Part shown: positions 1 to 15,785 of the stretch, piece by piece
How the letters are laid out: each line of letters begins with the position of its first letter
Numbering within the stretch: the first letter of the stretch is position 1
Source: Candidatus Pacearchaeota archaeon
Lineage (GTDB): Archaea > Nanobdellota > Nanobdellia > Pacearchaeales > GW2011-AR1
Length of the DNA stretch: 15,785 nucleotides
NCBI GenBank assembly: GCA_050124795.1
Contig: JASFEO010000018.1
Coordinates: 1 to 15,785 of the forward strand
Reading direction: 5' to 3'
Translations under genes and position numbers: made by a program
The notes under the pieces: model-generated
What the model saw: only the letters and a program-made list of their open reading frames with translations
Databases searched by the model: none
Told to the model about the DNA's origin: nothing

Positions 1-56
1 AGCGAAAGACATTTATTTGAGAATGTTTTTATTACATTTCTCATGTATCTATGAGT

Positions 57-77
57 AAGTAGGGCTTTGCCCTACTT
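57..77. repeat. Perfect 9-bp inverted repeat (hairpin)
   Basis: AAGTAGGGC-TTT-GCCCTACTT in non-coding DNA. Confidence 0.7.
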
Positions 78-173
78 TAATATTTCTTTAAATTTTAGAA
101 TTACGAATTTTCATCGGAGATACTGTTTTGGTTTTTGTCGACAAGAGAATGGGCTTAAGGTTTTAAATATGTT

Positions 174-303
174 AATGGACCTGCCTGGCTCCTGACCTCG
201 CACGAAGTTTTTATTTTTTTATCCTGAATTTTTTTGAACTTCTACCACGAAGTCACTCGGTCGAACAAAAGAAATCTTCTTGAGTTTAGTCCGACGTAAC
301 GGC
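174..303 (-). ncRNA. Candidate structured ncRNA / tRNA-linked element, tRNA-Ala copy
   Basis: Shares GGACTA..AAGAT, CCGAG, GTGGTAG and CGTGC motifs and a covarying 7-bp helix with 4085..4190; ends in a copy of the tRNA-Ala 3' end (174..185 = 432..443). Confidence 0.65.
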
Positions 304-315
304 AAAAAATCAATG

Positions 316-341
316 AACCAATCTCCGAAGGAAGATTGGTT
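316..341 (-). terminator. Hairpin after the tRNA-3'-like sequence at 344..351, possible terminator or processing signal
   Basis: AACCAATCT (316..324) / AGATTGGTT (333..341), followed on the minus strand by a T6 tract. Confidence 0.45.
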
Positions 342-343
342 AT

Positions 344-399
344 ATGGACCTAGGAGTTCATCAAACACAAAATCCTAGGAATTAGTCCAACATAACGAC
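344..399 (-). repeat. Short version of the tRNA-Ala-linked element
   Basis: 382..399 matches 286..303 at 15/18; contains GTGTTTGA (T-loop-like); ends AGGTCCAT like tRNA-Ala. Confidence 0.6.
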
Positions 400-404
400 A
401 TTCG

Positions 405-427
405 AAAACGATGTCTAGAAGACATCG
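405..427 (-). terminator. Hairpin plus T4 directly after tRNA-Ala
   Basis: CGATGTCT (409..416) / AGACATCG (420..427), then TTTT on the minus strand. Confidence 0.5.
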
Positions 428-433
428 CGAGAA

Positions 434-505
434 TGGACCTGCCGTGAGTCGAACACGGGTCTCCTGAGTGCAAATCAGGTATCTTAGCCATTGGACAACA
501 GGCCC
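434..505 (-). tRNA. tRNA-Ala(UGC)
   Basis: Cloverleaf GGGCCTG/CAGGTCC-A with G3:U70, anticodon arm CCTGA-TT TGC AC-TCAGG, T-loop TTCGACT; no encoded CCA. Confidence 0.97.
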
Positions 506-549
506 CTTGTAAAAATAGACAATCTTTTAGTTTTTAAACTTTTACCGTT

Positions 550-840
550 TTAGATATTAGAATAAATTCCCTCTAGGAATGATTTAAGAAAAGGCGTTTC
601 TTCTCTAAAATAATCACAAGGCAAATCAGGATTGTTTCTCGCCTCTTTTTCAAATCTCTCTTTAGTAATGGGCACATATCCCCTTCCAACAAAAAAGGCA
701 TGCCCAGTTATAGAAGTAGTTAATGCTAATTTTGTAAGTTCACTTTTATCTTCAAGAATTCCTTGGTAAAAATATCCCAGACATTCCAGAGCATTTTGTC
801 TTTCTTTAACTTTTTTCAGAAAGTCTTTTTCTTCTGGCAT
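550..840 (-). CDS. Hypothetical protein (~96 aa)
   Basis: ORF; ATG at 840 preferred because a TATA-like TTTTTAAA lies ~25 nt upstream. Confidence 0.65.
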   Translation of the reverse strand: MPEEKDFLKKVKERQNALECLGYFYQGILEDKSELTKLALTTSITGHAFFVGRGYVPITKERFEKEARNNPDLPCDYFREETPFLKSFLEGIYSNI

Positions 841-891
841 AATCCAAATTAACAATTAGTGTTTAAAAATATTTATGTGGTGAGTTGAGAA

Positions 892-1120
892 TTATTTTGG
901 TAATCTTTCAATGTTAATTATAGAATCTAAAGATATTCTAGCTAATTTTCCCTTATCAGACATAATTACATATTCTTCGATAAATGAAGAAGTTTCATCT
1001 CTAAATTCTAAATAATTTCCTTCTATTTCCTTTTTTTTTATTAAGAGCAGGAATTTCATGGTTAACTTTAATTCTTTCTCCCTTCCTTAATTTCAATTTT
1101 TCAAGTTCTTTGTATTCCAT
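892..1120 (-). pseudogene. Small hypothetical gene (~75 aa) frameshifted at an A9 tract
   Basis: MEYKELEKLKLRKGERIKVNHEIPALNKK from 1120 joins KEIEGNYLEF...SIINIERLPK* (stop 892) if one A of 1031..1039 is removed. Confidence 0.55.
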
Positions 1121-1136
1121 TTCTTTAGAAACCTCT

Positions 1137-1160
1137 TTAATTAGAATGCAAGTGAAAGCT
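1137..1160 (-). other. 3' strand of the 16S pre-rRNA processing stem
   Basis: 1137..1148 is complementary to 2895..2906 (12 bp); 1152..1160 is complementary to 2839..2847 (9 bp). Confidence 0.75.
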
Positions 1161-1220
1161 TTAATCTCGCTGTAGAGTTATAATAATTTTTAATTTTATT
1201 TTAGTTCATAAAATTAAATT

Positions 1221-2660
1221 AGGAGGTGATCCATCTGCAGGTTCCCCTACAGATACCTTGTGACGACTTAACCTACCTTGTCTACCCAAAGTTTTCCCCG
1301 AAGGTTTCACCATAAATAAACTTGGTTGGTTTGACGGGCAGTGTGTGCAAGAGACAGTGACTTATTCACCGTTCGCTGATAACAAACGATTACTACGGAT
1401 TCCAGCGTCACGAGGCTGAGTTACAAACCTCGATCTGGACTGAGACGAACTTTAAGGGGTTGGCTCCACCTTTCGGTGTTGCATCCCGTTGTATTCGCCA
1501 TTGACGCGCGCGTGTAGCCCAGGGTATTCGGGACGTACCACCTGACGTAGCCCACACTTTCATCCTCGTTACCAAGGCAATCTCACTATAGTTCAAATAG
1601 TAAATAGTGATGTGGGTCTCGCCTGTTACCTGATTTAACAGGTCACTTCACAGCACAGGCTGACGTCGGCCATGCATCTCCTCTCAGCGTGTCAGGTAAG
1701 CCCTTTAGACTGACCTTCATCCTGCTGTCGGTCCTGGTGAGGTTCGCCCTGTAAGATCGCATTGAACCGCACGCGTCACCCGTTGTAGTGTCTCCCCGCC
1801 AATTCCTTTAAGTTTCGGCCTTGCGACTATACTTCCCAGGTAGCACACTCTTCGGCTTCCCTACAGCACTAATACCTCCCGAAGAGGTACTAATGTTTAG
1901 TGTGCAGTGTTTACTGCCAGGACTACACGGGTATCTAATCCGTTTTGCGCCCCTGGCCTTCATCCCTTACTGTCAGAACTGTCCTCGTAAGATGCCTTCG
2001 CTATTGTGAGTCCGAATAAGATCAGAGCATTTTACTACTACTTTATTCGTACTTCTTACGTCTTCCAGTCTCTAGTTTGGCAGTACTTCCTGCCCGCTTT
2101 GCACTTAAGATACAAAATTTCACAGGAAACTTAACAAACAAGCTACGGATGTTTTAGACCCAATAAAAATGGCTGCGACTTGGACCGCGAGTATTACCGC
2201 GGCGGCTGGCACTCGTCTTACCCAGTCCTTATTCGCCAAACTTTTTACATTTGGCAAAAGTCTTTCGAATGAAAAACACTCTGGCTCAATCTGTCATACT
2301 TTCGTACATTGCAGAATATTCCTAACTGCTGCACCCCGTGGGGCTGGGAATAGTGTCTCAGATTCCCTCTCAGGGCCTCTTCGCTAAAAGCCCTTACAGA
2401 TCACCGGCTTGGTGGGCCATTACCCCGCCAACAACCTAATCCGGCGCAACCTCATCCTTGAGCACGAGTTTGGGAGATAAGTCATTCCAGGGCAAATCTC
2501 CTATCAGGTTTTAGACACAGTTTCCCGTGCTTATCCCTGACTCAAGGGTAGATTAGTTACGTGTTACTGAGCAGTTCGCTTACCTCTATTACTAAAGATA
2601 AAACTTGCATGTCTAAGCGCAAACCAGAGAGCCGCAGCCGCCAGCAGGATCAACTGGATT
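1221..2660 (-). rRNA. rrs: 16S rRNA (archaeal, DPANN-like)
   Basis: 5' AATCCAGTTGATCCTGC, GTGCCAGCCGCCGCGGTAA, ATTAGATACCC, AAACTTAAAGGAATTGGCGGG, 3' GGATCACCTCCT; ~1440 nt. Confidence 0.99.
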
Positions 2661-2838
2661 TAACAATTTCATAAATATTTATTTAATTAATATAAAAATC
2701 TCCATTGCGCAATTTGTTATATGTAAGACAAACAAATCACTTCACACAATTCCTAACTATCGGCTACTAACCATAATTGGTTGACTACAACTTGATGAAT
2801 TTCTTGATTATGAATAAAAAAGAAATTTCCACGATACT

Positions 2839-2906
2839 AGCTTTCACGTACATCATACCTTACGGCCATAAGTTTTAGCTTTTATTAAGGCAATCATTCT
2901 AATTAA
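2839..2906 (-). other. 5' strand of the 16S pre-rRNA processing stem
   Basis: Two blocks complementary to the 16S trailer 1137..1160, in nested order. Confidence 0.7.
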
Positions 2907-2926
2907 TAAAATTAGCAAATTTTAAG

Positions 2927-2943
2927 TATATAAATGTTTCTAC
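2927..2943 (-). promoter_or_regulatory. 16S promoter (BRE + TATA box)
   Basis: GTAGAAACA-TTTATATA just upstream of the leader stem. Confidence 0.7.
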
Positions 2944-3119
2944 GGGTTTCGTCGGAGGAAAAGATTGAAAAGTTGAGTTTGCCTACTAAGAGATTAAATC
3001 AAATCTCGATACATTTAATCAAGTCCCAACAAAACACTCTCAAAACTTTTAGGAGAAGTAATTGAATTAATCTAATTTGTTTTCACACCATAAAACTCAT
3101 ACCGAAATCAAAAAACTTT

Positions 3120-3290
3120 TCAGGAGATTTGCAAATAATTTATTTTTTTCCTAACTAAATAAACAATCAAAAAAATAAAAAATAAAATTACTCCGAAGTA
3201 AATAAAAAAATTCTCTTCAGGCTCTGGAAAAAAATAAAGAATAATCACGCCGATAACCACAACAAAAGGAATTAAGTTTTTTTGTTTCAT
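3120..3290 (-). CDS. Small membrane protein (56 aa, two TM segments), not in the ORF track
   Basis: MKQKNLIPFVVVIGVIILYFFPEPEENFFIYFGVILFFIFLIVYLVRKKINYLQIS; ATG directly abuts the DUF202 stop. Confidence 0.6.
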   Translation of the reverse strand: MKQKNLIPFVVVIGVIILYFFPEPEENFFIYFGVILFFIFLIVYLVRKKINYLQIS

Positions 3291-3554
3291 TTAATATTTT
3301 AGAATTTTCTTTTTCCTTGTTGAATGATAAATTAATCCCACCGCAACGAGGACAAAACTAAGAATAATTGCGCCAAACCCGGCATAAATTGATTTTGCAC
3401 TCTCGCCAAAAAGTTTTATCATTGCAATTCCAAGGACAAATGCAGCAAACCCTGTTCTGAGGTAAGCCAAAGTATTTCTCTCATTCGCGAGAATTGTCCT
3501 TTCCTGCGCCAGCTTATGATGGCTTAAAAGTTTTTTTAAAATATGTTTTTCCAT
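3291..3554 (-). CDS. DUF202/YidH-family membrane protein
   Basis: LAQERTILANERNTLAYLRTG motif followed by two TM helices. Confidence 0.88.
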   Translation of the reverse strand: MEKHILKKLLSHHKLAQERTILANERNTLAYLRTGFAAFVLGIAMIKLFGESAKSIYAGFGAIILSFVLVAVGLIYHSTRKKKILKY

Positions 3555-3645
3555 TTTCCTCTTTTAATAATTTATAAAAGAATCTTTAGTTTAAAAAAAT
3601 TTTGGAAAGATTATAATATCAATAAACTATTGATGGCACACAATT

Positions 3646-3957
3646 TCAGGAAAAGTCTTTTTCACTAGCGATTTTTTCTACCTCTTTCACCAATAGTTCT
3701 TGTCCTTCAGAACCAACAACAATTTCCAATCTCCTAGATTTTCCTTTTTCCATTGGTTCAACTCTAAATGCATAAAAATAATCCTCAGAAGTTACTACTC
3801 CATATTCTTGTTCTCTCCAATCAGGTCTTAATCTTCCTTCCTCAAGTGGACTCCTTATAACTGCATCCCCCTGCATCAAGATGTAATTAATCCCATGAAA
3901 TCTTATATTTTCAAAGGACTCATCATCAGAGGAAATCGCTAACTTTTTGTATTTCAT
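3646..3957 (-). CDS. Hypothetical protein (103 aa)
   Basis: ATG ORF with an upstream TTTAAA TATA box. Confidence 0.7.
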   Translation of the reverse strand: MKYKKLAISSDDESFENIRFHGINYILMQGDAVIRSPLEEGRLRPDWREQEYGVVTSEDYFYAFRVEPMEKGKSRRLEIVVGSEGQELLVKEVEKIASEKDFS

Positions 3958-4027
3958 AATTTCGTAATTAAAAATTACTTTTTAAATGTTTGTAGACAGA
4001 AAATATAGCTAAAACACAAAAGTATTT

Positions 4028-4083
4028 ATTCGCTTCGCTCTCGGCAAAGCCGAATACAAAACCCTATCTGAAGCTGTTTTGCA
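4028..4083 (-). other. Hairpins downstream of the tRNA-Val-linked element
   Basis: TCGGC-TTT-GCCGA and TGCAAAAC...GTTTTGTA on the minus strand. Confidence 0.4.
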
Positions 4084-4084
4084 T

Positions 4085-4190
4085 AATGGTCCATATCCCC
4101 CAAGCCTGCACGCAACTTTATGGGTTATTGTTACTACCACAGACTTGCTCGGAATTGAAGGAACATCTTATAGTGTCTAGTCCTATATCC
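4085..4190 (-). ncRNA. Candidate structured ncRNA / tRNA-linked element, tRNA-Val copy
   Basis: Same motifs and helix as 174..303; ends in TATGGACCA (4087..4095), which equals the tRNA-Val 3' end (4228..4236). Confidence 0.65.
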
Positions 4191-4227
4191 TCTACAAATA
4201 AATAATCTTGCTCTGTAATATTATAAG

Positions 4228-4299
4228 TGGTCCATAGAGGAATTGAACCTCTGTCTACTCGGTGTAAACGAGTCGTCTTAGCCATTGGACTAATGGACC
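4228..4299 (-). tRNA. tRNA-Val(UAC)
   Basis: Cloverleaf GGTCCAT/ATGGACC-A, ACTCG-TT TAC AC-CGAGT, AGAGG-TTCAATT-CCTCT. Confidence 0.97.
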
Positions 4300-4415
4300 T
4301 TTAACAATGCTACCTGCCAAAATAAGACAAATTAAGAATTTTTAAAGATTGCTATTCTCAAGATTTCCCAAGATTTTTTAAACACTTTTTTCTTAATAAG
4401 CTAAAGAGGTTGAAT

Positions 4416-5270
4416 ATGTTTTATATCCCGATTCTTGGAGCACTTGCACTTGCATCAGGCACAATTATGCAAAAAATGATTTTAAAAAAAAGAAGAGTCA
4501 GTGTTCAGACTTATATATCAGCTGAATTTCTCGCAATTATCCTCGCTATGCTCCCCTTTATTTATTTTTTCTGGAAACTTGAACCCGGCGCATTTCAAAC
4601 TTCAAGCATTGCAATACTTTTTTTGATTGTATTTTTTTCAGTAATCGCAAACATATTCAATGTCTATTCCATGAAGTGGGAAAAAGTCACAAAGCTTGAA
4701 CCTGCAAAAATGCTTGAGCCTCTCTTCACAGTTCTCCTTGCAATTGTTTTTAGTTTTGTCTTCGGAGCAGTTCTCTTTGAAAGAAATTTTCAAGTCATAA
4801 TTCCCGCGATAATTGCCGGAGCAGCATTAATTTTTTCACACATAAGAAAACACCATCTTGATTTTAACAAATATTTTATTTCACAAATCCTCGCAAGTTT
4901 TTTCTTTGCACTTGAACTTGTTATGGCAAAATTAATCCTTGAATATTATTCTCCAATAAGCTTTTATTTCACAAGAAGCCTTTTTGTCTTCATTGCAAGT
5001 TTTTTAATTTTCAGACCAAGACTTGATCTACTCAACAAAAAAACAAAATACCACATGCTCCTCATTGGATTTGTATGGGCGCTTTACAGAGTCGTAGTCT
5101 ATTACGGTTATTTAGAACTTGGAATAATTTTCACAACATTAATAATAATGCTCGGGCCAATTTTTATTTATTTTCTTGCATGGAAATTCCTGCATGAAAA
5201 ACTTCACTGGAAAAACACCGCCGCAGCAACAATTATAATTTTATGCATTCTTTATGTTATGATATTTTAA
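4416..5270 (+). CDS. EamA/DMT-family transporter
   Basis: ~285 aa, ~10 TM segments in two repeats (EPLFTVLLA; GPIFIYFLAWKFLHEK); GAGGT SD before ATG 4416. Confidence 0.88.
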   Translation: MFYIPILGALALASGTIMQKMILKKRRVSVQTYISAEFLAIILAMLPFIYFFWKLEPGAFQTSSIAILFLIVFFSVIANIFNVYSMKWEKVTKLEPAKMLEPLFTVLLAIVFSFVFGAVLFERNFQVIIPAIIAGAALIFSHIRKHHLDFNKYFISQILASFFFALELVMAKLILEYYSPISFYFTRSLFVFIASFLIFRPRLDLLNKKTKYHMLLIGFVWALYRVVVYYGYLELGIIFTTLIIMLGPIFIYFLAWKFLHEKLHWKNTAAATIIILCILYVMIF

Positions 5271-5507
5271 GATTTTATCTAACTTATTAAACATAAGGGG
5301 TTTTTCGCAATCAGCTTCAACTGCAATTAAAGGGGAGTTCTTTTTTTTAAAATATCTCTGTGCCAGGCAGTGATAACCCTCCTCAGTAATTCCGATGTCT
5401 CTTTGGATTGGGATAAATTCATGGGGGTTTTTCTCCCTCCATAGTTCGTATAGCTCACATTTCATACATTCAGGAGAGTAAATTTTTTTAGGTCTATGAT
5501 TCGCCAT
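5241..5507 (-). CDS. Hypothetical protein (88 aa, CxxC plus two further Cys)
   Basis: ATG ORF with a TATA box ~25 nt upstream; 3' overlap with EamA. Confidence 0.65.
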   Translation of the reverse strand: MANHRPKKIYSPECMKCELYELWREKNPHEFIPIQRDIGITEEGYHCLAQRYFKKKNSPLIAVEADCEKPLMFNKLDKILKYHNIKNA

Positions 5508-5529
5508 AATAAAAATTCCATTATTTAAT

Positions 5530-5550
5530 TTTTAAAGATTATTGTGATAA
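5530..5550 (-). promoter_or_regulatory. TTATCACAATAAT-TATA promoter repeat
   Basis: 20/21 identical to 6229..6249. Confidence 0.7.
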
Positions 5551-5558
5551 ATTGAAAA

Positions 5559-6206
5559 TCAATCCTCATTCCTTAAATCAAGAACCCCTTCTGTTCTTAC
5601 TAAATCATACAACTCTTTTCTTAACGCTTTTCTTGTTCTTAGAAAATATTTTGCAGAGGAATAATGTGCGCCGGCATTTGCAGGATAAAATGGAGAATCT
5701 TCACAAAATAAAAGTTCATCTGAAAAAGCTAATTCAAGAAACCCTTTTTTCCCTTCCATAGAAGTACAACCCCCGAAAAAATCAGGAGTTCTTTTATTAT
5801 CAAAATTAGTAATCCCGGGGTTTTCCCAATCAGGCTTAGAAAGCAAAATTCCCCCCCTAATAAGTTCGTCTTTATTTTTTATTCTTAGTCCTTTTATTGA
5901 AGGAACAATAAGTTCTTTTAATGAATAACCCAAAAGTCCTGGAGCAGTTATTGTTCCAAGAATTTGGTATTGGTCTCCATGTTCAAAAGTTCCTGTTATT
6001 TGTTTTGCTAATCCCTTTAGCAATTCATATGAAACAGAAAAAGGGTAAGTTAAGGTAATTAAATTCGGGTGTAAAATAAAATTCCAGTTTCTTTTTCTGA
6101 CTGGTTCAAGTTCAATCGGCGCAAGCATTCTCATGTAAATCTCTGTGAATTTTTTATTTGCCTCAGGTTCTTCTTCAAAATCAAAATCAAACATTCGGGC
6201 TCTCAT
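5559..6206 (-). CDS. Hypothetical protein (215 aa)
   Basis: Long ATG ORF with its own TATA box; no recognised motif. Confidence 0.8.
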   Translation of the reverse strand: MRARMFDFDFEEEPEANKKFTEIYMRMLAPIELEPVRKRNWNFILHPNLITLTYPFSVSYELLKGLAKQITGTFEHGDQYQILGTITAPGLLGYSLKELIVPSIKGLRIKNKDELIRGGILLSKPDWENPGITNFDNKRTPDFFGGCTSMEGKKGFLELAFSDELLFCEDSPFYPANAGAHYSSAKYFLRTRKALRKELYDLVRTEGVLDLRNED

Positions 6207-6228
6207 GGATATTATTAACAGTCTTGGG

Positions 6229-6249
6229 TTTTAAATATTATTGTGATAA
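6229..6249 (-). promoter_or_regulatory. TTATCACAATAAT-TATA promoter repeat
   Basis: 20/21 identical to 5530..5550. Confidence 0.7.
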
Positions 6250-6326
6250 CATGATAAAATCATCTTGCCTGCAATATAAAAAACTATTTAAACAACTTTC
6301 CAGTTATATTATAAAGAGGAAATAAA

Positions 6327-6830
6327 ATGGCAGAAAAAGAAAAGATTTTTTCAAGCAGTGTTAAATATGCAGGGATTTTTTCATTTAAAGATTTCTACAA
6401 GTTTTGCCATGAGTATTTAACAGAAGAGCTTGGATTTGGGATGGGCGAAGGAAAATACGAAGAAAAACTTGCAGGAGATGCAAAAAATATTGTTGTTGAA
6501 TGGAAAGGAGAAGACAAGGTTACTGATTATTTTCAATTTAAAATAAGTGTTTCATTTGAAGTCAATGGACTAAAAAATGTTGAAGTTATGGAAGGGAATA
6601 AAAAAGTAAAAACTAATGAAGGAAGTATAAAAGTAAAAATCAGCGGAACATTAGTCAGAGATTATCAGGGGAAGTTTGAAACAAGCGGATTTCAGAAATT
6701 CATGAGAAGCATTTATGAAAAATGGGTTATTCCTTCAAGAATTGACCAGTTTGAAGGAAAGCTTGCAGGCGACTGTGATGATTTTTTAGGACAGGCAAAA
6801 GCTTATTTAGATTTGGAAGGGAAAAAGTAG
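6327..6830 (+). CDS. Hypothetical protein (167 aa)
   Basis: ATG ORF, GAGG SD, TATTTAAA TATA box; globular alpha/beta composition. Confidence 0.88.
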   Translation: MAEKEKIFSSSVKYAGIFSFKDFYKFCHEYLTEELGFGMGEGKYEEKLAGDAKNIVVEWKGEDKVTDYFQFKISVSFEVNGLKNVEVMEGNKKVKTNEGSIKVKISGTLVRDYQGKFETSGFQKFMRSIYEKWVIPSRIDQFEGKLAGDCDDFLGQAKAYLDLEGKK

Positions 6831-6838
6831 TTGATAGA

Positions 6839-6860
6839 TTATCACAATAATTTATTTAAA
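6839..6860 (+). promoter_or_regulatory. Third TTATCACAATAAT-TATA promoter copy
   Basis: TTATCACAATAATTTATTTAAA, ending 21 nt before ATG 6882. Confidence 0.65.
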
Positions 6861-6881
6861 CAATAAAAATTTAATTTAATT

Positions 6882-7055
6882 ATGGAAGAAGAAAATCCTT
6901 ATGGTCTTGGAAAAGTTATTTCTACAACAAGAGCTTTTATGCAAGGTTCAAGAGAGAGTTTCCCTCCTCTTCCAAAAGGAACTCTTTTTGCAGAAGAACA
7001 TCCTGAACTTTATCAGGAAACTGGGGAATATCCAAAAGTGCTTTATAGAAAATAA
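6882..7055 (+). CDS. Small hypothetical protein (57 aa), not in the ORF track
   Basis: MEEENPYGLGKVISTTRAFMQG...YPKVLYRK fills the intergenic gap; leaderless promoter spacing. Confidence 0.7.
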   Translation: MEEENPYGLGKVISTTRAFMQGSRESFPPLPKGTLFAEEHPELYQETGEYPKVLYRK

Positions 7056-7124
7056 ATAATCTGCATTAGCAAATTATTAAATTATCACCGAAATCCTTAA
7101 ATATAAATTCTTTTTGTTTTTATT

Positions 7125-8510
7125 ATGAAAAAAATAATTACTTTGCTCTTGCTTTTATTAGTGCTGCCGACAATTTTTGCAATAAATATAAATGTTGAAA
7201 AAACAAGTTCTGATGAAGTCATGATTTATGGAATTGATTATCCTGTGACTTTTGATTTGGAAATAAAAAATTTTGGACAAGCAGACGACTTTGGATTTTA
7301 CAATTTAGTTGGTTTCAATATGTTTCCAATCGGAACAACACACATAAATTCAGGAGAGACAAAAAAAGTTGAATTAAAAATTTCCCCGATTGGAGAATTA
7401 AATAAGCACGGGCTTTACACTTTCCAGTATTTTATAAGGGGCAATGACAAAACAGAAAAACAAGAAGAATTAACATTCAGGATAATTGACTTGGAAGATG
7501 CGTTCTCAGTTGGTTCAGGAAATTTAGATGCAAATTCAAATTCAATTGAGATTTATATAAAAAATAAAGTTAATTTTAATTTTAATGACATGGATGCAAA
7601 ATTCTCATCAGCCTTTTTTGACTTGGAAGAAAATTTTGATTTAGCGCCTTATGAAGAAAAAACTTTTACTGTTGAATTAAATAATGAAGACTTCAAAAAA
7701 TTGCAGGCCGGTTTTTACACATTAAAGTCAGATGTGACAGTTGGAAGCGAGACCGCAAATGTCGAGGGGATAATCCAGTTCAATGAAAACCCAAACCTTG
7801 TAACAACAACAAAAGACTATGGTTTTTTTATCAACACAAAAATTGTAACAAAAACAAATGCAGGAAACACACTTGAAAAAACTGAAAGTGTTGTTACGAA
7901 AAATATTGTTTCAAGATTGTTTACAACTTTCTCGCCGGAGCCTGACACAGTTGAAAGAACCGGAACAAAAGTTACCTATACCTGGGCTAAGGAAATTAAG
8001 CCTGGAGAGAATTTGGAAATTACTACAAAAACAAACTGGGTTTTTCCAATTGTTGTGATTTTATTAATTATAACTTCAACACTTCTTATGAAAAGATATC
8101 TTAATACAAAATTAAATTTAAGAAAAAAAGTCACTTTTGTCAGAACCAAGGGCGGAGAGTTTGCGCTTAAAGTAACTTTAATGATTCACTCGAAATCTTA
8201 TGTTGAAAGAGTAAATATTGTTGACAGGTTGCCTAACTTAGTAAAAATCCATGAAAGATTTGGCGGAGAACAGCCCTCAAGAATTGATGAAAAAACAAAA
8301 AGAATAGAATGGAATTTTGAAAAACTTGAAGCAGGCGAGAGAAGAATTATCTCATATATTATTTATTCAAAAGTCGGAGTTGTCGGGAAATTTGCCTTAC
8401 CAACTGCGACTGCAATTTATGAAAAAGAAGGAAAAATAAAAGAATCAGAATCTAATCAGGCTTTTTTTGTTAGTGAGGTTCGGGAAAATAAAAGAGAAGA
8501 GGGAGAGTAG
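7125..8510 (+). CDS. Membrane-anchored surface protein (signal peptide, beta-rich Ig-like domains, one TM, C-terminal beta domain)
   Basis: MKKIITLLLLLLVLPTIFA signal; TM WVFPIVVILLIITSTLLM; DUF11-like pattern (NIVDRLP..WNFEKLEAGE..ISY). Confidence 0.8.
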   Translation: MKKIITLLLLLLVLPTIFAININVEKTSSDEVMIYGIDYPVTFDLEIKNFGQADDFGFYNLVGFNMFPIGTTHINSGETKKVELKISPIGELNKHGLYTFQYFIRGNDKTEKQEELTFRIIDLEDAFSVGSGNLDANSNSIEIYIKNKVNFNFNDMDAKFSSAFFDLEENFDLAPYEEKTFTVELNNEDFKKLQAGFYTLKSDVTVGSETANVEGIIQFNENPNLVTTTKDYGFFINTKIVTKTNAGNTLEKTESVVTKNIVSRLFTTFSPEPDTVERTGTKVTYTWAKEIKPGENLEITTKTNWVFPIVVILLIITSTLLMKRYLNTKLNLRKKVTFVRTKGGEFALKVTLMIHSKSYVERVNIVDRLPNLVKIHERFGGEQPSRIDEKTKRIEWNFEKLEAGERRIISYIIYSKVGVVGKFALPTATAIYEKEGKIKESESNQAFFVSEVRENKREEGE

Positions 8511-8558
8511 GATTTTTTGATTAAATAATTTTTGAATTTAACCGAGTGAGAATCTTGG

Positions 8559-8586
8559 AAAAATAAAACAGGGCGTAAAGCCCTGT
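8559..8586 (-). terminator. Hairpin plus T-tract after tRNA-Tyr
   Basis: ACAGGGC-TTTAC-GCCCTGT followed by TTTATTTTT. Confidence 0.6.
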
Positions 8587-8590
8587 GTGA

Positions 8591-8731
8591 TCCCCCCACC
8601 AAGATTCGAACTTGGGATCTCCCGGGTGCTGCTTGCAACCGAACTGGCTTTTAGGGTTTCATAGTTATCATGATTGAATCTCCACCTTAGTAATCTACAG
8701 CCAGGCGCTCTAACCACTGAGCTATGGAGGG
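8591..8731 (-). tRNA. tRNA-Tyr(GUA) with a 68-nt intron at 37/38 (8627..8694)
   Basis: C1:G72 acceptor CCCTCCA/TGGGGGG-A; CCTGG-CT GTA G|intron|C-CCGGG; BHB central helix CUGU/GCAG. Confidence 0.93.
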
Positions 8732-8832
8732 ATTATATAAACTAAATTTCTATCTTTTTAAGATTTGCCATTTCCCAAAAAACATATTCTCAATCTCAAC
8801 AATCTTTAAATACAATAAATATCCAATAAAAA

Positions 8833-9273
8833 ATGGCAAAAAAATTAAACTTAATTGCTTCTGCATTATTATTCGCAGGCCTGACATGCTGCAGCGCACA
8901 AAACCAATATACAAAATCAACCCCAAAAATTCAACCTCCTGAAACACCAACACTTGAATCAAAAGTCGGAGACCCAATGCCAAAAGCAAAAACAGATAAA
9001 ATAGCGAGTAAAATAATTGAAAGATTTTTAATGGTTGGTTATGGTCCCGTCAAAGATAACATCCCCCAAATAACAGAAATTTACCAGTATTGCAGAGAAT
9101 CCCCTGAAAAATATCCATTTGTTTATTATAATAATAAAACAAAAATATTATATCTGGACATTCTAAAAGAAGATGGATCCCCAAGTTCAGATGGAAAAAC
9201 AGACTTTATAATACCTAATGCAAAAAAGATTATTCTGTTTCAATTTGCGCCTCCCTGCCCGCAGGAACTATAG
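8833..9273 (+). CDS. Putative secreted or lipoprotein-like hypothetical protein
   Basis: N-terminal hydrophobic signal ending AGLTCC; Pro/Thr linker. Confidence 0.75.
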   Translation: MAKKLNLIASALLFAGLTCCSAQNQYTKSTPKIQPPETPTLESKVGDPMPKAKTDKIASKIIERFLMVGYGPVKDNIPQITEIYQYCRESPEKYPFVYYNNKTKILYLDILKEDGSPSSDGKTDFIIPNAKKIILFQFAPPCPQEL

Positions 9274-9275
9274 AA

Positions 9276-9614
9276 ATGAAAAAAAATTTAACAAAAATAG
9301 CTTTTGGATTTTTAATTCCTTTATTTTTGGTTTCTCATTCATATGCTAAAGAATTAGAAAAAAAACTAATGCCAAAATTAGAAACCTATGATTGCGGAAA
9401 AATCCAATACAAAAAATTAAAAGTCCCAGGAACAAAATCTCACCAGGAAATTTATCGTTATAATGGAAAAACAGAAATTAGAGTTTATGATTCAAATGAA
9501 ATTCTCAGGGAAGTTAAATTTATTGAAAATAGAAAAATCTTTTTTGACTATGAAAATGAAAAAGGGATAAGAGAACCTGATAACATTGTTGACAGAACAA
9601 TTTATTTAAAATGA
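9276..9614 (+). CDS. Putative secreted hypothetical protein
   Basis: MKK plus hydrophobic signal with SYA cleavage; starts 2 nt after the previous gene. Confidence 0.75.
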   Translation: MKKNLTKIAFGFLIPLFLVSHSYAKELEKKLMPKLETYDCGKIQYKKLKVPGTKSHQEIYRYNGKTEIRVYDSNEILREVKFIENRKIFFDYENEKGIREPDNIVDRTIYLK

Positions 9615-9698
9615 AAAAATCATTTCACAAACTAAATATAGAAATATTTAAAAATAACTAAATTTATAGAGGATTAAAATAAAGGGGGTCAAAAAAAG

Positions 9699-9785
9699 AT
9701 GGATAAAGAGGATTTCGAAGAAATCCCAAAATTTGACAAAGACAGCTTTAATGACGACATCGATGAATTAGAGCTTGACATTTAA
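9699..9785 (+). CDS. Acidic microprotein (28 aa), not in the ORF track
   Basis: MDKEDFEEIPKFDKDSFNDDIDELELDI; GGGGGT SD at 9684..9689 and TATTTAAA upstream. Confidence 0.55.
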   Translation: MDKEDFEEIPKFDKDSFNDDIDELELDI

Positions 9786-9848
9786 TCTTTTTATTCCTTT
9801 GAAAATCAAAGGTTTTGAGAATCCCTAAAAAGATTCTCTCTTTCTTTT

Positions 9849-10751
9849 TTAACTCTTTAAAACAAGAACAACAATATTATTTGTTTGATCTAATTCCTCA
9901 AAATCTGTTTCAATCATAATTTTTATCTGCCGCACATTTCTTGTCTTAAGCCAAAGATTTGTAAATGCAATCCCCCTGCCCCTTCCAAGTTCAATCTCTT
10001 CCATGTCAACAGTCTTTATATTCTTGTCATCAGCATAAATAAAAATCTTTGATTTAGGCGCATCAACAAAACCATTATTCCTCAAACTTATATTCAAATC
10101 AAGATAATTTCCATGCATAATTGCGCTTGTATTTTCAATTGCCAAATCAGGAAGACTCGGAACAGAATATAATCTATCTATTAATTCTATAACATCTTCT
10201 CCAATAGTCTGATCGCAATTGCTTATTGGGTACATTACATTATTTTCATTTTCAGAATGATCAAAACCCAGAGCATGTAAGAGTTCATGAAGAGCAACAT
10301 TTGGATTTGGGCATAAAGCAGGTTTAATCAATAAAACTTTTCCATGAGTGATAATATTATAGCCATCTGCAACAGTAATGTTTGTCGGTCCTCCCTCGCC
10401 TGCAATAAATAATCCTCCTTCATTTTTTACATTATCATCGCACGTTACAGTAATTTCTTCATTTAAAGACACCGGATAGAAGGTTAAAAGAGTTTTTTTA
10501 GATACAATATCAAGAGCTCTTTTCATTTCATCTTTTTTCTGAATAGGGCAATCACTAATCTTATAAGAAATTTGTGAATCAGGAAATCTCATATTTGGAT
10601 AAAATTGCAAACTACTATTAGTAAAACTAAAATTTGAACTTATCTGTGTTGTTACAAATTCGTTTGTTCCAAAGGGGATGAACCAATAAAAAGTTAGAAG
10701 CCCAACTGCGAATAAAATAAAAATAAAACTAAAAAAAATTTTCCACCCCAT
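9849..10751 (-). CDS. Membrane-anchored matrixin-like (M10 metzincin) metalloprotease with a CARDB-like domain
   Basis: HELLHALGFDH zinc motif, Met-turn VMYP, LPDLAI..N.G and D.TNN CARDB signature, N-terminal TM. Confidence 0.9.
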   Translation of the reverse strand: MGWKIFFSFIFILFAVGLLTFYWFIPFGTNEFVTTQISSNFSFTNSSLQFYPNMRFPDSQISYKISDCPIQKKDEMKRALDIVSKKTLLTFYPVSLNEEITVTCDDNVKNEGGLFIAGEGGPTNITVADGYNIITHGKVLLIKPALCPNPNVALHELLHALGFDHSENENNVMYPISNCDQTIGEDVIELIDRLYSVPSLPDLAIENTSAIMHGNYLDLNISLRNNGFVDAPKSKIFIYADDKNIKTVDMEEIELGRGRGIAFTNLWLKTRNVRQIKIMIETDFEELDQTNNIVVLVLKS

Positions 10752-10765
10752 TTTAATTTATTAGA

Positions 10766-11095
10766 TTACTCTGAATCTGTTGTTGTAGGTTCTTCCTTTT
10801 TTTCTTCAGCCGCATCATTTGATGGCTCTGAAGGTGTAGTCTCTTCTGCAGGCACAGATTCTGAAGGTTCTTCTGTTGACGGAGCAGCAGGAGCTTCTTC
10901 TGCTGGTTCTTCCTTTTCTTCCTCAACTGGTGCTTCTTGCGCAGGAGCAGCAGCCTCTGCAGAACTTGCCTCTTCTTCAGCTGGCGCAGCTTCAGGAGCA
11001 GGCTCTGAACTCGTAGTTTCAGTTTCCCCTGCAGAAGTAGAAGTGGCTTCTTCAGCCGCAGAAGTTTCTTCTTTTTTTTCCATTTCTTCTTCCAT
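10766..11095 (-). CDS. Acidic low-complexity (E/A/P/S/T) disordered protein
   Basis: GC-richer ORF starting MEEEMEKKEE. Confidence 0.75.
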   Translation of the reverse strand: MEEEMEKKEETSAAEEATSTSAGETETTSSEPAPEAAPAEEEASSAEAAAPAQEAPVEEEKEEPAEEAPAAPSTEEPSESVPAEETTPSEPSNDAAEEKKEEPTTTDSE

Positions 11096-11161
11096 ATTTT
11101 TTATCCTCAATTTAATTAAAATACTAAACAAAAATTATCTTTTAAAGTTTTTGATGATTTA

Positions 11162-11698
11162 TTATATAATTCTTGCAGTGATTATTCTAACTTCTTCGAG
11201 AGGTTTATCATTTGCATCAGTTTTTACTCTTGCAATTTTATCAACTACTTCTTCCATCCCTTCAACAACTTCCCCAAAAATAGGATGCTTGCCGTCTAAG
11301 AAGGTATTAGTGTTAACTAAATTAATAAAAAACTGCGAACCACCGGTATTTGGTCCTGCATTAGCCATTGAAATTGTGCCGCGAACATTTGAGTGCCCCT
11401 CGACAAATTCATCTTCAATTTTGTATCCTGGCCCCCCCATTCCTGTTCCTGTTGGGTCTCCCCCCTGAATCATAAATCCATTGATAACTCTGTGGAAAAT
11501 TACTCCGTCATAAAAACCTTCTTCAACAAGCTTCTCGAAATTCCCTGCAGTTACCGGCATGTCTGAATATAATTTTATTACAATGCCCCCATAATTTGTT
11601 TCAAGTTTTACTTTTGTGTCTTTATCCATTTTTAAAATATAAATCCCTGCAACAAAGATTAATACAATTATAAATATTGCGATATGTTTTTTGTTCAT
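11162..11698 (-). CDS. ppiA: Cyclophilin-type peptidyl-prolyl isomerase with N-terminal anchor
   Basis: [51 protein letters not shown]. Confidence 0.95.
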
Positions 11699-11776
11699 AA
11701 TTAAATAAATAAAAGGTTAGTTAAAAAACTTTTGCAAAATAATAAGCCTTAAAAAGATAGTTCAGGATTGAATTCT

Positions 11777-12649
11777 ATGGGAAAAAACAATCTGCCAAAA
11801 ATAGCAAGCATCGTCGCGATTACAATTCCATTATATTTATCAATTCAGGGTTGCAAAACCTTTGTTTACAACGGGGCAATTTCTCAAAATGGAAGTTTTT
11901 ATGCGGCGGGAGGAAACCTTGTTAATTTCAATAAAAAAGATAATGGTCTTGTTAAAATTATTTTTGAAAAAGAAACAAAAAACATTAGAAAAACAATAAA
12001 AGAGAAAGCAGAAGAAAAATATGGTTGTTTTCTTTTTGGGGATTATCTTGATGAACTTGAAGAAAAAGCAAAACAGGAAATAAAAAATAATGATTATAAT
12101 TTCGAATTTAGAGTTCCAATGAATTTTTTAGTTGAAGAAATGGATTTTTCTTTTGAAATAATCAAAAATAAATTTGAATTAAATCTTTATCATGATTTTA
12201 ATTCGAAAAAAACTTTATTAATGAATAGAAAAGTTGGACTTGGAAGAAATGAAAAAGGGAGATTTTCCACACCCAAGGGAAATTATTTTTTAAATAGAGT
12301 TATTAACTCTCCCTGGTGGTATCCTCCCTCGTGGGCAGATAGAAAAAAACCTTTTCCTCCTGGAAAAAATAATCCTTACGGATTATGGATGTCTGAATTA
12401 TCGCGGGCAAATTATCCAGGGAGTTATAATTGGGGGATTAAAAGAGATAGTAAAATAAGAATTCACTCAACAAATAATCCCAAGTCAGTTGGAAAAGCTG
12501 TTTCGCATGGTTGTATAAGAATGCACCCTTTTGTTGCAGAAGAATTATTTCCTGCGATTTTGCATTATTCGAAACATAAACTCCCAAAGAAAAATTCAAG
12601 AGGAACAATTTACCCCCTAAAAAATGCAATTCCATTAACAATAAAATAA
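11777..12649 (+). CDS. YkuD-domain L,D-transpeptidase-like lipoprotein
   Basis: [32 protein letters not shown] catalytic His/Cys motif; SIQGC lipobox-like signal. Confidence 0.9.
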
Positions 12650-12834
12650 AGACAAAAAAATAAAATACAATCTTCATATAATCTACACACTTCTTTTTTC
12701 ATTCTGGGTTCTTAATATAATTGACATTTTAATTCCTGACTTTTTCCAGACTTTCCAACTATTTGTATACTTAGCGTCGATAACTATTTTTCTTCTAATG
12801 CTTTATAAAGTTCTCAGGGTGGGGTCAGATTAAA

Positions 12835-13104
12835 ATGCCGAAGAGGGGGAAGTCAGAAATAATAAAAGATATTTTAGAAATTGTGCAAAAAAGCAAAAAC
12901 AAAATCAGACCAACACCATTAATGCGACAATCGAATTTGTCAACTGCAAGATTCAAAGAATATTTTAAAGAAATCACAGAAAAAAATTTTGCAAAAGAAA
13001 TTAATTTTAATGAAGGAAAATTTATCCTGCTGACTGAAAAAGGTTTTAGGTTTTTGGAAAAATATAAATCAATTATTAATTTTATTGATGAGTTTGAGTT
13101 GTAA
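12835..13104 (+). CDS. Winged-HTH transcriptional regulator (archaeal HTH_45-like)
   Basis: RGKSEIIKDIL..PTPLMRQSNLS..LTEKGFRFL. Confidence 0.85.
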   Translation: MPKRGKSEIIKDILEIVQKSKNKIRPTPLMRQSNLSTARFKEYFKEITEKNFAKEINFNEGKFILLTEKGFRFLEKYKSIINFIDEFEL

Positions 13105-13116
13105 ACTTTAATTAGC

Positions 13117-13588
13117 TTATTTCATTCTCTCCTTCAACTTTTTAATCCTATCCCTCAATTTAATTGCCTTTTCAAATTCTAAATTCTCACTTGCTTCAAG
13201 CATATCCTGTTCGAGTTCAATAATTAAATTAGGAATCTCTGCTTTGGGAATTGACTTTGTGTCGCTAATTTCAACTGTCTTTTCTTTAATTGGTTTTATA
13301 ATTGTCTTCGGAGTTATATTGTGCGCTTTATTGTATGCAATCTGAATCTCTCTTCTTCTCTTGGTTTCTTCAACTGCAGTTTTTATTGAATCAGTAATTG
13401 TATCTGCATAAAGTATAACACGAGAATTTGCATTTCTTGCAGCTCTGCCAATTGTCTGAATTAAACTTTTGTCATTACGTAAAAATCCTTCTTTGTCAGC
13501 ATCAAGTATTCCAACAAAACCAACTTCAGGAATGTCTAAACCTTCACGCAATAAATTAATTCCAACCAACACATCAAACTTCCCTAAT
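13117..13588 (-). pseudogene. uvrB: uvrB 3' fragment (end of helicase domain plus UVR domain)
   Basis: [54 protein letters not shown]; N-terminal part absent. Confidence 0.9.
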
Positions 13589-13849
13589 TGTTACTTCTTT
13601 ATTTTTATCTAATTTTTTAATAAATTTATCATAACTTTTCTTTAAAGAAACCTCTTCTTTTTTAGGGGGCTGGCTTATGAATGGCGGAGCTGTATAAAAG
13701 AAAACATGTTTGCAATGCATTTTTTGTTTTTTAGAAATATTCCTTGAAAACTGCAATTTAGAATACTTGATGTATCTTCCATTTCCAAAATATTTATTTA
13801 ACTTTGACAAAAATCCGTCATCAATAAACACAAGTGTTTCTTTAATCAT
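13574..13849 (-). pseudogene. NYN-domain (LabA/PIN-like) nuclease, 5' fragment
   Basis: LVFIDDGFL..FFYTAPP..YDKFIKKL; lacks the C-terminal QKGVD and SGDxD motifs; GGAGGGG SD. Confidence 0.75.
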
Positions 13850-13870
13850 AATCCCCTCCAAAGAATTTTA

Positions 13871-13910
13871 AGAAAAAATCATCCAGCGACCCCGTAGGAT
13901 CACTGGGGAT
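13871..13910 (-). promoter_or_regulatory. Leader hairpin with UACG tetraloop and T6 tract upstream of the NYN gene
   Basis: CCAGTGATCC-TACG-GGGTCGCTGG (13883..13906), then ATGATTTTTT. Confidence 0.65.
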
Positions 13911-14018
13911 CATATAGTAAAAATTAATACGCGGAAGTTTATAAATTTTTTCATTAATTAATTTTCTAATCTTAATCATCTTTTCCTCTCAACATTTTTA
14001 AGTTTAAACTGCGAAGCA

Positions 14019-14324
14019 TTACTTTCCACACCCCTTGCAATTTCCAGAGCAAAAAGTTTTTGCATGTTTGTCAATTATTCTTAAAATTGGTAAAATTGTT
14101 TTTTTATTTAATGAATAAATTCTTTCCTTTCCCTTTTGTTTTACAACAACAATATTGCAATTCCTTAAAGAAGCCAGTGCATGGGATAATTTGCTTTGTT
14201 CAACATTCAACTCTTTAACAAGTTCTGAAACATTTTTTTGTTTTTCTTTTAATGATGAAACAATTTGAATTCTAAGTGGATTTGCAAGGTTAGTAAAGAA
14301 AACATGGTATGTATTCGATTTCAT
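14019..14324 (-). CDS. ArsR/SmtB-family regulator with a C-terminal Cys cluster
   Basis: FTNLANPLRIQIV..VSELV..EQSKLSHALASL..GKERIYSL; CSGNCKGC tail. Confidence 0.92.
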   Translation of the reverse strand: MKSNTYHVFFTNLANPLRIQIVSSLKEKQKNVSELVKELNVEQSKLSHALASLRNCNIVVVKQKGKERIYSLNKKTILPILRIIDKHAKTFCSGNCKGCGK

Positions 14325-14389
14325 ATGAAAATAATTTCATAAAAGTATTTAAATCTTTTTATTAAAATAAAAATAAAAGAAAAAGTTAC

Positions 14390-14521
14390 TCAAGTTCTGT
14401 ATGCAACCTCTTTTGACAGGACTCTTATGCAATAGTCCAGATTTCGAAGTTTTGCTGCAAGCGAACTTTTTGCTCTCTGTGCTTCAGAGAGTTCAACCAT
14501 AAGCTGCTCAACTGACTCCAT
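14390..14521 (-). CDS. Small coiled-coil-like protein (43 aa), not in the ORF track
   Basis: MESVEQLMVELSEAQRAKSSLAAKLRNLDYCIRVLSKEVAYRT; TTATATAA ~25 nt upstream. Confidence 0.6.
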   Translation of the reverse strand: MESVEQLMVELSEAQRAKSSLAAKLRNLDYCIRVLSKEVAYRT

Positions 14522-14530
14522 CTTAATATT

Positions 14531-14616
14531 ATGTATATACACTTATTTATATAACTCTACTTTAACTTGAAAATGAAAATCCCAGTTACTTAAAAATTAA
14601 GTAACATGTATATACA
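14531..14616. promoter_or_regulatory. Operator-like palindrome cluster
   Basis: ATGTATATACA at 14531 and 14606; GTTACTTAA-AAA-TTAAGTAAC at 14585..14605. Confidence 0.55.
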
Positions 14617-14624
14617 ATGGGTTG

Positions 14625-15611
14625 TTATAACTCTATTTCATATCTTCTTATTTTTTCTGCAAGAGTGGTTCTTATTATCCCCAATTGTTTTGCTGCCTTA
14701 GTTTTATTTGTCTTTCCATTTTCATCACGGCTATTATTTAATGCCTCTTTTATTAATTCAATTTCGATTGAGGTTAAAGTTTCAGGGAGAGTTATCCCCC
14801 CACCAATATTTGGTGTTCCATTAATTTTTTTGGGGTTAATGATTTTTTTTGAAGAATATTCCCTCATGATAATTCCTTCTTTTGGTTTAAGAAATTTTAA
14901 TTCTTCCTCAACTACAAATCTTTCAATTGTTCTTTTTAATTCACGAATATTCCCCGGCCAGTCCCAATTCGTGAGTCTAGAAATATCCACATGATTTAGT
15001 TCAAGATTCTTTTTACATACTTCATTGAACTTTTTTAAAAAATGGTTAGAAAGTACGGGGATATCTTCTTTCCTATCTCTTAACGCCGGGAGTTCAATTG
15101 GGTATTTAAACCTGTACCAAAATTCCAGAGGCATTTCCCCTGAATTTGAACCCGCAGCAATAATTCTCACATCAACTTTTGTCTCTTTGTTATCACCTAC
15201 CTTAAGAAACAAACCATAATCCACGACTCTTAGCAATTTACTGAGATATTCTTCTGGGAGTTTTGTTATTTCATCTAGAAATAAAGTTCCTTTGTTTGCT
15301 ATTTCAAAGTATCCTTGTTTGTTGTAAGTCGCCCCTGTGAATGCACCTTTTTTGTGCCCGAAAAGTTCGCTCTCTATTAGTGTCTTAGTAATTCCTGCGC
15401 AGTTTATGGTCAAAAAAGGCATGTCTTTTCTCAAGCTATTTTGATAAATATAATTTGCCAGAACTTCTTTTCCTGTTCCGGTTTCTCCTGTTAATAAAAC
15501 AGACATATTTGTCTCTGCGATTCTTTTAAGATTTTTTTTTATTTGGGTAATTTCTGGGCTTTTTCCAATGAATTTATCGTATATCTCTAAATTATTTTTA
15601 AGTGTATTCAT
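14625..15611 (-). CDS. Sigma54-interaction (NtrC/PspF-like) AAA+ protein with Fis-type HTH and no sensor domain
   Basis: GETGTGKE Walker A, ESELFGHKKGAFTGA, LFLDEI Walker B, WPGNIREL, NKTKAAKQLGI.RTTL. Confidence 0.93.
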   Translation of the reverse strand: MNTLKNNLEIYDKFIGKSPEITQIKKNLKRIAETNMSVLLTGETGTGKEVLANYIYQNSLRKDMPFLTINCAGITKTLIESELFGHKKGAFTGATYNKQGYFEIANKGTLFLDEITKLPEEYLSKLLRVVDYGLFLKVGDNKETKVDVRIIAAGSNSGEMPLEFWYRFKYPIELPALRDRKEDIPVLSNHFLKKFNEVCKKNLELNHVDISRLTNWDWPGNIRELKRTIERFVVEEELKFLKPKEGIIMREYSSKKIINPKKINGTPNIGGGITLPETLTSIEIELIKEALNNSRDENGKTNKTKAAKQLGIIRTTLAEKIRRYEIEL

Positions 15612-15657
15612 TATAAAGTAAGAAAAAAGAGACTATATAAATATTTTTCTGTTTTAG

Positions 15658-15785
15658 TTGTTAGGTTGAAAATCTCCTAAGCCGCAAGGCTTAGATTGTG
15701 GGCAATCGCCTTCAGATAAATCTCTGTTCTCACACTCTTCAAACTTTTTCCTGAAACGCTTCCGCCATACTTTCTTTTCAAACTT
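15658..15785 (-). mobile_element. 3' end of an IS5/IS4-like DDE insertion sequence
   Basis: Transposase C-terminus followed by GAGATTTTCAACCTAAC, resembling a terminal inverted repeat; exact end uncertain. Confidence 0.6.
15677..15785 (-). CDS. DDE transposase, C-terminal part (runs off the window)
   Basis: SLKRKYGGSVSGKSLKSVRTEIYLKAIAHNLSLAA*, matching the KR..G..AHNL tail typical of DDE_Tnp_1 transposases. Confidence 0.7.
   Translation of the reverse strand, partial: SLKRKYGGSVSGKSLKSVRTEIYLKAIAHNLSLAA

Follow-up and report, generated by a model that had tools for sequence, protein, structure and literature searches.

The window analysed here, 15,785 nt in length, is contig C18 of a 1.06-Mb archaeal genome (32% GC, 38 contigs, 90.3% complete). 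Its minus strand carries an archaeal 16S rRNA gene (1221-2660, Rfam), together with tRNA-Ala(UGC) and tRNA-Val(UAC) genes that are each followed on their 3' side by a repeat containing a conserved hairpin (Table 1). Element coordinates are read throughout on this minus strand, which is the tRNA-sense strand. Two RNA runs share words with the window, with coverage confined to the 16S gene (1219-2700); the read joints listed for these runs are matches to paralogs or other organisms with short sides.

Table 1. Coordinates of the tRNA genes and repeat features in the window
Feature	Position	Strand	Basis
Complete tRNA-Ala(UGC) gene lacking an encoded CCA, from which the segments are copied	434-505	-	ARAGORN; Rfam tRNA, 56.4 bits
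Hairpin and T-run immediately 3' of tRNA-Ala, terminator-like; opens the composite repeat	409-427	-	sequence
First tandem unit: GGACTAA at start, distinct hairpin CCTAGGA..TCCTAGG, AGGTCCA at end	345-388	-	sequence
Second hairpin and T-run, separating the two Ala units	316-341	-	sequence
Conserved 5' module x, GGACTAAACTCAAGAAGATTTC, common to other type-1 copies	271-292	-	alignments
A', same-sense copy of tRNA-Ala T-stem/T-loop positions 52-59, TGTTCGAC	260-267	-	sequence match
Core hairpin I, 71 nt	189-259	-	CM match, 67.7 bits, E 2.3e-17; covariation
Linker of 3 nt (CCA on the tRNA strand), joining hairpin GGAG to acceptor copy	186-188	-	sequence
B', same-sense copy of tRNA-Ala positions 64-73, GGCAGGTCCA; CCA absent after it	176-185	-	sequence match
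tRNA-Val(UAC), complete	4227/8-4299	-	ARAGORN, Rfam
Spacer and T-rich segment 3' of tRNA-Val, conserved with the tRNA-Asp element of contig C16	4195-4226	-	Val versus Asp alignment
TAGAGGA patch: complement of tRNA-Val 59-65 and, equally, duplicate of the T-stem 5' strand	4188-4194	-	alone not significant (60/500 shuffles)
Module x of the Val/Asp subfamily, GGACTAGACACTATAAGATGT	4163-4183	-	alignments
A', copy of the tRNA-Val T-loop, TTCAATTC; same sequence in three other tRNAs	4152-4159	-	sequence match
Core hairpin I at Val, H1 4140-4147 with 4101-4108	4097-4151	-	CM match, 61.1 bits
B', copy of tRNA-Val positions 65-73, TATGGACCA	4087-4095	-	sequence match
Third remnant, without core hairpin, 3' of the intron-containing tRNA at 8589-8732	8523-8585	-	sequence

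An earlier note, made from the sequence alone, had claimed that each of the two hairpins lies between a T-loop segment and an acceptor segment of its own tRNA. We confirmed these matches at both loci. At tRNA-Ala, plus-strand positions 260-267 equal 448-455 (reading TGTTCGAC on the tRNA strand) and 176-185 equal 434-443 (GGCAGGTCCA on the tRNA strand), while at tRNA-Val positions 4151-4159 equal 4239-4247 (TTCAATTCC) and 4087-4095 equal 4228-4236 (TATGGACCA). The spacing of the two segments inside the tRNAs is likewise as claimed, 4 nt (TCAC) at Ala and 2 nt (TC) at Val.

The Ala hairpin consists of CGAG, helix H1 (248-255 with 193-200), a UGGUA/GUG internal loop, helix H2 (GAAGUU/AACUUC), an A-rich loop and GGAG, and in the Val hairpin the 3' motif is GGGG in place of GGAG. 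Both Ala flanks are specific to their own tRNA: A' scores 8 against tRNA-Ala and at most 7 against the other 34 tRNAs of the genome, and B' scores 12 against at most 7. The Ala locus comprises two tandem units that both end in the tRNA 3' end, as the AGGTCCA closing the first unit is a 7-nt sense match to tRNA-Ala 66-72. Positions 174-267 are the 3' portion of a composite repeat, ~250 nt long, whose start lies immediately after tRNA-Ala. Hairpin and T-run segments similar to those at Ala are kept between paralogous elements. The third remnant contains a hairpin (8569-8585), a T-run, CCAAGATTC (8550-8558) and the x-like GGTTAAATTCAAAAA (8523-8543), with CCAAGATTC being the reverse complement of GAATCTTGG in the neighbouring tRNA.

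A covarying hairpin family and its genomic contexts

A pattern scan of the genome recovered 15 copies of the hairpin, and a covariance model (CM) built from these extended the set to 18. The consensus reads YGAG, an 8-bp H1, UGGUA, an H2 of 4-5 bp, a variable loop, the return strand of H2, GUG, the return strand of H1 and NGAG. Across the proposed pairs 96.4% of cells are paired, and in 10 of 13 pairs both partners change; none of 500 shuffles matched the observed value, and slid controls dropped to 29-46% paired. Twenty-one G-U cells are compatible only with the tRNA-sense strand. Rfam returned no match over the element at E <= 1 in a search of the whole window, and at E <= 10 on positions 150-440 the sole match was a chance one on the other strand.

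Within this genome's family, the model detected the hairpin in 4 of 24 genomes, against 0 of 16 from eight other families of the order; a second sample gave 14 of 105 genomes of the family and 0 of 45 outside it. In the genomes sampled, the hairpin is found only in one archaeal family. Relatives carry one to five copies each, indicating an expansion in the present genome. A pattern scan of metagenome contigs gave 80 loci, and the model confirmed 27 matches in 24 of them. Three abutting hairpin copies lie head-to-tail at one metagenomic locus (L152). Viral contigs gave 13 pattern matches with none confirmed by the model (one weak match of 63% GC was discarded), and phage and plasmid collections held no match to the family. 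The hairpin repeats are a new, lineage-restricted, covarying family.

Fourteen of the 18 copies lie 25-250 nt 3' of tRNA genes, all in tRNA orientation (Leu-UAA, Lys-UUU, Pro, Ser-GCU, Arg-UCG, Gly-UCC, Cys, Asp, Val, Ala, Ile, Glu-CUC, Thr and a second Leu). One is a 63-nt intron at position 37/38, within tRNA-Gln(CUG)'s anticodon loop, and a metagenomic tRNA-Gln ortholog has the same hairpin intron. Two lie within a reverse-transcriptase (RT) gene, beside the RT-16 RNA motif; the insertion is in frame and open in the second of these, and the frame of the first is broken by a (CT)n length difference. The remaining copy is directly 5' of the start of a rhodanese-like ORF. A 60-nt insertion in a further ORF (G108:C3) is in frame and open, as judged by inspection of the sequence, and a truncated hairpin follows tRNA-Arg(CCU), with recombination at AATCC. 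All copies are solitary and lie outside any larger mobile element.

Same-sense copies of the neighbouring gene end

We compared the flanks of the 14 tRNA-linked copies with the 35 tRNAs called by ARAGORN in the genome. The adjacent tRNA outscored all others for the 3' flank of 10 copies out of 14, shared the top score in two and fell short of it in two (Cys, Asp). For the T-loop flank it was the unique best in only two (Ala, Cys), tied in eight and not best in four. The covariation test put forward in the earlier note is positive for the acceptor segment; the T-loop segment is much less specific. Type-2 copies carry GGTTCGA as a fixed component: one tRNA-Gly of genome G154 reads GGGTCCGACT, and its element reads GGGTTCGA.

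An exact repeat of at least 9 nt from a tRNA's last 16 nt occurs within 400 nt downstream of 10 of the 35 tRNAs, and all ten have a hairpin copy in between, one of them truncated; in the upstream control the maximum is 8 nt. The flank copies share the tRNA's sense, and CCA follows none of them. We rejected a retro-copy of a mature tRNA because CCA is missing from all copies. The split point varies, falling within the T-loop with the T-stem 5' strand kept (Lys, Ser, Thr), at 61/62 (Glu) or in the T-stem 3' strand (the others). Repeat length also differs between loci, from 9 to about 70 nt. At tRNA-Arg(UCG) the repeat is 20 nt, of which 7 nt lie past the tRNA end, and at two metagenomic loci, L116 (tRNA-Leu) and L149 (tRNA-Ser), it extends 40 and ~60 nt into the hairpin/T-run flank. 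An intact tRNA on one side and a direct repeat of its 3' part on the other is the arrangement of an att-type duplication. The cognate tRNAs are complete and the elements hold no anticodon-arm sequence, setting them apart from the 3' halves of split tRNAs.

Several copies contain mismatches to their tRNA: pair 2:71 is mismatched in Lys, Pro and Ser, and the Asp, Thr and Cys copies are degenerate, with the changes in Cys preserving acceptor pairing as G-U by inspection. These mismatches fit decay as well as any function. Degenerate copies at Asp, Cys and Thr, the truncated hairpin at tRNA-Arg(CCU) and a remnant without any hairpin would be expected if the copies were decaying pseudogene fragments of tandem tRNA duplications, later struck by a repeat, each on its own and through no shared mechanism. 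A single arrangement of parts is found at no fewer than 14 tRNAs of one genome, in other genera and at a protein gene, and we consider this account very improbable because independent accidents would not repeat such an order.

The protein gene encodes a HerA-like ATPase, and its 3' end (...TGGCAYGG|GGNGAR...stop) has the same layout as the tRNA loci. After the stop codon come, in order, 10-20 nt of spacer reading as the reverse complement of the junction, GGCAYGG once more, a hairpin, and a repeat of the final ~13 codons ending in a stop. The hairpin is either I or an unrelated stem, with YGAG/NGAR feet kept in both. We found this layout in 4 of 30 orthologs examined, in two further genomes by CM and on one metagenomic contig; in one genome (G160) three to four such cassettes stand in tandem, each unit ending in the gene 3' end. 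Tandem arrays, here and at tRNA-Ala, are the expected product of repeated insertion at one site.

The second ATPase copy keeps the reading frame and the stop codon, and the two copies differ by 25 synonymous versus 8 non-synonymous codon changes, with five stop-to-stop differences in addition (30:8 when these are included). Differences that are mostly synonymous indicate that the downstream copy is or recently was coding, or that it came from another functional allele. Judging from these codon comparisons, a dead relic would lack the synonymous bias, so the copy would have to stem from another allele that is functional, or both copies would have to be in use; a guide would be expected to conserve nucleotides, not codons. 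We also considered DGR-type A-to-N mutagenesis between the ATPase copies and rejected it, as the differences are not adenine-specific.

Antisense patches, partner enzymes, splicing and folding

In addition to the two same-sense copies, the elements contain an antisense patch further upstream, a reverse complement of the T-loop 3' half and T-stem 3' strand. Overall, the summed longest antisense match is 89; shuffles averaged 65.9, peaked at 78 and in none of 500 cases matched the observed sum. For Ala (80/500) or Val (60/500) taken singly the patch is not significant. Three patches specific to the local tRNA, the antisense patch, the T-arm copy (A') and the acceptor copy (B'), are set in a conserved scaffold. 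In the paralog pairs Val/Asp, Lys/Thr, Pro/Ile, Leu/Cys and Arg/Leu the spacer, module x and hairpin are common and the tRNA-derived patches differ, and at tRNA-Lys and tRNA-Leu loci of different organisms the patches track each organism's own tRNA. This tracking could be due to repeated re-copying, to short-patch gene conversion or to some function. Plain insertion with target duplication explains neither the three tRNA-specific patches nor their tracking across organisms.

These observations bear on the suggestion in the earlier note of a programmable two-part guide resembling bridge or seek RNAs. Here a structured RNA or single-stranded DNA would use its patches to pair with both strands of an opened tRNA gene and direct recombination or homing; the sense patches would pair with the template strand and the antisense patch with the coding strand. 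The interleaving of three locus-specific patches with conserved modules, the enriched antisense patch, the tracking of local tRNAs at orthologous loci and the spacer at the ATPase gene, a reverse complement of the uninterrupted junction, all point in this direction. Against it, the 3' patch extends 7 to ~60 nt into flank that is not tRNA and over 13 ATPase codons with synonymous differences, the T-loop patch is constant in type-2 copies, and the copies stand alone with no larger element.

A partner enzyme was also sought. As the earlier note had stated, no partner enzyme is visible in the window, where recombinases are absent from the ORFs; across the 90%-complete genome the IS110-type DEDD recombinase domain (PF01548) gave 0 matches. 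The genome has two tyrosine recombinases, both on other contigs, and two solo Y1 (HUH) transposase genes, with no I-like hairpin beside the latter. Across genomes, Y1 transposases occur in 5 of 14 hairpin-positive genomes versus 26 of 105 in the family, which is no clear association, and reverse transcriptase, in 8 of 14 versus 45 of 105, was rejected as a partner. Y1 is present in four of the five genomes with at least three hairpin copies, a grouping chosen after the data were seen. The acceptor covariation and the antisense patch speak for the comparison with bridge and seek RNAs, and the missing DEDD recombinase and larger element speak against it. We regard a trans-acting programmable guide as quite unlikely; the antisense patch and the rewriting seen locus by locus are the reasons for leaving it some probability.

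Empty sites were sought with a 26-nt query that joins the acceptor copy to its flank; it had 0 matches in metagenome contigs, and neither an excision product nor an autonomous copy was found among metagenome contigs, viral contigs, phages and plasmids. By inspection of the paralog alignments the copies have no terminal inverted repeats of the kind seen in MITEs, and repeat length is not fixed.

Splicing offers another use for a second gene end. In this account the duplicated end would be a spare or alternative 3' exon bearing an intron, joined in cis or trans by the splicing endonuclease and RtcB ligase, as in split and multi-intron tRNAs. The genome encodes EndA, and the hairpin is a genuine bulge-helix-bulge (BHB) intron in tRNA-Gln and its metagenomic ortholog. 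We scanned 49 distinct copies for the hBHBh' motif and only tRNA-Gln scored 10/10 (p about 0.01; AGA-CTCT-[GGT]-CGA with TCG-GGAG-[ATA]-TCT); Ala and Val each scored 9/10 (p 0.34 and 0.53), and in the other 48 distinct copies the BHB was no better than in shuffled flanks. The interruption of a sole functional gene copy is likewise seen only at tRNA-Gln, with complete tRNA-Ala and tRNA-Val genes lying upstream of their elements. Since the BHB is found in the tRNA-Gln copy alone, the hairpin can reside in an intron and is not itself the splicing signal.

Other features of the second copies speak for their use as exons, including the open frame, stop codon and synonymous bias at the ATPase gene, the continuation of the second copy at L116 and L149 into its own copy of the hairpin/T-run flank, and the G-U pairs that maintain the acceptor stem at Cys. 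The one BHB among 49 copies, the 2:71 mismatch in Lys, Pro and Ser and the degenerate Asp and Thr copies speak against it, and the product would be identical to that of the intact upstream gene. A spare exon is in our estimate unlikely, and it retains some probability because the ATPase copy shows conservation of a coding type.

The hairpin could alternatively belong to a functional structured small RNA, such as an L7Ae-binding kink-turn hairpin released from the tRNA 3' trailer, with the tRNA-like ends serving as processing signals or as a minihelix mimic and copies in 5'-UTRs acting in cis on expression. The strong covariation of the hairpin is what such an RNA would show. GA dinucleotides are invariant on both sides of the hairpin (YGAG/NGAG), forming tandem GA feet, and by inspection the type-2 copies have canonical kink-turn geometry. 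The C-stem is weakly enriched across copies (85 pairs versus 76.6 +/- 4.8, a value that 19 of 500 controls reach). The Lys and Thr copies can form a 12-bp outer helix with a compensatory change (p about 0.03 each), and four copies lie 5-20 nt upstream of start codons.

Against a small RNA, most type-1 copies, Ala and Val among them, lack the kink-turn flanks, and the outer helix is not general: only Lys and Thr fit a minihelix model, with p > 0.05 in 11 of 14 copies, and we rejected that model. The duplicated coding end at the ATPase gene would be left unexplained, and the hairpin matches no Rfam family. A small-RNA function seems to us quite unlikely. Minimum-free-energy folds of the whole element disagree between copies. 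Readings of the motifs as C/D box, H/ACA, hammerhead or loop-E elements were rejected on inspection.

A proposed hairpin-split duplication of gene ends, in comparison with known systems

Our preferred explanation, to which we give a probability of about one half, is a DNA-level, target-derived duplication of the gene 3' end that is split by an insertion-type hairpin module. The two tRNA-matching segments would together make up an incomplete second DNA copy of the tRNA 3' end, in the same sense and interrupted by the hairpin, with 4 nt (Ala) or 2 nt (Val) of tRNA sequence missing there. The intact gene end upstream would keep the tRNA functional, and the interrupted downstream copy would be the other half of a repeat resembling an att or target-site duplication. 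Of the two possibilities raised in the earlier note, we favour the second, in which a structured sequence has inserted into a tRNA 3' end that was duplicated, on the same-sense flanks, the missing CCA, the repeats that run past the tRNA end and the parallel at a protein gene. Counting against this explanation are the tRNA-specific patches and their tracking, the synonymous bias between the ATPase copies, the mismatches to the tRNA, and the negative outcome of the searches for empty sites, excision products, autonomous copies and a linked enzyme.

Under this explanation the hairpin module is, or was, probably mobile. It may insert at sites resembling hairpin loops, or next to them, close to the 3' ends of genes; the route could be replicative or recombinational and would leave one gene end uninterrupted. 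Short-patch gene conversion or repeated re-insertion may keep the copies similar. The two solo Y1 transposases and the two tyrosine recombinases are weak candidates for the enzyme. Most likely, the loci record insertion or recombination events that spared the gene.

An extension of this scheme would give the patches a role. The hairpin could be a self-targeting, nucleic-acid-guided insertion module whose three rewritable patches pair with both strands of an opened gene end, place the hairpin and leave an intact copy; we think this improbable. If it were true, one recombination event between the T-loop and its duplicate would make the hairpin an intron of the T-arm, and the loci would therefore be caught intermediates of a route by which tRNA introns arrive. 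A 2026 preprint states that the arrival route of archaeal tRNA introns "remains open". Should the patches prove to be functional guides, they would constitute a new kind of programmable element.

Whatever the mechanism, one hairpin family joins a true tRNA intron, ORF insertions and hairpin-split duplicated gene ends in a single lineage, which therefore offers concrete loci at which to follow intron gain, loss and conversion. The family also matters for annotation, as its flanks resemble a guide RNA or a tRNA fragment, yet it is neither a tRNA nor a known RNA family. In the literature searched, we found no description of a duplicated gene end split by a hairpin.

Several known systems share features with these loci. 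Like archaeal BHB tRNA introns, the tRNA-Gln copy occupies the canonical 37/38 site and has a perfect hBHBh' motif, and other hairpin copies sit at the known positions of non-canonical T-loop and T-stem introns. Unlike such introns, 48 of the 49 distinct copies have no BHB, and the tRNA-linked copies interrupt a redundant fragment rather than the gene. In the bridge RNAs of IS110 and the seekRNAs of IS1111, short target-matching segments flank a structured helix, and here too target-matching segments lie on both sides of a helix, with sense and antisense matches. The guides of those systems are complementary to target and donor over ~4-9 nt each around a core, in contrast to the same-sense copies described here, which reach 17 to ~70 nt at other loci; no DEDD recombinase or element body was found in this genome, and each copy lies beside its own target.

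REP/BIME sequences with RAYT, and the ends of IS200/IS605 elements, are short, imperfect, strand-specific hairpins with conserved feet that lie at gene 3' ends, some in head-to-tail arrays. The present family resembles them in its strand-specific hairpin with conserved feet, its position at gene 3' ends and the L152 array, and the genome has two solo Y1 genes. It differs in that no I-like hairpin flanks those genes and co-occurrence is weak, and REP and IS200 insertions are not known to duplicate long stretches of target. L7Ae kink-turn RNAs (C/D, H/ACA and the tRNA-linked sRNAs of Pyrobaculum) are similar in their tandem GA feet, tRNA linkage and overlap with ORF 3' ends (PMC6009581). They are unlike the present elements, which have no C/D or ACA box and no pseudouridylation pocket, and whose flanks are sense rather than antisense to the tRNA.

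Prophages that supply a replacement 3' end of the icd gene offer a parallel to the duplicated coding end. Partial tRNA genes left by integrating plasmids and viruses are known in archaea, as described in two reports (PMC3293823; bioRxiv 10.1101/2022.07.05.498093). Such att-type fragments are alike in having a same-sense 3' direct repeat downstream of a preserved intact tRNA, with arrays and the 3' ends of protein genes also among the possible targets. Here, by contrast, only 25-250 nt of non-coding DNA separate the repeats and no integrase lies there, a conserved hairpin divides the downstream repeat, an extra antisense patch accompanies it, and one scaffold serves at least 14 tRNAs.

The hairpin and reverse-transcriptase genes

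Outside the window, contig C2 of the same genome (G000) carries a DGR-like cassette at two places (Table), with an RT-16 RNA motif and a variable-repeat-like segment that forms the C-terminus of an ORF; by eye, the mismatches between the template-like repeat and the variable repeat lie mostly at A positions. The conserved hairpin interrupts the reverse-transcriptase (RT) gene of this cassette, with a (CT)n repeat as its loop. The two copies differ in length by 2 nt, which keeps the RT reading frame in one and breaks it in the other. Across genomes of the order, many RT genes give two adjacent Pfam RVT_1 matches, in different frames or separated by small gaps, which break near model position 105–115, the same place as the hairpin in the G000 gene. 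This position may be a recurrent hotspot for frameshifts or insertions.

Locations of features in the window, its genome (G000), related genomes and a metagenomic locus (L152)
Feature	Location	Strand	Detail
DGR-like cassette	G000:C2:1-2500 (L001); C2:37000-39500 (L002)		RT-16 motif, 94.8 bits
Split RVT_1 matches, examples	G025:C14, G104:C6, G125:C2, G045:C4
Truncated hairpin	G000:C7:7191-7280 (L006 1191-1280)		Cut in loop at AATCC
Intron-containing tRNA	window 8589-8732	-	68-nt intervening sequence
tRNA-Thr(UGU)	G000:C4:64615-64724
101-aa ORF	window 550-855	-	No Pfam match
ORFs with bacterial-type domains	window 13117-15611	-	UvrB C-terminal fragment; sigma-54 interaction domain and Fis-type HTH
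Hairpins in ORFs	G108:C3:42456-42514 (L060); G112:C49 (L050)
Tandem hairpins	L152:2088-2264	-	Three copies

tRNA loci of the genome and other genes of the window

Downstream of tRNA-Arg(CCU), a truncated hairpin is joined to a perfect 16-nt copy of that tRNA's 3' end, a fusion whose sequence looks like recombination between the hairpin loop motif AUAAUCC and the T-loop. ARAGORN reported the intron-containing tRNA of the window only with introns allowed, and its isotype assignment is uncertain. Downstream of this gene lies a remnant of the composite repeat that follows tRNA genes, lacking the hairpin and carrying a 9-nt patch complementary to the tRNA's T-loop/T-stem. Elsewhere in the genome, tRNA-Thr(UGU), for which ARAGORN gave two conflicting calls, appears to be interrupted in the D-arm/position-26 region by a non-canonical intervening sequence.

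The 101-aa ORF separates the 16S rRNA gene from tRNA-Ala, and the usual 16S-tRNAAla-23S linkage is therefore broken. The bacterial-type domains, unusual on an archaeal contig, could reflect horizontal transfer or chimeric assembly; estimated contamination of the genome is 4%.

Hairpin copies within ORFs and in tandem

Hairpins also occur inside apparently intact ORFs of related genomes, one as a 60-nt in-frame insertion, free of stop codons, in a translation-factor-like gene. On a metagenomic contig (L152), the hairpins directly adjoin one another in head-to-tail order with zero spacer between them, an arrangement that resembles REP/BIME arrays.

Follow-up and report, generated by a model that had tools for sequence, protein, structure and literature searches.

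A multi-copy structured element behind tRNA genes of DPANN archaea, probably a non-autonomous repeat and related to a tRNA-Gln(CUG) intron

The window, that is, the whole stretch of DNA analysed, is the complete contig C18 (15.8 kb) of a 1.06-Mb genome with 32% GC and 38 contigs. It carries a 16S rRNA gene and two intact tRNA genes on the minus strand, and each tRNA gene is trailed on its own strand by a segment (292..174 behind tRNA-Ala and 4183..4087 behind tRNA-Val), whose core lies 172 and 73 nt, respectively, downstream of the complete tRNA, the interval being non-coding. The features are as follows.

2660..1221, minus strand: 16S rRNA gene (Rfam).
434..505, minus strand: tRNA-Ala(UGC), intact, trailed by copy 1 (ARAGORN; Rfam tRNA, 56.4 bits).
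344..388, minus strand: 45-nt mini-element GGACTAA...CCTAGGTCCAT, a hairpin with an 8-nt copy of the tRNA-Ala end (AGGTCCAT) at its end.
274..292, minus strand: 5' module of copy 1, GGACTAAACTCAAGAAGAT, in this genome only alongside the core.
260..267, minus strand: T-loop echo of copy 1, TGTTCGAC, identical to tRNA-Ala 455..448 and directly 5' of the core.
189..258, minus strand: core hairpin of copy 1 (covariance-model match 181..261, 70.8 bits; the minimum-free-energy (MFE) fold gives the same hairpin).
174..185, minus strand: direct repeat 2 of copy 1, GGCAGGTCCATT, the tRNA-Ala 3' end plus 2 trailer nt, also present at 443..432.
4227..4299, minus strand: tRNA-Val(UAC), intact, trailed by copy 2 (ARAGORN; Rfam).
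4165..4183, minus strand: 5' module of copy 2, GGACTAGACACTATAAGAT, the same variant as behind tRNA-Asp on contig C16.
4151..4159, minus strand: T-loop echo of copy 2, TTCAATTCC, identical to tRNA-Val 4247..4239.
4097..4150, minus strand: core hairpin of copy 2 (covariance-model match 4089..4153, 61.5 bits; also in the MFE fold).
4087..4095, minus strand: direct repeat 2 of copy 2, TATGGACCA, the tRNA-Val 3' end, also present at 4236..4228 (direct repeat 1).

Pieces identical to the 16S sequence are present in one (X2) of four RNA runs; apart from the probable source, no contig of these runs spans the elements. The mini-element at 344..388 is a separate, smaller tRNA-trailing unit which contains no core, and units resembling it trail an identical tRNA-Ala in two metagenome contigs (L135 and L121).

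The two segments share a hairpin core of about 65 nt, GAG-N7-GUGGUAG-stem/loop-CGUGC-N7'-GGAG. The core of copy 1 consists of GAG, the N7 stem TGACTTC/GAGGTCA, the internal loop GTGGTAG/CGTGC, the upper stem GAAGTT/AACTTC, an A-rich loop and GGAG, and that of copy 2 of GAG, the N7 stem CAAGTCT/AGGCTTG, the same internal loop, the upper stem TAAC/GTTG and GGGG. The preliminary description of this DNA had aligned the two segments, and on re-reading the minus strand its account proves correct: GGACTAAACTCAAGAAGAT and GGACTAGACACTATAAGAT match at 15 of 19 positions, both continue as CCGAG-N7-GTGGTAG-hairpin-CGTGC-N7'-GG, and N7 pairs with N7' in either copy, with five of the seven pairs doubly changed, one U-G pair kept and one A-T pair unchanged. 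It had left out the direct repeats of the tRNA 3' end that close each window copy. Direct repeat 1 of copy 1 comprises the last 10 nt of tRNA-Ala and 2 nt of its trailer (443..432), and in copy 2 the repeat at 4087..4095 is followed by TTAT, which parallels the trailer of tRNA-Val with one indel. Both window copies are thus units lying behind a tRNA and ending in a copy of its 3' end, with repeats of 12 and 9 nt, respectively.

A regular-expression search followed by a covariance model built from 15 copies of this genome identifies 18 full copies in the 1.06 Mb, all with E≤1.3e-11, so that the two copies known from the preliminary description belong to a larger family. Fourteen of the 18 are located 23–172 nt behind a tRNA predicted by ARAGORN and on the same strand, the tRNAs being Leu-UAA, Lys-UUU, Pro-UGG, Ser-GCU, Glu-CUC, Arg-UCG, a Ser-UGA-like tRNA, Gly-UCC, a Leu-like tRNA with an intron (C11), Cys, Asp, Val, Ala and Ile-GAU. 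The remaining copies comprise one that forms the intron of tRNA-Gln(CUG), two within a reverse-transcriptase (RT) gene and its duplicate (C2), and one (C23) situated 14 nt ahead of the ATG of a small ORF. In an additional, truncated copy behind tRNA-Arg(CCU), the core breaks off within its loop and runs directly into 17 nt copied from the tRNA end. The loop types of the core and the 5' modules occur in mosaic combinations.

The fold was assessed in two alignments. In the first (15 copies from this genome aligned with MAFFT, 16 pairs, 500 column shuffles), 93.8% of the cells pair and double changes occur in 10 of the 16 pairs; for four of the five measures no shuffle among the 500 reaches the observed value, and only 32–48% of the cells pair when the register is slid. 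In the second, which holds 62 distinct copies from several genomes, 89.7% of the cells pair, 11 of the 16 pairs show double changes and again none of 500 shuffles attains the observed value, figures which overstate independence, since this alignment was fitted to the covariance model and is made up of related copies. Compensatory variation is found in both the 7-bp lower stem and the upper stem, GUGGUAG and CGUGC between them show no or almost no change, and in nearly every copy of the 62-copy alignment three core pairs are G-U. On the evidence of these alignments the fold is under selection. With RNA parameters the sense strand is calculated to fold more stably than the complementary strand in 14 of 15 copies, and with DNA parameters in all 15, and the strand specificity proposed earlier, for which the conserved G-U pairs also speak, is therefore upheld under both parameter sets. 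The fold is predicted to be favoured on one strand in a way compatible with RNA or single-stranded DNA alike.

Several other structures were considered and rejected. A D-arm-like alternative hairpin, CUUC-GUGGUA-GAAG, is lost in copies with other N7 ends. A long-range helix between the 5' module (CUAAACUC) and the post-core GAGUUAG can form in the Leu and Pro copies, but in 4 of 11 copies the GAG is unchanged although CAC faces it, and no covariation was seen for this helix by eye in the 11 copies. By inspection, and judged by the defining motifs of these classes, the core is not a K-turn (no tandem G-A at the internal loop), an H/ACA RNA (ACA missing), a C/D box RNA (D box missing), a hammerhead (position 14 is not A) or an integron attC site (AAC/GTT not invariant). 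With Rfam 15 at the gathering threshold, the whole window matches only the 16S rRNA and two tRNA models. At E≤10 there is nothing over 174..303, and over 4085..4190 there are two chance-level rows, snR44 (13.3 bits, threshold 33) and permuted tmRNA (9.7 bits, threshold 47); RF00391 (RtT) is missing from these lists for both segments. The inability of the preliminary description to assign the segments to 5S, SRP, RNase P, C/D RNAs or known ribozymes is thus borne out by the Rfam search, which also takes in the tRNA, H/ACA and RtT families. Within open-access full text the element is nowhere described, and the family is an undescribed one.

The tRNA-linked copies share a common order of parts, in which an intact tRNA is followed by a short filler with a family-specific 5' module, a T-loop-like echo, the core, GGAG(TWAG) and an echo of the 3' part of the same tRNA. 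The 3' echo corresponds to the 3' side of the T-arm plus the 3' strand of the acceptor of the own tRNA, sometimes reaching into the trailer, and starts after GGAG plus 0–8 bases; the echoes on the two sides of the core start at tRNA positions ~47–53. When the 34 nt behind the core are compared with the tRNAs, the own tRNA is the best match in 13 of 14 copies (two of them ties), the Cys copy being the miss, and the longest common string averages 9.9 nt with the own tRNA and 4.9 nt with other tRNAs. This variable segment is degenerate in the Pro, Cys and Asp copies. The 6–9 nt directly 5' of the core are T-loop-like and often the variant of the own tRNA (TGTTCGAC for Ala and TTCAATTCC for Val); for these nucleotides only 7 of 14 copies have their own tRNA as the best match (mean 7.6 nt versus 5.4 nt), because T-loops are common to many tRNAs.

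In a survey of 35 tRNA genes for exact copies (at least 8 nt) of the last 14 nt within 350 nt, such a copy was found downstream of 10 genes and, as a control, upstream of one. All 10 tRNAs with an exact downstream echo also have the core. Since an exact echo of at least 8 nt is never seen at core-less tRNAs (0 of 19), echo and core appear to arise together, and the same count rules out that the core entered pre-existing echoes. The 5' module, which is a 19-mer in the window, is seen only together with the core. It is not recognizable as a copy of the tRNA-Gln anticodon arm, as local alignments of 12 modules with all tRNAs do not exceed shuffled controls. The direct repeats range in length from 6 to at least 40 nt, and neither terminal inverted repeats nor a fixed target duplication were seen; no classical (fixed-stagger) transposase therefore fits.

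The distribution was examined in 60 relatives, of which 36 belong to the same family and 24 to eight other families of the order, most of them 60–95% complete. Matches (1–10 per genome) occur in 7 of the 36 same-family genomes, all from other genera, so that copy number ranges from 0 to 18 among related genera, and in none of the 24 genomes from the other families. In a quick and poorly resolved RpoB tree, with 14 of 27 forks open, the genomes that have the element are scattered; in this tree G026, a genome with 10 copies, is the sister of G012, which has no matches (SH-aLRT 82). Scanning GTDB with the exact pattern, one genome for each species, returned 40 loci. Thirty-four are contigs of metagenome-assembled genomes (MAGs) of Nano-, Pace- or Woesearchaeota (DPANN) and were confirmed by the covariance model; the other six are bacterial, lie in GC-rich coding DNA and fail the model. 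Nine archaeal loci repeat the tRNA-linked design with direct repeats of up to 15 nt (L084), 31 nt (L086) and at least 40 nt (L056), all three extending past the tRNA end (in L086 by 21 nt), and L060 is another tRNA-Gln(CUG) intron copy. At the remaining archaeal loci the flanks are G-rich (GGGTGGGCGAG ... CGAGTTGGCGGG) and a tRNA is lacking; two of these loci lie in sense orientation inside open frames of 322 and 160 codons. With these data the homologues, the association with tRNAs and the covariation noted from two copies all persist in larger alignments.

The empty site of the youngest copy (tRNA-Arg UCG) gave no pattern match in metagenome contigs, and none of the 22 metagenome contigs sharing an identical 30-nt 3' half of tRNA-Ala has the present core. 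Among these 22 contigs, three of a sister family (L130, L133 and L136) carry an insert of about 90 nt with the same architecture, i.e. a T-arm echo and a 3'-end echo, which contains TTGTTCGACTCAC and a second AGGTCCA; six (L122, L127, L129, L132, L134 and L138) have the same downstream flank and no insert. The sister family thus shows an insertion polymorphism of the same design.

For the core family itself, a comparable site is provided by the RT gene. C2:608-1725 encodes a complete RT of the diversity-generating retroelement (DGR) type, which is split by the element between Pfam RVT_1 positions 105 and 119, the element carrying a (CT)n tract. A 5'-truncated duplicate of this gene at 37.8–38.7 kb is 91.7% identical, has one CT unit fewer and is open in frame throughout. 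The orthologue in G005 is 28 residues (84 nt) shorter exactly at the site of the element, and this is the clearest element-free site for the core family, though across different genera; no empty/filled pair was found for this family itself. The family is thus multi-copy and patchy among relatives, with an element-less orthologous site only at the RT gene, and for the sister family behind tRNA-Ala. Copies inside genes are in sense orientation in three of three cases. As to candidate enzymes, none could be tied to the element. The RT is encoded in three of the five element-bearing genomes and was not found in G026, which is 84% complete. Y1 transposases were rejected as movers, since the end hairpin (CGCAGCTCTGCTGCG) of the two IS200-type Y1 genes is unrelated to the core. 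Two Phage_integrase-family genes, an ordinary number, are located on C3 and C5, away from the window.

The copy in tRNA-Gln(CUG) is a 63-nt intron at position 37/38 which holds the core (G000 C3:77486-77621; 47.9 bits). Because of this position the core must be removed there as an intron, and as it is the same core, the family links a dispersed repeat with a tRNA intron. The window copies interrupt no tRNA gene, and only the Gln copy does so. A core-bearing tRNA-Gln(CUG) intron occurs in this genome, in G026 (L034) and in one further MAG (L060), with the common ends CUCUGG|(U/G)CGAG ... GGGAGA(U/G)|A. In the same family tRNA-Gln(CUG) was detected in 14 genomes, and in ten of them it is uninterrupted (G001, G004, G007, G012, G013, G014, G015, G016, G018 and G023); G008 possesses a 67-nt intron whose ends are the same and whose interior differs, and G020 a 54-nt degenerate relative. 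By inspection, GGAG of the Gln intron can pair with the loop bases CUCU (C32–U35) to form a 4-bp helix with a 3-nt 3' bulge (AUA); in the stable register, however, the 5' bulge measures 7 nt, MFE folds favour a different pairing, and a strict bulge-helix-bulge motif is not evident. No two-bulge motif is present in the MFE folds of the window copies. The genome has a single EndA frame of 176 codons. According to PMC5829648, alpha4-type enzymes with an extra loop occur in DPANN lineages having many disrupted tRNA genes.

On balance, and with moderate confidence, the segments are provisionally identified as copies of a structured element of DPANN archaea that is multi-copy, non-autonomous and probably selfish, multiplies next to tRNA genes and counts a tRNA intron among its relatives. 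The features are those of a selfish repeat because of the variable copy number (0–18), the mosaic flanks, the truncated copy, the copies in coding frames and the duplicated tRNA end at every tRNA-linked copy. The preliminary description had spoken of a selected RNA fold. Its view of a conserved, covarying and strand-specific fold, co-oriented with tRNAs and outside any Rfam family, stands; the same repeat features speak against a functional RNA gene.

An invariant loop between covarying stems would nevertheless also suit such a gene. As a functional non-coding RNA released from tRNA transcription units, the element might bind a protein with its hairpin loop, in a regulatory or processing role, and use the echo as a processing or stability signal, a role reportedly proposed for the echo of the tRNA end in rtT RNA of the E. 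coli tyrT operon. The conservation of loop and stems extends across genera, all 14 tRNA-linked copies are on the tRNA strand on which the fold is preferred, one copy is located just ahead of a start codon, and the core is retained as the tRNA-Gln(CUG) intron in three genomes. However, the element is missing from 29 of 36 related genera and varies greatly in number in the others, one copy is truncated and others lie inside coding frames, and by inspection the echo has no 5' partner strand for the acceptor stem. Moreover, a run of at least 5 T, a usual archaeal stop signal, separates tRNA and core in 3 of the 14 copies, including that of tRNA-Ala, and an origin as a functional RNA is regarded as unlikely. 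Mobility at the RNA level would keep the element mobile and place the copying in the transcript: the excised Gln intron would be ligated by tRNA ligase into pre-tRNAs broken in the T-loop, the DGR-type RT would copy the chimera from the trailer, and the cDNA would integrate by homology. This is consistent with the bona fide 37/38 position of the core, the echoes on both of its sides taken from tRNA positions ~47–53, the variable repeats that include unprocessed trailer, an RT encoded in the genome and the sense orientation of all three in-gene copies. It is decidedly improbable, as both RT copies are interrupted by the element and one is truncated, G026 has 10 copies and no RT was found in it, and DGR RTs are template-specific; the conserved 5' module would also stay unexplained, since its similarity to tRNAs is not above shuffled controls.

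Two further explanations start from the repeated tRNA end. Direct repetition of a tRNA 3' part beside an intact tRNA is what decayed tyrosine-integrase elements would leave as attL/attR scars, the genome has two integrase-family genes, and recombinase-bearing elements at archaeal tRNA genes are documented (PMC3293823). Against such scars, the same 80–250-nt insert is found at 15 different tRNAs, no integrase or remnant gene lies between the repeats and none is nearby in the window, the echo is split by the core and not contiguous, the core also occurs in an intron, in ORFs and in non-tRNA settings, and viral contigs gave no match to the core pattern (searched as one exact variant), which makes this origin highly improbable. 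The order of a structured scaffold and a variable 10–21-nt segment identical to the end of the neighbouring tRNA recalls guide RNAs such as TnpB omega RNA or the guides that CRISPR-associated transposons use for homing, here with a 3' guide matching a tRNA gene. That interpretation is scarcely credible, as no TnpB/Cas12-type nuclease domain was found in the five element-bearing genomes, the variable segment is degenerate in several copies (Pro, Cys and Asp), and many copies in relatives have no tRNA-like tail.

If the segments are copies of a non-autonomous selfish element, the GUGGUAG/CGUGC loop may be the recognition site for a copying agent acting on RNA or single-stranded DNA. New copies would then be produced by copying that is guided by homology to the T-arm and 3' end of the target tRNA. 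Either a small circle with a core-interrupted tRNA 3' segment would integrate by a single crossover, yielding tRNA-filler-echo-core-echo, or replication or repair would switch template at tRNA genes. Afterwards, gene conversion templated by the neighbouring tRNA, with the hairpin looped out, might keep the echoes matched to that tRNA. The tRNA gene itself stays intact beside each tRNA-linked copy.

A bolder extension holds that an archaeal tRNA intron has been caught acting as a mobile element, and that the tRNA-tail duplicates at 15 other tRNA genes are intermediates of intron gain. In that case a single recombination between the T-arm echo and the T-arm of the tRNA itself would turn the core into a non-canonical T-loop intron. 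This extension is rather improbable; if true, it would offer a concrete and testable route for the arrival of archaeal tRNA introns, which a 2026 preprint still treats as an open question (10.64898/2026.10.13.758758). Introns are frequent in archaeal tRNA genes. One sequence family occurs in four settings, namely as a canonical tRNA intron, as an insertion with T-loop echo beside intact tRNAs, in an RT gene and as free repeats, and the related genera with the same tRNA and no intron allow a tractable test of whether tRNA introns and small mobile repeats are one thing. Should the element be plain selfish DNA, it would still be an undescribed strand-specific repeat family which targets tRNA tails and makes up a visible share of the intergenic DNA in a 1-Mb genome. 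For annotation, the many partial tRNA copies and structured repeats in DPANN genomes will mislead tRNA and gene finders.

Among known systems, REP/BIME sequences, Rickettsia palindromic elements and MITEs are likewise short, multi-copy, hairpin-forming, non-coding and patchy, and the Rickettsia elements occur in frame inside protein genes. The present element is similar in all these respects, including in-frame copies in protein genes, but it has no terminal inverted repeats or fixed target duplication, its fold is strand-specific with conserved G-U pairs, and it targets tRNA tails, with one copy acting as a tRNA intron. Integration sites in tRNA genes are said to include a T-loop sublocation class (Williams, 2002). 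The resemblance to att repeats lies in the duplication of the tRNA 3' part, the intact gene and the start of the repeat in the T-arm. In contrast, the insert here is only 80–250 nt long and contains no recombinase gene, the echo is split by a hairpin, and 15 different tRNAs are occupied; in Caldiarchaeum, the tRNA-targeting integrative elements described in PMC3293823 come with a recombinase.

The element resembles rtT in lying behind a tRNA and closing with a duplicate of its 3' end. The E. coli tRNA-linked repeat, or rtT (RF00391), is a short non-coding unit directly behind the tRNA with such a copy at its end. However, the element has no RF00391 match at E≤10, belongs to another domain of life, possesses another core hairpin and reaches 18 copies per Mb. 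For rttR in the tyrT operon, the mode of action is given as unknown in 10.1101/2024.07.17.603846.

The nearest described phenomenon is the inferred transposition of tRNA introns in Thermoproteales, where near-identical sequences occupy different tRNA genes and positions and where movement is thought to take place at the DNA level by an unknown mechanism, as PMC4090602 relates with reference to Fujishima et al. (2010). Both cases have an intron-like sequence shared between tRNA loci. In the present case, however, only one copy is spliceable (Gln-CUG, 37/38), the remaining tRNA-linked ones being placed beyond the functional tRNA within a partial 3' duplicate, and further ones in ORFs and intergenic DNA; moreover, this is a DPANN lineage with just one EndA frame (176 codons).

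The segment between tRNA-Ala and the main element, the core copy that lies behind this tRNA gene, holds a further hairpin unit.

Window 344-388, minus strand: 45-nt hairpin unit, GGACTAA...CCTAGGTCCAT, between tRNA-Ala and the main element.

This unit terminates in an 8-nt repeat of the tRNA-Ala end, separate from that of the main element, and units resembling it are found behind an identical tRNA-Ala in two metagenome contigs (L135 and L121). In three other metagenome contigs (L130, L133 and L136), the identical tRNA-Ala is followed by an insert of ~90 nt from a family different from the core element, which contains the T-arm echo TTGTTCGACTCAC, a partial copy of the T-arm of the neighbouring tRNA, paired with an upstream complement, as well as a second AGGTCCA. 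This insert is missing from six contigs with the same downstream flank (L122, L127, L129, L132, L134 and L138).

The same tRNA-Ala follows an rRNA gene in the window.

Window 1221-2660, minus strand: 16S rRNA gene.

The 433 nt of contig left after the 16S rRNA gene and tRNA-Ala (window 1-433) contain no 23S gene, while 23S is reached within ~300 nt of the same tRNA-Ala in four other contigs (L124, L128, L139 and L141). Either an unlinked rRNA operon in the Pacearchaeota genome (G000) or simply the end of the contig may account for this.

One core copy of G000 lies apart from any detected tRNA.

C23:8588-8654, minus strand: core copy with no tRNA detected beside it.

The sequence GCGAGGGCA, which resembles a tRNA 3' end, is located ~90 nt upstream of this copy, and the ATG of a 116-codon ORF begins 14 nt downstream. 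At the start of L056, a DPANN genome contig with the core, an apparent Illumina adapter remnant, TGTGCTCTTCCGATCT, directly precedes the tRNA-end repeat; this sequence at the contig end is an assembly artefact.

The G000 genome also encodes transposase and reverse-transcriptase genes associated with hairpins, all outside the window.

C26:1603-2031 and C27:8518-8871: two IS200-type Y1 transposase genes.
C2:608-1725 and C2:37818-38722: two copies of a DGR-type reverse-transcriptase gene.

The hairpins CGCAGCTCTGCTGCG flanking the C26 transposase gene have no relation to the core element. The reverse-transcriptase gene, by contrast, is split between RT motifs by the core element itself, here containing a (CT)n tract. 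Of the two copies, the full-length one is out of frame, and the 5'-truncated duplicate, which lacks one CT unit, is in frame. This difference may reflect slippage-dependent on/off switching or mere decay.

An intron-containing tRNA was also called in the window.

Window 8589-8732, minus strand: tRNA-Asp(GUC) with a 68-nt intron, as called by ARAGORN.

This region gave no Rfam tRNA model match at the gathering score. It is probably a tRNA-Tyr with an intron, mislabelled by standard tools, and its loop, CUGUAGA, is the same as that of tRNA-Tyr(GUA).

Follow-up and report, generated by a model that had tools for sequence, protein, structure and literature searches.

Archaeal introns of the bulge-helix-bulge (BHB) type are recognized through the motif hBHBh′, in which two 3-nt bulges are separated by a 4-bp helix. 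They are cut by the splicing endonuclease and joined by RtcB, and the excised intron is often circular. Intron "transposition" among tRNA genes was reportedly described for the Thermoproteales by Fujishima et al. in 2010. BHB introns also occur in protein-coding genes such as cbf5 (PMC2738675), and the arrival of archaeal tRNA introns at new sites is still called open in a 2026 preprint (10.64898/2026.10.13.758758). Transfer RNA genes can also be disrupted by integrating mobile elements, for which Sugahara et al. 2012 (PMC3293823) describe an element of 1.8 kb that encodes a recombinase.

Here we describe a segment behind a tRNA-Val gene which, with a probability of about 0.55, represents a previously undescribed family of mobile elements, small and intron-like, of Pacearchaeota-type DPANN archaea and is sited in a spare downstream copy of a gene end. 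Published work on BHB introns in DPANN archaea, on tRNA intron transposition and on Pacearchaeota introns, in the parts of it that were accessible, does not describe the element. We slightly favor regarding it as a new family of intron-like mobile elements akin to archaeal BHB introns. Like these introns, the element is short and protein-free, occupies the 37/38 site in tRNA-Gln with a 4-bp helix to nucleotides 32 to 35 and a 3-nt 3′ bulge, and has related copies at other tRNA positions and in protein genes. Unlike them, it has a conserved internal fold and a sequence common to more than 100 copies, its 5′ bulge measures 5 to 7 nt, the majority of its copies are found outside genes or within duplicated, spare gene ends, the intragenic copies are in frame and stop-free, and its splicing is predicted. 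As in tRNA-gene disruption by pNOB8/SSV-type integration, leftover or duplicated tRNA fragments lie beside an intact tRNA and are tied to a mobile element and to intron gain; compared with the element of PMC3293823, however, the whole unit here spans only about 84 to 250 nt and has no associated gene.

The copies behind tRNA-Val and tRNA-Ala

The window, that is, the whole stretch of DNA analyzed, is an entire contig of 15.8 kb from a genome of 1.06 Mb with 32% G+C. Its minus strand carries an intact tRNA-Val(TAC) gene (4228-4299; ARAGORN; Rfam tRNA model, 65.9 bits). The last 9 nt of this gene, TATGGACCA (4228-4236), occur a second time at 4087-4095, 132 nt behind tRNA-Val, in agreement with the initial annotation, which had described here the second copy of an element that ends like tRNA-Val. 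Between the two, on the same strand, the inserted block begins with a 5′ spacer (4184-4227) that includes an AT-rich stretch with a T-run at 4195-4206. It is followed by the conserved 5′ motif of the long ("B") subfamily, GGACTAGACACTATAAGATG (4164-4183), delimited by alignment with 10 other copies of the same genome and already placed here by the initial annotation. Comparison with the cognate tRNA identified the next stretch, TTCCTTCAATTCC (4151-4163), as a 5′ pseudo-exon that copies the T-loop of tRNA-Val and the first part of the 3′ strand of its T-stem. The invariant two-helix core of 58 nt (4094-4151), defined by alignment and covariation and scoring 61.1 bits with model R1, comes next. 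It comprises GAG, helix P2 (4141-4147/4101-4107), GTGGTA (4135-4140), helix P3 (4130-4134/4112-4116) with its loop (4117-4129), GTGC (4108-4111), GGGG (4097-4100) and ATA (4094-4096). P2 is exactly the helix that the initial annotation had proposed. The tail, or 3′ pseudo-exon (4083-4095; 13/14 match), consists of TATGGACCA followed by TTAT, which is tRNA-trailer-like.

The element has no family in Rfam 15, where the whole window yielded only tRNA and 16S rRNA at gathering scores; at E values up to 10, the only match within 4085-4190 was a chance match to permuted tmRNA (9.7 bits). Among contigs assembled from RNA sequencing runs, those on the window covered 16S rRNA only.

Within the spacer, TAGAGGATAT (4185-4194) is complementary to the T-stem 3′ strand of tRNA-Val. 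An antisense T-arm copy in the 5′ spacer was also seen by eye at Lys, Ser-TGA, Asp and Glu, and was dropped as a general feature. Over 11 loci the spacer antisense signal had no significance (cognate mean of 12.2 versus 10.5 ± 2.9), and the cognate tRNA ranked first in 2/11.

A further copy of the element lies on the minus strand behind tRNA-Ala(TGC) (434-505; ARAGORN and Rfam), downstream of the 16S rRNA. This copy (174-292; model score, 68 bits) comprises a 5′ motif (271-292), a 5′ pseudo-exon (259-270), a core (186-259) and the tail GGCAGGTCCATT (174-185). The tail is identical to 432-443 at 12/12 positions, which bears out the earlier claim that the Ala copy ends like tRNA-Ala. By eye, a degenerate first unit (342-388, minus strand) was recognized behind tRNA-Ala, with a second 5′ motif (378-388), a tail-like CTAGGTCCATAT (342-353) and no recognizable core.

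Two side observations concern other parts of the window. In the rRNA region (1-433 and 1221-2660), the 16S rRNA is followed by tRNA-Ala, and the 433 nt to the contig end contain no 23S rRNA; the spacer behind tRNA-Ala (1-433) holds two element units in its place. At 8589-8732 on the minus strand, ARAGORN with introns allowed returned a tRNA-Asp with a 68-nt intron, which was absent from the default run and from Rfam.

The layout common to the copies is Y GAG, P2 (7 bp), GTGGTA, P3 (about 5 bp, with a loop of 10 to 50 nt), GTGC, P2′, (G/C)GAG, NNN and tail. The constant part is a strand-specific fold of 57 to 86 nt with the internal loop GUGGUA/GUGC, starting with GAG and ending with (G/C)GAG-NN, and its borders to the host sequence are sharp (...Y|GAG...NN|N...). 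Across 17 copies of the same genome, the P2 and P3 cells were 95.6% paired, and 10 of the 12 pairs had changed on both sides; the covariation score was reached in 0 of 500 shuffles, and slid controls were 32 to 49% paired. For 87 copies from about 30 genera, in an alignment that is fitted to the model and so biased toward structure, pairing was 93.4%, 11/12 pairs had double changes, and slid controls reached at most 53%. U-G pairs are frequent (57/86 at one pair), which indicates that the fold is selected on the strand of the element, as RNA or as single-stranded DNA. Single-sequence folding of pre-tRNA-Gln returned neither P2 nor P3, so both helices rest on covariation. Two further pairings considered by eye, a D-arm-like hairpin (CUUC-GUGGUA-GAAG) and a pseudoknot linking the tail to the P3 loop, were dropped, as neither covaried. 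Readings of the element as C/D-box or H/ACA RNA, k-turn, hammerhead, RNase P or 5S RNA were dropped on motif grounds.

Two subfamilies can be distinguished. Subfamily A (Gly, Arg-TCG, Leu) begins right behind the tRNA with GAUGAGAACC-n-GGUUCGAYGAG. Subfamily B (Val, Ala and nine others) has a 5′ part of 50 to 100 nt, in which a locus-specific hairpin and a T-run precede the conserved motif GCTAAACTCAAGAACGATT, with a T-loop-like stretch behind it.

Host genes of the family

ARAGORN predicts 36 tRNAs in the genome. Within 400 nt downstream, the 3′ end of 7 of them recurs exactly over at least 9 nt, compared with 0/36 upstream, so these tail repeats exceed chance. A profile built from six copies and iterated was run over the 1.06-Mb genome with nhmmer (E < 1e-10) and returned 19 copies of the element, 15 of them directly 3′ of a tRNA gene and on the same strand. 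These follow the tRNAs Leu-TAA, Ile-GAT, Ser-GCT, Ala, Pro-TGG, Cys, Lys-TTT, Ser-TGA, Asp, Glu-CTC, Val, Gly-TCC, Arg-TCG, a second Leu and, in truncated form, Arg-CCT. The other four lie in the intron of tRNA-Gln(CTG) (one copy), in reverse-transcriptase genes on contig C2 (two copies) and as an orphan on contig C23. An additional truncated copy was found behind tRNA-Lys(CTT), and a tRNA-Thr locus that was also inspected lacks the core. The upstream tRNA is intact at every tRNA-linked copy, which rules out a split or permuted tRNA gene.

The initial annotation had the terminal sequence vary with the local tRNA and the scaffold stay constant. This extends to 14 further loci, where between 8/9 and 21/21 positions of the tail are identical to the cognate tRNA; the match often runs 1 to 7 nt into the trailer and never includes CCA. 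Ranked against all 11 tRNAs with B-type copies, the cognate tRNA comes first for 8 of the 11 tails. Four of the 14 tails are exact, and mismatches in the acceptor strand occur in those of Asp (14/17), Pro (10/12) and Ser-TGA (17/21). The 14 nt before GAG resemble the T-loop and T-stem of the cognate tRNA, which ranks third or better in 9/11. As the tail and the stretch before GAG are both cognate-like, the core lies inside a second partial copy of the tRNA, which begins at the T-arm and extends beyond the 3′ end by a few nucleotides. On this comparison, what had been called the terminal sequence is the 3′ pseudo-exon of a putative spare copy, covering tRNA positions ~57-66 to 73 and 1 to 7 trailer nucleotides. 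In the T-loop copies, the 4 nt after P2′ are CGAA, CGAG or TGAG and can pair with the T-loop UUCG (by eye). None of 96 cores scanned interrupts the sole copy of a T-arm. Their removal in silico gave a tRNA across the junction only at the two tRNA-Gln(CTG) loci; the tRNAs that host the Val and Ala copies need no such removal to be intact.

In tRNA-Gln(CUG) the core is located at 37/38, the canonical intron site, in three genera, the locus of this genome being G000:C3:77486-77621 and the third locus L114. The anticodon stems of these hosts differ and covary, and nucleotides 32 to 35 (CUCU), which pair with GGAG of the core, are constant. A 3-nt bulge lies ahead of nucleotide 38, and the 5′ bulge is 7 nt. 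Because the pairing of GGAG with 32-35 gives a BHB-like motif at the canonical site, the core in tRNA-Gln(CUG) is presumably spliced through this motif. In-silico removal of the core restores a tRNA at tRNA-Gln, as removal of a BHB intron would. Compared by eye with hBHBh′, the 3′ half of the motif is as expected (P2′, 4 nt, 3 nt, exon helix), and the central helix is CUCU/GGAG in Gln and UUCG/CGAR in the T-loop copies. Departures from hBHBh′ are the 5′ bulge of 5 to 7 nt instead of 3 and, in the B subfamily (Val, Ala), at most 3 of the 4 central pairs. The only splicing endonuclease gene found in the genome (G000:C11:19984-20238) is a single gene encoding 176 amino acids, which by its size we take to be of the single-unit type. 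Single-unit splicing endonucleases have strict specificity. The irregular 5′ side of the motif and an endonuclease of this type count against the intron-like reading.

The same arrangement was observed at a protein gene. In six genera, a HerA/FtsK-like ATPase gene has a core immediately past its stop codon, and, as at the tRNAs, the intact gene end is followed by a spacer and by a second, incomplete gene end that the core interrupts. An 8- to 9-nt copy of the WHG codons precedes the core, and a second copy of the last 13 codons follows it. Removal of GAG...NN, with the 5′ cut after Y and the 3′ cut before the third N, joins the pseudo-exons in frame as (A/H)WHGG-EAPT...stop in 4/6 genera; the reading is partly restored in the fifth, and a stop codon falls at the joint in the sixth. 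This in-frame joining shows that the unit is an exon-intron-exon structure with exact borders. Both copies have 13 codons to the stop in 5/6 genera, and of 75 codon pairs compared between them, 34 are identical, 30 synonymous and 11 nonsynonymous. This synonymous bias possibly means that the second copy is used, or that the two copies are diverged donor and recipient alleles. By hand count, the second copy of genome G021 matches the G158 allele at 30/39 nt, versus 25/39 for its own first copy, which favors horizontal transfer.

Five clear intragenic copies, in a topoisomerase-like gene, an MGMT-like gene and three others, measure 57, 60, 60, 66 and 81 nt under the same border rule. All five inserts have a length that is a multiple of 3 and contain no stop codons, which suggests that these copies are translated rather than spliced. 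Read-through would have to be tolerated, and splicing in protein genes would therefore be absent or incomplete.

Two of the host genes on C2 showed a further feature. The (TC)13 in-frame insert in the reverse-transcriptase genes (G000:C2:1152-1238 and 38171-38255; locus L012:1172-1256) is a copy of the element in which the TC run forms the loop of P3. One of the two genes reads through in frame, and the Pfam match of the other is split at the insert. In many relatives, the match to the reverse-transcriptase domain breaks near model position 105-113, usually with no large insert, at the same spot where the core lies in the reverse transcriptase of this genome. In two other genera (L041, G043:C14; L100, G102:C18), the core directly adjoins the final codons of a small zinc-ribbon gene (...CPxCGSKIF.KPR...), whose stop codon lies inside the first helix of the core.

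Spread among genomes and candidate partner enzymes

Model R1 matched 10 of 101 relatives, with 9/60 in the same family and 0/40 in eight other families. Across the family, 32/151 genera were positive with 1 to 32 copies each, and no copy was found in 119/151. A strict core pattern run over 185,579 species returned 38 loci, 36 in DPANN archaea and 2 in bacteria; the bacterial matches are probably due to chance, since their gap is the longest allowed. By record title the DPANN carriers are Pacearchaeota, Nanoarchaeota or Woesearchaeota. In this unbiased sample, 9/36 copies follow a tRNA, and one copy is the Gln intron. Genome G102 has tRNA-linked shadows at Glu, Gly, Ser (two in tandem), Lys, Met and Leu, and such shadows also occur in several other genera. 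Tandem units were observed at tRNA-Ser of G102, at the HerA-like gene of G106 and at tRNA-Ala in the window.

The comparison of filled and empty sites that the initial annotation had called for showed that tRNA-Val of 11 other genera has an ordinary trailer and no element. In a metagenome contig (L048), the 3′ two-thirds of tRNA-Val (656-729) are identical to those in the window and are directly followed by TTATGCAAA, the flank that follows the Val tail in the window, so that this tRNA-Val looks like an empty site. The 9 trailer nucleotides of the L048 gene are also identical, and its 5′ part differs and pairs poorly in the acceptor stem. Such a mosaic tRNA-Val suggests recombination inside tRNA genes between related archaea.

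The patchiness, the bursts in some genomes, the truncated copies and the tandem units suggest that the element is mobile. The initial proposal of a non-autonomous element integrating at tRNA 3′ ends thus held in part: the element looks mobile and is tied to a target duplication. Its specificity for tRNAs did not hold, given the copies in the Gln intron, in frame in protein genes, behind the HerA-like gene and between genes. Neither is there a plain att site or target-site duplication flanking the element, as the duplicate is a second partial T-arm and acceptor strand with the core within it. The co-occurring integrase, reverse-transcriptase or nuclease gene that had been suggested was not found in consistent association.

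Searches for partner enzymes included reverse transcriptase, which was present in 4/10 element-positive versus 28/91 element-negative relatives (genomes 77 to 91% complete) and in only 1/5 other high-copy genomes, and was not found in G102, which has 25 copies. Dependence on reverse transcriptase as a rule was rejected on these co-occurrence counts. TnpB gave 0 matches over the cutoff in 5 genomes. Y1 transposase was found in only 2/5 genomes, and the IS200-like ends in contigs C26 and C27 are unrelated to the core. Tyrosine recombinase/integrase genes exist in the genome, none of them adjacent to a copy, and the strict core pattern, which misses diverged copies, had 0 matches in viral contigs.

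Like MITEs, REP/RAYT repeats and SINEs, the element occurs in tens of copies, is patchy over genera and non-coding, and has burst in some genomes. It differs from them in having no terminal inverted repeats, no fixed target-site duplication and no partner transposase or reverse transcriptase that could be found, in its RNA-type fold with G-U pairs on one strand, and in the duplication of the target 3′ end in exon-intron-exon register. A MITE or other DNA transposon was rejected, as the unit ends carry no terminal repeats, the duplications range from 9 to more than 35 nt without a fixed length, and there is no partner transposase. The omega-RNAs of TnpB/IscB and the bridge RNAs of IS110 likewise carry, behind a constant scaffold, a sequence that the insertion site determines. 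In contrast with these RNAs, the element has no TnpB, the ends of the IS200-type genes are unrelated to it, and its tail reads in the sense of the target and belongs to a gene end that has been duplicated.

Possible origins of the spare gene ends

At its indispensable targets, the tRNA T-arm and the HerA-like C terminus, the core occurs only in the arrangement of intact end, spacer and split second end. An entering unit would consist of 3′ exon, spacer, 5′ pseudo-exon and core, and would enter by a crossover within the 3′ exon, either Campbell-like, possibly from a small circle, or through unequal exchange. Such a crossover would leave the gene intact, would make tandem units possible and would allow the unit to move between related genomes. 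We infer this recombination route because the layout, the tandem units and the trailer-inclusive duplications fit it; the route leaves unexplained how the pseudo-exons are re-made for each new tRNA target.

The duplicated ends might instead be functional. An RNA that supplies an alternative acceptor strand, as put forward in the initial annotation, may exist, although several tails are decayed. The core would then be a handle for endonuclease and ligase, which would cut and rejoin the transcript and put the downstream tail in place of the native 3′ end. The tRNA acceptor strand or protein C terminus could be reached by a second route in this way, and both copies would be selected. This agrees with the exact register and in-frame joining at the HerA-like gene in four genera, the preserved length and predominantly synonymous changes of its second copies, the T-arm of the right length restored in several tRNA copies (by eye), and the four exact tRNA tails. 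However, the mismatched Asp, Pro and Ser-TGA tails would yield defective tRNAs, several spliced shadows have a T-arm of the wrong length (by eye), the closeness of the second G021 copy to the G158 allele fits donor-recipient divergence after horizontal transfer, and most genera lack the element, so that we consider such a function unlikely. More speculative still, the core could be the handle of an RNA-based mobile intron that travels with a spare host 3′ exon. Splicing endonuclease and ligase would excise native 3′ exon, spacer, 5′ pseudo-exon and core as a circle, the gene body would be joined to the downstream tail so that both exon copies are used, and the element would spread among genes and genomes as this circle. 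If true, this would be alternative splicing in an archaeon, for tRNAs and an mRNA alike.

Other origins are less probable again. The strand-specific RNA-type fold, the duplications of variable length (9 to 21 nt and longer), the tandem units and the presence of reverse-transcriptase genes that themselves carry the core would suit a SINE-like retroelement, in which a reverse transcriptase supplied in trans, for example that of the diversity-generating retroelement of this genome, copies either the core RNA or a pre-tRNA or mRNA that contains the core, and the cDNA is inserted at a gene end with a variable target duplication. The co-occurrence counts given above, including the 25-copy genome in which no reverse transcriptase was found, speak against it, as do duplications that contain trailer DNA and no CCA, and we regard this origin as improbable. 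Integrase-driven plasmids and viruses in tRNA genes characteristically leave direct repeats of tRNA 3′ ends, and the genome encodes tyrosine recombinases; the copies could then be attL/attR remnants of such elements, later deleted, with a conserved arm left beside the duplicate of the tRNA end. An att site of this kind was rejected and its remnants appear very improbable, as the block between the repeats is just 84 to 250 nt without a gene, the core lies within the second repeat and not beside it, no integrase is adjacent, viral contigs gave no strict-pattern match, and the same core also occupies a tRNA intron, in-frame positions within protein genes and a site behind a protein gene. Least probable of all is a host cis-acting RNA signal, a processing or termination module of tRNA operons co-evolving with each tRNA. 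The same strand and fixed distance class behind tRNAs and the T-runs and hairpins between tRNA and element would be expected of it, but the element was not found in most genera of the family, is missing behind tRNA-Val in 11 other genera, also lies within open reading frames, and is decayed and truncated at Arg-CCT and Lys-CTT.

Under the reading that we prefer, a mobile, intron-like element in a spare gene end, the family is recognizable by sequence and fold, varies between genera, and is found in several states side by side: as the canonical intron of a tRNA, in spare T-arm copies, in frame in protein genes and, in exact exon-intron-exon register, behind a protein gene. These states, together with the variation between genera, make intron gain, tolerance and spread directly testable. 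For the annotation of DPANN genomes, the element accounts for pseudo-tRNA ends, "in-frame inserts" and apparently split reverse-transcriptase genes.

A composite form was also observed in G102 (L096, L098, L099 and L085). In it, a partial copy of the core's 5′ end precedes about 60 conserved nt, which end in ...GGTTAGGAGT, and a full core comes last. Its recurrence at several loci indicates a subfamily and not independent nested insertions.
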